In this document: one piece after another, positions 1-64,000 of the stretch | How positions within the stretch are numbered: the first letter of the stretch is position 1 | Layout: every line of letters starts with the position of its first letter | NCBI GenBank assembly: GCA_000004695.1 | Contig: CM000154.2 | Coordinates: forward strand, 4,704,001-4,768,000 | Source: Dictyostelium discoideum | Taxonomy: Eukaryota | DNA length: 64,000 nt | Direction: 5' to 3' | Position numbers and translations under genes: made by a program | Notes under the pieces: generated by a model | What the model was told of the DNA's origin: nothing | The model's database searches: none | What the model saw: only the letters and a program-made list of their open reading frames with translations

Positions 1-162
1 GCATTTGAAAATAAAATAAAAATTTCTCTCTCAAAATTAAATAATAATAATAATAATAACGAAGAAAATAATAATAATAATAATAACAATGAAAACAATA
101 ATTATAATAATGTACCAATTTTTCAAATTGGACAGAAGATACGTTCTTGTTGTTACTATTGA
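1..162 (+). CDS. Possible 3' end of a gene that starts upstream of the window (poly-Asn stretch, ends ...VPIFQIGQKIRSCCYY*)
   Basis: Frame 1 is open from nt 1 to a TGA at 160-162 and codes AFENKIKISLSKL-N7-EE-N8-ENNNYNNVPIFQIGQKIRSCCYY. Low complexity; no upstream part visible. Confidence 0.25.
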   Translation, partial: AFENKIKISLSKLNNNNNNNEENNNNNNNNENNNYNNVPIFQIGQKIRSCCYY

Positions 163-548
163 TAAAAAGAGAGAGAGGAAATAGAGTATTCATAATTTTA
201 AAGGAATAGATCAAAAACAATCAATTGAATTTGCTTATGGGAATTAGAAATTGAAATTCATTGATTAAATAATTTATAGGTTAATTATTCTAATATAAAA
301 ATGAAAACACTGACAATTTTCAATTCAATTTGAAGTTAAAAAGAAAATTGATTTACCAATAAATCAATGTTTAAAACTAAAATAATAATAATAATGATTA
401 AAAAGGAGATTCTCAGGGATTTTAATTTAAAATTGTAAAAAAAATGATAAAACTAAATTTGTAAACAAATAAAAATAAACTATTTATAAAATTTTAAAAT
501 GATGATATGGTGGTGTTTATTTTTATTTTACTCTTTTTTATTTATTCT

Positions 549-668
549 TTAAGCTATATCTTCTTCTACATCAAAGTAATCATCATCATCATCATCTTCA
601 TCATCATCATCTTCTTCTTCTTCTTCTTCCATTTCCACTTCTTCAACTTCTTCCTCTTCTTCATCATC

Positions 669-749
<81 letters not shown>

Positions 750-2677
750 TTCTTCATCATCTTCATCATCATTTAAAAAATCTAATTGATCGAAATCACC
801 TTGTTCAAGTGCACCATCTTCATTAATTATTAAACCACTTAAATGAGATAATAATGGTGAGAAACTTTCACCATTATTAAATAATTGTTCATCAATTCTT
901 TGATCTTGTTGTTCTTGAATTTGTTGTTCATTTTCAGAATCAAAATCAGTATCATCGAAAAGGGAAGCTTCATTGATGGTGGCATCATCGAATAATAATT
1001 TCATAAAATCTTTTTCAGACATTTTCAATTTTCTTGTGATTTTTCTAGATTCTAAAAATAATTGTAATTTATATTCAGCTTCAATAGTTTTATTTAAAGA
1101 TTGAAATTCTGATTTATCATCGGACCTATTAATACCTTCGCTTAAATTACTACTATTTGATGGTGGTAAATTGTTTTTATGATAAAATTGAAATAATTTA
1201 TCACCAAATTTATTCATTAAACTTTCCATAGTCACACGTTGAAGATAGGATAATATTTTAATTCCATTATTTGCATTGGTTACAAATGAACTACCACTAC
1301 CACCACCACCACCACCACTACCACCATATGCAGTAGAAGTAGTATTAGCAGATGATGATGATTGTGTATTATTCGATAAATGATCATCATCTTCAATATC
1401 TACGATTTGTGGTGACAAAATGTGAATGTCACTTGAATCAATTGAAGCTACAGCAATTCTAAAATCATTTAAACCACTAATTACTGAATTTCTATTACAA
1501 CTACTTTGATAATGATTATCATTGATATTATTTGCCACCGGTACTAAATGAACTGGAGATTTATGAGATACCACCCTTTTTAATACATTACCACTTTGAG
1601 TATCATAGATATAGACATGTCTATCCTCTGAGCCTGACACAATTTGACGATCGTTATTAATGAAAGAACAACCTACATTGTAGCCCATACATCTATGTTT
1701 TCTATACTCTTTGACAATACCAATGGAAGTGTTTGTTGTTATAACACGACCACTCTCTTTGTTTATCTCTACTTTACTTTCACCATCACCCAATCCTTTA
1801 ACTTTGGTGGCGGGTGAAGAAACCAATAATCTCGTATCCCAAAGTCTGATAGTATTATCACGACCACTCGATAGAATCTGACGGTCATCCATTGTCCAAT
1901 GGAGAACATTTAATTTGTTATGAGCTTGTACGCTGAAAATCGGAGTTTTGAAGCCCTCTCTAAGATCCCACATACGCATAGTACCATAACGTGCACCAGA
2001 TATGAAAACATTGTTATCGAAATGATGAAATTTCATACTGTTTATAGTATTTAAATTGCCAATACTGTCATCGGATGGATGAGCTTTATCTAATCTGAAA
2101 AAGATTTTACCATAATTCATATCCCATCCACAAATGGTCGACGATGCACAACCACTCAATAATATCGAATCATCCATTGTTAACTCCATTGATTTCAACC
2201 AATCATCATGTTCTTTAAGTGTTGTCACCAATTGAAAATTCTTATAAACTTTAATTGTATGATCTAATGAACATGTTAAAAATGAATTAAATGGTGATAT
2301 AATTGATCTCTTATAAGTTGCTTGTGATGTTTTTTGTTTTAAATATCCTTGTATTTCATTATTATTATTATTATTATTATAATTATAATTAAAACCATTA
2401 CTATTATTATTATTATTACTATTACTATTACTATTTATTGAAATTTTTTGTCTTTTATTCATTAATGACCCTATATCATCTTGATTATAATCTTCTCTAA
2501 AATTTCCATAATATTGTTCTTCATTTTCACCATACGCTTTATTAAACCAAATTGCCATTGATACAACTTGTTCATGATCTCTAATATTATATAATAATTC
2601 ACCTGAATTTGGTTCAAATATATCAACTGAATCATCTATTTAAAAATATGTTTCTTATTAATATATAGCTTTTAAAA

Positions 2678-2735
<58 letters not shown>

Positions 2736-3141
2736 TAAATAATGATTACAAACTTGTTGATAAAGCAATATATGAATTATCAGGTGACCATGAAACCCAA
2801 AATGGACATTTTGAAGGATCATACTGTATTATAGAATCTAATCCAATTTGTGATACTAATGTATCATTTAATTTTAAATATTCGCTATTTGTATTTGTAT
2901 TTCTATATGAATTTGTAGTTGTAGTTGTTGTATTTGTTGTTGTTGTATTTGTTGTTGTATTTGTAGTTGTTGAATTATTATTATTATTATTATTATTATT
3001 TACATATTCATTTAATAATTGTATCCTTTTATAGTGACCAAAATGATTTATATGAGCTAATCTAGGATTTGAACCATATAATTCTGATCTTAAAGTGTAT
3101 GCATTCAATAAGTAACTGATATCCTTATCTTTTTCATACAT
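549..3141 (-). CDS. WD40-repeat protein with a long C-terminal poly-Asp/Glu acidic tail. Two exons (3141..2754 and 2635..549). The 118-nt intron contains a (TA)n tract.
   Basis: ORF-track frames 2746..3141 and 549..2558 join through a GTTTGT donor at 2753 and an AG acceptor at 2636-2637 with matching phase (ACA A | AT GAT -> ..STS N DSVD..). The 80 nt upstream of the listed Met (2559-2635) are in frame. WD signatures include WDLREG, IRLWDTR, VYIYDTQSG and VSWSPDNSYIALS. The tail is (GAT/GAA)n read as D/E. Confidence 0.75.
2684..2730. repeat. (TA)n dinucleotide microsatellite inside the WD40 gene intron
   Basis: About 23 uninterrupted TA units. Confidence 0.9.
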
Positions 3142-3903
3142 TTTTATTTGTTTATATTTATATATATATATTTATACAATGTTTAATTTCTCGTGTGTGT
3201 GGTTTTCAATATGTACTATTTTTTTTTTTTTTTTTTTTTTATTATTTTATATTTTTTATTTTTATTATTTTTTATTATTTTTTATTTATTTTTTTATTTA
3301 TTTTAATTTTTGAAAAAATTTAGTTTTTTCTTTTTTTTTTTTACTTGGTATTTTTGTGTATACATATAAATTTATGAGGAGAAGGAGTGTGCGGATTAAT
3401 TTATTAATAAAAAGGATATTATTTTAAAAAAAATTTTAAAAAACCATCATTTTCTTCCATTTTTTTTTTTTTTTTTAATTTTTTTTTTTTTAATTTTTTT
3501 ATTTTTTAATTTTTAATTTTTTTCATTTTTTCGTTCGTTTAGTCAAAAATGGATTTTATAATTAATTTGGTTAAATAAAAAAATAAATAAAAAAAAAGTT
3601 AAAAATAAAAAATAAAAATAAATAGCAAAAAAACAAAACAAATTACAAAATAAAACAATCAAAACAAAAAAAAAAAACAAAACAAAAAAAAACAAAAATA
3701 TTTAATTATAAAAAAAAAAAAAAAAAAAAAAAATATAAAAAGTAATTTTATTATTTATTGAATATGATATAATTCAGAAAAAAAAAAAAAAAAGTTTAAT
3801 CTCATTTCTGTGATATACCAAATTATGTGAATTGATAAAAAAAGTATAAAATTAGAACACACACTAACACACATGTGAATTAATTATAAAAAACCACTTT
3901 CTG

Positions 3904-3934
<31 letters not shown>

Positions 3935-4085
3935 ATTAAAATACCAAAAAAAAAAAAAAAAAAAAAACCCCCCTATAAAAGCTTTAAAAATCCAAATGAA
4001 TTTTTTCCATTAATTAAAAATAAAATTTAAAAATTTTTAGAAAAATAACCCTTAAAAAATTAATTTAATTAATTGGCTTATTTAA

Positions 4086-4115
<30 letters not shown>

Positions 4116-4116
<1 letters not shown>

Positions 4117-4190
4117 TGATTAAAAAAATTTCAATTATTTTAATCACTCTATTTATTATCCAATTAACTAAATCAGTTTCAGTAAATAAA

Positions 4191-4259
<69 letters not shown>

Positions 4260-4770
4260 TATTTTATTGATCATTATAATTATGATTTAGATATTGATTT
4301 AACTTCTCAACAACAACAGCAATCATCATCATCATCATCTGATGCACCATTAGAACCACCATCATGTGGGGAATTATGTGTTTGTTTATATACAGAATTA
4401 AATTATCAAGGTCTTTCATATGAATATTCAATCTATTCAGGAAAAGTTGATTTACCACCCTCAATTAGAAATAATATTACTTCATTTGTGTCAAAGTATT
4501 TATTTTTATTTTATTTTTATTTTTTATTTATATATTATTTAATTTCATTGGTTTCCAACCAAATTCTATATTAATACTAATAAATTTATTTATTTATTTA
4601 TTTATTTATTTATTTGTAGTGCTGATGTATGTTTTATTACATATGACCCATATGTTACAATACAAATTTATACAGGTGAATTTTTATCAAATTTTGGAAT
4701 TGTTTTTGGTGATATTTTACAAACCTTAGCTCCTGGTTTATGTAAAGATTTACCACCAAATCAATTTTAA
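4116..4770 (+). CDS. Small secreted Cys-containing protein with an N-terminal signal peptide, a poly-Asn run and a possible beta/gamma-crystallin-like Y-x4-Y-x-G motif. Two exons (4116..4495 and 4620..4770).
   Basis: Hydrophobic N-terminus MIKKISIILITLFIIQLTKSVSV. Donor GTATTT at 4496 and acceptor tttgtAG at 4618-4619 restore the frame to ..FVSN ADVCFITYDPYVTIQIYTGEF..PPNQF*. Motif LYTELNYQGLS is present. Confidence 0.5.
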
Positions 4771-5312
4771 TCCTAACAATTGGTTATAACCAATCGTGTG
4801 TTTTGTAAATAAAATAAAAAATAAAAAAAAATAAAAAATATAAAAAAAATAGTGGATGGTATAAGTTAGAAAATAAATAAAATAAAATAAATAAAAAAAT
4901 AAGACCATTCCCAACAATTATATGTTTTCTATTTTTTTTTTTTTTCAGATTTTTTTTTTTTTTCTTTCTTTTTGTAAAAAAAAAAAAAAAAATTACGGAT
5001 ATGAATTCATTTAAAGAGTACCAATCTTTAATTTAATAAAGAATTGTTGTACAAGAAGTTAGTGTTATTAATAAAAAATTAAAAAATTAAAAATTAAAAT
5101 TTAATTAATTCTTTTTTTTTTTATTTTTTTTTTTTTATTTTTTTTTTTCAGCATGTCAAGATTTATCATTAGGTAATGAAGATGCAAATCAATTATCAGT
5201 TGATTTAAAGAAATTATTTTTATAAGAAAATCATTTATTATGGGTCAATTAGCAGGTATAACCTATTGGTACACTCAAAATGATTTAATTAAAACTTTAG
5301 AAATCTTTTATA

Positions 5313-5804
5313 ATGGGTGCACCAAAAGAATTATTATTACCAATTATGGATGAATTATCAAAAAAGCAAACTACAACAACAACTACAACTTCACCTTCAA
5401 CTTCACCTACAATACCAATGATTTTAGATGAAAATGTTAATTTTTTAAAATTTCCAATTATAGATAAAAATCATGAAATTAAAGTAATTGAATGTGGTAA
5501 AAATAATGGTGGTGGTGGTGGTGGTAGTGGTGGTGATTATTTAAATGAAATTTCAATATTTAAAAATCAAAATTTAAAAACAATGACACCATGTATAATT
5601 AAAGGTGATACAAATAATTCGGAATGTATAAATAAATGGAAAGACTTAAATTATTTTCTTTCAAATCATGGTAATAGAATTGTACCAATTGAATTAGGTC
5701 ATAATAAATTAGATTCAAAAACAAAGAAACAACAAAAACAACAACAAACTACTACTACTACATCAAATAATGATGATGATGATAATTCAATATTTTTTTT
5801 TTAA
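5313..5804 (+). CDS. Hypothetical 163-aa protein (Thr-rich and Gly-rich low complexity), single ORF
   Basis: Open frame with ATG and moderate complexity (..IKVIECGKNNGGGGGGSGGDYLNEISIFKNQNLKTMTPCIIKGDTNNSECINKWKDLNYFLSNHGNRIVPIELGH..). No recognisable domain. The overlapping upstream alternative frames could not be resolved. Confidence 0.3.
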   Translation: MGAPKELLLPIMDELSKKQTTTTTTTSPSTSPTIPMILDENVNFLKFPIIDKNHEIKVIECGKNNGGGGGGSGGDYLNEISIFKNQNLKTMTPCIIKGDTNNSECINKWKDLNYFLSNHGNRIVPIELGHNKLDSKTKKQQKQQQTTTTTSNNDDDDNSIFFF

Positions 5805-6715
5805 AAAAAAAAAAAGATCAATTGAGAGTTTTTGTGAGAATTTTTTTTTTAGGCTAGATTTATATAAAAAAGGAAATATTATTATTTTTTTTCCTATGAA
5901 ATAATCTACAAGACTAAAATTCTTTTTTTGGTTTTTCCACAAACGTGTTTTCTTATTTTGATTTCTTTTTTTTTGTTTGATTTGTGTTTGCATTTTTTAT
6001 TATGAATAAACTATTAACTAAATCAAATACTCCTATAAAATATATTAATAAACCATAAAGTTTCCATAATAAATTATTAATATTTTTATTTTTTATTATT
6101 TTTTATAATACCAAAGAAAATGGAATCACTATTGTTTGTATTTAATGAATCAATTGTTACATCAGTTCAAATATAATTTTTTTTTTTTCTTTTTTTTAAA
6201 TCACTTTTAATTTTATAAAATTTTGGTTTATTATTTTTATTATTATTTTTTTATTTTTTTTCAAATCACTTTTTTTATGGGTGTGAGTTCCAATAAACCA
6301 CATGTTGAATTTACAAACACACTCAAACACACATGAACACACATTTAAAAAAATAAGTTTTTCTTATTTTTTAACAACTCCACCATACCCCAAATTTATT
6401 TTTGGTTTATTCTATCTCAATTTAAGAATTATTTATGGTTTATTAAAATTAAAATTAGAATTAAAAAAATTATTAATTATTTATTTTTAAATTTTTTTTT
6501 TTTTTCCAAAAATTTCCCTTTTTTTTTTTTTTTTTTTTTTTATTCTCTTTATTATTATTTTATTTATATTAATTTCTATATATTCTTTATTTTAATTTCT
6601 TTTTATTATTATCTTTTATTATTTATTTTTATAATTATTATTTTTTATTTTTTATAATTAATATTTTTTTTTTTTTTTTTATTATTATTTTTACAAATAA
6701 ATAATTTTTGAAAAA

Positions 6716-8193
6716 ATGTCAATTGATATAAAATTTACAATTAATGATATTTTATTTAATCAAGAATCATTACAAAAGAAAAATAAATATACATGTCCAA
6801 TTTGTTTTGAATTTATTTATAAAAAACAAATTTATCAATGTAAATCAGGTCATCATGCATGTAAAGAATGTTGGGAGAAATCATTAGAAACAAAAAAAGA
6901 ATGTATGACTTGTAAATCAGTAGTGAATTCATATAATGATTTATCAAGATGTTTGATGGTAGAGCGTGCATTTGATAAAAAAGAATGTTGTTGTATTTAC
7001 TCATTCACCGAACAAATAGTTCAAGGTGGAACAAATTGTTCACCACCAGATGGTGCCTCAGACCAAAATCAAAGAAAATTAATAAAAGATGAAGAAAATG
7101 GTTGTAAAGAAAAAATTGAAGTTGATCAAATTGATTCTCATTTAATCAATTGTCAATATAAATTTGTTACATGTTCATTCAAAGGATGTGAAAAGATTTT
7201 AAGAATGAATTCATTAGAATCTCATCAAAATGAATGTGGTTTCAAATTGGTTATATGTGATTTCTGTAAAAGGGATGATATTAAAAAGAAGGAATTAGAA
7301 ACTCATTATAAGACATGTCCAATGGTTCCAATTGATTGCTCACAAGGTTGTTCAGTGAAAATTGAAAGGAAATCAATTATCGATCATATTGAAAATGATT
7401 GTTGTAATACTCAAATACCATGTAAATATTTTGAACAAGGTTGTAAAGTTGAGATGAAGAGATCAGAATTACAAAATCATTTGGAGAGAGTGAATCATCA
7501 AACTTACATGGGCATTCTAATTGATAAATTAACAAATCAAGTTGGCCACTCAAAGAAAACTCATGATGAACTTTTGAAAAAGATTGAAGATTTGTCATTA
7601 TTAATTATCAAATTCAGTGATGCATGTTTAAAGAAACAAGTTCTTCCAAAGGCTTTGGATATTTGTTCAAATGGGTATAGAAATAAATGGATCATTTCTA
7701 ACTATTCAAGTTTAGCAAAATCAAAATTAAATTGTAAATCATTGTCCTCTCCAATACTGTTAATACTCTCTCACCATTTTCAAGTTTGTGTTTATCCTAA
7801 AGGTGATGAAAATAAAGAATACATTTCATTATATTTAAGAGTTAATAATATTGAAGAACCAAACTCATTAAAAGTAGAATATTCATTTACATTAGTCAAT
7901 GTTTTGGATAAATCAAAATCAATTACAAAAAGAGTAGATAAAATAGGTAATTTATACAAAAATTATTATTATTATTATTATTATTATTATTTTAATTTTT
8001 AATTAATTATTATTATTATTATTATTATTTTTTTATTTTAGTTTTTATAAGTCCAAAAGAATGGGGATGGGGAAAATTCTTATTATCTGATTTAATTAAT
8101 AAAGAGAATGGTTGGTTAAGTAATGATGATAAATTAACAATAGAAATTTATATTAAAATTTTAAATGAAGAATATGAACCATTGGAGTCTTAA
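6716..8193 (+). CDS. TRAF-like protein: N-terminal RING finger, TRAF-type zinc fingers and a C-terminal MATH domain. Two exons (6716..7946 and 8042..8193).
   Basis: [28 protein letters not shown]. Repeated C-x-C..H..C TRAF-zf units ([18 protein letters not shown]). MATH-like tail [34 protein letters not shown] donor at 7947 and AG at 8040-8041 continue the MATH domain (..[47 protein letters not shown]). Confidence 0.8.
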
Positions 8194-8511
8194 ATCTTAA
8201 AAAACTGTAAACCATAAATTGATAAAATCATGTATTTCCCTATTTTTACAACTTAAAAAAAAAATATAAATAAATAAAAAAATCTTTCCAAATTATTTAA
8301 TGTTCAACTAGTTTTCAATTATTTTCTTAATAATCCTTAAACATTTTTTTTTTTTTTTTAATATGAAAAATAAAATATGCAAAAAAAAAAAATAAATAAA
8401 AAATATCCCGCCAATATTTTTTTTTTTATTTTATTTTTTTTGTTAAATAAAAAAAAAAAAAAAAAATGGTTATATACAAATTAAACACACCAAATAGAAA
8501 ATGAGGGGTAA

Positions 8512-9902
8512 TAATTTAGATTACAAAAAAGCATATGAAGAACTTTTAGAAAAAGAAAAAGAACATCAAAAAGTTCTTTTAACTTTTAGAAAAACAAAAA
8601 GCATATGAAGAACTTTTAAAAAAAGAACATCAAGAAAAAGAAAAAGCATATGAAGAACTTTTAGATAAAGAAAAAGAACTTCAAGAAAAAGAAAAAGAAA
8701 ATCAAAAAAAAAGAAAAAGAAAGATCCATCAGACATCTTATTGATAATGGCATACCAAAGTGCATTATAACATCAACATCACAATCTTCGTCAAACCATG
8801 ATTCATGTCAATTACAACCTAGCACTTGGGTTGGGATACCAAATTTTGAAGATCTTTTAGAAAAGAATGGTGATAAAGAATCAAGTGTGTTGTCTCTTTA
8901 TAGAAACTCTGATACTTTCACTGCTCGTAATGAATATGAACTATATAATTTTACAAATCCTATTATTAGAGATGCTTTGAAATTATGTGGTCTTGAACAT
9001 GAAATTTCAATTGTTTCTCAAGAAGATATTGTTGGATTACAACCAGATCATTGGTTATTAAAATCAAAAACTAATTATATTGGTTTAATTCAAGTCGAAT
9101 GTAATGAAGATTCATTTCATGAACCAAAGGTCATTGGACAAATGTTTGATTATTTAATGGATCTTTCTTATCGTTTTGGCAAATTACAAGCATTTGGACT
9201 TTTATTAACATACAACAAAGCAATGACTGTATCCACACATGATTCACTAAAATCGGCAGCTGCTAATATTCAAACATCTGCTTTACCTGATCAAATTAGC
9301 AAAACTGTAAAAAATTATTATATGAAATTTATTTAGTCAAGTATTTAGGTGGTGGAGGCGATGGACATTGCTCTTATGCATTAGCAGAAGAGGGTCATAG
9401 TTTGGTTATAAAATCTTTCAATAACACAATTAAAAAAAGAAAAGAGATGAAGAAAGAAGATTATGGCACACCATTTGGGGAATTGAAACTCATAAAAACA
9501 TATGCAGCTAAAGATCATTTGGTAATGCCATTCATAAAACCAATTGGAAATGATGATTATAATAGTACAGATTTTATGGATTTAATATCTACTGCAGCAG
9601 ATACTTTCTCAAGTAAAGGTTATGAACATATGGATTTACACATTAGACATATTTGTAAATACAAAAAAAATGAAAAATGTGAATATATATTTATTGATTT
9701 ATCAAGAGTATCAAAAGTCACAGATAAAGATCAAGCAAAACAAAGAATGATTAATTGTATTTTAAAAGATTTAGAAAAAATCAGATATAATCATAGTTTA
9801 ACCGATAACGAACAACCAAACTCTTCCATTGCCCATGCAAATCTTGAACGATTTTCCAATCCTTTTACCATTCCTTTAACTCCAAATGATAAGTCCAAGT
9901 AA
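8512..9902 (+). pseudogene. Frameshift-disrupted gene with degenerate N-terminal KAYEELLEKEKE coiled-coil repeats, a middle region, and a C-terminal atypical protein-kinase-like domain (Gly-loop YLGGGGDGHCSYALAEEGHSLVIKSF, HMDLHIRHI, IFIDLS). This could instead be an intact gene carrying a sequencing error.
   Basis: Two long open frames (about 8745-9336 and 9294-9902) overlap by 42 nt in different frames. Adding one A to the A6 run at 9309-9314 fuses them into ..DQISKTVKKLLYEIYLVKYLGGGG... The only GT..AG candidate here is 35 nt, too short for an intron. The three KAYEELL repeat units at 8520-8700 are themselves out of frame with one another. Confidence 0.4.
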
Positions 9903-10301
9903 TTTATTTAATAAATAATTAATATAAAATTGTAAATAAACGTTATTAAATTGGGTTATAGCAGTGTTGGTAAATCCAATAATAAACATCAACATTAAAA
10001 AATATCGGTAATGATGATTCATTTATTGGTGCTGCTTTAATTTCATTTAATACTTTAATGAATTTAAATAAATAAAATAATAAAAAGATGGAATATTCCA
10101 ATTTGTGTAAAAAAAAAAGGTGTGTGTTTATTTAAATAAAAACTATTTCAAATAAAATTGATAATATTTTTCTTTAAAGTTTAGAGGATATCAGCTGGAC
10201 TAACTAAATTTTCTTTTTTATCGAAATACTATTATTTTTTTAAAAAGTATATAATAAAATATATTAATTTTAGTATTTTTATTTTTTATTTATTTATTTA
10301 T

Positions 10302-11143
10302 TTATTTATTAAATAATAATACACTTACTTTTGAATCATCATTATCCCAATAAATTACAAGAGTTTTACCATCTAATTTTGATTGGATATCTTTGTAAAT
10401 TCTAATTTCATCAACAGTTGAATATACTCCAAGAGCACCTAATTATTATTATTATTATTGTTGTTGTTGGTGTTTACATTAAATTATTAGTTTTATTTGA
10501 AAAAATTAAAAATTAAAAATTAAAAAATTAAAATTTTACCTGGTTTCATTAAATTAAGTGAAATATATTCAACATCTTTTGGGAAATCAATTCTGGTTGA
10601 ATCATATTTTAAATGCATATTTTTTTTACATGGTTTACCAGTACTATCACCAGCTTTGATTTCTTTGTAATCACTGCTTTTTGGGTCCAAGTAAATTCTA
10701 ACTGCTTTATTCCATCCAGTCTTTTCGTTAACAAGGATTCTATTATTATTATAATTTTAATAATATAAAAAAAAAAAAAAAAAAAAAAATGAAATAATTA
10801 ATTAAATATTATAAACAAAAACATTTTTAATTATTGTGGGTTTTTTTTTTATTTTTTATTATAATATCTTACAATCTAAAACCACCCTTTGGTCTTTTAT
10901 CATTGAATCTTAAATATTTAACTTCTAATTTATCGGCCTCTATAATGGGTAAAAATAAATAAATAAATAAATAAATAAGTTTTAAAATAAAAATAAAAAT
11001 AATATTATAAAAAAGAGAGAAATACCTTTGTCTGGTAAAAAACCTTTGATTTTATCAATAGCTGTTGAACCAATTGCAACAATACCACCAACAGCACCAA
11101 TTGCAGCTGCGACAGTTGTTAAAGTTAATGTAATGACTACCAT
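10302..11143 (-). CDS. Small N-terminally anchored or secreted protein, copy 1 of a tandem pair. Four exons (11143..11026, 10939..10873, 10739..10540, 10438..10302).
   Basis: Exon 1 codes MVVITLTLTTVAAAIGAVGGIVAIGSTAIDKIKGFLPDK (hydrophobic anchor). Donors GTATTT, GTAAGA and GTAAAA and AG acceptors give a phase-consistent product ..EADKLEVKYLRFNDKRPKGGFRL LILVNEKTGWNKAVRIYLDPKSSDYKEIKAGDSTGKPCKKNMHLKYDSTRIDFPKDVEYISLNLMKPG ALGVYSTVDEIRIYKDIQSKLDGKTLVIYWDNDDSKVSVLLFNK*. Confidence 0.6.
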
Positions 11144-11785
11144 TTTTTTTTTTTTTTAATGATAAATTTGATTAAATAAATGAATATTTGATTTAAAAAA
11201 CAGTTATTTTAATAAAGTTTAAGTTAATTTTGATTAATTTTTTTTTTTTTTTTTTTTTTTTGACATTTTATAGTAAATTTTTTTTATTAGACTTAGATAT
11301 TATTATGCTGAGCATTTTTTTATTTTTATTTTTATTATTGGAAAATTGTTTAAAAAATAGTAAAAGCTTTGGTGATTGGTTATTTTGTAAAAAATCTTTA
11401 AATCTAAAGTTTTTTTTGAACTTGTGCGTGGTGTGAAAGTAATTTTTTTTTGTTTTTTTTTTTAAATTAAAAAAAAAAAAAAAAATGACACTTGCCAAAG
11501 ATCCAATCATCACTAAAAGATTTTTTAATTTGTAAAATTAAAAAAAAAAAAAATTATGTTGCGATTAAAATCTTTTTTTTTATTAAATTATTATATTTCA
11601 TTTATTTTAATTTTTATTTTTATTTTTTTTTAATTTTTTATAATAATTTTTTTTTTTTTTTTTTCTCTTAAGAATTTAAAAATTACGGAATCATATTATT
11701 GGATTACCAAAAGGTAAAAAAAAAAAAAAAAAAAAAAAAAGGAAATTTACGGAGTGTCTTTTTTATCATTTAAAAAAAAAAAATT

Positions 11786-11821
<36 letters not shown>

Positions 11822-12467
11822 TTTTAATAGTTGTGTAAAAAAAGAAATCATTTACCATCCTCAATTAGAAATAATATTACTTAATGTGTTAAAAATAATT
11901 TTTAAGATGTTGGAAATGGTTTTAATTTTTTTTTTTATTTTTTTTTATTTTATTTTATTTTATTTTATTTTTAATTTATTTTTTTTTACAACAGAGCCTC
12001 TTAAAATTAAGATATTAGTTTTGGGTAAATCATCAATAATTAATGTTTTTCTTACCAGATTGCGGTAATATAATTAATAATAAATTTATGAAAAATAAAA
12101 ACAAATGGCTGAGGAATGGTGTAAAAATCAATTCAACTCTATAATAATACTCATATACAATATATTGAAACTTCAACATTTAATAATTAATCATTTATTA
12201 GTGCTGCTTCAATTTCATTTAATATTAATCAATTTAAATATATAATTAAATAAATCATTGTAATATTAAAAAAATAAAAAGATGGAATATTCTTATTTAT
12301 GTAAAAAAATAATAAAAAAAAAGTGTGTGTGTTTATTTAAAATAAAATTATTTCAAATAAAATGATATTTTAGAGGATGTCAGCTGGACTAACTAAATTT
12401 TCTAGTCTATCGAAATACTATTATTTTATTAAAAAATAAAAAAAATTTATTATAGTATTTATTTATT

Positions 12468-12480
12468 TTAAAAAAAGTAA

Positions 12481-12575
<95 letters not shown>

Positions 12576-13001
12576 ACTTACTTTTGAATCATTATTATCC
12601 CAATAAATTACAAGAGTTTTACCATCTAATTTTGATTGAAGATCTTTGTTAACTCTAATTTCATTAACAGTTGAATACACTCCAAAAGCACCTATTTATT
12701 ATTTATATTATTATTATTATTGTTACATTTAAATTTTATTAGTTTTATTTTATTTTATTTTATTTGAAAATTTTTAAAAAAAAACATACCTGGTTTCATT
12801 AAATTAAGAGTAAAGTATTCAACATCTTTTGGGAAATCAATTCTAGTTGAATCGTATTTTAAATGTGTGTTTTTTTTACATTGTTTACCAGTACTATCAC
12901 CAGCTTTGATTTCTCTGTAATCACTGCCACCTGGTTTCATGTAAATTCTAACTGCTTTATTCCATCCAGTCTTTTCATTAACAAGGATTCTATTGGGTGT
13001 G

Positions 13002-13088
<87 letters not shown>

Positions 13089-13497
13089 TTTATATAAAAA
13101 AAAAAAAAAAAATTAATAATTAATTGTTAGTGTTTTTTTTTTTTTTTTTTTATATTTTTTCAGAAATTATTTTATCTTACAATCTAAAACCACCTTTTGG
13201 TCTTTTATCATTGAATCTTAAATATTTTATTTCTGATTTATCAGCATCTATAATGAAAAAATAAAAATTAAAAAATAAAAAATAAAAAATAAAAAATAAA
13301 AATGATTATAAGTTTTAAAATAAAAATAAAAATTAAAAATGGAAATTGGAATAATAAAAAAAAAAAAAGAGAAAAATACCTTTATCTGGTATAAAACCTT
13401 TGATTGTGTCAACAGCTGTTGAACCGATCATAGCAATACCACCAGCAATACAAATTGCAGCCCCGACAGTTGTTAAAACTAATGTAACGACTACCAT
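12468..13497 (-). CDS. Copy 2 of the same gene, about 85-90% nucleotide identity over the exons. An (AAT)n expansion at the 3' end of the last exon turns the tail into a long poly-Leu tract.
   Basis: Start MVVVTLVLTTVGAAICIAGGIAMIGSTAVDTIKGFIPDK with the same exon/intron layout. ORF-track fragments 12755..12940 and 12468..12680 match copy 1 exons 3 and 4. The tail reads ..DNNDSKVSVLLLL(L)n, encoded by the reverse of (AAT)n at 12481-12575. Confidence 0.55.
12481..12575. repeat. (AAT)n microsatellite of about 31 units, specific to copy 2 of the duplicated gene
   Basis: Uninterrupted aat repeat. The equivalent position in copy 1 (10311-10320) has only about three units. Confidence 0.9.
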
Positions 13498-13995
13498 TTT
13501 TTTTTTTATTGATAAATTATTTGATTTAAAAAAATAGTTATTACACTAAGTTAAAGTTTATTTTGAATTTTAAAAATGATTTATTTTTTTTTATTTTTTT
13601 TTTTGACATTTTATAGTAATTTTTTTTGTTGGATTTACATATTATTGGAAAAATGTTAAAAAAATAGTAAAAGTTTTGATGATTGGTTATTTTGTAAAAA
13701 ATCTTTAAATATAAAGTTTTTTTTGAATTTGTTAACAAAAGACTTTTGTGTCATGAACAAATTCAAAAAAATCGCAAAAAAAATTTTATTTTTCATTTAA
13801 AAAAAAAAAAGGTAAAAATTTTATATGGCCATTAAAATCTTTTTTTTTAACAGGCGAAACAGGGCCGGCTTAATTATTATATTTTATTTAATTTATTTTT
13901 TATTTTTCTCATAAAAATTTAAAAAATTATGAAATCTGTATAAAAAATCGAATTATTTGTTTACCAAAAGGTTTCTTATCATACGAAAAAAAATA

Positions 13996-14044
<49 letters not shown>

Positions 14045-14493
14045 TTAATAACACCTATTTTTATATTATTTATTTAATATTAAAATAGGTGTTATTTGAT
14101 TATCTAATATTCTATTAATTTTTTTTATTTCCATAAATAAATTTTAATTTTTTTTTTGTTTTTTTTTTTTCTTTAAACTTGGTAGAAATGATTTTACAAA
14201 TAAAATGTCATAGCGAAATTTTAAAACTATAAATAGTTTTAACCCCTTTTCGAATTAATTTTTACTCTTTTAAAATCTTAAAAAAAAAATAAAAAAAAAA
14301 TTAATATATTTCCCCCTTTTGGTAATAAAATTACTAAAAATGAGTTTTACTTTTTTTTTTTTTTTTTTTTTTTTATAAATTAAATTTTTTTTTTTTATAT
14401 ATCTAGAAAATTAAAAAAAATTTATTTAAATTTATATTTATATAAAATAATAAAATTATTTATTTGTTGGAATAACAAATAAAATAATAAAAA

Positions 14494-16165
14494 ATGAAGT
14501 ATAATATAATATTATTATTTATAATATTTTTATTAAGTTTTATGAATTTTGGTGTAAATGCAAATTCATATGATTTTACAGATTTTCCAAATGCATCAAT
14601 TGTTATCACTTGGAATAATTTATTATTAAATGCAATTCATAAAGCAAGTCCACCTCCAACAGTAGTTTCAAGAAGTCTTTCAATGGTTCATACAGCAATA
14701 TATGATTCATGGGCATACTATACAAATTCTAAAGGTGTTTATTTAATTGGTGAATCAAATTGTTCAACAATACCAAAAAATAAAAATGATAATGATATTA
14801 AAAAATCAATTTCATTTGCAGCATATAGAACTTTAGTTGATTTATATCCACTATCAATGTAAATAAATAATATTATTTATTAAAAATAATTATAATAATA
14901 ATAACATATAATAAAAAAAATAGGTATTAATACTATTTATTTTGAAAATAAGTGATAATTATAATGAAAAAATGAAAAATTTAGGATATGATATAAATGA
15001 TATTAATTTAAATTTAGATAATTCAGTTGGTATTGGAAATAAAGCATCAAAATTATTATTAGAGAATAGATGGTTGGATGGATCAAATCAAAAGGCAATT
15101 TATGGTGGTAAAAATTATAGTGATTGGACTAATTATGCACCAAGAAATGATGCTCAACCATCTAAATTAAGAAAACCTGATAATTGGCAACCGTTATCTG
15201 TACCTGTTAAAAACTCAACTTTATTTACAATACAATCATTTTCAACACCACAATGGGGTAGTGTGAAACCATTTTCATTATTATCAGGCTCACAATTGAG
15301 ACCAACAATACCACCACCTTACTATTCATTCAATGATCAAAATAATAATAAAACAATTGAGAAATTAAAGAATTCAGCATGGGAGTTAATTGGATATACT
15401 CAAAATATGACAGATGAAATTAAAGCGATTGCAGAGTATTTTGGTGATGGTCCAAATTCAGTATTGCCACCAGGTCATTGGAATTTATTTGCACAATTTG
15501 TATCAAAACGTGATAATCATTCAATTGAACAAGATGTTAAATTATACTTTATGTTAAATAATGCTCAATTAGATTCAGGAATCGCATGTTGGGATTGTAA
15601 AAGATTCTTTGATAATGCTAGACCTGTTACAATGATTCCAGTTCTATTTAAAGGTGTTAAAATAACTGGTTGGAATGGTATTTGTAAAGAAAATGTTGAA
15701 TTTGATTTATCTAATTGGATACCATATCAAGATCCATATGTTATTACTCCACCATTTTCAGATTAGTAAGTAGTAATAAATTAATTAATTTTAATTTATT
15801 TCATTTAATTTATTTTAATTTATTTTATTAATTTATTTATTTTTAGTACAAGTGGACATAGTACATTTTCATCATCAGCAGCAGAAATTTTAAAAAGGTT
15901 TACCGGTAGTGATAAATTTGGTAATTCGGTTACAATTAAAGCTGGATCATCAATTTTTGAAACCAACTGTTCATTTCCAGTACCAAAAACTGATATTAAC
16001 TTATATTGGGAAACATTTACAGATGCTGCACAACAAGCATGCATTTCAAGACGTTATGGAGGTATACATTATGATTTTTCAGATTATGAAGCAAGAAAAA
16101 TGGGTAGGAAAATTGGTGAAATGGTTTGGGATAAATCTCAATCGTTATTTAATAATATAGATTGA
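14494..16165 (+). CDS. Secreted PAP2-superfamily (acid phosphatase / vanadium-dependent haloperoxidase-like) protein. Three exons (14494..14858, 14953..15765, 15847..16165).
   Basis: Signal peptide MKYNIILLFIIFLLSFMNFGVNA. The three PAP2/VHPO active-site motifs are all present: KRFFDNARP (K-x6-RP), ..PPFSD|YTSGHS (PSGH, completed across a splice junction) and SRRYGGIHYDFSD (SR-x5-H-x3-D). A PPGHW motif also occurs. Donors GTAAAT and GTAAGT and AG acceptors keep phase. Confidence 0.8.
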
Positions 16166-16310
16166 AAAATAATAAAAAAAAAAAAAAAAAAATTCCTTAA
16201 AAATATTTTTTTTACAAACACTAACTTCAATTGTTTAAATTTCTGAAATACAGTTTTTTTTTTTTTTTCAATTTTTTTTTTTTTTTTATATTATCAAAAA
16301 AAAGAAATCA

Positions 16311-18491
<2,181 letters not shown>

Positions 18492-18548
18492 TAAACATGA
18501 TAAAATTTAAATTATCAATCCTGTATCATACAAATAATTATTTGTGTT

Positions 18549-18589
<41 letters not shown>

Positions 18590-18734
18590 ATAATTTAATT
18601 TACAAGTTTATTTTATTGCCTTTTTTTCTTTTTTTTTTTTTTCTTTTTGCTGTTATTGTTATTGTTATTGTGTTTGAAATTATTACTTTTCCTATTAGTA
18701 TTATTACTATCATAAAATATGATTAAATTGAAAA

Positions 18735-18778
<44 letters not shown>

Positions 18779-18779
18779 T

Positions 18780-19184
18780 CTAACCTCTTGATGAAAAACC
18801 TTGTCTAATTGGTCTAGTGAAATTCTTTTTAATATTTGTAAAATTCCAAGATTTTGCTGTATCTTCTTTAATTGAAACTATAGAGATTGATTTATCATAT
18901 GAACCAAACCAAACGAATGGATCACCACCCTTTAAATTTGGTACTTCAATAATTGAAGAAACTACATCTGAATGATAACCTTTATAATCGATTAAAATCT
19001 CTTTATTCTTTGGATCACCAGGGAATACTCTAACTGTTGTATCCCAAAATCCAATCCAAATCTCTCTATTAATTGATGCGATATGAAATATTTTATCCCA
19101 ACCTTGGTTTAAAATTTTATGTTCAAGTTTAAATGTCTTTTAAAAAAAAATAAAAAAAATTAATAATTTAATTAAAAAAATTTA

Positions 19185-19271
<87 letters not shown>

Positions 19272-20706
19272 TACCTTTGAATTAAAAATTTGAATTGAAC
19301 CTTCATCACCACCAATCCAAATATATTCAGTATCATCAATTTCAATACAAGCCATTCTTTTTGGTCTTTTCTCTTGAATTTCACATTGATGAATAGTTTC
19401 TTTAGTTTTTGTATCCCATACATATAGAGTTTTCTCAGAGGAACAACCCCAAATTCTATTTTGACCTACTTTACACATTGCAAGTATTATAATACCTTTC
19501 ATAAATAAATTTGTACCAATTGGTTTTAAAAGTTCACCACCACCAGCACCATTACTATTATTATCATCTGAAGTACAATTTGATGGTGCAATTGATGGTA
19601 TACCATCTAATGAATAAATATTTAAAACTTGTGGACCACCAACCCAAATTTCCTTATTTTGAGATTCACATAATGAATATGATTCACCTGGTATCTCACC
19701 AATGAGTCCACCATCAATATCCCAAATTGCCAGTTTTTGAGAAGTTGCTGTCCAAACTGTATTATTAACTGTCGTACTAATCATTTGATAAACTGCACCA
19801 CCACCACCTTTACTTTGATCCACTACTTCAACCTCTTTTATAAATTGTTGATTCTGACTATCCCAAATTCTTGCCATACCATGTGAATCTAAACTCCAAA
19901 CTCTTGATCCTGATAATTCACTATTACCATTACTATTACTACTACCACATAATGTCATCCATTGAATTGATTTATTATGACCTAATAATTTTGAATGAAT
20001 TACTAATTTTTTACCACCAAAATTAAAAGTTGGAATTGAAGCAGGATTACTATTAATTGGTGTATTTGATAGAACAGCAGGTGAAGTTGTTTGTAATGGT
20101 TCTTCAAATAGGGTATCATAATGGAGTATCATTTGTTCCGTTATGAAATTAACTTTCTCACTTGTACTCTGTAAAATTTGAATATCCAATGGACCTGTCT
20201 CTTTTTTCCAAAATAAATTTGGTCCAAATACTCTACTCAAATTCGATGGTCCCATTAAATTCACTGTTTGATTCATTGCTACAAATCTTAAAAAGTGAAT
20301 TAAATGTTGTAATAAATTTCTATTATTAACTGGTAAATTACTATTAATTAATTTCTTTAAAACTTCAAATCCATTTTCTTTACATTGTTGAAAATTAATT
20401 TGATCTAAAATAAAAATAAAAAATAAAAAAAAAAATAATTAGTATACAATAGCTATTAATAATAATAATAAGATAAAACCCATACCAGAAGCAGCTAAAA
20501 ATAAATCATATAATGCATTTGTACAAATTGGTTCAGGTAAATCACGTAAAAATTGTTTTAATAAAACTGTTAAAACATGAGGATTATCATCTCTTGATGT
20601 TGAATAATCACCTAAATTTACAATTCCTCTTCTATTTTGAATTTCCATTTGACTACCACTAATCCTAAATAAACCTTCAACTCCTAATGAATGTAAAAAT
20701 AATGTC

Positions 20707-20738
<32 letters not shown>

Positions 20739-21032
20739 TAGTAATTGATTGGAGGAAATATATATTATATATATAATATTATGTAAAAATTTTACATTTA
20801 AAATATTTGATACAAATGTTGGAATTCTTAATTCCATTGATTTCTCTTTTGCAATTAATGTATCTAATGAAATACCAAATACAATTGGATTTGATGGTAC
20901 TGATGGTGGTTGTTGAATATCTGGTGATGTTGTAATTTGTAAATTCTTTAAACTAGCATGATGTGTTAATCCAATCTGAGACAATGATGGTGATGATAAA
21001 TTCACTGTTGATGATTTTTGTAATAAATTCAT
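18780..21032 (-). CDS. RhoGAP-domain protein with C-terminal WD-like repeats. Four exons (21032..20796, 20705..20486, 20404..19275, 19136..18780). Intron 3 is an (ATT)n tract.
   Basis: RhoGAP motifs run across exons: ..PIVFGISLDTLIAKEKSMELRIPTFVSNILN | TLFLHSLGVEGLFRISGS (Arg finger) ..LLKQFLRDLPEPICTNALYDLFLAAS | DQINFQQCKENGFEVLKKLINSNLPVNNRNLLQHLIHFLRFVAMNQT... WD-like units IWDSQNQ, AIWDIDG, LYVWDTKT, WIGFWDTTVRVF. All junctions GT..AG with matching phases. Confidence 0.8.
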
Positions 21033-21134
21033 TGATGATGAACTTTGTTTATTTGGTGTAACAAAGTTCTTTTTATTTAATGATTCTTCATACTTTTTAA
21101 TTTTATTCTAAATTTAATTGAATAAATTGAATTT

Positions 21135-21175
<41 letters not shown>

Positions 21176-21299
21176 TAAAAAAAGGTAAAAATTAGAGATT
21201 TTTTTTAAAAATTGTAAGAAAAAGATAAGAAAATTAATGACAATTTTTAAGTGATGGGGGTGATAATAATAAAAAAAATAATAAAAAAAAAGTATGGGC

Positions 21300-21320
21300 A
21301 AGTGTGTGGGTGTGTGTGTT
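21300..21320. promoter_or_regulatory. G-box-like GT-rich element (gtgtgtgggtgtgtgtg) about 270 bp upstream of the RhoGAP/WD gene start
   Basis: A rare G-rich motif in AT-rich intergenic DNA. It resembles Dictyostelium GBF-type G-boxes. The position relative to the start codon at 21032 (minus strand) is promoter-like. Confidence 0.3.
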
Positions 21321-21688
21321 TATTGCTTAGTTTAAAAAAAAAAAAAAAATTTTGATACACATAAAAGAGAGTGATAAAAATAATATTTTATATATTTATA
21401 AATATTGAAAAAAATATATAGTTTAGTTATTTAAATAATATTACATTTAATTTTATAATCAATGGTTTTAATTGATCATTTGTTGATTCAAGTGATTTTT
21501 CATATGTGGAACTACCTGATTCTACAACCAACTTTACTTTAATTTTTGGTTGAAATTTACTATTATTTGCTGTTGTTGATGATGTTCCATTTGCTATATT
21601 GTAATTTGATAAAAACAATTCAATATCCATTTTTAATTTTTATTTTTAAGTTATTTATTTATTTTAGCTATTTATTTTATTTTAATAT

Positions 21689-21728
<40 letters not shown>

Positions 21729-22008
21729 CTTTTATTTAAAAAAAAAAAAAAAAAAATGAAAAAAAAAAAAAAAAAAAAAAAGTGTTACATATAGCTATAA
21801 AAATTAAAAATAAAAAAAATAAAAATGAAAAAATAAAAAATAAATAAAAATAAATAAAATAATGAAAATTTTAATTGTATAATTGTTATTAATATGGCAG
21901 AAAAAAAAAAAAAAAAAAATTTTATATTTTTTTATTTTTTTATTTTTTTATTTTTTTTAATTTTTAAAAAAAAAAAAATCTTTTTTGTATGAGAAAAAAA
22001 AAAACCTT

Positions 22009-22045
<37 letters not shown>

Positions 22046-22235
22046 CCAAAATCCAATCACTTCAGTTGGAATCCAACGCGAAAGAAAAGTTTGAAATTAG
22101 CAAATATTATATTATGATAATAAAAAATCATTTTTTGGTTATAAATAAAAGTATTATTTTAAATATGTTATAAATAAATAAAAGTAAAAAAAAAGTATGG
22201 AAAAATATAGATAATTATTATTTTATTATTATTAT

Positions 22236-22273
<38 letters not shown>

Positions 22274-22396
22274 GTGTTAAATATTTGAAAAAAAATAAAT
22301 AAATAATAATAATAATAAAATAATTATTATCTATATAAAAAAAAAAAAAAAAAAATAGTTTGATAATAAAAATAAAAAAAATAAATGGTTGGTTGG

Positions 22397-22427
<31 letters not shown>

Positions 22428-22921
22428 CTATAAAAATAATTATATTTATTAAAAACTATTTAGTATGACTTTAGTTGGTAATTTTTTAATACTATTATAA
22501 AAGTGATCAATCAATTTATAATAAAAACTTTTTTTTTTTTTTTAAAATAAAAAAAAAAATTAAATTAAATTAAATTGGAATTTTTTTTCCAAAATCAAAT
22601 CTCAAACTTTTTTTGGGCATTTTACTTTAAAAAAATTTTTTTTTTGTAAAGTCGTTGATCATGATTAAAGGAAATAGGTGAAATTTTTCTTTTAAATGAT
22701 TGGCCAACTGGATTTGAAATTTTTTTTTTTTTTTGTTTTTTTTTTGTTTTTTTTTGTTTTTTTTTTTTTTTTTTTTTTTTTTTCAAAATATATTATCTTT
22801 TTAAAGATATTTGTATACATAAAGTAATATAAATAATTATTTATAAATATATTAATATTAATAATAATTTTTCATTTCATATATATTTGACCCTTTCAAA
22901 TAAAATTGTTAAAGTATTTTT

Positions 22922-22962
<41 letters not shown>

Positions 22963-23154
22963 CGAATGTCGATTCGAAGGGTGGAGTTAATTATAACCAA
23001 AAAAAAAGCTAAAAAAAAAAACTCAAAAAAAAATCAATTTTTTTTTTTTTTTTTTTTTTGATTTTTTTTTTTTTCATTCCCAACCATATTTTTTCTCAAA
23101 ATTATATATAATAAACAGAATTATTATTAGAACACTCTAATAGTAGTTTAATTG

Positions 23155-23254
23155 NNNNNNNNNNNNNNNNNNNNNNNNNNNNNNNNNNNNNNNNNNNNNN
23201 NNNNNNNNNNNNNNNNNNNNNNNNNNNNNNNNNNNNNNNNNNNNNNNNNNNNNN
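23155..23254. other. Assembly gap (100 N)
   Basis: A run of exactly 100 n characters flanked by homopolymer A/T. A second 2-nt gap (nn) lies at 37984-37985. Confidence 0.95.
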
Positions 23255-25018
23255 CAAAACTTTTCTTTTATTTTTTTTTTTTTCATAATAATAATAATAA
23301 TAAAAAAAAAAAAAAAAAAAAAAAACCAAAATATAAAATATTGTTTAAAACAATATCTCAATTTATTAAAGATCACATGTACATTTTGAATAAATCACAA
23401 ATTCATTAACAATAACCTCTTATTTGCTCAACCACTCACTCAACCACTCACTCAACCACTCACTCACTAACACCACATCCAACTATTTTTATCTCTTTTT
23501 TTTTTTTTATTTTTTTTATTTTTTTAAAATCTTTTATTTTTTAATCTTTTATTTTTATAAGGGAAAGTGTGTGATAGATTATAAATTAATTAAAATTTTG
23601 AAAATATCCAAAATCGAACATCCATACATGTTCATTTTAATATCACAAAAATAAAATAATAATAATAAAAAAAAAGTTATAAAATAATTATAATAATAAT
23701 AATAAAACACATTTTAGTCAATCATTTAAATTTTATTTTATTTTAAATTTTTTATTTTATTTTTTAATATTTTTTTTTATTTTTTATTGTAAACACTTTA
23801 TAATTAAAAAATTCTTATTATTCTTTATTTTTTATTTTTAAAATTTTTTATTTTTTTTTTTTTTTTCTTCTCTTTGTATTTTATATAAATTTTGTTTATG
23901 TATATATATTTATTTATTTTTATCCAAAAATTTTGAAACCTACTCCTTATAAATTTTAAAAAGTTTTATTATCAGGGTTGGTATTTTATTACATTCGTCA
24001 TGAATGATTAGATAGGTAGTAATAGCAATAATTTAAACAGTGGTTTAAACCAACAATTGATACTATATACTACCTTCTATTTTACTTTTTATTTTTTTTT
24101 TATTATTATATATTTTGTTATTGTTGTTATTTTTTTTTTTTAAATTAAAATAAAATAAAACATAATTACTGTTATTTTATTATAAACCAACAATAACAAG
24201 TAATTTTGGCTGATATTTCATTTTTTGCAAGTGAAATGATAGAACAGACCCCCTTTTTTGTATAATTATTTTTTTTTTTTTTGTTATTCTTTTTATCTAC
24301 CAAAATCTTCAATAACAACAAACAACAGTTACTACAATAGCAAAAAAAAAAAAAAAAACATGGTATTTGATTGTGCTGTGTGTTGTGTTTATTTTAATAG
24401 TAATAACAATAAAAATTTAATCTATTAATTAAATCATAAAAAAAAAAAAAAAAAAAATAATTAATATTTTGTTTTGTTGTTTTTTTTTTAATTTTAATTT
24501 TCCCCCTTTTTTTTTTTTTTTTATTCTATTGATTAATAAACATTTCAAAAATAAAAAAACATTTTATGTGTTATTTTTAATCCTTACCCCTAAAATTTCC
24601 AAATTGATAATAAAAATAAAAATAAAAATAAAAAAAAAAAAAAAATAAAAAAAAAAAAGAAAAAGAAAACAAAAACAAAAAAAAAAAAAAACAATTATCA
24701 TAATTGAAACTATTTTTTTTATTTTTTTTTTTTATTCTTAAATTATTTTAAAATTCATCACTCACACACAATCCATCAATTGTTTAATTTTCAATTTATT
24801 TATTTATTTAAAATTTTAATTTTAATAATTTTATTTTTATTTTAAAATTTTTTGGATCTATTATTAATTAATTAATTTTTTTTTTTTTTTGCCATTCAAT
24901 TTATTTCAATTTACCAAAACTCAAAGAATTTTTTTATTTCTTTTTTTATTTTTTTTTTTTTTCATTCAACACACTAATTTGTGATTGGAAAAATTTATCA
25001 AATAAAAAAAAAAAAAAA

Positions 25019-29692
<4,674 letters not shown>

Positions 29693-29889
29693 AAAAAAAA
29701 AAAAAACAAAAAAAAAAAAAAAACCATTTAAACATTCTTAATAAAAATTTATTAATTTTTTTTTTTTATATATTTTAAACTTGGGTATTAAAAAAAAAAA
29801 AAACTATTATTTACCAAAAATTACCATTTTATTTGTTTGTTTTATTTCTTTATTATTTTTTTTAAAATGGTTTTAGTTTTGTTTTAATA

Positions 29890-30178
29890 TTAACAAAATC
29901 TACGACGACAACCAATATCGATGTCAAGGTTTATGATATTGGTGTTTGAACCACCACAACCACCAATACCACCCCATCCACTTGAACCACCCATCCACCC
30001 TAAACCACCACCACAACCGCCATGAAAGCATGAAATTGAATTATTAGCAAATTCATTAAAAATTAGAGGCACCAATTGAACTTTCCATTGAACCAGTTGA
30101 ATTTGAAATTGATGAAATTGGTTTTGTTATATAATATATTATTGAAAAAAAAAAAAAAAAAAGAAATATTTACTAAAA
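29890..30178 (-). pseudogene. Degenerate member of the HssA/B-like small Gly/Cys-rich protein family. It has lost the exon-2 acceptor and carries a frameshifting 5-nt deletion.
   Basis: It retains the family leader ATGGAAATTTTTA+gtaaat and the C-terminal [24 protein letters not shown]. The acceptor position has AC instead of [20 protein letters not shown] is then followed by a frame shift relative to the paralogues. Confidence 0.5.
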
Positions 30179-30512
30179 ATTTCCATTTTATTTGTTGTAT
30201 TTATAAAAATGTTTTTGTTTTAATTTTTCTAATTTTTTTTTTTTTCAAAACAAATAGTTAATTAAATTGTTTGATTAATTTATTTAAATAAAAAAAAAAA
30301 AAAAAAATTTAAATTGATGGGAATTTCCATTTTTAAATAATTTTGTTTAATTATTTTTAACATATTTTGTTGTTTTATTAAAAAAATATAATCAAACAAT
30401 TTAATAAATTATATATATTAAAAAAAAAAATAAAATAAAAAATAAAAAATAAAATAAAATCATTTATATAAAAATAAAGTTAAATTTAATTATAAAAAAT
30501 CAATACAAATTA

Positions 30513-30847
30513 ATGGCAATTTTTAGTAACTATTATTTCTTTACTTTTTTTCTGAAATTAATTTCTCAATTACTTACCAATTCAGAACTTAATATATTAT
30601 AGAATCAATATCATCAATTTCAAACCCAACTGGTTCAATGGGAAGTTCAATTGGTACCTCTAATATTGATGGATTAACTAATAACAATAATTCAATTGCA
30701 TGTTTTGATAGTGACTATAGTGGTTTAAATGGATTAGGTGGTCTTGGTGGTTTCAATGGTGGTGGTTGTGGTGGTTGTGGTGATTCAAACACAAACATTA
30801 TTAATATTGATATCGATTTATGTCGTCGTGGTCATAGATGTTGTTAG
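30513..30847 (+). CDS. HssA/B-like small Gly/Ser/Cys-rich protein. Two exons (13-nt exon 30513..30525 and 30603..30847).
   Basis: Spliced product [85 protein letters not shown]. Donor gtaact and acceptor tattatAG. No in-frame ATG lies upstream of the listed internal Met without splicing. Confidence 0.6.
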
Positions 30848-31254
30848 TTTACTCTTAAAAATTTAAATAAATTAATTTTTACAAAAGTTTTTTTCTTTTT
30901 TTAAAAAAATAACAATAAATAAAATATTTAATTTATTTTAACCCACACTTACTTTTTTTTATTTATTCAATGTCTAAATTAAGCTACAATTTAAAAAATT
31001 AATAAAAAAATAAAAAAAAATTAAAAAAATAAACCCAAGAACTTTCAAAATGAATTTAATATCTGTATTTTTTTATTTTAAAAACTTATAATAATAGTTT
31101 TTATCTTTTTTATTTTTAAAAAGAAGAAAAGAAAAGAAAAAAAAAAAAAATAGAATAAAATAAAATAATATTATAATGTATTGATTGCCATTTCTATAAA
31201 TTTAAAAAAAAAAAAAAGATAAAAACTATTATTTTATTTATTAATTTGAATAAA

Positions 31255-31562
31255 TTAACAACATCTACGATGACGACGACGACCAATATCAATGTCAAGG
31301 TTAATAATATTAACATTTGAACCACCACAACCACCACAACCACCCCATCTTCCCAAATCATTATCAAAACATGCTGTTGAATTATCATTGAAAACTGATC
31401 CAGTATAATTAAGGGTGGCGATTGAACTTGATGTTGATCTTGTTGGATTTGAAATTGATGAAATTGAATCTAAATAATTAATTATTTTAAAAATGTTAAT
31501 ATTTTCTAAAGTATTTACTTGATTCATTCAAGGGAAAAAAAAAATTTACTAAAAATTGTCAT
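31255..31562 (-). CDS. HssA/B-like small protein. Two exons (13-nt exon 31562..31550 and 31469..31255).
   Basis: [75 protein letters not shown]. Leader ATGACAATTTTTA+gtaaat, acceptor ttatttAG. Confidence 0.6.
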
Positions 31563-31852
31563 TTTTATAATTTTTATTTGTTTTTGTTTGTATTTTGTTT
31601 TTATTTGTTTAATAATAAAAAAAAAAATTAAAATTTATAGTTTTTTAATTTGTAAAAAAAAAAAATTAAAAAAAAAAAATTAAATAAAATTGTATAAAAA
31701 CACCCATATTTTGTTGTTTAATAATGGAAATTCCCATCAATTTAAATTTTCTTTTCTTATCAAACGATTTAATTAACTATTTATAATGAAAAATTAAAAA
31801 TTTTAAAAAATAAAATCATTTTAAAAATAAAAAAAACAAAAAAAACAAATAA

Positions 31853-31885
31853 ATGGCAATTTTTAGTAAATATTATTTTTTCTGT

Positions 31886-31920
<35 letters not shown>

Positions 31921-32178
31921 TGACTAACTATAATTTACCATACCCTATTTTATAAAATGTCAGAATCAATTTCATCAATTTCAAATTCAACTGGTTCAAT
32001 GGGAAGTTCAATTGGTACATCTAATATTGTTGAATTAACTGGTAACAATAATTCAATTTCATGTTTTGATGGTGGCTATGGTGGTTTTAATGGATTAAGT
32101 GGTTGTGGTGGTTCAAACGCAAATATCATCAATATTGATATCGATATTGGCCGTCGTCGTCGTCATAGATGTTGTTAA
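31853..32178 (+). CDS. HssA/B-like small protein. Either two exons (13-nt exon 31853..31865 and 31964..32178) or an unspliced start at 31957.
   Basis: [75 protein letters not shown]. This copy also has an in-frame ATG at 31957 (MSESISS..), so both models are open. Confidence 0.65.
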
Positions 32179-32357
32179 TTTTTACTAAATTATTTTCTTT
32201 AAAAATTTAAATAAATTAATTTTTACTAAATTATTTTCTTTTTAAAAAATACAATAAATAAAAAATTTAATTTATTTGAACCCTACAATAACTTATTTTT
32301 TAATTAGACTATTTCAAAATTCCACTCAAATAAATATAATAGTAATATAATAATTAC

Positions 32358-32420
<63 letters not shown>

Positions 32421-32809
32421 CCAATCACTTTTTCCTAATAAATTATTATTTTTTTTTATTATTAAAACATTTATATTACTTGGATAATAAATCTAGGGAA
32501 ATTTCAAAAAAAAAAAAAAAAAAAAAAAAAAAATGAAAAGAATGTTTCTGTTGGGTGAACAAAACAAAATAAATAAAAATTAATTAATTATAAAATATCA
32601 AGATATAGTACATATTTTTATTTATTTATTTACTTATTTATTTATTTAATTTGTGATTAAATGATGGAGTGTTGGTGGTTCATTGTGGTTAAGTTTTTTT
32701 TTTTTTTTTTTTTTTTTTTTTCTTAACTCTTGATGATATGTTTAAACCATGGTTTAGGAAATTATTTTTGGTTTTATTCTATTTTTTTTATTATTTTTGA
32801 TCCAATTAA

Positions 32810-33074
32810 TTAAACAAATAAAATTCCTTTGCCCTTGAGTGTTGGTGAGACAGAGTCAAATCCTTTTTGCTTGTTTACACCCCCTGTAAATTTATTATCT
32901 CCAAATATAATTTGAGGAGAAGTTGAAGTTTTAACAGTGATAACTGATGAAGAGGATGACTTATTTTTAAAATTTAATTTGGTGATTGAATCTTTATTTT
33001 TTAAAAAAGAATTGTTAATAAAAAAAAAAAATTTTATTTTATTTGTAAATAAAATAATACTTACCTATAATCAT
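32810..33074 (-). CDS. Possible small (about 63 aa) Ser/Thr/Lys-rich protein. Two exons (33074..33065 and 32991..32810).
   Basis: ATGATTATAG followed by a perfect GTAAGT donor. Acceptor aaataaAG. Phase-consistent product MII D SITKLNFKNKSSSSSVITVKTSTSPQIIFGDNKFTGGVNKQKGFDSVSPTLKGKGILFV*. The region is GC-richer than its surroundings. Confidence 0.3.
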
Positions 33075-33239
33075 TTTATTTTTTTGTTTATTTATATTTT
33101 TTTTGTTTGAATGTATTTATTGTTTGATAAAAAAAAAAAAAAAAAAAAAAAAAACATTTTATACGTTTTTTTTTTTTTTATTTTATTTTATTATTTTATT
33201 ATTATAATTAAGATCAACAATCAAGATACAACTGAATTT

Positions 33240-33270
<31 letters not shown>

Positions 33271-33516
33271 CACAACACCAATCCCACCACGAAAAAACTA
33301 AAAATTACAAAAAAAAAAAAAAGACATCCTCACAATTTTTTATTTCTTTTTTTTTTTAAACCTTTTGCCACCATCTGATTTTTTTTTTTTTTTGCCACTT
33401 GAAAAAGGAAATGTTTTTGTTACATAAAATAATAATAATAATAATAATGATAATAATAAATAAAAATAAAAAAACTAAAAAGATATTCTAATTATTATTA
33501 TTATTATTATTATTAT

Positions 33517-33562
<46 letters not shown>

Positions 33563-33793
33563 ATTGTAATCCAAAATTGGTTTAAAATAAAAAATAAAAT
33601 AAAATAAAAAAAAAATAAAAATAATTTTTTTTTTTTTTTTTTATTTTTTATTTTTTTTTTTTTTTTTTTTTGGAAAAAACGAAACGAATAATTTTTTTTT
33701 TTTTTTTTTTTTCTTTTTAATTTTTTTTCAGAATAATTTATTTATAAATATTTTATAAATAATTAATAAAAATATAATATAATATAAAACAAT

Positions 33794-34131
33794 ATGTCAA
33801 ATTTAACAGTTAATGTTATTGAAGAAAAGAATTTAGGAGATAATAAACCATGTGTATTAAAATTTTCACAAGGTTTACCACCACTTTCATTCATTGAGAA
33901 AGAACCAGAATTCATTAGTATGAGTACAAAGAATAAAAGACATAGAGTTGTTTTAACCAATACAGATCAATTAGAATATGAATCAGAGGATAAAGATTCA
34001 AAATATGCAAAATACGCAATTGGTATCTTTGATAAAAATACAAAACAATTAAAAATTGTACCAACTAAAATACAAACTATGAATCAATCTGTTATTGGTT
34101 ATACCTTAACTTTAGATTCTTCTTCTGTATG

Positions 34132-34225
<94 letters not shown>

Positions 34226-35261
34226 CTATTTATTTATATTTTTATATATACTAACAATATATTATTATTATAAATAGGTAATATCAAGAGAAGAACGTTA
34301 TGATAAAATTAAGAAATTGGCAGACAGTTTTGGTTCTAAGATTACAAAGAAGAAGATGCAAAAAATGGAGATGGAAAATGTAGAAAACTTAGATTACGAA
34401 AAAACAACTAAATCAATTGATGCTGTTAAAAATGAATTGGCTGATATTGAATCAAATGAGAGTAAGAATAATAATAATAATCACTCATCATCATAATACA
34501 ATTTGTTTATTAACTATTTTTTTATAATATTATAATTGAATTTAAATAGAACCATTTGATTTACCAGATTTTGATGCAGAAACAAATGATGTTAGAAAGA
34601 TATATAATATTGAAGCAATTTTGCCACCAAGAATATTCTTTGGTTTAAATCATCAACCATTTTTAGATATTATTAGCAAAACATCAGAAGCACCATCATA
34701 TTTACCAGAATACTTTAAAGATCAACTCAAAAGATTTGAAGATATTAAAGATGAAGAAAAAGTTGTTTATAATTGTAAACTTTTAACCTTTATGTGGTAT
34801 TCAATGATGTAAAGTATTAAAAATAATTATTATTTTTGAATATAGTGATGGTGATAGTGGTGGTAGTGGTGGTAGTATAAATTATTAATTTTTTTAATTT
34901 TTATTTTAGTTTAATGAAATCTAAAGGTGGTCATGAACCATTAATTAAAGAAGGTTGTACAAGTGAAGTTATTAATTTCTTAGTTTCAATATTTGGTAGT
35001 AAAATCAATCATAAGAAATATAATATTTCTCAAGATGATAAATTAAAGATTTACAATTATCTTGCAATCTTTGCATTAAAACTTGAAGATTTCCAAATCA
35101 CTGATATTAAATCATTGGCACAATCATTATCACTCACTTCAAGTTCTTTTGAAAAACATTTCACTCGTGTTGGTTGTAAAGTTGTTAGAATTGGTTCTGA
35201 AAAGAGATCTGTTAGACTTGAAGCACCTTTAAAATTACCAAAAGCAAGATTTAGCAATTAA
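33794..35261 (+). CDS. RNA polymerase I-associated factor RPA49/PAF53 (POLR1E) homologue. Four exons (33794..34126, 34278..34461, 34550..34808, about 34909..35261).
   Basis: The N-terminus is PAF53-like (PCVLKFSQG.. [37 protein letters not shown]). Intron 1 is an (ATT)n tract with GTATGT..AG. All junctions are phase-consistent (..DSSS | VISREERYD..; ..SNE|K PFDLPDFD..; ..WYSM|[20 protein letters not shown]). Confidence 0.8.
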
Positions 35262-35344
35262 AAAAAAATAAAAAAAATTTTAAAAAATAAATAAAAAAAA
35301 TAAATAAAAAAAAAAAAAGATAAATAAAAAAAATAATGGTAGTA

Positions 35345-35415
<71 letters not shown>

Positions 35416-36703
35416 TAATAATAATAAACACCCTAAGATTTTATTTTATTTTATTTTAAGAAATACAGTTTATTTTTTTTTTTTTTTTTGAAAAAAAAAA
35501 AACATTCACAATCAGGGCGATGGGTGATCTGTGTGTGTTGTATTTTAAAATAATATATATTATGGCTTTATTCTTTATTTTTTTATTTATTTTTTTTTTT
35601 TGCTTTTATTTGGCTATGTACAAATTATAATTATAAAAATATATCATAATGTCGGAGTATTTGTTTTTTTTTTTTTTTTTTTTTCCATTTGTTTTTTGAT
35701 AGTTCTTTTTTTGCTTTTTTTAGTTAGTTCTTTTTTTTTTTATTTCCATTTGTTTTTTTTTTATTTCAATTTAATTTCACAATTAATAAAACCTAAAAAG
35801 CTTAATATTCTTGATGTTGCCATTTTACCTATTGTAAGTCCAACCACTAAATAAATTAAAAAATTATATATATATATTAATATATTTCTTTAAAATATAT
35901 AAAATATAGTTTTTTAGTTTGATAATTACAAAATAAAAGTTTTTTAATTTGCTTATACTCTTCAATTTGTTGTTGTGGTTGACTTTGGTGCATTTTAAAT
36001 GTTTAAGGATAAAATCATAAAAAAAATTAAAAATAAAAAAATGAAATTAAAAAAAAAAAAAACAAAACGAAAAATTTGAAAAAAATTTGAAAAAAATAAA
36101 AAAAAAGAGAAAATCATTCTTTTTTTTTTTTTTTTTTTTTTTTTTTCTTATAATTATTATTCATAAAAACATAGTTTTTTTTTTTTTTTTTTTTTTGTTT
36201 TTTTTTTTTTTTTTTAATATATATATATAAGTATATTGATAAAATAAATAAATAAATAAATTAATAAAAAAAAAAGAAAGAAAGAGTGTGATGGTTTTTC
36301 TTTAAAAAATTTTAAAAATAAAATCAAATCAAAAATTTTTTTTTTTTTTTTTACTTTTTTTTTTTTTTTTTCTAATATCAAAATGTATAACAAATGAAAT
36401 TAAGTAAAAAAAAAATCATTTTCCCACTTTTTTTTTTTTTTATTTTTTTTTATTTTTTTTGTTTTTTTTAATAAAAAAATATAAATTTAAATTTTTTCAA
36501 AATTTTTTTTTCCTTTTTTTTTTTATGAATTACATTCAAAAGGGGGAATATTTTCGAAAATATTATATCTCATAATAATTACAATAATCTCAACTTAAAA
36601 AAAAAAATAGTAAAATTACCTTTTTATAATTTAGTCAAAAAAAATAAAAAAAATAAAAAAAAAATAAAAAAAAAATAAAAATAAAGAAATAAAGAAATTA
36701 AAA

Positions 36704-37678
36704 TGTCAACAGAAAGAGGTTTAAAAGATAGTATAGCCGGCACAGTTGCTGGTGCAGCTTGTTTATTTACAGGGTATATTAAAAAAACATTTATATAAAA
36801 TTATAAATTAAAACTACACATCATATTTACTAATTTTTTTTATTTTTATTTTTTTTTTATTATTTTTTTTTTTTTTTTTTTTTTCTAATAGTCATCCATT
36901 TGATACAATTAGAGTTAGATTACAAACATCAAATACACCAATTGGTATTATGGAATGTTTTAGAAATACAATAAAATATGAAGGATTTAGCGGATTATAT
37001 AAAGGTGTGACATCACCATTGTTTGGTATGATGTTTGAAACTGCAGTATTGTTTGCAGGATATGGTCAAATGAAAGTATTATTACAAAAGGATGAAAATA
37101 CACCACTAACAGTGGGACAATGTGCAATAGCAGGTGGGTTTGCAGGTGTTGGAGCATCAGTGGTGTTAACACCTGTAGAATTGGTTAAATGTAGATTACA
37201 AGTCCAAACAACCGGTCCACAAAAATATAAAGGATCGTTAGATTGTTTAGTACAAATTTTAAAAGAGGGTGGTATCAGAGGTGCCTATCGTGGTTTCACT
37301 CCAACCATTGCAAGAGAGTTTGTAGGAAATATGGCATTCTTTAGTACTTATGAAACTTGTAAACGTTATTTCAAAAATAAAGAAAACAAACCAAATGACG
37401 ATGACGAATTGAATTTACCAGCATTAATCATATCTGGTGGTTTGGGTGGTATGGCATATTGGACCGTTTTATATCCTGTTGATGTGGCAAAATCGAAAAT
37501 TCAAATTAGTGAAGGTGCTGGTCCTTCACCTTCAATCGTAAAAGTACTAAAAGAAATTTACTCAAAAGAAGGTGTAAAAGGTTTATTCAGAGGTTATACT
37601 CCAACTATCATTAGATCTTTCCCTGCAAATGCTGCTATGTTTAGTGTTTATGAACTTGTAATAAAATTATTAGGTTAA
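36704..37678 (+). CDS. Mitochondrial carrier family (SLC25) protein of the carnitine/acylcarnitine or basic-amino-acid carrier type. Two exons (36704..36774 and 36892..37678).
   Basis: MSTERGLKDSIAGTVAGAACLFTG | G HPFDTIRVRLQT.. Three carrier repeats carry the P-x-D/E-x-x-K/R signature (PFDTIRVRLQ, PVELVKCRLQ, PVDVAKSKIQ). Donor GTATAT, acceptor ctaatAG. Confidence 0.85.
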
Positions 37679-37684
37679 TAATTA

Positions 37685-37820
<136 letters not shown>

Positions 37821-38301
37821 TTTAATTGATTATTTATTTATTTATTTTTTATAATTTTTCTATTCAATTTCAAATTTTTTTTATTTTAATTTAATTTCTT
37901 CCAAAACCAAATAATGATTTTCAGAAATGAAATGGGTGGGAATAATATCTGGTTTGATTTTTTTTTTTTTTTTTTTTTTTTTTNNACTTAATTTTTCAGT
38001 TTTTTTTGTTTTAGCCGAAAAACACACACTTTTGGGATTGATTATTACCCTCATATTTTCAGAAAAAAATAAAAAAATTTAAAAAAAAATAAAAAACCAA
38101 AAAAAAAAAAAAAAGATTTTTTTTTTAACACCAACACAAAAAAAAGTTACTTCGAAATCTACTTTTTTTTTGATTTTTTTTTTTTTATTATAAACACATC
38201 ATCTTTTTTTTTTTTTATAATCTCTTTAATTTTTTTTTTTTTTATAGTCTCTTAAATTAATTAAACTGCTATGTGTAATATAATAAATAAATAAAAATAA
38301 A

Positions 38302-39054
38302 ATGTATAATGAATTAATTAGCAGTAGTAATAATACAATTAATAATAGCAGTTTAAGTGATAGTAGTAGTGATGGTGGTGGTGACGAAAAAAGAACACCA
38401 ATATTTATAGGAATTTCAATTATTTCATTAGTAATTTATGCAGTATTATCTTCCATTTGTATTTATTCATTTTTTAAATCAATTTATAAAAAAGAGTCTG
38501 CTACTCTTTCAAAGGTAAAAATTATTATTACTATTATTAAAATTTTATATATTTATTAGAAAATAAATAATACTAAATTTATTTATTTAATTAATTAATT
38601 TTTTTATTAATTAATTTAATTTTTTTTAATTTTTTTTTTATTATTTTATTAAGATTTTCCATGTATTTTGTTTTTTATATACAACAACTAGAATAATTTG
38701 GTATTTAAAAAGAGTTGTAGATGGTGAAAGTGCTATAACATTTTTTTTTAATAATATATCATTCCCATTTTATATGTCTGCTTTATTAGTAGTTTTCTTT
38801 TTCTGGTGGGAAAGATATCATAGCACCTATGTCAGTAGTTCAGAATTTTTACCAAAATATAAAATGTATTTTATTTTATTTAATATTATGATTTATATAA
38901 TTCAATATCTTTTAATTTTATTTTTTTATACAATTGCAAATCAAAAGAGAGAAGGTGGTGTAACATATTTATTTAATACATTGTTTCAATGTAAGTTTTA
39001 AATTTATTTTATATTTTTTTTTTTTAAAAAAAAAAAAAAAATTAATTTATTAAC

Positions 39055-39090
<36 letters not shown>

Positions 39091-39720
39091 AAATATATAG
39101 CATGCTTATCATTGTTAGTTGGATTATCATTTTTATTTATAGTTTTAAGAATTTATTTTAAATTTACATCAATTGATAAAGATGTTTGTAGGAATCAAAT
39201 TAATCAAGTTAGAAAGATTTGTTTTTTAACAGTTGGAATATCATGTTGTTTTATAGTTAGATCAATAATTTTCTTTTATAATCCAATAACTCATGAATAT
39301 ATGAACTATGAAGTTTTTATTACATTTGGTTACTTTTTACCAGACATAATTCCAATCATTTTAAATTATATAATCATTTATAATAATATGAAAACTGAAC
39401 AAGAGGATAGTTCATTCATTAATATGTTATATGAAAATGAAATTGAAGATGATGAAACTAATGAAGGTATAATTAAAAATAATAATAATAATAATAGTAA
39501 TTATGTGAATAGTGTTCATGGTAATGATGATTTATTAACGAGTTATTCTAGTACGATTTCAAATACTACAAATACTGTTGTTGGATATTATAATTCTACA
39601 ACTCATACATTTGGTGGTGATGGTGCTATATTATCAACTTCAACTTCAATACTTCAACAACCTCAACAACAGCAACAACAAAGAAATCAACCAGACGAAG
39701 CATCATATTTATTAAAATAA
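38302..39720 (+). CDS. Multi-pass (about 7 TM) membrane protein, possibly THH1/TOM1/TOM3 (DUF1084)-like. Three exons (38302..38514, 38654..38990, 39101..39720).
   Basis: Several hydrophobic helices (IFIGISIISLVIYAVLSSICIYSFF; MSALLVVFFFWW; YFILFNIMIYIIQYLLILFFY; LVGLSFLFIVLRIYF; CFLTVGISCCFIVRSIIFFY; FITFGYFLPDIIPIILNYIIIY). Donors GTAAAA and GTAAGT and AG acceptors keep phase. The family assignment is tentative. Confidence 0.65.
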
Positions 39721-40296
39721 TAAATAATTTTTTAATATTAAAAAAAGAGAAAAAAAAAAAAAAAAGTAATAATTATTTTTATAAAAATATATTTTTTATT
39801 TATCAATTTCTTAAAGAGTTTAAAACCTGATTTCTATGGCAGTAGTGAACTAGTTTGTAAAAATTTTGATATTTTTTGTGTCTTTTATGGTGAGTTGAAT
39901 ACGCACTGGATAAGGTTTCTCTAAATAAAAGTTTGGAACTTTATGTTGAATGCAAATACTAGGATAGTTTTAAAAGTATTTGCTTTTTTATATAAAACAT
40001 ATGGTTGGGAAGTAGCAGATGTTTACCATTCTCACCAATTACAGAGGTTGTAGTAATTGGAATGGCATTATCCAATGAATTTGGTGGATGTGGTGTTTGA
40101 GTCTCCATTGTGATAAAAGTTTTTTTGTTTATTATTTTTTTTTTTTATATCAAGAAAAAGGTTTGCAAAGGTGCATCCATTTCACCATTACCAATTCAAG
40201 TAACACCAAGTATTAATCCTTTTGAATTGATAATGGTAATCTCATTGATTGTGAACTGGTTGGCGATGGTGGTGGCGATTTACTACTATACATTCG

Positions 40297-40394
40297 TTTC
40301 AACCACCACCGATGTTGAGGAGAATGATCGTTAAAGAGTTATCAAATTTAATAAAGAGAATTTATTATCATCACATCATCGGTGGTGGTTGAAA
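40297..40394. repeat. Perfect 18-bp inverted repeat (tttcaaccaccaccgatg at 40297-40314 and catcggtggtggttgaaa at 40377-40394) separated by a 62-nt loop
   Basis: Exact reverse-complement arms. Arm 1 lies at the 3' end of ORF 40110..40334. Arm 2 abuts the ATG of a downstream short ORF (40394..40516). Confidence 0.6.
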
Positions 40395-41026
40395 TGAATT
40401 CAGAGTTGAAATCATATAAAGAGGGGTACCATTGTAAAGATATTACTATGGTATTTGAAATTCATGAAGCCGCTGGTTTAATAGGAAAAGAATTTTGTTT
40501 GACTGGCTGGACTTGAAAATATGAAATAAAAATGCTAAAAATGTATCATTGGAAAGAGATATTAAAAATGTATTTGAAATTCATGAAAGCGCTGGTATGA
40601 TTGGTAAAGAATGTTGTTCCACTTGCAACAATGAACCAGAGTACCAGCAAACACATCGGCATTGATTGATATCATAGAGTTAATTAAAAAAAACTATAAA
40701 ATAAAATTTTAAAAGTAATCCAAAATAATTATAATGATATTTAAAAAAAAAAAAAAAATAGATAATGTATCTACTACTAAAAAATTTATCCATACTTTTT
40801 TCTTCTTTATCTATTATCTACTCTTTTTTAAAATCATTTGGAAATCTAAAGATTTAAACTGATTTCTTCTATTTTTTCAAATTTTTAATATTGATGTTGA
40901 TAAGAATAAAATAAAAAAGTGAAGTTACAATTTTAGAAAGAAAAAAAAAAAAGAAAATAATTTTTAATATTAATTCTTTTTTAATTTTTTTTCTATTTTT
41001 TATTATTATTATTATTATTTTAAATT

Positions 41027-44000
41027 TTATTCATCAGAACTATCATCATCATCATCATTTTCGTCATCAAATTCTTCTTGGATTGTTGCTTTATTATTAT
41101 TTTTATTATTATTATTATTATTATTATTTTGTAATTGCGGACGACCAGATCTTTTTTCCATAGTTTTTTTAAGTATTTCATTCCATTGTTTTTGAGACAT
41201 AAACCAAGGACCTGTGAAAACACAAAGAACGGTTGTTTCAGGTGAATAATGTAGATTATGAAGTAATTTTGGAGTGATTAAAAAGTATTGAGGAGAACCT
41301 TCACTACTAACGGATTTAACGATTTGTTCGAAAATCATTCTTTCATTCTTTGGATCCATACCTTGATTGATTTCATCTACCACTCTAAAAGGACAAGTTG
41401 TTAAATCCTGTAGAGAGATTAGATACAACATGGTACTAACTGATCTTTCACCACCAGATTGTAATTGAGCATTCAAAGTTTTCAAAGAATCTTCATTACG
41501 GAATTTAACACGAATATCCACAAAATATTTTGAATAATCATCGGGATGTTGTTCATCGAAACCTAGATGAACTTCACCCAAACAATTGATCGCCTTGAAA
41601 TATTGTGAGAAACTTGTATTGACTTGAGAGATAAACTCTTTTACAGGTACCAACCAATCCTCTCTTAATCTGCCCATTCGTTTATCGTTATCTTGTAACT
41701 CTCTTTGACGAAAGGATATTCTGTCCTCAATCACTTGAATTTCTCTCTTTCTCCCTTCATATTCTTCCAAAACTTTTGGATTATTTGAAATGATGAAATT
41801 TGCTTTAGTTTCAGTGGCTGAGATTTCTCTATCGATCTCCTCGAGAGAATGGAAACTGATTGATTTAAACTCCTCTTGAACCTCGAGTGTTAAAGGGCCA
41901 ACGATTTTCTCTGCTTCGCTTTTCAATCTTTTAGCCTCTTTAACACAGTCATCGAAATATTTGACCAATTCCGCTAGTCTCGTTTTATCAGCTTCAAGCT
42001 TTGCACTCTCACGTGCCAAGCTGTCCTCCTCAGAACGTAATTTAGCTTCGAGTCTACTGAGGGTGATTAAAGTATGATCACGGGAACCCATATGTTTGAA
42101 ATAATCTCTTAATTTATCAGTGATCTCTGATAGAGTATCAGCTCTCTTTGCATAGACCTCCCTTAGTTTTTGCCTGATTTTCTTTTCTTCCTCTTCAATG
42201 TTCTCCTCGGTATTTAATTCCTCTAATTTTCTAGCTAAAAATTGAATTCTACTATAACATTTACGACGATCATCAATGGTTGCATTACATTTATTCCTCT
42301 CCTCTGTGATGTTACGTTGAGTTGCAGTGATTTGATTTTGTTTTTGTCTAATTTCCTCAGCTGATAGCCTCTCTTGATCAAGACGTACCTTTGCTTGTCG
42401 AAATTTCTCTTGAAGTTCATCTTTCTTACCAGTGTTTATACCAGACAACCATTTTGCAACCTTGAAATTGGATACACGTGTGGTTGGTTTTCTATCACCA
42501 TATCTTGAATAAGTGGTATAGTAGGAACCATTTGGAGTGAAGAAAGAATTGATATGTTTGGTAATAGTATCTTCATTATTCAATGCACGTCTATCGAATA
42601 CAATACTCTTGAAAATTGGAATACTATCCATGATTGCATTTTTTACAACTTGATCAGCTTCAAATGTTTCATCTAAATAATGCGTGGCACCAATGGATCT
42701 GAAATCTTCAATATTATTAACACGCTCCATTTTGAAGCCTCCCCTACTGACCAAAGTGTTTACTCTTAACTTTTTACCATTATCAATGATATTGCTGTGA
42801 AAAGTTTCACGATCCTCCATAGATTGGAAAACAAATGTCATCATTAGATTAAAACTTAATGTCATCTCTAAGAATGCGGCATGTTCAGGATTCTGTACAT
42901 TAATCTCCATACAAATCGGACCAAACACTTTCTGTTTGAATAGATTTTGATTTTGTCTTAACCATTCGTATGCTGAATAAACGTCTCTTTGATCATTACG
43001 TAGGAATTCTAACTTTTGAGCTTGAATATTGTTTAATTGTGACATCTCCCTTTGAATTGAGGTACACTCTTGATTGATCATATTGAACTGTCTATTCTTT
43101 GCCTCCTTTTCAATCTCCAATTCACCCAATTGTTGATTACAATCTTTCAATTCCCTATTCAACTTTTCCACATTTCTCTTGGTATCTTCATCATTTGGTA
43201 ATCTTTGCATCTTTGTAGTCTCATCTTGAATATCTTTGGTCACTCTTGCAATTTGAACTTTTCTCTCTTTATCACGTTGTTGTATTCCATCTATTTCCGC
43301 TAAAAAATTCTCAACTACAATTACCAACTTACCATCTGTTAATGATAATCTTGATACTTCACTTTCAGTTTGTTGTACTTTTGTTGAATTATCATGAACT
43401 TCTTTTCTACTTTTTTCAATTGATTTAGTTTGTTCACTTTTTTTTTTCACAATAAATAATAAATAATAAATTAATAATAAAAATAATTAAAAATAATTAA
43501 AAAAAATAAAAAATAATTTTAAAAAAAAAACATACCTAATAATTGATTTAAAAGGTTTTAATTGTGATTCACCATGTTGAACAGTTTTTTCTGCTAGTTC
43601 TTTATCATCTCTTGCTTTTATGAATGCAACCCTTGCATTTTCAAAGATTGCCCATGTTCTTTTTCTTTTTAATTTGTCAACAAATTCTAATAACTTTTGT
43701 CTTTCTCTAAATTTATCTACATCTTTTTCTAATGATTGATTCTTTTTAACCAAATCATCTAAATTCTTTTTTAATTCTTCAAATGTCTATTTTTTTAATA
43801 ATAAAATATAAAATATATTAGTATAGAGAGTGGTGGGTGGGTGGGTGTGTGTGTGTATATAAAATTCATACAGTTGATTCTTTTTGATGATTTGATTGTA
43901 ATCTAATTAATTCTTGATGATTTTCATACATATTATTAATATTGATTGCTTTTTCAGTTTCAATTAATAATTCAGTTGGTGACATTGAAGCGAAACTAAC

Positions 44001-44606
44001 AACTTTATCTTGTGGAAGGAATTGACAAAGATTATCAACTTGTACATTGAGTTTCTTGATGGTTGTTATAAGGTCATTCTTTGAGATTGACTTTCCATTG
44101 ATATGAAATTCACTACCGTTACCCTCCTTCTTTAGGTCTCTTCTAATGATATAATTATCACCACTCTCATTGTGTAACTCGATTTCAATGTAACCTTGAC
44201 TACATCGATTCTTTATGAAATCGCCCAACTGTTTTTGTCTACCCAATAGGTTAGGTCCGCCACCTAGTCCAAGTGCAATCGCACAAACTATCGAACTCTT
44301 ACCTGACCCATTCGGACCAATGATTACGTTTAGTCTAGGTCCTGGCCTAAATTCAACGTCTGAATATGTTACAAAATTATTTAATTTAATTCTTACTATA
44401 CTTCCATTCACAAATTCCATTCTCCTATTACCACCATTACCATTACCATTACTATTACTACTACTATTTTTATTATTTGGTGTAGGTGTTGGTGCCGTTA
44501 TATTTTGTGTTGGTTGATTTTCTCTTCTCCTTTTAAATTGTCTTTGTTCTTCATCTTCACTATCACTTTCTTCAACAACTACTCTTTTAGGTATTCTATT
44601 ATTCAT
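41027..44606 (-). CDS. smc5: Structural maintenance of chromosomes protein 5 (SMC5). Three exons (44606..about 43885, about 43771..43515, about 43424..41027).
   Basis: N-terminal Walker A FVNGSIVRIKLNNFVTYSDVEFRPGPRLNVIIGPNGSGKSSIVCAIALGLGG. Long coiled-coils and a hinge. C-terminal signature and Walker B QSGGERSVSTMLYLISLQDLTTCPFRVVDEINQGMD. Introns: GTATGA..aatAG and GTATGT..aaaAG, with phases consistent. Confidence 0.9.
43831..43856. promoter_or_regulatory. G-rich (GGT GGGT GGGT GGGT)(GT)n tract inside smc5 intron 1. It is a potential G-quadruplex or G-box-like element on the plus strand.
   Basis: tggtgggtgggtgggtgtgtgtgtgt has four G-runs of at least 2-3 nt with 1-nt loops. It is extremely atypical for this AT-rich genome. 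Confidence 0.3.
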
Positions 44607-44635
44607 TTTATTTATTTATTTTATTTATCTATTTA

Positions 44636-44642
44636 TTTATTT

Positions 44643-44691
<49 letters not shown>

Positions 44692-44700
44692 TTACCTATA
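44636..44700. repeat. (ATTT)n tetranucleotide repeat just upstream of smc5
   Basis: About 14 tandem attt units. Confidence 0.85.
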
Positions 44701-44756
44701 TTATTTATATTATTATTTAATTTTATTATTATTTTGTTTTATTTTTTTTTACTTTC

Positions 44757-44789
<33 letters not shown>

Positions 44790-44947
44790 GTATTGTTTTT
44801 ATTTCCTATTTCAATTTATATAAATAGGTTACTACAATTATTTATGTACTTTATACATTATTTATTGTAATGAAAATTAAAATAATAAATAAATAAATTG
44901 AAAAATTTTGAAAAAAATAAAAATAAAATTAAAAAAAACGTGTAAAA

Positions 44948-44955
44948 TTTGGCGC
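44948..44955. promoter_or_regulatory. E2F-consensus-like TTTGGCGC motif about 340 bp upstream of the smc5 start codon
   Basis: Exact match to TTTSSCGC. CG-containing octamers are rare here. A cell-cycle/DNA-repair gene lies downstream in the correct orientation. Confidence 0.25.
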
Positions 44956-45874
44956 AAAAAAATTTCATTAAAAAAAAAAAATAAAAAATAATTTCCTTAA
45001 AAAAATAAAATAATTATCAACTAAAATAGAAAAGGTTTTTTTTTTAAAAATTTTTTTGTTTCAGGTAGGGCAAAAATATTATTAATCATTTTATTGTGTT
45101 TTTTTTATATTTCTATTTTTTTTAAATGTATTTCAGAAATCAAGAAACTTTTGGATGGATCGAGAAAAGGATCTATAATAAATCAAAAAAAAAGAAAGAA
45201 AAACTGTTTTAGTATTAGTAATTTGGATTTATAAGGTACTAATACATATATTTTTTTTTAAAAAAAAAAAAAAAAACAAATAAATATTAACATAATAGTA
45301 AAAATAATAAAATTTTAAAGGTTTGTGTGATTCCGGCATTCAGTTATTTTGTTTACTTTTTTTAAAAAAAAAACGAAAATAAAAGGACGTAGTAATTACA
45401 AAACATCAAGCCATCACTTTGTTCTAGCATCTCTCCAACGATGTCTCTTCACCTATTGAATCAATATCGAGAATCTTTATAAAGATGCAGATTACTTTTT
45501 TTAAAAAAAAGTAATACTAAAAAAAAAACAAATAAAATAAAAAAAATAGAAAAATAATAAAAAAAACGTGATAATAGATTTTCACTTACGATTAACTTTG
45601 GTGGCTTATAAAAAAAAAAAAAAATGAAAATGAAAATTTTTTTTTTTTTAAAAGCGAAAAAAAAAAAAAAAAAATTTTGAAAAAAAAAAAAATAAAAAAA
45701 AAAAAAAAGTAAAAAATAATTTTTCAAAGACAAGACGAATTACGGAACGTTCCGAAGTTCGATTTTTTTTTTTTTGGAAATTTTTTTCTTTTTTTTTAAA
45801 AAATTCTTTATTAATATATATGTGGGGTGTTGGGTGTTATGTATGATTTATTTTGATGATGATGATGATGTATT

Positions 45875-48408
45875 TTACTTTGTTTGGTGATTTAAAATTG
45901 GGTTATTATTGTTATTTGTGTTGTTGTTATTATTATTATTAGTGTTATTATTATTTACACCATTTGTCTGAGCAGTTGAAGCAGCATAAATTTGATGAAC
46001 TCTCATATGTTCTTTCCACATTAAAGATTGATGTTCTTTTGAACAAAAGTAAGTGGCATAACCAGTTTTAGCACAATTATAACATTCCAACATTGATTCC
46101 TCACCACAATAACAACATGGACGTTGTGGTGGTTGAATATGTTTATATTTTTCCAATACTAATTCTCTAGCTCTTTGTTTATCTCTTTCAAATTGTTCTT
46201 GTTGTAATTGTTTATTAATTTGTAATTGTTGTTGTTGTTGCTGTTGTTGTTGTAATTGTAATTGTAATTGTAATTGGAAATTTTGATTACTACTATTATT
46301 TGAGATCGAATGATTTAAATTACCTGTAATAATTGATGCTGTTGTTGGTTGTTGTTGTTGTTGTTGCTGTATATTATTATTGTTGTTATTGTTATTATTA
46401 TTATTATTGTTGTTGTTGTTGTTCGCTATATTGTTATTATTATTATTGTTTGAATTTTGGAAAGATTGAAATTGTTGTTGTGATACTTGTTGATGATATT
46501 GTTGTTGTAATGATGACAAACTATTTGCAGATGGTTGTGAATAAATACTATTTTGTTGTGGTGGTTGTTGTTGGGTTGATGATGATGAGGAGGATGATGA
46601 AGATGAATACATTGATGGGAAAGAAGAAGTTGATGAAGAGGATGCAGAGGAAGAAGTAGATGCAGCTGCTGTACTGCTACTATTATTACCATTGCTTATA
46701 TTATTACTAAAAATGGATGCATTTGAAAATGGAGTTTGAAACATATTTAAATCTGTGCCAAATAAAGATGATACGCTATTACCTAGAATACTACTATTGT
46801 TGTTATTGTTATTGTTATTGTTTATATTTACAGAACTATTATCATTATCTAGGTAACTACTCCAACTTGGTGTCCAATTGAATGGATCACTTGAGTATGT
46901 ATTTACTTCCTTACTAAATAACATTGACGATGAGTTTGATGAGTTTGATGATGAGGTTGATGATGATGAGGTTGCTGATGATGATGATCCACTATTACTA
47001 TCCCAATTATTTGCAAATATATTATAATAATTTGTATTAACTGATGGTATTATATTTGAATTTTGTTGTTGTAATTGTTGTTGTTGTAATTGTTGTTGTT
47101 GTTGCTGTTGTAATTGTTGTTGTAATTGTTGTTGTTGTTGTAATTGTTGTAATTGCTGTTGTTGTAATTGTTGTTGTAATTGTTGTTGTTGTTGTAATTG
47201 TTGTTGTTGCAATTGTTGTAGTTGTAGTTGTTGCAATTGTTGTTGTGATTGTTGTGGTTGTTGTTGTTGTTGTTTTACTTTTGGAGAGTTTGGTATATTT
47301 GTATTTTGTGGTTTTTTTGGTGAAAGTGGAATAGTATTGTTGGCCAAATTATTTATATTATTTAAATTATTGGTGTTGATACCATTTGTATTATTTAAAT
47401 TACCATTGCTATTGTTACTATTATTGCTAGTGTTATTATTATTGTTATTATTGTTATTATTATTGTTATTGTTATTATTATTAATATTAATATTATTATT
47501 ATTATTATTATTATTAAGTGGTTTAGTTTGTATTATTGGAACAGTGGTATTACCAGATTTTGAAAGATTAGATTTGGCAATATTGGTAGATTTTGAAGGA
47601 GTTGCACCTAATGGAGGGAATTCATTACCAAGTGGTGGGAACTCATCTTCATAGTGTTCAGCAGGTTGTTGAGGTAATTGAGTAGCATTAATACCATTTA
47701 ATAAAGGAGAAGTATTACCTGCTACTGCTGCAGAAAATGGAATTGGTTGTGAAGATGATAAACTGGATTGTGTACTATTACCATTAGCAATTGGTATAGC
47801 TGGTGCTGATGTATGTAATGAAATTGGCATTTGATGTAATTGATGAGTTGATGTTGTTGATCCCAAAACTGGGGAAATTGGTGTTTGTGATTGTTGTTGT
47901 TGACTTTGTTGTGATTGTTGACTTTGTTGTTGTTGTGGTTGTTCATTTTGTTGTATTATATTTGATTGTAAAGTTGGTGATGGTGGTGAATGTACTTGTG
48001 GTTGGTTTGGTGGTGGTGGTGAAATTGATGGTAAAACTGATAATTTAGAATTTTGTTGGTTACTAGTTGTTGGATCTGGTTGAATTGATAATTTTACATC
48101 TTTTTTAGTTTTATCGTCAGCAAATGGTTTGCTATAAGATGTTTGAACAGACAGTTTTTTATTTGAAGATTTTGATTTTGAACCTGGTATTGACCATTGA
48201 TCATTATCATTAATTAAATTTGAATTTGTTGTTTCACACATTGAACATGTTGGCATTGTTATATCTTCGTTAATATATGTACATATATTACAACGCCATT
48301 GACCTGATTTCAATTCAACACCATCCTCACTAGTGAGACCATTTTCACTTAAAATACCATCATTATTATCTAAACCATTATTAATTTCTCCATCTTGTTG
48401 CTGTTGTA

Positions 48409-48439
<31 letters not shown>

Positions 48440-48494
48440 CTGTTGTTGTTGTAATAAATATTGTTGTTGTTGTTGTTGCTGTTGTTGTTGTTGC

Positions 48495-48534
<40 letters not shown>

Positions 48535-49917
48535 GCTGTTGTTGTTGTTGTTGTTGTTGTTGTAATTGTTGTTGTTGCTGTTGTTGTTGCAATTGTTGTT
48601 GTTGTTTAATTAATAAATTTTTTTGTTGTAAATTATATTTCAATTGTTGATTTATCCTATTGTTATAATCTTCAAAATAAGCTTCCCATAATGGTGAACC
48701 TAATTCAGTTAAATGTGAACCTAATTTCTCGAGTTTAACCAATAACCTATTTAAATGATATAATAGTCTCTCTCTATTATATTCACTGATCACTGGTTTA
48801 GTATCTTGTAAATGAGTTAAATGTGCCTCTGGTCCAACCGAGGAACCACGAGTATTTGTTAATTTCTCACAATGTGTTATGAATGGCATATCCTCAACAT
48901 AATCAATTGCTTCAATAACTTGTAAATGAAATCTAATAACTGTCTTTTGAGCACTTGTTAATTTTGATGCTATCTTTTCATCTAAAAATAATGAACCACT
49001 ACTATTATCTGATAAAATATTATTACTACTACTATTATTACTAATACTATTCTTTGCTGCTATTTTTAAATCTTTAAATTCACTTATACCTATTTTTTTT
49101 TTTAAAAAAAAAATAAAAAAAATAAAAAATAAAAATTAATAAATATTTTTTTTTTTTTTTTTTTTTTTAATTTATAATAAATAAATTTCTATTATTATAT
49201 ACATACTTGATTTTGCCTTTTGTAGTCTATCCTTAACATGTCTTAATTTGCAATGTTTTTCTAATAAATTAAATGCCTGTTCATCGGTTAATTCTTCATC
49301 TTCTTTTGGTAATAACATACTCCATTCATTCCAAATACATGTAATAACATCATCAATCTAATAATTTATTTATTTATACAATTTTAGAAATAAAATAAAA
49401 TAAAAAATTATTAGAAATGTATTTTTTTTTTTTTTTTTTCTTTTTTTTTTTTTAAAAAAAATTTTAATTTTTTACTTACATCCATTTCAACTAATTTACC
49501 CCTTCTTTTAGCTTGACAAGATCTATTTTTTAAATTTCTATCACCAAGTACAATTAAACAATCAGCTTTGGAACCAGTTATAATCTCTGCTAAATTTTCA
49601 GTTTTAATACTTTGATTATTATTTTCTTCAGTCTTTAAAAATACATCAATACCTTTCTCAAGGAATTGGTTTTGTACTTCCTTTGCAAATCTCATCACTC
49701 TTGGATCAGCGGCATACAATACCACCATTTGTAAGAATGGTCTTCTTCCAGCCATCCTACTTGGATTAACTCTACAACTATATGATATAAATTCTTCTGA
49801 ATCTTCAGATAATGATAAGTTACTTATATTTAAAAAATTATTATTATTATTATTGTTCGTATTTCCATTACTATTATTAACATTACTATTACTACTATTT
49901 AAAACTGGTGAAACTAA

Positions 49918-49959
<42 letters not shown>

Positions 49960-50406
49960 ATTATTATTATTATTAATATTATTAATATTAATATTATTAT
50001 TATTATTGTTATTATTATTATTATTATTCCCTGAATTATTCACAAAAGATGAAGAATTATTTAAAACGTTTGTAGAAGTATTATTATTATTAGACCCATT
50101 AGTATTATTGTTATTGTTATTTGTACTATTTAAAATTGGTGAAGTTGGAGCAGTTTTATTCTTTTCAGTTTGTATATTGGTATTATTTATTGTAGAGTTG
50201 TTTTCATTATTATTATTATTGTTATTATTATTATTATTATTGTTGTTATTATTATTATTTGAAGAGGAAGGTGTTTTTGCTGTATATGCTATAGTGGTTG
50301 ATGGAGTTGACCCACTACCATATGAATGTGAAAACCTGCATGAATCTCCTAATTTGCATGTACCTGATTTAAAATATTTACAAATAACTGGATATCTACC
50401 TGTCAT
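45875..50406 (-). CDS. Large poly-Q/poly-N protein with an N-terminal C3H1 zinc finger, a central RanBP2-type zinc finger and a C-terminal MYND zinc finger. Three exons (50406..about 49488, about 49363..49211, about 49087..45875).
   Basis: C3H1: CKYFKSGTCKLGDSCRFSH. RanBP2-zf: GQWRCNICTYINEDITMPTCSMCETTN. MYND: CCYCGEESMLECYNCAKTGYATYFCSKEHQSLMWKEHMRVHQ. ORF-track frames 49411..50406 and 45875..48889 are linked through a small middle exon (IDDVITCIWNEWSMLLPKEDEELTDEQAFNLLEKHCKLRHVKDRLQKAK) by GTAAGT and GTATGT donors with consistent phases. Confidence 0.7.
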
Positions 50407-51733
50407 TGTAAATTTATTATTTTTATTATTAATATTAATATTATTGTTATTAATTTTTGTTGTTGTTGTTGTTGTTGTTGTTATTATTATTGCTGCTACT
50501 CTTGAAGTGGTTGTCGGTATTGCCGCTTGTTGTTATTATTGTTTTTGATGCTATCTAGTTTGTGTTGTTGTTGTTGTTGGTTGTTGTTATCTCAACTTCA
50601 ATTGGGTTGTCCTTGAAAAATTCTGTTTTTATTAATTTTTTTATTTTTTATTTTAATTGAAGTTAGTAAGGCGAAAGTTTTTTTTAGAAAAAAAAAAAAA
50701 AAAATAAATACAAAAAAAAAAAAAAAAAAAAATATAGTTTTATTTGATTTATAATTAATAAATGTATGTGAACGTTTTTTTATTTTTTTTTTTTCTTTTT
50801 TTTTTAAAAAGTTGTAAATTTCTGCTTTTTACTTTACTTTTTTTTTTTTTTTGTGTTATTTGATTTTTTTTCCAATTTTTTTTTTGTCTTTCGTTCGAAT
50901 GACGAAGGGGTTATTATTATTATTATTTTTTTCTTAAAAAAAAAAAAAGTGGGGTATAGTCGAAAAAAAAATAAAAAAATAAAAAAAGTGTAAATTGTTG
51001 TGGTTGGGATGTAATTTTTGTTACTTTTTTTTTTTTACCCTATGAAAAATGTATCTCTTTGAAATGATTCGAAAAAAGTTTTTTCTTTGTTTTGTTTGGT
51101 GTTGTTTAATTGGTTGGTTTTTTCAAAAAAAGAAAGAAAAGAAAAAAAAAAAAAAAAAAAAGTATATCTATTTAAATTATTACTTATTAGTTTTTTTTTA
51201 TTATTATTTATTTTATTTATTTTTTTAATTTTTTTTTTTGTGAATTACTTGAGGACGATACGAATGAAAAAAAAAAAAAAAAAAAAAAAATTTAAAAAAA
51301 AAAAAAAAAAAAAATCAAAAAACAAAAAAAAAAAAAAAAAAATGAAATTTAAAATTTTTTTTTAAATTTTTTTTTTTTTTTTAGTAACTTAATAACAATA
51401 ATAATAATGGCTTTCTATTATTTATCTGAAACCTTTCTAATCGTATTAAATCATCAAATATAGCCATATATATTGGACTTCGATAGATGACACCACTTTT
51501 TATAAAAATAAAAAAAATAAAAAATAAAAAATAAAAAATAAAAAAAACAAAAAAATGTACTTCCTTTTTTTTTTTTTTTTTTTTTTTTTCATTATTTTTT
51601 TTTTTTCCAAAATGAGAAGCCAATAAGATTATTATCTTATCTTATCCAATCAACAAAAATAATTTTTTATTTATTTTTTTATTTTTTTTTATTTTTTTAT
51701 TTTTTTTACAATACACAATAAATCCAATGATTA

Positions 51734-52072
51734 TTATAAAGTAATATTTGTATTTAAAGTTTGGGGTTGTTTATGTTGATTTGGAGGTAAAGTTTGTTGT
51801 TGTTGTAATTGTTGTTGAAACTCTAAAGAGGGTTTAACTGTGAGATCTCTTTCTTTTTGTAATGCTCTCTCTACTTTTTGATTTAATTCGATTTGATATT
51901 GTTTCTTTTTCTCTTTTAAATTATTTGCTCTATCTGTTAATCTATTCATTCTATCTTGAGAATTTGACATTTCTCTCTTAAGATTTTGAATTTTATTTAA
52001 ATATTCTTGAACTTTTTTAAACTATAGTGTTGTTATTTTTTTTCATTATTAATAAGTATGATTACCTAAAAA

Positions 52073-52103
<31 letters not shown>

Positions 52104-52520
52104 AGTTGATAATTACATTTTCTATAATAACATCTATATTTTTAACATTTTGTAATTTTACATTTTCATTTTTCAATGAGTTTAATAATACTAATTGTTC
52201 ATTTCTAATAAAATTATATTAGTTTTTTTTTTTATTTTTTTTATTTTTTTTTTATAATTTCAAACTACATACTGTAATTCATTAAGTTTTAAAGTAATAG
52301 CATCTAAAGGTATTTTTGATAATAATAATAAACCTTCTGTTAAATCTGGAACACATAATGAAATTGCATCTTTGTTACTTAGTTTTGAGGGTATATTATC
52401 TATATTATCTGTGACATTATCATTTGTATTTGTATTATTATTATTATTATTATTGTTATCATTATTTATATTAGGTGCATTATCTATATTTTCATTATTT
52501 TTATTATTATTTTCATCCAT
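51734..52520 (-). CDS. Small coiled-coil protein of about 185 aa. Three exons (52520..about 52274, about 52204..52118, about 52030..51734).
   Basis: MDENNN..LSKIPLDAITLKLNELQ | NEQLVLLNSLKNENVKLQNVKNIDVIIEN | FKKVQEYLNKIQNLKREMSNSQDRMNRLTDRANNLKEKKKQYQIELNQKVERALQKERDLT..*. Donors GTATGT and GTAATT, acceptors attAG and ctatAG, phases match. Function unknown. Confidence 0.45.
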
Positions 52521-53035
52521 TGCGTGTGGTGTGTTAAAGTGTAAAAAAAAAAAAAAAAAAAAAAATAAAAATTAAAAAAAAAAAAATAAAAATAAAAATA
52601 AAAATAAAAATAAAATAAAAAATTTTTAAATGAAAAAATTAAAAAAAGGATTATTACCTGTAATAAAAAAAGGTTTTTTTATTATTATTTTGGAAATAGA
52701 ATACCACAATTGTTGTCAATTTTTAATAATTTAAATTGTGGTATTTCATATTAATCATTTTAAAATATATTCTATATATATTCTATATTTTTTTTTTTTC
52801 TAATAATATTTTATTTTTTTTTTATTTTTTTTTATTTTTTTTTATTTTTTTAATTTCAATTTAATTTAATTTTTTTTTTCTTTTTTTTTTTTCTTTTCTT
52901 TTTTTTTTTTTTTTTAATACTTATAATAATAAATAAATAAATAAAAACAAATAAATAAATAAACAAATAAAAACAAGTAAAAAATTAAAAACAAAAATAA
53001 ATAAATAAATAAAAATAAAAATAAATAAATAAATA

Positions 53036-57136
<4,101 letters not shown>

Positions 57137-57256
57137 TAAAAAATAATTGTAAATTATATATAATTACATGTAATTATATGTGTATATATAATATATAATT
57201 TTTTTTTTTTTTTAATAAAAAGGTATTTGTAATGGTACTATTTAGTAATTTTATTT

Positions 57257-57287
<31 letters not shown>

Positions 57288-57340
57288 CAGATATTTTTGA
57301 TGGTTTTTAATAATTAATCAAAAAATTGATTAATAACAAG

Positions 57341-59212
57341 TTGGTGTATATTTACAACAACCTACACCTTTACATTCAAATAAACGAATTGTTTCATTTT
57401 CAAGGTATGTACAACTCTTACCTGTTTTTTCACAATCAAGATCACGACATACTAAACAACCTTCTTCTAAATCATATGGTGGTGGATCAGCTGGTAATGG
57501 AGTTGGGGTTGGTCTTGGTGGGACAGTGGTTGGTGATGGAGTTGGAGTTGTAGTTGGAGTTGGGGTAACGGTTGGAGTAACGGTTGGTGTAACAGTTGGG
57601 GTAACAGTTGGAGTAACAGTTGGGGTAACAGTTGGAGTTACAGATGGAGTTGGAGTACAAATGTATGTTGGAATACATACACCATTTTCACAATATGAAA
57701 AAATGCATGGATCAGTGCTTGTACAATTAATAGGGTTTATTAAACAAGGTGGGTTCCCTCTTGGATTACATTCCCTTGGGAAGCATAAATCATTTGTAAT
57801 ACAAGTATCTACAGCATTACATGCATCACAATTATCAAACTTATCATAATAACAACCTATAGCTGGATCACAATGATCAGTGGTACATGGATCATTATCA
57901 TTACAATTTTTTGGAATTGCAAGACAACCAAAACCTATTTCACAACTTTTAAAAAAAAAAACAAATTAATTAATTAATTTTACTTTTTTTTTTCCAAATA
58001 ATTTAAAAAACTATTATTGAAAATAATTAAAAATATATTTTGAATAAATACATACGATTCTACTAAACATTTGTCATTAGTAGTGTTACATATCTTATCA
58101 ACAAATTCACATTGGTAATTATTATCTGGACCACATGCTTGTATTAAACATGGGTTAATAGGACTTTCGGAACATTGGTTAACCATACAACACTAAATTT
58201 TTAAAAATTAAATTTTGATTAATAAAAACTGCTTTATTTAAAAAAAATAAAAAATAAACTTACAGTATCATTATGACCATCACAACTGTATATATAATAA
58301 AAAAACCAATGTATTAAAAGATCTGATCAACTATTTTATTAATAATTTTATTATTATTATGTGGGGGAAAAAAATACTTACACTCCACAAGCATCATAGG
58401 CTGAACATGTGAAATTTAAATTGGTAATAATATTTAAAGTTGATTGTGATGTATGTCTTTCACAATAAAAGAAATCCCATGGATAACTTTGGCCAACTGT
58501 CAAACCTAAATCATCCATATTAACAGTTCTTGATGCTGCTGTATGAATACCACCAATATCAATTCTTAAAACATCATCAAAGAATACCCATACATCATCA
58601 TCTCCTGAAAATGTAAAATATTCACCACCATGATATGTAAAACTAAAATATAGCAAATTATTAATAAAAAATTATTAATAAAAAATTATTAAATTATTAT
58701 TATTTTAAAACTTACCTATAATGAATTTTCATACAAAAATGGAAATTATGACCCAAATAATGTGGTTCATTTGGATAAACTGTTGAATTATCGAAACCAT
58801 TACCATCAATTGGAAAGAATGAATTGCTTTGGTAGGCATATGTGCTATCACCAACCCTTGTTAAAGTGAGATCATATGGAATTGGGACGTTAACTTTTTA
58901 AATAATAATAATAATGAAATTAAAATTAACAATTTGTTTTTTAAAATTTAGTAAAAAAAAATATTAATTATTATATATACATACCACCTGGAACACTATG
59001 GAACCAAGAATAAAATGTCGATTGGTTGTGAACTACGATTCTACCATTTTCAGTTACTGGAGAATCACCACAGCAATAAACTGGTGTACCATCAGCACCC
59101 AAGTCTGGTTGAACAATACCTTCAACTACACCATTATAATAAGTTTCAATTTCGAAATCAGCTATAATTTATTTAAATAATTTAAAAATTAAAATATTTT
59201 TTAATTTCATTA

Positions 59213-59244
<32 letters not shown>

Positions 59245-59296
59245 AAAAAAAAATATAATAAAAATAATTTTAAAATTATATATATATGACTTACGA

Positions 59297-59329
<33 letters not shown>

Positions 59330-59636
59330 TATTAATAAATATATTAAAAAATAAAAAAATTTGAATTAGTATTGAATATTTCTATTTTTTTTTTTTTTTA
59401 AAATAAAAAAAATAATCTAAAAAATACTTACAATAGGAGATTCATCATAAATTGTTGCTGAAAGAACAATAGAGTCTGGTTGACCTTGTGAGAAACCCTC
59501 TTTAAATGTAAAAAATTTAATAGTTTATATGTTAATATATTTTTTATTTTTTATTATATAATAATTTTATTAAGTTTAATTTTATTTTATTTACCCTTAT
59601 ATAAATTACTTAATAAAAGTATTAACAACAAATATG
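57341..59636 (-). CDS. Secreted PA14-domain protein with Cys-rich repeats and a Thr/Pro-rich linker (psi/PsiA-like family). At least 9 exons, including 7-nt and 22-nt micro-exons.
   Basis: Signal peptide [19 protein letters not shown]14 core ..[63 protein letters not shown].. Cys repeats [30 protein letters not shown].. and [42 protein letters not shown].. A (TPTV)n linker. C-terminus ..[10 protein letters not shown]. Most donors are GTAAGT. Exon order on the minus strand is about 59636-59585, 59506-59438, a 7-nt exon near 59300, 59165-58978, 58867-58690, 58617-58394, a 22-nt exon near 58250, 58193-58060, 57955-57341. Confidence 0.75.
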
Positions 59637-60544
59637 AATATTTCATATTGTTTTTTTTTTTTGTTTTTTTATAATAATTAATAATATTATTAATTGTTCT
59701 TTTTTTTTTTTTTTTTTTTTTATAATTAAAAATCAATTTATTTCTTTTTTTAATAATGTTTTCCAATTTTTAAAAAATGTTTTCCAATTTTTAAATATTC
59801 ATATAATGTTACTATAAATATATAAATAATATTGATTTTTATTGTGTTTTATTTATTAAATGTTCATATGAAACAAATAAATTATTATTTTTTTTTTTTT
59901 GTTTTTTTTTTTTTTATTTGTTTGTTTTTTTTTTTTTTTTTTGTTTTTATTAAATATCTTTTTATATATAATTATTTCTCATTTCAATAAAAAATCATAC
60001 CCCCACTTTTGTTTTACAAATTATAACTATAAAAATTAATATTTAACATCCACTACAAAAAAAAAAAGTAAATAAAAGGGGTTTCATATGGACTGTCACT
60101 GCTTTCAAAAATTTAAATTAATTTGTAAAAAATAATAATTTATAATAAACTTATTTTTTTATTGTAATTGTTTTTTAAAAAAAAATAAAAAATAAAAAAT
60201 AAAAAATAAAAATAATAATAAAATAATAAAGTAAAGTTAATTGGAGAAAAAAAAAAATATATATTAATAAAATTGAAAAATATAGTAAAATTAAAATTAT
60301 TATGAAAATAATTAGAGCTTTAGTTTAATTATAACTTTATGATTTATTTATTCTCACATTAACATATTTTATTATATTTATTTTTTTTTTTTATTTTTAA
60401 TTTTTTTTTTTTTGGTTTTTTTTTTTTTTTTTTAAAATTTCATTTTTTTTATTTTTTTTTTTATTTTTTTTATTTTTTTATTTTTTTTTTTTTTTTTTTT
60501 TGATCTTCTCAATATTAATATTATAAATATCATAATAAACAACA

Positions 60545-61952
60545 ATGATTGGAAGATTAAATTTAATTACCAAATCAAATTTATTTAAAAATGTATTAAA
60601 AACTATTATTTTAATATATATGAATTTTTAAAAAAGATTAAAAACCTTCATATTAATATTTTTTTCCTTTTTTTTTCACAAAAAAAAATAAAATAAAATA
60701 AAATAAAATAAAATAAAATTTTATATAAACAAAAATTTTAAATGAAAATGAATCATTAATATTTTAAATGGAAATAAAACAAAAATTATTAAAAAAATAA
60801 AAAAAAATTAAAAAAAAAAAAAAAATTAAAATTTTTAGGTTAATAATTTAAATAATAAAAATTATTATTCAACTTGTTTAGTTATAGCAGAACATGATAA
60901 TAATCAATTATTAAATTCAACATTGAATACAATTACAGCAGCATCAAAATTAGGAGTCACAAATATATCAGTATTAGTAGCAGGTTCAAAATGTGGACCA
61001 GTTGCAGACTCAGTATCAAAAGTTAGTGGTGTAACCAACGTAGTTTGCGTTGACCATCCAACATTAGAACACTCATTAGCAGAGACAATCACCCCAATCA
61101 TTGTTAAATTACAATCATCATCGTCAAAAGAGGGTGACGAAATTACACACATCTTCACACCAGCATCCAATTTTGGTAAAAACTTCTTACCAAGAGTCGC
61201 AGCATTATTAAACGTTTCACAAATTAGCGAGATTACAAAAGTAAAAGACGCTGAAACTTTCCAAAGACCAATCTACGCTGGCAATGCAATCGCCACCGTT
61301 AAATCAACTGATAAATGTAAAGTTGGTACTGTTCGTACAACAGCTTTCGATAAAGCCCCAACAAGCGGTGGTTCGGCAAAGGTCGTCTCTGCCAACGATT
61401 GGGCTGTACCATTAATTGAGAAAGCAATCTCTGAAACAAACATTAAATGGGAATCTTCTGAAGTTAAAAAATCTGAACGTCCAGAATTAACAAGTGCTCG
61501 TGTTGTAGTATCTGGTGGTAGAGGTATGAAAAATGGTGAAAACTTTAAAATGTTAGAAGAATTAGCTGATACTTTAGGTGGTGCAGGTAAGAATTGCCTT
61601 TTATTTATCAACTCAAATCCAATTATAATTTCCTTACAAACTTTTTTTTTTTTTTTTTTTATTATTACTATAAAATTTAGTTGGTGCATCAAGAGCAGCT
61701 GTTGATTCAGGTTTTGTTTCAAATGATTTACAAGTTGGTCAAACTGGTAAGATTGTAGCACCAGAATTATATATTGCTGTTGGTATTAGTGGTGCTATTC
61801 AACATTTAGCTGGTATGAAAGATAGTAAAGTAATTGTTGCTATCAATAAAGATCCAGAAGCACCAATCTTTCAAGTTGCTGATGTTGGTTTAGTTGGTGA
61901 TTTATTCAATGAAGTTCCAAAATTAACCGAATCAATTAAAAAATCAAAATAA
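60545..61952 (+). CDS. etfA: Electron transfer flavoprotein alpha subunit (ETFA), mitochondrial. Three exons (60545..60592, 60839..61586, 61681..61952).
   Basis: Presequence exon [16 protein letters not shown]. Then ..[75 protein letters not shown] | [68 protein letters not shown].., which is co-linear with animal ETF-alpha. Donors GTATTA and GTAAGA. Confidence 0.85.
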
Positions 61953-62527
61953 ATTATAAAAAATAAAATAAAATAAAATAAAATAATTATTAAATAATTA
62001 TTAAATAATAATAATAATATTGGATTTTGGCTCAGCTCTTCATTTAATTCAAGAATTATTTTTTAAGATGAAAAAAAAAAAAAAAAAAAAATCTGTTTAA
62101 AAAATCTAACCCATAAATTTTTTTTTTTTTATTTTAAAATTTTTTTTTTTTTTTTTTTTTATTTTAAAATTTTTTTTTTTTTATTTTTTTTATAAAAAAA
62201 GTTTTATTTATTTTTAATTTTATTTTATTTTTTTATTTTTTTTTTTTAAAAAATTGAGAAAAAATAGCGTACAAAAAGAAAAAATTTTTTTTTTTAATTT
62301 CTTTTTTTTTTTTCACCACCACTTTAAAAAGGCACAAAAACAAATAAAATTTAAATTAAAATAAAACATAAAAATAAAATTTAAACAATAGTGTAATTAA
62401 TTAAAATATCGCTATTGTTGTTGATTTCTTTTCTATTTTAAAATATCGTGTTCTAAATTTATAATTTTTTTGTTGTATTTATAAGAACACTTTTTTTTTT
62501 CTTTTTTTAAAAAGCAAAACCAAAAAA

Positions 62528-62563
<36 letters not shown>

Positions 62564-63056
62564 ATCTATTTTAGTGTTCATTATTTATATATTTAATTGT
62601 GTGTGTTTTTTTAATAACAGTTTTTATAAATAAATAAAATTTTTAAAAATAAAAAAAAAAAAAAATAAATAAAATATAATCATATTTTTTTTTTTTCTTT
62701 TCTAAAAACTTTATAAAAACAATTTGTGTGTCATTTTTTTTTTCTTTATTTTTATATATACATATTAATATTTATTTGAAAAAACAAATTTAAAATAAAA
62801 AAAAAATTTATAATCCAATTTAATTTCAACCTATTTATGTAAAGATTAAATTTAATATTATTATTATTATTATTATTATTATTTTTAGAAAAAGAATATT
62901 AAATAATTAATAAATACTTTTTTTTTTTTTTTTTTAAATTGTTAATATAATTAAATTATGAATTAGTTAAGAAGTTTTTTTTTTTTTTTTTTTCCAAACC
63001 CCGAACCGAATCAATCCAATTTTTTTTTTAATAATTAATAATAATAATTAATAAAA

Positions 63057-64000
63057 TGTTATCAGCTGCTCCTAAACCAACTCCACAAAATAAAAAACAA
63101 TCATTTTATAATAAATTATGGTGTATGGTTTGTAGAATTCAAGATCCAGATATTATTGAAGATTATGCAAAAGGAGATTTAATTTGTAGAGGATGTGGTG
63201 TTGTTGTTGGTGATCGTATTGTAGATGAACATTCCGAATGGAGAACCTTTTCCAATAGTGAAAGTACAGGAGCCGATCCAAATCGTGTTGGTGGTCCAAT
63301 TAATCCTTTACTTCGTGATTCAGCATTGTCTACAACAGTTGGTAAGGGTTCAAAAGATTCAGGTACATTAACTCGTCTTCAAAATAAGAGTGCTTTGGGT
63401 ACTGGTGATCGTAATTTGTTAGCAGCTTTCAAAGAGATTGGTCGTATGGCCGATCATATGAACCTTCCACAAACAGTTCAAGATCGTGCCAATGAATTGT
63501 TTAGATTTATGGATGATAAGAAATCCACCAAAGGTAGATCTGTCGATGGTATGGTCGCCGCCGCTTTATATATAGCCTGTCGTCAAGAGCATCTCTCACG
63601 TACCTTTAAGGAGATTGCTGCGTTGACCAATGTTCCAAAGAAAGAGATTAGCAGATGTTATAAAATTATGAAAGAAACCTTTGCTAGTGTATTGAATCTT
63701 CAAACCATCTCCTCTGAAGATTTCACAAGTCGTTTCTGTTCAACTCTCAAATTACCAAATGACGTAAAGAAAGGCGCTGAACACGTCAGTAAAATGGCCA
63801 TGGATATGGGTATTGTTGCAGGTAAATCACCAATCTCTGTAACTGCTGCCTCAATCTATATGGTCTCTCAATTATCACCCGAGAAGAGAACTCAAAAACA
63901 AATCGCTGATGTTAGTGGTGTATCTGAGGTAACCATTAGAAATGCTTACAAAGATCTTTACGCTAAAAGAGATCAATTAATTCCTTCCGACTCTCCTTAT
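63057..64000 (+). CDS. gtf2b: Transcription initiation factor TFIIB (3' end runs off the window)
   Basis: N-terminal zinc ribbon CMVCRIQDPDIIEDYAKGDLICRGCGVVVGD. B-finger/linker. Two cyclin-fold repeats (..RAMNDAFKEIGRMADHMNLPQTVQDRANELFR..GRSVDGMVAAALYIACRQE.. ; ..SPISVTAASIYMVSQLS..). GC content and codon usage are richer than in neighbouring genes. Confidence 0.9.

Follow-up and report, generated by a model that had tools for sequence, protein, structure and literature searches.

We are highly confident that two adjacent genes of Dictyostelium discoideum, DDB_G0290885 and DDB_G0290887 (henceforth copy 1 and copy 2), are tandem duplicates, that the long AAT microsatellite of copy 2 is intronic, that the small-GTPase genes accompanying them have decayed, and that copy 2 is dispensable. 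Both genes and their proteins are already known from the AX4 annotation, in which they figure as hypothetical proteins with no function attached. They lie in a 64-kb stretch of AX4-type D. discoideum DNA, the window of our analysis, which has a GC content of 21.6% and in which tblastn detected just these two copies.

The two paralogous genes are arranged head-to-tail on the minus strand, with start codons at 11143 and 13497, and each is composed of five exons encoding a product of 180 residues. Copy 1 (10181..11143) comprises exons at 11143-11026, 10939-10873, 10739-10540, 10438-10329 and 10228-10181, the stop codon included, and copy 2 (12370..13497) comprises exons at 13497-13380, 13247-13181, 12989-12790, 12691-12582 and 12417-12370. 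The spliced product of copy 1 is 100% identical to the AX4 protein DDB_G0290885 (P0001) over 100% of its length, and the translation of copy 2 is identical to DDB_G0290887 (P0006), leaving no protein-level difference between the annotated pair and the five-exon models; the two products share 83% identity. Collinear repeat blocks, offset by 2189-2354 bp, extend over the 3' flank, every exon and a block upstream of the gene. The latter precedes the ATG of copy 1 by about 190-280 nt (11333..11425, minus strand), where it carries AACCAATCA, a CCAAT-like motif, and its counterpart upstream of copy 2 (13640..13732, minus strand) is 94% identical; the corresponding blocks in the isolates ACTFIR (L004) and ACTFIY (L005) show 92.6-93.5% identity. 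The block is probably a promoter element. Scans of positions 9000-15500 for tRNA genes and Rfam families yielded no matches. A preliminary description of this DNA had proposed a tandem duplication with these start codons and with similar upstream blocks and 3' flanks, all of which was borne out, whereas the four-exon structure that it gave to both genes was not.

The fourth intron of copy 2 (12581-12418) begins with a consensus GTAAGT donor at 12581 (AAAA followed by GTAAGTGT) and terminates in a TAATAG acceptor at 12418 (AATAATAG followed by TAT). Four nucleotides past the donor starts an array that TRF resolves as (AAT)31.3 with 100% matches (12481..12574), (AAT)31 on the plus strand being (AUU)31 in the pre-mRNA of this minus-strand gene. 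Intron 4 of copy 1 (10229..10328, minus strand, 100 nt) has the same GTAAGTGT donor and (ATT)3 only, and the earlier count of about 31 units against three is confirmed. The TAATAG acceptor is followed in both copies by the 48-nt exon 5. Across the genes compared, the number of repeat units at this site is 3, 31, ~28, 4, ~46, 2, 2 and ~40, and other orthologues have arrays in their introns 2 and 3 as well. AT-rich trinucleotide arrays lengthen and shorten freely at the intron 4 site and in those two introns from one orthologue to another. In the window as a whole, 18 trinucleotide arrays consist of A and T only and reach 10 units or more, and simple sequence repeats reportedly account for over 10% of the genome of D. 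discoideum. Many triplet arrays of this species are coding, specifying poly-Asn or poly-Gln, whereas that of copy 2 is intronic; it resembles other Dictyostelium AT-rich microsatellites in being an (AAT)n tract in non-coding DNA whose length is highly variable between isolates. AAT has been reported as the dominant trinucleotide repeat, and a polymorphic one, in D. giganteum (PMC13487327). Copy 2 has a further microsatellite that the preliminary description did not mention, namely a (TTA)30 array on the plus strand of intron 2 (13003..13093; TRF), which is (AAU)n in the minus-strand pre-mRNA.

The duplicated unit was larger than a single gene. Just 3' of copy 1, a plus-strand relic (9986..10072) preserves the end of a convergent small-GTPase gene, its final 29 codons together with the stop, with 86% identity (tblastn, E 2e-10) to the intact gene of ACTFIY that served as query (L005 11356-11985, minus strand). 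Between the two copies, again on the plus strand, lies another remnant of this GTPase gene, a decayed pseudogene (11994..12223) recovered as three HSPs with E-values from 1e-4 to 8e-9: its P-loop region (11994-12059) has a 5-residue deletion, its C-terminal region (12099-12223) a frameshift and a stop, and its central part is gone. This pseudogene, sitting between the copies, shows that both genes belonged to the unit; a segment of about 2.2-2.35 kb, holding the five-exon gene for the 180-residue protein and the convergent GTPase gene, underwent tandem duplication within the D. discoideum species complex, and the GTPase copies have decayed. We also considered the conserved 3' block at 10009-10068 as the terminal exon of an upstream plus-strand DUF5898 gene, and rejected this because stops lie upstream of it in all three plus-strand frames and because tblastn identifies it as part of the small-GTPase C-terminal relic.

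The age of the duplication can be bracketed by comparison with related genomes. Copies 1 and 2 differ with Ks 0.173 and Ka 0.096 (Ka/Ks 0.56), a Ks that gene conversion could have pulled down; for comparison, AX4 differs from ACTFIY and ACTFIR with Ks 0.10-0.13, and the D. citrinum split corresponds to Ks 0.33. A single copy is present in the outgroups D. citrinum (L002) and D. firmibasis (L003), positioned between the same neighbors, a VCPO-like gene and the downstream genes. In the phylogenetic tree the copy 2 clade receives 100% bootstrap and its placement after the D. citrinum split 84%, while a sister relationship between the clades of the two copies has only moderate support, at 44-84% bootstrap on 543 nt. 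These sequence comparisons place the duplication after the D. citrinum split and before the divergence of the D. discoideum-complex isolates, and it is of moderate age. The duplication had previously been termed recent, which holds to the extent that it postdates the D. citrinum split, but it predates the separation of AX4, ACTFIY and ACTFIR, with Ks at 0.17.

The two copies have since fared differently. Measured against the outgroups, Ka is about 0.10 for copy 2 as compared with 0.04-0.06 for copy 1, an evolutionary rate approximately twice as high. In ACTFIY copy 2 is a pseudogene, its exon 1 being interrupted by a stop codon and its exon 5 damaged, and in ACTFIR it is mostly deleted, leaving a relic of copy 2 type that consists of exon 5 and the 3'UTR (L004 5110-5214). 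The breakpoint of the deletion abuts a microsatellite. Copy 2 is a faster-evolving and dispensable duplicate that is intact in AX4. One might go further and regard even AX4 copy 2 as already non-functional, a pseudogene in the making, whether expressed or silent, with the complementary arrays in its introns contributing to the decay in that their pairing might impair the splicing of exons 3-4. The doubled non-synonymous rate, the Ka/Ks between the copies, the fate of the orthologues in the two other isolates, and the restriction to copy 2 of both long arrays, with a predicted pairing of about 90 bp, are all consistent with this. However, the AX4 open reading frame is intact, every splice site is canonical GT..AG, the exons carry no indels, the promoter block is kept at 94% identity, and a Ka/Ks below 1 points to some remaining constraint. 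On balance we consider it unlikely that AX4 copy 2 has already lost its function, and favor a dispensable gene that is still intact in this strain.

The array of intron 2 is the reverse complement of that in intron 4, the two constituting inverted repeats that are up to 98% complementary, and their pairing in the pre-mRNA is predicted to have an energy of -148.9 kcal/mol (z = -9.6). In AX4 copy 2 only, an A-U duplex of about 90 bp could form between introns 2 and 4 and loop out exons 3-4; in ACTFIY, copy 2 carries just (AAT)5 at the intron 2 site. The duplex could cause skipping of exons 3-4, with the loss of 310 nt and a shift of frame, or could promote back-splicing to a circular RNA. We regard such effects as highly unlikely; if they were real, microsatellite expansion would be a mechanism by which a young duplicate is functionally silenced. 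As a weaker variant of the same reading, low-level retention of intron 4 could give rise to an isoform with a poly-Leu tail.

A poly-Leu tail had in fact been the central proposal of the preliminary description, in which the AAT repeat was taken to be coding and to have created a hydrophobic C-terminal segment, possibly a TM or GPI-like anchor, in copy 2: with intron 4 kept, (UUA)n would be translated into about 30 leucines. The translations behind this proposal are reproducible to the residue, the unspliced frame of copy 1 ending in ..VSVLLFNK* at 10302 and that of copy 2 in VSV(L)30FYFF* at 12468. Furthermore, reading through in ACTFIZ would likewise give poly-Leu, and some retention of the AT-rich intron may occur in copy 2. 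Nevertheless, the array lies behind a perfect GTAAGT donor, and all intact homologues keep the acceptor and exon 5, the latter being located 60-198 nt past exon 4 in every one of them, even in a paralogue of 67% identity that has no microsatellite in intron 4. Seven further intact genes, from relatives, retain exon 5 in frame, and eight intact genes show it conserved with variation biased to third codon positions. Orthologues with 2-46 units at this one site retain the same exon 5, with the protein unaffected, and have unrelated read-through tails, which differ from gene to gene (poly-Leu, poly-Ile, poly-Tyr or the short VSVLFI*) as the reading continues in other frames or only briefly. The variable sites of exon 5 fall on codon positions 1, 2 and 3 in the numbers 1, 2 and 9, a coding-type pattern biased to third positions. 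The annotations of the related species may derive from similar pipelines and are not fully independent, but the codon-position bias and the inconsistent frames of read-through are DNA-level tests that are free of annotation. Finally, the products annotated as DDB_G0290885 and DDB_G0290887 are the spliced, 180-residue forms with hydrophilic ends. We reject the four-exon read-through model on the grounds of the splice signals, the match with the annotated proteins and the comparisons among homologues, and an anchor encoded by the microsatellite is, in our estimate, very improbable. The preliminary description had itself named an intronic position of the repeat as refuting its proposal, and the comparative evidence points to such a position. 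On the strength of annotation, canonical signals and comparative signatures, (AAT)31 almost certainly lies in intron 4, and as an array removed by splicing makes no poly-Leu tail, both proteins would keep the conserved hydrophilic end.

That the second copy or the repeat length is an assembly artefact, arising from collapse or expansion of low-complexity sequence in a region that is extremely AT-rich and laden with homopolymers, is effectively refuted: both copies recur at locus L007 of GCA_054883475.1, another assembly of this lineage, which has copy 2 as an exact 1128-bp match inclusive of both microsatellites and differs over 9950-14350 at four homopolymer runs only; an orthologous tandem pair occurs in the different isolate ACTFIY and a copy 2 relic in ACTFIR, making an artefact very unlikely; and the copies, with differences at about 10% of CDS positions and introns of unequal length, are not a duplicated read pile.

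Both spliced products end in YFD..ENLVSPADIL, the C-termini being YFDKKENLVSPADIL or YFDRLENLVSPADIL, and a Kyte-Doolittle scan of the spliced ORFs with a 19-residue window found no hydrophobic segment at the C-terminus. The hydrophobic, anchor-like segment that had been postulated does exist, but it is N-terminal: the scan reaches its maximum of 2.1-2.3 there, and does not exceed 0.52 outside residues 1-35. This segment of about 29 residues, which may act as a signal anchor or as an uncleaved signal, is followed by a β-sandwich domain of about 140 residues, modeled by AlphaFold2 with pLDDT 70-86 over residues 39-180. Our best guess is that the proteins are membrane-tethered or secreted binding modules. 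Their closest systems include generic β-sandwich domains, such as DUF2436 of the gingipain PrtH, the luminal domain of HGSNAT and the extracellular domain of PepT2, as well as TssJ, C2 domains and CBMs. A Pfam scan returned zero families at E <=1 for either protein, and hmmsearch against 1.84 billion representatives produced 20 matches at E <=1e-3; the ten that we looked up were without exception dictyostelid hypothetical proteins or EukProt models. Judging from these searches, the pair belongs to a dictyostelid-restricted family, often found in tandem arrays. Its members DDB_G0267726, DDB_G0267728, DDB_G0268332 and DDB_G0279525 match the profile over the β-sandwich domain, and further homologues occur in D. 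purpureum, D. firmibasis, D. citrinum and Tieghemostelium lacteum. The family members are of similar size (146-230 residues, E down to 1e-40), have consecutive locus tags that point to frequent tandem arrays, are only distantly related to DDB_G0290885 and DDB_G0290887, and fall into no Pfam family. Searching the available literature by gene ID for the pair and the four family members found no mention of them.

The locus is an ordinary one, and its relevance is mostly to annotation hygiene: in AT-rich Dictyostelium DNA a reading without tools can miss a short terminal exon, and when this happens an intronic microsatellite can be mistaken for a coding one. Functional data on this dictyostelid-specific family would be new, though nothing here suggests an unusual mechanism. 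The locus also illustrates neatly, on a small scale, what becomes of a duplicate, with copy 2 intact, a pseudogene and deleted in three isolates.

The window has a GC content of 21.6%, and its introns are short, AT-rich and bounded by GT..AG, in keeping with the usual signature of Dictyostelium. It contains two related minus-strand genes, copy 1 (DDB_G0290885, 11143..10181) and copy 2 (DDB_G0290887, 13497..12370), and tblastn recovered only these two copies in the 64 kb. A repeat search over 9000-15500, with which blastn agreed, resolved the pair into collinear direct-repeat blocks at offsets of 2189-2354 bp: 10180-10281/12369-12470, 10312-10469/12565-12722 (91%), 10530-10744/12780-12994 (90%), 10825-10993/13133-13301, 11009-11210/13363-13564 and, upstream of the genes, a stretch of about 93 nt at 11333-11425/13640-13732. 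Over this last block the two copies share 94% identity, and the loci of the isolates ACTFIR and ACTFIY have it at 92.6-93.5%, a conservation exceeding that of the coding sequence in both kinds of comparison. The block carries AACCAATCA, a CCAAT-like motif, on the coding strand and is probably a promoter or candidate cis-regulatory element.

As physical observations, the tandem pair and the AAT array of the preliminary description are borne out by the repeat blocks, blastn, tblastn and Tandem Repeats Finder alike, and its ATGs at 11143 and 13497 on the minus strand are indeed the starts of the two copies. It had further assigned four exons to each gene and a microsatellite-made poly-Leu C-terminus to copy 2. 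Its tails are reproduced exactly in both copies if intron 4 is read through: copy 1 then ends in DDSKVSVLLFNK and a stop, and copy 2 in NDSKVSV(L)30FYFF and a stop. In both copies, a consensus donor, AAAA/GTAAGTGT, begins at the codon following ..DSK, a TAATAG acceptor lies downstream (100 nt in copy 1, 164 nt in copy 2), and past the acceptor a 48-nt phase-0 open segment encodes YFDKKENLVSPADIL or YFDRLENLVSPADIL, followed by a stop. The exons of either gene measure 118, 67, 200, 110 and 48 nt and specify a product of 180 aa; that of copy 1 matches 'hypothetical protein DDB_G0290885 [Dictyostelium discoideum AX4]' with 100% identity over its full length, and that of copy 2 is identical to DDB_G0290887. 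Given the fifth exon and the products matching the annotation, the (AAT)31 array, which in copy 2 starts 4 nt past the donor hexamer, sits within intron 4. Hence, both genes have five exons, as existing annotation already has it, and the poly-Leu C-terminus is unsupported, the repeat being part of an intron. Duplication and microsatellite are both real; annotation, splice signals and the comparison between genes suggest that intron 4 would be removed in vivo.

As an annotation-independent test of the intron reading, we compared the orthologous loci of D. cf. discoideum ACTFIZ (L001), D. citrinum (L002), D. firmibasis (L003), D. discoideum ACTFIR (L004) and D. cf. discoideum ACTFIY (L005), a 67% identical D. 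citrinum paralogue (L006), and a second AX4-type assembly, GCA_054883475.1 (L007). Exon 5 was located 60-198 nt past exon 4, preceded by AG, in every intact gene, and no indels were found in it among these genes. Across seven close genes its variable sites at codon positions 1, 2 and 3 number 1, 2 and 9, the distribution shown by translated exons on which purifying selection acts. The (ATT)n tract just past the donor comprises 3 units in AX4 copy 1, 31 in AX4 copy 2, about 28 in ACTFIZ, 4 in D. citrinum, about 46 in D. firmibasis, 2 in ACTFIR, 2 in ACTFIY copy 1 and about 40, interrupted, in ACTFIY copy 2; the D. citrinum paralogue has none. The hypothetical read-through tails would be poly-Leu in AX4 copy 2 and ACTFIZ, poly-Ile in D. 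citrinum, poly-Tyr in D. firmibasis, and elsewhere 6-8 unrelated residues. Unlike exon 5, these tails share no conserved feature between genes; on this comparison, the splice signals and the identity to the annotated proteins, read-through of intron 4 was rejected. Intron content itself varies in the family: intron 1 is missing from D. firmibasis (L003 6001-6185), and introns 1 and 3 are missing from the D. citrinum paralogue (L006 8001-8569).

Tandem Repeats Finder delimited the intron 4 array as a perfect (AAT)31.3 at 12481-12574, and uncovered a second array, (TTA)30.3 at 13003-13093 in intron 2 of copy 2, which was absent from the preliminary description. Eichinger and colleagues reportedly described such arrays, in 2005, as a usual, polymorphic part of Dictyostelium genomes. 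AT-only trinucleotide arrays with 10 or more perfect units number 18 in the window, or about 1 per 3.5 kb (span 4191-55987), the longest having 53 units (26688-46), and arrays of this type have been documented as ordinary and polymorphic in these genomes (PMC13487327). TCA, CAA, TTG and TGT arrays also occur in the window and may represent coding homopolymer tracts. Intron 3 likewise carries a long AT trinucleotide array in ACTFIZ (37 units) and in D. citrinum (22 units). In AX4 copy 2, the arrays of introns 2 and 4 flank exons 3-4 and are reverse complements in the pre-mRNA, (AAU)n and (AUU)n, of about 30 units each. In the predicted fold of a 651-nt pre-mRNA segment (-148.9 kcal/mol, z = -9.6) they pair over about 90 bp, with exons 3-4 looped out. 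The expansion in intron 2 is confined to AX4 (ACTFIY copy 2 has 5 units there), and a similar complementary pair is present in introns 3 and 4 of ACTFIZ. Such paired arrays could possibly influence splicing or circularisation of copy 2. Scans of 9000-15500 found no tRNA genes or Rfam matches.

The protein has no Pfam match. Its N-terminal ~29 residues are strongly hydrophobic (Kyte-Doolittle 19-residue maximum 2.1-2.3, as against at most 0.52 elsewhere), and the sole anchor-like segment is therefore N-terminal; an anchor-like segment had been anticipated, but at the other end of the protein. The hydrophilic C-terminus of the spliced product excludes a signal for either a GPI or a tail anchor. 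Searched against 1.84 billion representatives, a profile matched 20 proteins; those that were looked up were all dictyostelid hypothetical proteins, whose locus tags are often consecutive, implying tandem arrays in the family. A literature search found no mention of these genes. The most that can be inferred is that the product may be a membrane-tethered or secreted binding module.

The likeness of the 3' flanks noted earlier is in part exon 5 and 3'UTR, the remainder being relics of a small GTPase. A small-GTPase gene, whose product has precomputed Pfam matches to Arf, Ras and Roc, converges on the 180-aa gene in ACTFIY and D. citrinum, at a stop-to-stop distance of about 118 bp. It is intact in ACTFIY (L005 11356-11985) and apparently so in D. 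citrinum (L002 7275-7933), where HSPs of 64-74% identity cover most of the protein. A tblastn search of the window with the intact ACTFIY protein recovered three plus-strand pieces: the last 29 codons (9986-10072) adjoining copy 1; a fragment of the P-loop region from which 5 aa are deleted (11994-12059); and, adjoining copy 2, a C-terminal piece interrupted by a frameshift and by a stop (12099-12223). The presence of GTPase pieces beside both copies indicates that the original duplication took in both genes; the duplicated unit originally held the 180-aa gene and the GTPase gene, and in AX4 neither GTPase copy survives except as fragments. At the place of the intact GTPase of ACTFIY and D. 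citrinum, AX4 (window ~8520-9920, plus strand; annotated with 424 aa at L007 11586-12987) and ACTFIR (573 aa, L004 7603-9324) have a DUF5898 gene that leaves only the last 29 codons of the GTPase, which suggests a rearrangement or insertion specific to the lineage.

Both genes are present in the second AX4-type assembly, where copy 2 is an exact 1128-bp match with both microsatellites included, supporting the copy number and repeat length; four homopolymer runs are the only differences between the two assemblies in window 9950-14350. The tandem pair is also found in ACTFIY. The copies differ at 10.3% of CDS positions (Ks 0.173, Ka 0.096, Ka/Ks 0.56), and AX4 shows Ks values of 0.10-0.13 to its ACTFIR or ACTFIY orthologues, 0.33 to D. 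citrinum and 0.52 to D. firmibasis. In a neighbor-joining tree of the codon alignment, AX4 and ACTFIY copy 2 form one clade (100% bootstrap), which takes its place next to the orthologues of copy 1; it falls within the D. discoideum complex and branches off later than D. citrinum (84% support). Only one copy, flanked by the same neighbours, exists in D. citrinum and in D. firmibasis. Taken together, the tree placement, Ks and single-copy outgroups confine the duplication to the species complex. It predates the split between the sampled isolates, and the description 'recent' accordingly holds when measured against the genus as a whole, though the event is not a very recent one.

Against the outgroups, Ka is about 0.10 for copy 2 and 0.04-0.06 for copy 1. 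The ACTFIY copy 2 is disrupted by an in-frame stop in exon 1 and by damage to exon 5; the annotated ACTFIY_001013 (P0008, 168 aa; L005 7935-9213) is a mis-modelled version of this pseudogene, with an internal Met start, a spurious terminal exon and a C-terminus read from the antisense strand of the GTPase relic. ACTFIR has flanks collinear with those of AX4 but lacks window 13771-12476 (equivalent to L004 5086-5245), a loss of about 1.3 kb that removed the copy 2 promoter and exons 1-4. The remnant (L004 5110-5214), comprising the end of intron 4, distal exon 5 and 3'UTR, matches copy 2 at 103/108 positions and fits copy 1 clearly worse. The breakpoint adjoins the intron 4 microsatellite at its 3' end, a hint that the deletion was repeat-associated. 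AX4 copy 2 still has an intact ORF with canonical splice sites. In view of the pseudogene in ACTFIY and the deletion in ACTFIR, copy 2 appears to be dispensable.

Follow-up and report, generated by a model that had tools for sequence, protein, structure and literature searches.

We were interested in whether a short block of DNA that recurs in front of several small genes is the first exon of these genes, and how copies of it come to stand before a disrupted gene and before no gene at all. The locus lies on chromosome 5 of Dictyostelium discoideum AX4, flanked by a RasGEF gene and by rpa49, DDB_G0290909, the RNA polymerase I A49 gene. Throughout the 64-kb stretch of DNA that was analyzed (the window), tblastn found four gene bodies of the hssA/2C/7E family, which is also known as sigN-related, UniProt UPF0512, and Pfam PF05710. 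The matches span 29893-30130 (-), 30596-30844 (+), 31258-31470 (-), and 31963-32175 (+) and are referred to as genes 1-4; the order minus, plus, minus, plus, with none further in the window, agrees with the four paralogues in alternating orientation described by an earlier reading from the letters alone (the sequence-only reading). Searching the full 64 kb for Rfam families and tRNA genes returned no matches. The region is almost certainly a small cluster of this group-4-specific family, consisting of two-exon genes and subject to birth-and-death decay. Three of the genes are intact and the fourth is a decayed copy; together they form two head-to-head pairs (Table 1).

Table 1. Features of the cluster, with positions counted in the window; exons and introns follow the predicted two-exon models.
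Feature	Position	Strand	Remarks
Leader copies	29809-29827(-), 30168-30186(-), 30513-30531(+), 31544-31562(-), 31853-31871(+)		Pattern search
Orphan leader ATGGTAATTTTTGGTAAAT	29809..29827	-	ATG intact, 13-nt ORF, GTAAAT donor, no gene body after it
Gene 1 exon 2, decayed	29890..30123	-	N- and C-terminal parts in different frames (two tblastn pieces)
Gene 1 former intron	30124..30173	-	GTAAAT donor intact; AG missing where the homologous acceptor would be
Gene 1 exon-1 ORF	30174..30186	-	ATGGAAATTTTTA, MEIF plus 1 nt
Genes 1/2 head-to-head intergenic promoter region	30187..30512	.	Palindromic arms and boxes
Box ATCAAACAATTTAA	30262-30275(-), 30391-30404(+)		Genes 1/2 intergenic
Box ATGGGAATTTCCAT	30317-30330		Genes 1/2 intergenic
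Gene 2 exon-1 ORF	30513..30525	+	ATGGCAATTTTTA
Gene 2 intron	30526..30602	+	77 nt, GTAACT...TAG, 19.5% GC, phase 1
Gene 2 exon 2 with stop codon	30603..30847	+	Spliced product 85 aa
Gene 3 exon 2 with stop codon	31255..31469	-	Spliced product 75 aa
Gene 3 intron	31470..31549	-	80 nt, GTAAAT...TAG, 15% GC, phase 1
Gene 3 exon-1 ORF	31550..31562	-	ATGACAATTTTTA
Genes 3/4 head-to-head intergenic promoter region	31563..31852	.	Boxes, shared element
Box ATGGGAATTTCCAT	31724-31737	-	Genes 3/4 intergenic
Box ATCAAACGATTTAA	31759-31772	+	Genes 3/4 intergenic
Gene 4 exon-1 ORF	31853..31865	+	ATGGCAATTTTTA
Gene 4 intron	31866..31963	+	98 nt, GTAAAT...CAG, 15.3% GC, phase 1
Gene 4 exon 2 with stop codon	31964..32178	+	Spliced product 75 aa

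The recurring block is a 19-nt leader, ATGRNAATTTTTNGTAANT, which occurs exactly five times in the 64 kb, always within 29809-31871. Shuffled sequences gave a chance expectation for 64 kb of 0.00 copies at zero mismatches and 0.30 at up to one mismatch. Five exact matches against none expected substantiate the shared block that had been noticed before each gene, together with its one extra copy. One leader type is written ATGNNNNTTTTNNGTAA. The leader block is 89–95% identical between copies and exon 2 is 72–90% identical over aligned positions; the rest of the intron shows 35–57% identity when measured against the longer sequence. The leader is shared through inheritance by descent. The ATG, the exact length of 13 nt, and the GTAA donor are kept together in all 16 family genes compared from five assemblies.

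Exon 1 would consist of the 5′ UTR and 13 nt of ORF, encoding Met, Ala or Thr, Ile, and Phe plus one nucleotide, and would run directly into a GTAA(A/C)T donor, followed by a single phase-1 intron (77–98 nt, 80–85% A+T) and an AG acceptor. Splicing would create codon 5 (Lys or Asn), abutting an invariant or nearly invariant SISSISN motif, and yield a product of 75–85 residues with a high content of Gly, Ser, Asn, and Cys, which ends in an Arg-rich stretch and Cys-Cys and for which disorder is predicted. The base composition fits this partition, with a GC content of 15–19.5% in the introns vs. 33–35% in exon 2. An ACTAAC branch-point-like motif can be read from the sequence near 31922 in the gene 4 intron. 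The spliced products of genes 2, 3, and 4 are all in frame and start with MAIFKSISSIS, MTIFNSISSIS, and MAIFKSISSIS, respectively (85, 75, and 75 residues). They are identical over their full lengths to UPF0512 protein U (Q54FF2, U512U, XP_635470.2), UPF0512 protein C (Q54FF1, U512C, XP_635471.1), and UPF0512 protein D (Q54FF0, U512D, XP_635472.2) of AX4. Joining the 13-nt exon to the AG, as had been proposed, does give in-frame proteins, and the spliced models reproduce the public ones. On the basis of homology, curated annotation, and family-level cDNA evidence, we infer that genes 2, 3, and 4 are spliced and expressed via the 13-nt exon 1.

Do the genes need the splice at all? Genes 2 and 3 (30603 and 31469) had been said to have no in-frame ATG without it, which proved incorrect. 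Gene 2 has an internal in-frame ATG at 30638 (Met17), and in gene 3 an ATG at 31527, within the intron, opens an ORF of 90 residues that includes the whole of exon 2. In gene 4, too, an in-frame ATG is present, located at 31957 where the intron ends. Given the ATGs at 31527 and 31957, the sequence alone would also permit unspliced or downstream-initiated translation of genes 3 and 4. The leader could then be a promoter or 5′-UTR element of single-exon genes starting with MSESISS (31957), MNQVNT (31527), and MGSSIG (30638), for which the existence of these ATGs speaks. We regard this as highly improbable. None of the three unspliced products is found in a collection of 15 billion protein sequences, in which all three spliced products are present. 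The three alternative N-termini bear no likeness to one another, whereas the spliced ones fit the consensus M-x-I-F-x-SISSISN. The joint conservation of the ATG, the 13-nt length, and the GTAA donor across the 16 genes likewise argues against it, as do the 13-nt exon reported in 89 of 96 related genes and the cDNA support for sigN1 (Vicente et al., 2008). Reading on from the leader ATGs through the donor would end at a stop after 12–29 codons. The two-exon structure thus remains the preferred reading.

The identity of the family follows from the same comparisons. All three AX4 proteins (Q54FF2, Q54FF1, and Q54FF0) carry the public name "hssA/2C/7E family protein," and besides these exact matches, the products are 50–81% identical to further named members, which answers the protein comparison with the hssA family that the sequence-only reading had suggested. 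Its label "HssA/B-like" holds for the family, which is hssA/2C/7E according to NCBI and dictyBase, and fails for the name, UniProt having UPF0512 U, C, and D; the mismatch is one of nomenclature only. Pfam PF05710 scores 31.5 bits for gene 3, above the gathering threshold of 21.4 bits, and 19.4 and 14.7 bits for genes 2 and 4, below it, with no match for the gene 1 ORF; it matches 21 of 34 relatives at an E-value of 0.01 or better. The same domain is called "HssA/B-related domain" in a D. giganteum preprint. Gly, Ser, Asn, and Cys make up 45–54% of the residues in the three products, all shorter than 120 residues. An AlphaFold2 model of the gene 3 product, computed with 34 relatives, was of low confidence; it had a mean pLDDT of 45 and a pTM of 0.12 and contained no secondary structure. 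Expression of the family is reported after aggregation, in prestalk or cup cells, and a clade of nine genes is exclusively and very highly expressed in cup cells (Kin et al., 2018, PMC6198379). By analogy with other family members, the products presumably act as small secreted or matrix-associated developmental proteins.

All 38 matches belong to group-4 Dictyostelium, namely to D. discoideum, D. cf. discoideum, D. firmibasis, D. citrinum, or D. purpureum. In four other assemblies (labelled D. cf. discoideum, D. firmibasis, and, in two cases, D. discoideum), the proteins of the independently annotated relatives also require a 13-nt exon 1 and a phase-1 intron of 69–90 nt. None of the four loci of relatives in non-AX4 assemblies (L001-L004) is syntenic with the window, and an orthologue search with the RasGEF C-terminal region found no match. 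Curated annotation of AX4 already contains the two-exon structure, which appeared in print as a hallmark of the family in 2008 and again in 2018; the two-exon interpretation is upheld and is not new. A 13-nt exon-1 ORF was described in 89 of 96 sigN-related genes, with the sigN1 gene structure backed by cDNA (Vicente et al., 2008, BMC Microbiol 8:1, PMC2257962), and a 13-bp first exon with a second exon of about 200 bp in nearly 100 genes restricted to group 4 (Kin et al., 2018, BMC Genomics 19:764). The guessed identifiers DDB_G0290897 to DDB_G0290907 are absent from the supplements of Kin et al. (2018) and from the paper texts searched.

Gene 1 is very probably a pseudogene, as its sequence suggests and as had been proposed. 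It is closest to UPF0512 protein L, with 71 and 83% identity over the two tblastn pieces, but it is disrupted: the homologous acceptor site lacks AG, the alignment shows a deletion of 5 nt near 30060 that splits the frame, and the end reads Phe-Cys where the family has an invariant or nearly invariant Cys-Cys. None of its hypothetical products (81, 67, 61, and 40 residues) is present in the protein collection, and the AX4 matches include no gene 1 product. Of the limits given earlier, 29890-30178, the first stands and the other end lies at 30186; the acceptor AG, said to be replaced by AC, is indeed lost, and the position reads AA in an ungapped comparison.

Could gene 1 nevertheless be alive? 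No AG occurs between its intact donor and 30082, and splicing to this first AG downstream (30082-30081, AAG) would remove a 93-nt intron and give a 67-residue product with the family C-terminal motif. The acceptor shift of 43 nt and the deletion of 5 nt add up to 48 nt, a multiple of three, so that the frame is restored and no stop intervenes before that of the family. AAG serves as the acceptor of an annotated D. firmibasis family gene (L002 8985), and a TATAAC branch-point-like motif, read from the sequence, survives upstream. We consider a functional gene 1 unlikely all the same. Accidental restoration of the frame has a one-in-three chance, the product would lack the SISSISN motif and end in Phe-Cys instead of Cys-Cys, and the stretch upstream of the AG is former coding sequence, not the AT-rich end of an intron. 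The absence of the 67-residue sequence from the protein collection and the AX4 matches also counts against it. Moreover, decay would be common in the family, since a comparably decayed partner copy is present in D. cf. discoideum. On this unlikely reading, gene 1 would represent a compensated double lesion, in which loss of the usual acceptor leaves the next AG to be used and the leader is joined to an Arg-rich C-terminal tail without SISSISN as a new N-terminal variant. Loss of function therefore remains our reading of gene 1.

The fifth leader copy lies 62 nt past the stop codon of gene 1, and its unspliced reading stops after 6 codons. Over 31 nt, it shares 84% identity with the gene 1 leader; a separate alignment takes in the upstream ACAAATAAA and the downstream T-run as well. 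In the window, tblastn found no family body after it. An orphan leader without gene body, reported earlier, is thus corroborated as a copy with zero mismatches. Judging by its sequence, it is probably the footprint of a lost family member, of which a truncated remnant of roughly 60 nt would persist.

Alternatively, the orphan could be an AT-rich part of the 3′ flank of gene 1 that resembles the leader by chance or convergence, e.g., a poly(A)-signal region in which AAATAAA precedes a T-run. Genes 2 and 4 do have a block of loose similarity, AAATAAATTAATTTTTAC(T/A)AA, in their 3′ flanks, and the intron-like part AATAATAGTTTTT occurs again in the 3′ flank of gene 3 and at 31090-31102. The 3′ flanks of the family also score slightly higher against the leader consensus than AT-rich controls (mean 14.1 vs. 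12.2, p = 0.007). We nevertheless find a chance origin improbable. The 19-nt pattern is matched without mismatch, with 0.00 matches expected in 64 kb, and the consensus score of 26 lies in a range otherwise reached only by the top 1% of control windows, from which the true leaders were not excluded, while every other 3′ flank scores 18 or less. Only 2 of 27 positions differ from the gene 1 leader, over a stretch that includes the upstream AAATAAA and an intact ATG and GT. A leader-like block in the 3′ flank of every gene, as the relic of a head-to-tail tandem, was rejected: only the gene 1 orphan reaches the scores of true leaders, the others lying at or near the AT-rich background. A second decayed leader copy is possible at 31180-31194. 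It is conceivable, though not likely, that the module of 5′ UTR, 13-nt ORF, and donor, which stands on its own in the orphan, can be duplicated or retained without a gene body.

The spaces between the genes carry further traces of this history. Each pair would share a common promoter region of about 300 nt that is extremely AT-rich and partly palindromic. Between genes 1 and 2, two arms (30192-30301 and 30365-30474) are 74% complementary. A 45-nt element is common to both intergenic regions with 91% complementarity, and the genes 3/4 region around this central element is an inverted copy of the genes 1/2 intergenic region. Among the promoter boxes of the pairs are ATGGGAATTTCCAT and ATCAAACRATTTAA, and D. 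discoideum shares conserved AT-rich promoter boxes with D. cf. discoideum. The origin of gene groups from a duplicated inverted gene pair with palindromic intergenic regions was proposed previously (Vicente et al., 2008). The family has probably grown by duplication of whole inverted pairs, each copied with its promoter, leaders, introns, bodies, and 3′ flanks; in the birth-and-death decay that ensued, gene 1 has lost its acceptor and reading frame. By promoter homology, genes 1 and 4 belong together, as do genes 2 and 3, whereas exon 2 and the 3′ flank group gene 2 with gene 4. Because of this mosaic pairing, one simple pair duplication is too simple a history.

The splice structure, hidden in the ORF track, was correctly deduced from the raw sequence. 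Some details may be undocumented, namely the decayed fourth copy, whose frame a cryptic acceptor could rescue, the leader-only fragment, and the conserved AT-rich promoter boxes. They are examples of birth-and-death turnover in a family that is specific to its lineage and has about 100 members.

The cluster genes have the same structure as the sigN-related genes, in which a 13-nt exon-1 ORF is followed by a single short intron and by some 200–280 nt of exon 2. Both encode small Ser/Gly/Cys-rich products and are clustered in inverted pairs, between which the intergenic promoters are partly palindromic (Vicente et al., 2008). Gene 3 is probably sigN179 of that study, located on chromosome 5 and listed with 75 residues, exons of 13 and 214 nt, and an intron of 79 nt, which is the same structure except for off-by-one counting. 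The 2008 table has no recognizable entry for genes 2 and 4, whose public models have since been revised (version.2); an older gene 2 model had 102 residues (P0002). The chromosome 5 genes are distant members with respect to SigN1, sigN179 being listed at 25% identity. G-rich GBF boxes have been described for the sigN promoters; the conserved boxes seen in the cluster are AT-rich. The hssA/7E/2C family of Kin et al. (2018) is, by name, that of the cluster genes. Within UPF0512, genes 2, 3, and 4 are the members U, C, and D, with no difference for the intact genes. The consensus MxIFxSISSISN...NIINxDIDIGRRxRRCC is common to the cluster and the family in D. discoideum, D. cf. discoideum, and D. 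firmibasis, and the D. citrinum and D. purpureum members are more distant.

tblastn with family proteins as the query located exactly four gene bodies of the hssA/2C/7E family in the 64 kb, hereafter genes 1-4, the remaining matches being low-complexity noise. Their strands bear out the sequence-only reading of four paralogues in alternating orientation. The window has a G+C content of 21.6%, and the cluster is flanked by a RasGEF gene (ORF end 29692) and the RNA polymerase I A49 gene, with a mitochondrial carrier gene and an SMC gene further along. The RasGEF ORF (25019-29692, plus strand) encodes 1557 aa with very long poly-Asn, poly-Gln and Ser/Pro tracts. Its exact sequence is absent from the protein collection, so the public model presumably differs from it, e.g., by an intron or upstream exon; a word-index homology search returned no matches for the RasGEF_N region of this ORF. 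An (AAT)n microsatellite of ~23 units (32350-32420) lies immediately past the gene 4 3' flank.

Table. Positions of gene bodies, spliced coding sequences and short repeated elements in the cluster
Feature	Position	Strand	Remark
Gene 1 body	29893-30130	-	tblastn
Gene 2 body	30596-30844	+	tblastn
Gene 3 body	31258-31470	-	tblastn
Gene 4 body	31963-32175	+	tblastn
Gene 2 spliced CDS	30513-30525 + 30603-30847	+	85 aa, MAIFKSISSIS..., in frame
Gene 3 spliced CDS	31562-31550 + 31469-31255	-	75 aa, MTIFNSISSIS..., in frame
Gene 4 spliced CDS	31853-31865 + 31964-32178	+	75 aa, MAIFKSISSIS..., in frame
Box ATCAAACRATTTAA	30262-30275	-	3 observed vs 0.04 expected
Box ATCAAACRATTTAA	30391-30404	+
Box ATCAAACRATTTAA	31759-31772	+
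AATAATAGTTTTT	29799-29811	-	exactly three copies within cluster
AATAATAGTTTTT	31090-31102	+
AATAATAGTTTTT	31221-31233	-

The leader pattern ATGRNAATTTTTNGTAANT occurs five times in the window, always within 29809-31871, whereas dinucleotide-preserving shuffles predict 0.00 perfect matches and 0.30 when one mismatch is allowed. Joining its 13-nt ORF to the proposed AG gave in-frame products for genes 2, 3 and 4, as had been predicted. The introns (77, 80 and 98 nt, respectively) start with GTAACT or GTAAAT, end with AG and contain 15-19.5% G+C, compared with 33-35% in exon 2. Without splicing, the leader ATG of each of these three genes runs into a stop after 12-29 codons. The claim that the genes at 30603 and 31469 have no in-frame ATG without the splice was incorrect: gene 3 has an intronic in-frame ATG at 31527 opening a 90-aa ORF across the whole exon 2, gene 2 an internal one at 30638, and gene 4 one at 31957. 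The case for splicing therefore cannot rest on a missing alternative start. The term 13-nt micro-exon holds for the coding part and not for the whole transcribed first exon, which also carries 5' UTR. The 19-nt leader is the best-conserved block (89-95% identity between copies), followed by exon 2 (72-90% over aligned positions) and the intron remainder (35-57%, measured against the longer sequence). We infer from this pattern that the start context, the N-terminal residues and the donor site are jointly constrained.

Exact-sequence look-up settled the identity of the three spliced products. Genes 2, 3 and 4 encode, identical in every residue, the AX4 UPF0512 proteins U (Q54FF2/XP_635470.2), C (Q54FF1/XP_635471.1) and D (Q54FF0/XP_635472.2), all named "hssA/2C/7E family protein" at NCBI, in line with the suggested hssA-family similarity. 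None of the three unspliced alternative products was present among ~15 billion sequences. An older public model of gene 2 (P0002, 102 aa, C-terminus ...RCFFIFFIFKKKKRKEKKKK), superseded by the current 85-aa model, evidently acquired its C-terminus by splicing into AT-rich DNA near 31100-31140 (region 30845-31130, plus strand). This older model and the accession versions.2 indicate that curators revised the models to their present form. The family's domain, PF05710, called "HssA/B-related domain" in a recent genome preprint, has a gathering score of 21.4 bits, which gene 3 exceeds (31.5), whereas genes 2 (19.4) and 4 (14.7) fall below; it matched 21 of 34 relatives at an E-value of 0.01 or better. 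The family consensus reads MxIFxSISSISN...NIINxDIDIGRRxRRCC. Every relative recovered by homology search came from D. discoideum, D. cf. discoideum, D. firmibasis, D. citrinum or D. purpureum, a range that agrees with the literature description of the family as group 4-specific (PMC6198379).

Gene 1 retains its leader and GTAAAT donor, and there is no AG from the donor to 30082. A 5-nt deletion places the N-terminal part and the C-terminal part (...RRRFC) in different frames. Both proposed lesions, the missing acceptor AG and the deletion, were confirmed, and gene 1 is very probably a pseudogene. The caveat is that the donor could splice to the first downstream AG (30082-30081; region 30080-30186, minus strand), giving a 93-nt intron and an intact 67-aa ORF, MEIFIQLVPLIF...RRRFC, whose frame is kept since 43 nt of acceptor shift and 5 nt of deletion add up to 48 nt. 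Such restoration would, however, arise by accident with a one-in-three chance, and the 67-aa product lacks SISSISN. The predicted protein ends in Phe-Cys, compared with Cys-Cys in the family, and look-up found no gene 1 product among the AX4 proteins retrieved or in the protein collection. A similarly decayed copy occurs in D. cf. discoideum (locus L001, JBTAPI010000002.1; 7337-7655, minus strand): behind the leader ATGGCAATTTTTAGTAAAT lies a decayed body that carries in-frame stops and has a disrupted SISSIS region, and an intact gene faces it head-to-head. Decay of one member of a pair is therefore nothing exceptional in this family. The overlapping assembly gene call at L001 6629-7405 (130 aa, no Pfam match) is probably spurious.

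The fifth leader (29809-29827, minus strand), proposed to lack a gene body, matches the pattern perfectly, and tblastn found no body after it, since the RasGEF 3' end fills that space. Over 31 nt it shares 84% identity with the gene 1 leader, and it has the upstream ACAAATAAA and downstream T-run in common with the true leaders. Against the leader consensus it scores 26, a level that only the top 1% of AT-rich control windows attain, in a pool that still included true leaders; the other 15 family 3' flanks score at most 18. Judged by these matches, this orphan leader is a genuine paralogous fragment, truncated to roughly 60 nt, which may derive from a lost gene or from a partial duplication. 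ATGGCAATcaat (31180-31194, minus strand), 63 nt past the gene 3 stop, may be a second, more decayed remnant, the orphan lying 62 nt past the gene 1 stop. Statistical support for this is weak, with a score of 17 that 3.6% of control windows also attain, and the flanks between stop and leader do not align for the two genes. The AATAATAGTTTTT copies, together with an inverted repeat (31066-31122/31201-31257) that duplicates a portion of the gene 3 3' flank in the interval where genes 2 and 3 converge, suggest further rearranged fragments of family units.

Genes 1-2 and 3-4 form two head-to-head pairs with partly palindromic intergenic regions; the arms 30192-30301 and 30365-30474 are 74% complementary. 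Both pairs have in common an inverted 45-nt element (30296-30340, plus; 31714-31758, minus; 91% identical), alike in orientation relative to genes 1 and 4. Its core is the near-palindrome ATGGGAATTTCCAT (30317-30330 and 31724-31737), and it includes GGGAATTTCC, which we take to resemble a Rel/NF-kB-type site. A partial copy, AATAATGGAAATT, lies upstream of a D. cf. discoideum relative (L001 9274-9286, minus strand). The AT-rich box ATCAAACRATTTAA, ATCAAAC(A/G)ATTTAA, a feature of the MAIFK-type genes, sits ~76-122 nt before the ATGs of genes 1, 2 and 4 and is conserved ahead of two L001 leaders (7655 and 9145, both minus), while the MTIFN-type genes (gene 3; L001 8001 and 9453) share ACAAAATTAAAAAACTATA in its place. 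By promoter homology, genes 1 and 4 group together, as do genes 2 and 3, whereas by exon 2 (90% identity) and the 3' flank (94%, both over aligned positions) gene 2 groups with gene 4; this conflict points to a mosaic history of duplication followed by conversion or rearrangement. aacccacacttac in the gene 2 3' flank (30940-30952, plus strand; GTGTGGG on the reverse strand) and CACCC between genes 3 and 4 (31703-31708) resemble, as putative sites, the G-box/GBF motif (T/G)G(T/G)G(T/G)G(T/G) quoted by Vicente et al. (PMC2257962).

Evidence on function concerns the family as a whole. Its genes are induced once cells have aggregated, the sigN genes in prestalk cells and one clade in cup cells, and some members depend on SrfA or GBF. 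Antibodies to SigN group 2 proteins disaggregate mounds. A frame-shifted hssA still suppresses a STATa-related culmination defect, hinting at an RNA-level effect. The AlphaFold2 model of gene 3, of low confidence and with no secondary structure, is consistent with a disordered, low-complexity peptide.

The gene structure was checked independently in four further assemblies, one labelled D. cf. discoideum, one D. firmibasis and two D. discoideum. The proteins of their annotated relatives were reproduced only when a 13-nt exon 1 was followed by a 69-90 nt intron in phase 1, and each of the 16 family gene ends counted across the window and the four loci has such a leader upstream. The 13-nt first coding exon is a published hallmark of the family: the sigN cDNA was mapped to two exons, of which the first contributes 13 nt of ORF, and an exon-1 ORF of this length was counted in 89 of 96 family genes (Vicente et al., 2008; PMC2257962). 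A 13-bp first exon is given again by Kin et al. (2018; PMC6198379). Gene 3 is probably sigN179, listed in Additional file 1 on chromosome 5 with exons of 13 + 214 nt, a 79-nt intron and 75 aa (PMC2257962), which fits save for an off-by-one in the published counting; this probable match would place the cluster on chromosome 5. For the origin of the gene groups, the same authors proposed duplication of a tandem unit in which two genes are inverted and the intergenic regions are palindromic (Vicente et al., 2008; PMC2257962). The sequence-only reading of the splice structure is correct, and rediscovers annotated and published knowledge.

Follow-up and report, generated by a model that had tools for sequence, protein, structure and literature searches.

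The GC-rich island described here, which lies within a 64,000-nt stretch of the Dictyostelium discoideum genome (hereafter the window), is probably a non-functional relic, i.e. a truncated, internally deleted and rearranged copy of the middle portion of a class II histone deacetylase (HDAC) gene of the dictyostelid hdaC/hdaD type. A preliminary description of the island had listed a minus-strand open reading frame (ORF), a plus-strand ORF starting close to it on the other strand, a perfect inverted repeat and two tandem copies of a peptide-coding unit. These four features are best read as mutational scars.

Homology to class II histone deacetylases

The island belongs to chromosome 5 of D. discoideum AX4, where smc5 and the upstream gene, which is DDB_G0290915 (100% identity), converge on it with their 3' ends. 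In agreement with the preliminary description, the island is GC-rich (0.30-0.35 across 39900-40700 vs. 0.15-0.22 in the flanks, and equal to the smc5 exons) and has no long ORF. Blastn located the island in four genomes at orthologous positions, namely those of AX4, of two other D. discoideum (L005 and L006) and of D. cf. discoideum (L004), the last of which served as outgroup. Its parts, in coordinates of the window, are as follows.

39834..39983, minus strand: distal pseudogene piece, with the linker end and the first residues of the HDAC catalytic domain
39984..40107, minus strand: GC-rich stretch with a 49-codon 'METQ...' ORF (40108..39959); no significant HDAC match
40118..40697, plus strand: segment whose orientation in AX4 is opposite to that in L005, L006 and L004 (blastn)
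40120..40146, plus strand: T-run just inside the left boundary of the inverted segment, with which it moves
40150..40291, plus strand: putative proximal pseudogene part, comprising most of a 74-codon GTG ORF (weak tblastn match)
40280..40411, plus strand: hairpin (self-complementarity, folding, tblastn)
40426..40507, plus strand: tandem unit 1, ..(K)DITMVFEIHEAAGLIGKEFCLTG.. (direct repeat, self-blastn, tblastn)
40525..40632, plus strand: tandem unit 2, NVSLERDIKNVFEIHESAGMIGKECCSTCNN (tblastn, profile search)

A profile of the repeated unit was compared with 1.84 billion proteins, and matched dictyostelid class II HDACs of the hdaC/hdaD type. At E < 1e-4, the matches over a single stretch were exclusively dictyostelid: P0122 (E = 1.1e-5), P0123 from D. 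cf. discoideum (E = 1.3e-5) and P0124, a histone deacetylase domain protein of Polysphondylium violaceum (E = 4.9e-5). The Pfam domain Hist_deacetyl was found in P0122 and P0124 (E = 1e-72 to 1e-73), and begins at residue 919 of P0124. Three further proteins from the profile search (P0121, P0125 and P0126) are unrelated repeat proteins, with Calx-beta-like and leucine-rich repeats by eye; they were set aside because their scores stemmed from many weak stretches or from a short low-complexity match. Within the hdaC/hdaD type, hdaD (DDB_G0279267) is an H3K27 deacetylase required for timely multicellular development (PMC8094536).

By tblastn, three or four island pieces matched within HDAC residues ~650-930: the loop of the hairpin together with the 3' arm, each of the two tandem units, and the beginning of the catalytic domain. 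The matched residues of P0124 are colinear (650-665, 662-719, 687-722 and 906-930). Unit 2 is the best-preserved match (P0124 687-722 and P0122 786-820; 64-66% identity), with E values of 3e-8 to 7e-8 over the whole window. Unit 1 is homologous to ..ERAI(S/T)MVFE(N/H)HETAGQIGKECCST.. of the HDACs (E = 2e-5 to P0122). In the hairpin, the loop and the 3' arm are HDAC-derived: RMIVKELSNLIKR resembles (W)RMVEDLASLIKR and SSVVVEMN resembles SSQSIIEM, with P0124 650-665 matching the loop of L005 and L006 (E = 4e-7) and P0124 662-719 matching 40367-40504. The distal piece, YPSICIQHKVPNFYLEKPYPVRI, aligns with YHKICMQHNVPNFHLEKPDRIKV of P0124 (906-930); it maps from 39966 to 39886/39898, with an E value of 4e-4 for the whole window and of 1e-6 in a restricted search. 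A frameshifted FKTILVF lies directly upstream of this match, and the pseudogene copy is truncated after it, ~10 residues into the catalytic domain. This piece is kept in D. cf. discoideum, but deleted from L005 and L006. A point against this origin is that the parent gene is named solely via orthologues in other dictyostelids, and that the identity of the best piece to these extends over 35 aa.

The stretches 40150-40290 and 39984-40107, about 330 bp in all, showed no significant HDAC match, which counts against the interpretation as a relic. We tentatively relate the segment 40150..40291 to HDAC residues of about 600-640 (INPFELIMVISLIVNW vs. INTFVDVIGRIKTIRW), by a match that is weak (E = 11) but colinear. 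In this segment, ~40 nt are absent from L005 and L006, 35 nt more from L006, and 9-nt and 1-nt indels also occur. The segment 39984..40107, which has an identity of 87-88% in L005 and L006 and is deleted in L004, may be a diverged remnant of the coiled-coil linker of the HDAC.

Pfam detected no significant domain in the island ORFs, a tRNA search of the island found none, and Rfam at E <= 1 returned only generic miRNA-hairpin models for the island, far under their gathering scores. Exact-protein look-ups with three large ORFs of the window found nothing on record, probably because of introns. A word-indexed protein search with the concatenated island ORFs gave no match; a 398-aa piece of P0124 was equally blank, so this result is not evidence of absence. 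We also considered an origin from the gene of 820/878 aa that D. citrinum and D. dimigraforme carry at the corresponding position. It was rejected, with a blank tblastn result and a best Smith-Waterman score of 48, which falls within the range obtained by shuffling (36-61).

Inversion, broken frames and substitution rate

The segment 40118-40697 of AX4 aligns to the minus strand of L005 (833..277; blastn, 84.5% over 601 nt, E = 0). Blastn showed that this 580-bp segment is likewise reversed relative to L006 and L004, while the flanks are colinear. Its ends carry short inverted A/T repeats (AGTTTTTTT, 40118-40127; AAAAAAAACT, 40685-40695). Two independent arguments indicate that AX4 carries the derived orientation. 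Firstly, the outgroup L004 has the orientation of L005, and its ~400-nt deletion is a single contiguous event only in that orientation. Secondly, the HDAC pieces are colinear only in the L005-like orientation, and the AX4 inversion splits them over the two strands. As in other small inversions via short inverted repeats, inverted copies of AGTTTTTTT bound the flipped segment, and remain at both junctions whichever its orientation. In contrast to such cases, the repeats are only ~10 bp long and consist purely of A/T; we therefore infer the mechanism, which would be recombination or a replication template switch.

The head-to-head layout of the two ORFs is best read as the footprint of this inversion in the AX4 lineage, marking its left breakpoint. 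Both ORFs exist, but differ in part from what had been described. The minus-strand ORF extends over 40108..39959 (49 codons) rather than 40103..39930 (57 codons). The plus-strand ORF does occupy 40110-40334, but it opens with a GTG, hardly a meaningful 'start' in a eukaryote, and its first in-frame ATG occurs only at 40233. Moreover, the distance between the two starts is 1 nt instead of 7 nt. The ATG of the METQ ORF is present in AX4 only (CACAATGGAG vs. AAATTGGAG in L005 and L006), with an 11-nt indel at the junction.

The two tandem copies are real, and encode the peptides that had been reported, with unit 1 stopping at a TGA and unit 2 at ..CCSTCNNEPEYQQTHRH*. Their period is 119 nt, however, and not ~121 nt, and the repeated core spans 70-84 nt rather than ~100 nt. 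The core has an identity of 79-80%, and self-blastn pairs 40426-40507 with 40543-40626; the repeat was not among the output of Tandem Repeats Finder.

Every frame of the island is broken by 1-nt indels in L005 and L006, and stops lie between all HDAC-derived pieces. Among these indels, one upstream of unit 1 disrupts the MNSELK.. frame in both genomes. Unit 2 has no upstream in-frame ATG, and carries frameshifting indels in L006. A spliced ORF, in which the 74-codon ORF would be joined in frame to unit 1 through a non-canonical GTTAAA donor, was dropped because indels break it in L005 and L006.

The substitution rate of the island is similar to that of the third codon positions of smc5, both in the comparison of AX4 with L005 (29 of 497 positions, or 5.8%, vs. 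6.0% in smc5) and in the comparison of AX4 with L004 (12.8% vs. 11.0%). Given the broken frames, the AX4-only METQ start and this neutral rate, the island is therefore most probably a neutrally decaying pseudogene fragment. It shares several properties with the gene relics known as duplicated-gene pseudogene fragments of eukaryotes: several colinear and significantly similar pieces, a reading frame destroyed by in-frame stops and frameshifts, truncation before all but the first residues of the catalytic domain, a neutral substitution rate and a lineage-specific presence. In contrast to these relics, the island is unusually rearranged for its size: within ~860 bp it combines a 580-bp inversion with one tandem and one inverted duplication. 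Its base composition counts against a relic. Non-coding DNA of Dictyostelium is as a rule far more AT-rich than ~31% GC, yet the island still has ~31% GC although the pseudogene would be older than a species split.

The hairpin and alternative explanations

The 18-bp perfect inverted repeat is located exactly at 40297-40314 and 40377-40394, as had been noted, and an ATG indeed abuts its 3' arm, at 40395. About 0.03 such matches are expected by chance. The preliminary description had proposed a folding check, and as RNA the stem reaches 23 bp, with a folding energy over 151 nt of -49.7 kcal/mol for the plus strand (z = -6.6) and -44.0 kcal/mol for the minus strand (z = -6.7). The full arms, 40280-40317 and 40374-40411, are 38 nt long and 82% complementary. 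The 5' arm appears to be a local inverted duplicate of the 3' arm, and lies where the parent gene has ~7 codons.

The hairpin is kept in the three D. discoideum genomes, with folding energies in sense orientation of -44.2 kcal/mol in AX4, -36.1 kcal/mol in L005 and -35.6 kcal/mol in L006. In D. cf. discoideum most of the 5' arm is deleted and the hairpin is lost (-9.1 kcal/mol). The arms have lost 3 nt in L005 and 1 nt in L006, with a mismatch in L006 as well, and compensatory changes were absent across the compared genomes. Substitutions in the hairpin are fewer than in its surroundings (1 of 105 positions in L005 and 5 of 107 in L006), and the sense orientation is more stable than the antisense orientation in all three D. 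discoideum genomes. Together, these two observations weakly hint at constraint.

Could the pseudogene have been recruited as a recent hairpin-RNA or proto-miRNA locus? A putative transcript beginning beyond the T-run, at ~40147, would then form the stem of 23 bp for dicing by DrnB, and small RNAs from the 5' arm, antisense to HDAC-like coding sequence, could dampen hdaC/hdaD. We consider this improbable. Slightly more doubtful still is the combined scenario in which a pseudogene fragment of an HDAC, a chromatin regulator of development, would have become a newborn hairpin-RNA locus by local inverted duplication, with putative small RNAs antisense to HDAC-like sequence, and in which the laboratory lineage AX4 has this locus in the flipped orientation.

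The miRNAs of D. discoideum are subject to a folding criterion of -0.2 kcal/mol/nt, and their pri-miRNA start sites show a T-rich motif followed by a G (PMC6161686). The criteria of Liao et al. 2018 and of Kozomara & Griffiths-Jones also ask for 10 or more reads per arm with fixed 5' ends, a 2-nt 3' overhang and dependence on DrnB. At -44.2 kcal/mol over 116 nt, the AX4 hairpin is a strong one (-0.38 kcal/mol/nt) that passes this criterion, and the T-run ~150 nt upstream resembles the motif. T-runs are common in Dictyostelium intergenic DNA, so the T-run at 40120..40146 does not discriminate. The only substitution shared in the arms preserves a G-U pair in sense orientation. Furthermore, the origin of one arm as an inverted copy of gene-derived sequence recalls the birth of plant miRNAs, for which inverted duplication of a target-gene fragment is reportedly a classic route (Allen et al. 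2004). The arms are near-perfectly complementary, as in young plant MIRNA genes. Unlike in those genes, the stem measures only 23 bp, and the duplicate would have been taken from a pseudogene rather than directly from a live gene.

Several results argue against a small RNA. The arm sequences are absent from the sequence-searchable miRNA tables of Liao 2018, Edelbroek 2024 and Meier 2016 (PMC6161686, PMC11014262, PMC4894637), and Rosengarten 2017 lists no lncRNA model flanked by DDB_G0290915 and DDB_G0290919 (PMC5295588). The hairpin resembles D. discoideum miRNA loci such as mir-1176 and mir-1177 (Liao et al. 2018, PMC6161686) in its intergenic position, its upstream T-rich stretch and its length of ~110 nt. 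In contrast to these loci, it has a large and poorly paired terminal region of ~56 nt, is not conserved in the sister species, and has a weaker energy per nucleotide than the accepted ddi-miRNAs (-0.43 to -0.70 kcal/mol/nt, in the part of the published data covered here). With, in addition, the deletions in the arms and the lack of compensatory changes, a small-RNA role of the hairpin is unlikely.

The preliminary description had also suggested a decayed mobile element or foldback remnant. Decay was right in spirit, but the probable source is a class II HDAC gene of the host and not a transposon. It had further proposed a search for other loci encoding the repeated peptide, which yielded the dictyostelid HDACs and a second copy of the fragment. 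This second copy, found in D. cf. discoideum at another locus (L007), is unduplicated, contains in-frame stops and has a DNA identity of 74-84% to the island. An element that captured an HDAC fragment and left copies at several loci is very improbable as an explanation. It would fit the position of the L007 copy, at an unrelated locus ~1.4 kb from an LTR-retrotransposon ORF (RVT_1, rve), the start of both copies near one HDAC residue (~717-721 in P0122 numbering) and the inverted repeats inside the island. In contrast, the similarity between the two copies is limited to the HDAC-derived core, with no shared flanks or termini, and the island is orthologously placed in four genomes. Moreover, terminal repeats or LTRs, a target-site duplication and similarity to transposon proteins or their Pfam domains were not found in the island, where the sole 'terminal' inverted repeats are the 10-bp A/T runs, and these bound the inversion instead of the island.

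A small repeated-peptide locus had been the other suggestion. A small-peptide locus for the VFEIHE(A/S)AG(L/M)IGKE peptide(s) or the METQ peptide retains next to no likelihood and is already largely refuted. Although both units of AX4 are open in one frame with similar peptides, and three of the five codon differences between AX4 and L005 within unit 1 are synonymous, descent from an HDAC accounts for the similarity of the peptides, the differences between AX4 and L005 in unit 2 are all non-synonymous, 12 of the 14 nucleotide differences between the units sit in codons with an altered amino acid, both units are wholly absent from L004, and a start or frame is lost in each of L005, L006 and L004, on top of the indels, AX4-only start and neutral rate given above.

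Sequence of events and significance

The relic would span ~residues 600-930 of a 1500-aa HDAC, and end just inside the catalytic domain. The copy may have reached its place between smc5 and DDB_G0290915 before D. discoideum and D. cf. discoideum diverged, and would have decayed neutrally since. The 'repeated peptide' would have arisen when 119 nt, with the segment for ..VPLERAITMVFExHETAGQIGKECCST.., were duplicated in tandem, and the hairpin when the SSVVVEMN-coding stretch underwent a short, local duplication in inverted orientation. The 580 bp probably flipped in the AX4 lineage by recombination or template switching between the ~10-bp A/T inverted repeats, such that the pseudogene was split onto two strands. 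An 11-nt deletion at the left junction would then have created an accidental ATG, and with it two ORFs back-to-back. While the sequence comparisons demonstrate homology, colinear pieces, an inversion, disrupted frames and neutral divergence, the sequence of these steps, the way in which the segment flipped and the lack of a function today are inferred.

The main value of this interpretation lies in clean-up: an odd GC-rich island, whose hairpin is perfect and which encodes a 'repeated peptide', is explained as something ordinary. If the island is such a gene relic, there is no need to chase a new element or peptide family. Three further uses are minor. If small-RNA reads map to the stem, the locus could serve as an inexpensive test of whether miRNAs arise by inverted duplication in Amoebozoa; were the hairpin-RNA scenario true, a proto-miRNA would have been observed at its birth in this group, by the inverted-duplication route described for plants. 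The small inversion tells the AX4 reference apart from related genomes. Finally, within the D. discoideum species complex, copied fragments of a class II HDAC gene occupy at least two loci, and one of these copies is currently annotated as a protein.

Homology of the island to class II histone deacetylases

The GC-rich island (~39830-40700) lies between two convergent 3' ends, because the membrane-protein gene DDB_G0290915 stops at 39720 and smc5, on the minus strand, ends at 41027. The window belongs to chromosome 5 of D. discoideum AX4. DDB_G0290915, identified by its last exon (100% identical), encodes a THH1/TOM1/TOM3-domain protein; its orthologues occur in D. citrinum, D. dimigraforme and D. 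cf. discoideum, as well as in further genomes carrying the D. discoideum label. The reported GC enrichment was borne out, with a GC content of 0.30-0.35 over 39900-40700 versus 0.15-0.22 in both flanks, and equals the level of the smc5 exons. Searches of the island yielded no tRNA, no Pfam domain in its ORFs, and in Rfam only generic miRNA-hairpin matches far under threshold. The concatenated ORFs gave no match in a word-indexed protein search, which was also blank for a 398-aa piece of a member of the searched collection. Having missed a sequence from the very collection searched, the method is not to be trusted where it finds nothing for low-complexity, Dictyostelium-like sequence.

A profile was built from the two tandem units (unit 1, 40426-40507; unit 2, 40525-40632; both plus strand) and searched without a word index against 1.84 billion representative proteins. 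Three of its six matches were dictyostelid, each in a single stretch with E ~1e-5: P0122 (1613 aa), P0124 (1501 aa; a Polysphondylium violaceum histone deacetylase domain protein) and P0123 (148 aa; a D. cf. discoideum hypothetical protein). The other three were rejected as unrelated repeat proteins, which scored by adding up numerous weak stretches or through one short match of low complexity. Pfam Hist_deacetyl was found in P0122 and P0124 (E ~1e-73), beginning at residue 919 in the latter. The island was mapped piece by piece onto the matched proteins by tblastn.

Pieces of the island aligned to P0124 by tblastn
Hairpin loop: P0124 650-665; L005 LIKELSNLIKRNLLSS vs MIEDLSNIIRRNLISS, E 4e-7
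40367-40504 (+): 3' arm and unit 1; P0124 662-719
40525-40632 (+): unit 2; P0124 687-722, 64% identity, E 3e-8
39966-39886 (-): catalytic-domain entry piece; P0124 906-930; island YPSICIQHKVPNFYLEKPYPVRI vs YHKICMQHNVPNFHLEKPDRIKV

The AX4 hairpin loop has RMIVKELSNLIKR and then shifts frame by 1 nt. About 330 bp of the island had no significant HDAC match, and no functional HDAC gene was found within the 64-kb window. The island is most probably nothing unusual: a piece of a class II histone deacetylase gene, much rearranged and in neutral decay, its parent being identified via proteins of other dictyostelids.

The direct repeat described previously is real, with a core of 70-84 nt (79-80% identity) and a spacing of 119 nt in place of the size and period first given. 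This 'tandem peptide unit' would be a 119-nt tandem duplication of a pseudogene segment, the HDAC equivalent of which encodes ..VPLERAI(S/T)MVFE(N/H)HETAGQIGKECCSTRN... The hairpin loop and 3' arm (40374-40411) belong to the pseudogene itself; the 5' arm (40280-40317), within a ~40-nt insertion where the parent has ~7 codons, is best read as a duplicate of the 3' arm in inverse orientation.

The duplication is present in AX4 and in two further genomes labelled D. discoideum (L005 and L006), but not in a second copy of the HDAC fragment in D. cf. discoideum (locus L007, ~5036-5290; JBTAPH010000038.1), in which the unit occurs once and stops interrupt the frame. This copy shares 74-84% DNA identity with the island, and has an LTR-retrotransposon ORF and a pair of actin genes as neighbours. 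It is annotated as P0123 (ACTFIY_009460), a hypothetical protein of 148 aa with a spliced gene model, and is probably a pseudogene mistaken for a gene.

The unit-motif search also brought up three near-identical 18-mers, G(A/G)ATTTGAAATTGATGAA, at 30099-30116 (+), 31445-31462 (+) and, inverted, 31971-31988 (-). A duplicated gene or a recurring coding motif may lie around 30-32 kb.

Inversion and divergence among relatives

The intergenic region was located via DDB_G0290915 orthologues and compared across six genomes, of which L001 did not differ from the window. The space between the DDB_G0290915 orthologue and smc5 is occupied in D. citrinum and D. dimigraforme by an unrelated low-complexity, coiled-coil-rich gene.

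Low-complexity gene (820/878 aa) in the two relatives
L002, D. citrinum, 7481-9943 (-)
L003, D. dimigraforme, 7674-10310 (-)

One part of the D. dimigraforme copy is Cys/His-rich (CFIHPNEDSEFLCFDCEFVPCCAFCISRKGLHHGH). Neither D. discoideum nor D. cf. discoideum has the gene at this position, and nothing in the 64-kb window matches it. A relationship to the island was ruled out, as the two share no similarity. Because an unrelated gene fills the space in these two species, the island is, on present alignments, restricted to the D. discoideum / cf. discoideum clade.

The segment 40118-40697 aligns to the opposite strand of L005, L006 and L004 (D. cf. discoideum), with both flanks colinear (84.5% over 601 nt against L005, E = 0). 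By alignment, it is a 580-bp inversion in AX4 relative to these three. Its junctions fall within inverted copies of AGTTTTTTT (40118-40127, 40685-40695), kept at both ends in either orientation. L004 is oriented like L005, and its ~400-nt deletion, which removes AX4 40406-40697 and 40005-40107, is a single contiguous event only in that orientation; hence the AX4 arrangement reads as the derived one. Independent confirmation comes from the HDAC-matching pieces: only with the segment oriented as in L005 do they follow one another in HDAC order on a single strand.

The head-to-head ORFs would have arisen where the left breakpoint of the inversion lies, with an ATG formed there by chance. Both ORFs exist, but the minus-strand one (40108..39959) has 49 codons, not 57, and the plus-strand one 'starts' with GTG, the gap between the starts being 1 nt. 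In sense-oriented alignments, no island ORF holds up outside AX4. The METQ start codon of the minus-strand ORF occurs in AX4 alone (CAATGG, versus AAATTGG in L005/L006), having been generated there when 11 nt were lost at the left breakpoint. In L005/L006, MNSELK.. is parted from VFEIHE.. by a 1-nt indel; no in-frame ATG precedes unit 2, whose frame is shifted in L006; L004 has neither unit. Between AX4 units 1 and 2, 12 of 14 nucleotide differences lie in amino-acid-changing codons. Substitution-only divergence of the island from AX4 was 5.8% (29/497) in L005 and 12.8% in L004, versus 6.0% and 11.0% at smc5 third codon positions. The island is thus, as far as these alignments tell, without coding constraint and diverging at the smc5 third-position rate. 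From the preliminary description, decay survives, as an HDAC gene fragment by profile and tblastn; a repeated-peptide locus finds no support, its ORFs failing outside AX4.

L005 and L006 differ from AX4 by ~6% at smc5 third codon positions (41027-42226) and by 4% in the DDB_G0290915 protein. These values are large for a single species and suggest cryptic species in the D. discoideum complex. Moreover, the C-terminal poly-Asn (AAT) tract of smc5 (41027-41130) is ~20 codons longer in L005 and ~33 in L006 than in AX4.

A possible small-RNA role of the hairpin

The 18-bp perfect inverted repeat lies exactly where it had been placed (chance expectation ~0.03 matches), and in the proposed RNA folding it lengthens to 23 consecutive pairs. 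Over 151 nt, the plus-strand fold reached -49.7 kcal/mol (z = -6.6) and its minus-strand counterpart -44.0 kcal/mol (z = -6.7). We consider a small-RNA role unlikely. The hairpin energy, -0.38 kcal/mol/nt over 116 nt, satisfies the D. discoideum miRNA criterion (below -0.2; PMC6161686), but is weaker than the values available for accepted ddi-miRNAs (-0.43 to -0.70). The hairpin is kept in L005 and L006 (~-36 kcal/mol), its sense orientation is always the stabler one, and it has fewer substitutions than its surroundings (1/105 in L005, 5/107 in L006); however, its arms carry indels in both, little of it is left in D. cf. discoideum (-9.1 kcal/mol), and no compensatory changes occur among the compared genomes. 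A T-run ~150 nt upstream resembles the one seen at known pri-miRNA start sites, but the developmental lncRNA catalogue has no model neighbouring DDB_G0290915 or smc5 (PMC5295588), and the arms were not found in published D. discoideum miRNA tables searchable by sequence (Liao 2018; Edelbroek 2024; Meier 2016).

The class II HDAC genes of D. discoideum are two, hdaC and hdaD. The latter (DDB_G0279267) is an H3K27 deacetylase needed for timely multicellular development (PMC8094536). As a fragment of such a gene, the island would be one more instance of a well-known kind of object.

Follow-up and report, generated by a model that had tools for sequence, protein, structure and literature searches.

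The window, i.e. the whole stretch of 64,000 nucleotides analysed here, belongs to chromosome 5 of Dictyostelium discoideum and has a G+C content of approximately 22%. It contains an etfA exon showing 100% identity to AX4 etfA, an ORF of 1366 aa with an exact match in the D. discoideum assembly GCA_054883475.1 and, in the neighbourhood of both, a gene on the minus strand. In the public annotation of GCA_054883475.1 there is a minus-strand gene whose ends map exactly to positions 57330 and 59646 of the window and whose product comprises 505 residues. Across this gene the window and the assembly differ solely by five A's in one intronic poly(A) run. According to the supplements of PMC12821622, etfA corresponds to DDB_G0290927 and psiD, described as 'PA14 domain-containing protein', to DDB_G0290925. 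Since these two dictyBase identifiers are adjacent, the neighbour of etfA on the minus strand almost certainly represents psiD, an assignment based on the adjacency of the identifiers and not on a sequence match. Both strands of the gene region were scanned for tRNA and Rfam features, of which none were detected. ORFs running over the gene region on the plus strand were rejected as antisense artefacts of the TP repeat.

Rebuilding the gene base by base gave a nine-exon GT-AG model with an open frame of 505 aa, which spans positions 59646 to 57330 of the minus strand (Table 1). All eight introns begin with GT and end with AG, are 71 to 133 nt long and contain 4 to 19% G+C. The exons possess 29 to 38% G+C, except for the 52-nt signal-peptide exon 1 with 15%. 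At the acceptor of intron 2, the G is directly preceded by a run of 26 A's, without a polypyrimidine tract. Exon 3, which follows this acceptor, contains the codons for Arg41 and Asn42 and opens that for Pro43 with its last base; these residues belong to an RNPDFE motif. Exon 6 ends with ...ACG(V) in phase 2 at a GTAAGT donor, and exon 7 encodes the residues (V)CDGHNDT of a CGVCxGxNDTCC motif. Cys-rich Dicty_CTDC-like repeats, a Thr/Pro linker and a C-terminal Cys module are encoded by exon 9. A preliminary description of the gene had set its extent at 59636-57341; each end of the coding sequence actually lies about 10 nt further out. Its assignment of the signal-peptide exons to the same gene was corroborated, as exon 1 is conserved in the orthologs (41 of 52 positions identical in three species) and starts at the ATG of the public call. 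The first exon is also 52 nt long in the orthologs and in D. purpureum 47551.

Table 1. Features of the minus-strand gene and of its splice junctions (positions in the window)
Feature	Position	Strand	Description
Start codon ATG	59646-59644	-	same base as the start of the public gene call
Exon 1	59595..59646	-	52 nt; putative signal peptide; phase-1 end, donor GTAAAT
Exon 2	59432..59499	-	68 nt; phase-0 end, donor GTAAGT
A26 homopolymer, 3' end of intron 2	59303..59328	-	directly before the acceptor G at 59302
Exon 3, micro-exon AGAAATC	59295..59301	-	7 nt; flanks AAG/ and /GTAAGT
Exon 4	58985..59161	-	177 nt; (P)DFEIETYY...SVPG(V)
Exon 5	58716..58893	-	178 nt; fibro-slime/PA14 region begins
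Exon 6	58382..58642	-	261 nt; PA14/fibro-slime core (GDDDVWVF...YCERHT...)
Exon 7, micro-exon TTGTGATGGTCATAATGATACT	58264..58285	-	22 nt; flanks CAG/ and /GTAAGT
Exon 8	58056..58192	-	137 nt; first Cys-rich repeat
Exon 9	57330..57945	-	616 nt including the TAA stop (57332-57330); same end as the public gene call
12-nt tandem repeat, 7.8 copies	57558..57650	-	encodes (TPTV)n, mucin-like linker
54-nt GTAAGA..AAAG segment	57368..57421	-	coding, in-frame length; proposed optional intron
Model junctions exon 2/3/4			GATGAATCTCCTATT-AGAAATC-CTGATTTCGAAATTG; both joins of the 7-nt exon
Model junctions exon 6/7/8			GCTTGTGGAGT-TTGTGATGGTCATAATGATACT-TGTTGTATGGTT; both joins of the 22-nt exon
Direct-splice junctions without micro-exons			GAATCTCCTATTGTAA-CTGATTTCG and GCTTGTGGA-TGTTGTATGG
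Junction if the 54 nt are removed			GAAAAAACAG-GTGTAGGTTGTTG

The product of the model was assigned to the psi family of secreted PA14/Cys-rich proteins, in agreement with the preliminary description. It matched the Pfam profile PA14 (PF07691) with 34.7 bits at residues 156-250 (cut-off 24) and the NCBIfam profile TIGR02148 Fibro_Slime with 121.7 bits at residues 150-237 (cut-off 45). The score for Dicty_CTDC (PF00526) was 23.9 bits and thus under the cut-off of 27, while the spacing of the cysteines aligned with that of homologs annotated as PF00526. The best relatives in the databases were psi-family proteins, D. purpureum 47551 with 54% and D. discoideum PsiC with 48% identity. A hydrophobic N-terminus resembling a signal peptide was seen in the model and, by eye, is kept in the orthologs; the (TPTV)n linker differs between the species in length and in sequence. 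Judged from these similarities, the protein almost certainly consists of a putative signal peptide, a fibro-slime/PA14 carbohydrate-binding domain, Cys repeats, a Thr/Pro linker of the O-glycosylation type and a C-terminal Cys module. Within the family, PsiA, a prespore-inducing factor, and PsiF/DicA, a quorum factor, have been characterised (PMC4931340; PMC12821622). PsiD has been detected late in development and is listed as prespore-expressed (PMC12821622). The proteome supplements, whose data are at the protein level, contained no peptides running across the splice junctions. Considering family membership and these proteome data, PsiD is most likely secreted by the prespore lineage and serves as a matrix or signal protein.

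Both micro-exons had been proposed before, the 7-nt exon AGAAATC between AG and GTAAGT and the 22-nt exon encoding V/CDGHNDT in front of GTAAGT. The two exons and their flanks could be retrieved on the sequence; their positions had to be corrected by 1 nt for the former (given as 59296-59302) and by approximately 23 nt for the latter (given as 58241-58262). With both exons included, the product carries the sequences ..SPIRNPDFE.. and ..CGVCDGHNDTCC... An alignment of 12 homologs, from which the conservation of residues was read, disclosed ..SPxRNPDFE.. and ..CGVCxGxNDTCC.. as consensus. Therein, P39 and most positions of CGVCxGxNDTCC are invariant or nearly so and R41 is nearly invariant (at least 90%); RNP is the consensus, with Asn42 being replaced in three sequences. 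Even among intron-less bacterial fibro-slime proteins (P-D-[FM]-E), the proline whose codon is divided between exons 3 and 4 is invariant.

Syntenic orthologs, situated between a large ORF and etfA, were found in D. citrinum and D. firmibasis. The 7-nt exon reads AG/AGAAATC/GTAAGT in D. citrinum and AG/AGAAACC/GTAAGT in D. firmibasis, the single change being synonymous. For the 22-nt exon, D. citrinum possesses the identical sequence (TAG/TTGTGATGGTCATAATGATACT/GTAAGT) and D. firmibasis an in-frame variant with another donor (TAG/GTGTGAAGGTAATAATGATACT/GTATGT). Three-way identity amounts to 6 of 7 and 19 of 22 positions in the two exons and to 27-46%, with large gaps, in the introns around them. 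When the exon boundaries were projected on the orthologs, ORFs of 527 aa (D. citrinum) and 512 aa (D. firmibasis) were obtained, which equal the lengths of the annotated products, just as the 505 aa of the D. discoideum model equal the annotated 505 aa. The nine-exon structure with both micro-exons is thus already known from the public gene models of the three species, whose exon structures were inferred from the annotated product lengths at the loci. Contrary to what had been expected for exons of this size, gene finders did not miss them. Coincidence was assessed by shuffling the inter-exon gaps: in none of 200,000 shuffles did a 7-mer coding for Arg-Asn followed by C emerge between AG and GT, and in none of 200,000 shuffles did a 22-nt exon encoding the family motif appear.

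It had also been stated that the frame is kept only if both micro-exons are used. This is not the case. We enumerated, at both micro-exon junctions, every GT..AG path containing at most one internal exon and found four frame-keeping paths at each junction, i.e. three besides the path through the micro-exon. The alternatives employ weak donors, destroy conserved residues and, with one exception at junction 2, disagree with the annotated lengths. Among them are direct splices from shifted donors, at junction 1 from 59427 (GTAA/GTATTT), resulting in ESPIVT-DFE and a protein shorter by one residue, and at junction 2 from 58384 (GGA/GTGTAA), resulting in ACG-CCMV and a protein shorter by eight residues. 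If the mRNA arose in this way, the micro-exons would be unused and the AG..GT islands coincidental. Both direct splices leave the frame open, and since the shifted GT is part of GTAAGT, all three species necessarily have it. However, the products would have 504 or 497 aa instead of the annotated 505 aa, with a like mismatch in both orthologs. The invariant proline would be replaced by threonine, the nearly invariant arginine would be replaced as well and VCxGxNDT would be deleted. Moreover, perfect GTAAGT donors would be passed over for GTATTT and GTGTAA, and neither the conserved 7-nt and 22-nt islands nor the chance estimate of 0 in 200,000 would be explained. We regard this reading as extremely unlikely. 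Another path at junction 2 comprises a 24-nt exon (58330-58307) with the weak donors GTGTAA and GTTTTT and leads to a protein of the same length. It is excluded by conservation only; in D. discoideum, length alone does not exclude it.

Skipping of either micro-exon with the consensus sites, as read from the sequence, causes a frameshift and an early stop; therefore, inclusion would be obligatory. A second AG lies 2 nt downstream of the exon 3 acceptor (AAG/AG/AAATC). As its use would create a 5-nt exon and shift the frame, the first AG must be the acceptor used. From the conservation in homologs and orthologs, the annotated lengths and the chance estimate, we concluded that both predicted micro-exons are real and that a functional product requires them. 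The early stop codons generated by skipping might also serve as an off-switch, in which omission of the 7-nt or the 22-nt exon leads via a premature stop to decay of the mRNA and limits psiD to prespore cells or late development. In favour of such a switch, the PsiD protein is strongly stage-specific (PMC12821622). Stage specificity in Dictyostelium is, however, ordinarily transcriptional, and cassette-exon skipping is uncommon where splicing follows intron definition (a general point, PMC2397502). We thus consider regulated inclusion highly improbable and constitutive inclusion of both exons the adequate description.

Near the 3'-end of the gene, a GTAAGA..AG segment of 54 nt had been suggested as a retained intron giving rise to two isoforms. 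The segment exists and can be removed in frame, but 24 nt away from the place first assigned to it (57445-57392). If it were an exitron, spliced from a fraction of the D. discoideum transcripts, a shorter C-terminus would result. Its donor GTAAGA is reasonable (2 of 66 family introns use it) and its acceptor is AAG. Yet neither sister species possesses the acceptor AG, the corresponding sequences being CATGGT (D. citrinum) and AATGGT (D. firmibasis), and the donor of D. firmibasis reads GTAAAG. The segment aligns without gaps in the three species and shows 40 identical columns out of 54 (74%), while elsewhere in the gene three-way identity is 61-86% in exons and 27-49% in introns. With its 54 nt and 27.8% GC, it is shorter and more GC-rich than all of the 66 family introns, which span 56-673 nt and 3.8-23.1% GC. 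It encodes GKSC.Y.EN......C, and removal would cost two cysteines that are conserved across the wider family. Furthermore, the annotated products include the segment, and exon 9 holds by chance 61 in-frame GT..AG segments of 40-200 nt. With three species, no information could be drawn from the distribution of the variable sites over the codon positions (5/4/5). On account of the missing acceptor, the gapless alignment, the level of identity and the conserved cysteines, splicing of the segment from a fraction of the transcripts is a very remote prospect. By the same comparison, the segment is to be read as constitutive coding sequence with a chance GT..AG within the last exon.

Taken together, it is very probable, as far as genomic sequences can tell, that the locus is the psiD gene with nine exons, two of them constitutive micro-exons, and that the 54-nt 'intron' is a chance GT..AG in the last coding exon. 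The preliminary description had correctly rebuilt, by hand, a gene model that already existed; its reasoning on the micro-exons was essentially sound, while its guess at a terminal intron was wrong.

Exons as small as these were thought to be rare, an opinion not borne out in the psi family. In a family sample of 73 exons and 66 introns, 16 exons (22%) had a length of 35 nt or less. Exact mapping of proteins to the genome for six homologs revealed exons of 14, 18, 21, 24, 25, 26, 29, 32 and 35 nt, and a D. firmibasis paralog composed of 21 exons includes ones of 18, 20 and 22 nt. In paralogs, the phase-1 site that terminates the 7-nt exon terminates an exon of 14 nt, (S)PARN(P), or one of 25 nt. 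Thus, the comparison with annotated psi-family models that had been recommended supported the structure in two ways, by agreeing product lengths and by the many exons of 14-35 nt in paralogs. A further idea, that unusually strong donors mark the micro-exons, was dropped: the donor behind 7 of the 16 exons of up to 35 nt reads GTAAGT, compared with 21 of all 66 donors, and this difference was not convincing.

Introns were also mapped onto a protein alignment of nine genes from six paralog lineages. The map comprised 42 intron positions, a number that decreases once positions displaced by gaps in the alignment are counted as one (e.g., intron 1 of psiD and that of the D. purpureum genes probably represent one site). 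Most of the positions were not shared between paralogs and often lay only a few codons apart; around CGVCxGxNDTCC alone, at least seven different positions were counted. The psiC/psiD-like PA14 genes of group-4 Dictyostelium have 8-20 introns each, and the only intron common to all mapped genes of this kind was the phase-1 intron that interrupts the Pro codon of NPDFE. Even this intron is missing in a more distant D. firmibasis paralog. The intron upstream of the 7-nt exon of psiD is absent in two D. purpureum paralogs. A homolog in P. violaceum has a single intron. For the A. subglobosum gene, whose model is N-terminally partial, span arithmetic limited the intron sequence to about 150 nt and the number of introns to about two. 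The pattern suggests extensive lineage-specific gain of introns or, alternatively, their differential loss. It is conceivable, at somewhat less than even chances, that the psiC/psiD-like PA14 genes of group 4 experienced a burst of lineage-specific intron gain and that the 7-nt exon is the extreme by-product of a new intron inserted 7 nt upstream of an older one. If this is true, the family would offer a natural model in which to follow recent intron gain and the splicing of micro-exons without polypyrimidine tracts. The near-complete turnover of intron positions between psi paralogs, together with the share of 22% of exons not exceeding 35 nt, may interest researchers working on intron evolution.

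Micro-exons of this family may arise where conserved motifs are crowded with introns. The 7-nt exon would be what is left between a lineage-specific phase-0 intron and the older phase-1 intron splitting the invariant Pro codon of RNPDFE. Because introns in Dictyostelium are short and differ strongly from the exons in composition, each of them is probably recognised across the intron. We assume that every one of the short and extremely AT-rich introns of the gene is treated as a unit, a mode known as intron definition and described in general terms in PMC2397502, and that neighbouring introns are removed one after another, so that exon length would not be limiting. Whichever flanking intron leaves first would fuse the 7 nt to an exon of normal size, and the second intron would then be an ordinary one. 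Under intron definition, a complex spanning the 7-nt exon would not be needed.

For practical work, splice-aware mapping and gene prediction in the psi family must allow for exons of 7-35 nt. A D. discoideum pipeline (TopHat) has been run with the micro-exon search switched on and a minimum intron length of 70 nt (PMC5295588). Our literature search found no dedicated study on micro-exons of Dictyostelium. The present data document a 7-nt constitutive exon as conserved across three Dictyostelium species.

Very small constitutive exons are familiar from other organisms. Plants possess conserved micro-exons of up to 15 nt, and potato invertase contains a mini-exon of 9 nt. A 7-nt mini-exon of troponin I was reportedly described by Sterner and Berget in 1993. 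The known constitutive micro-exons and those of psiD have in common that they are very short, have canonical flanks, encode conserved residues, are needed for the frame and are easily mis-annotated. The case studied here differs in belonging to a genome with short introns of more than 90% A+T and in an acceptor that follows a run of 26 A's and not a pyrimidine tract. The vertebrate examples rely on exon-bridging or enhancer mechanisms, which are not known to operate in Dictyostelium.

At the protein level, the bacterial fibro-slime proteins (TIGR02148) exhibit 41-45% identity to the product over its N-terminal ~210 aa and share with it the invariant motifs P-D-x-E, GDDDVW and ERHT. They lack introns, Cys-rich repeats and the Thr/Pro linker, and served us as an intron-free reference for the residues at the micro-exon junction. 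The closest correspondence exists with the psi family (psiA-psiR), especially with psiD (DDB_G0290925, XP_635484.1) and psiC (DDB_G0290245), whose domain order equals that of the product: a putative signal peptide, the RNPDFE/fibro-slime-PA14 part, CGVCxGxNDTCC, Dicty_CTDC-type repeats, a Ser/Thr/Pro linker and the C-terminal CxxC...CC..PTC[YF]. Nothing was observed that sets the gene apart from psiD itself. The psiC gene is located on the same chromosome and has 13 exons vs 9 here, with one intron position in common. Its 14-nt micro-exon (S)PARN(P) and the 7-nt exon terminate at the identical phase-1 site. The upstream intron of the gene studied here lies 7 nt further 3' than that of psiC, leaving a micro-exon of 7 nt instead of 14 nt.

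The positions of the introns in the PA14 genes related to psiD and to its D. discoideum paralog psiC were compared by mapping the gene in the window (57330-59646), almost certainly psiD itself, together with the loci L001-L006, L008 (D. citrinum), L009 (D. firmibasis) and L012, a sample that comprised six paralog lineages. Nearly all intron positions turned out to be lineage-specific. Out of the 42 positions mapped, a few of which probably represent one site shifted by alignment gaps, only a single one was common to all the psiC/psiD-like genes of group-4 Dictyostelium. The genes of this type contain 8-20 introns each, versus one in P. violaceum, while at most about 150 nt are available for introns in the A. 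subglobosum homolog. Furthermore, 16 of the 73 exons in the sample did not exceed 35 nt in length. Taken together, the lineage-specific positions, the large number of introns, their scarcity in P. violaceum and A. subglobosum and the many short exons suggest that a burst of intron gain may have taken place in the psiC/psiD-like genes of group-4.

The acceptor preceding the 7-nt exon 3 of psiD (AGAAATC) lacks a pyrimidine tract, its place being occupied by an uninterrupted A26 run. The acceptor is part of a tandem AG-AG, and use of the second AG would result in a 5-nt exon and a frameshift. According to the three-species alignment, the same arrangement is present in D. citrinum and D. firmibasis. 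Within the psiD gene, the window differed from another D. discoideum assembly (GCA_054883475.1) solely by the poly(A) run of intron 3, which is 5 nt longer in the window; more small indels were detected in the adjoining intergenic DNA. Intron 4 of psiD measures 91 nt in D. discoideum; within its D. citrinum counterpart, an expanded microsatellite of the (ATA)n/(AATAA)n type takes up some 400-500 nt.

Features of psiD, its D. citrinum ortholog and the neighboring genes
Feature	Position	Strand	Remark
Large ORF, 1366 aa	53036-57136	+	single exon, poly-Asn/Gln rich, convergent with psiD
Thr/Pro linker	57558-57650	-	12-nt tandem repeat in psiD
Poly(A) length difference	59236-59240		psiD intron 3, versus GCA_054883475.1
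Tandem AG-AG	59295-59303	-	AAG/AG/AAATC, includes acceptor of 7-nt exon
Acceptor region upstream of 7-nt exon	59302-59328	-	unbroken A26 run, then acceptor
etfA	60545-~61960	+	divergent from psiD
Intron 4 microsatellite	alignment columns ~790-1290		D. citrinum (L008), three-species alignment

When translated, the repeat of the Thr/Pro linker reads (TPTV)n in both D. discoideum and D. firmibasis, whereas D. citrinum has an expanded (TPTE)n array. Since Val is thus replaced by Glu in the repeat unit across the whole array, the switch looks like concerted evolution.

The position of the 1366-aa ORF, in which no Pfam domain was found, is kept in D. citrinum and D. firmibasis. At the matching syntenic position of D. 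purpureum, a psi gene is absent.

Gene calls on the contigs yielded products of 505 aa (D. discoideum), 527 aa (D. citrinum) and 512 aa (D. firmibasis). Protein database searches returned neither psiD itself nor the annotated orthologs of the other two species, nor was the exact 505-aa product found in the collection searched, from which these proteins appear to be missing. The N-terminal ~210 aa of psiD shared 41-45% identity with many bacterial and metagenomic 'fibro-slime' proteins in protein searches and alignments. This similarity falls little short of that to some dictyostelid paralogs, and it would fit an ancient lateral transfer affecting the N-terminal domain.
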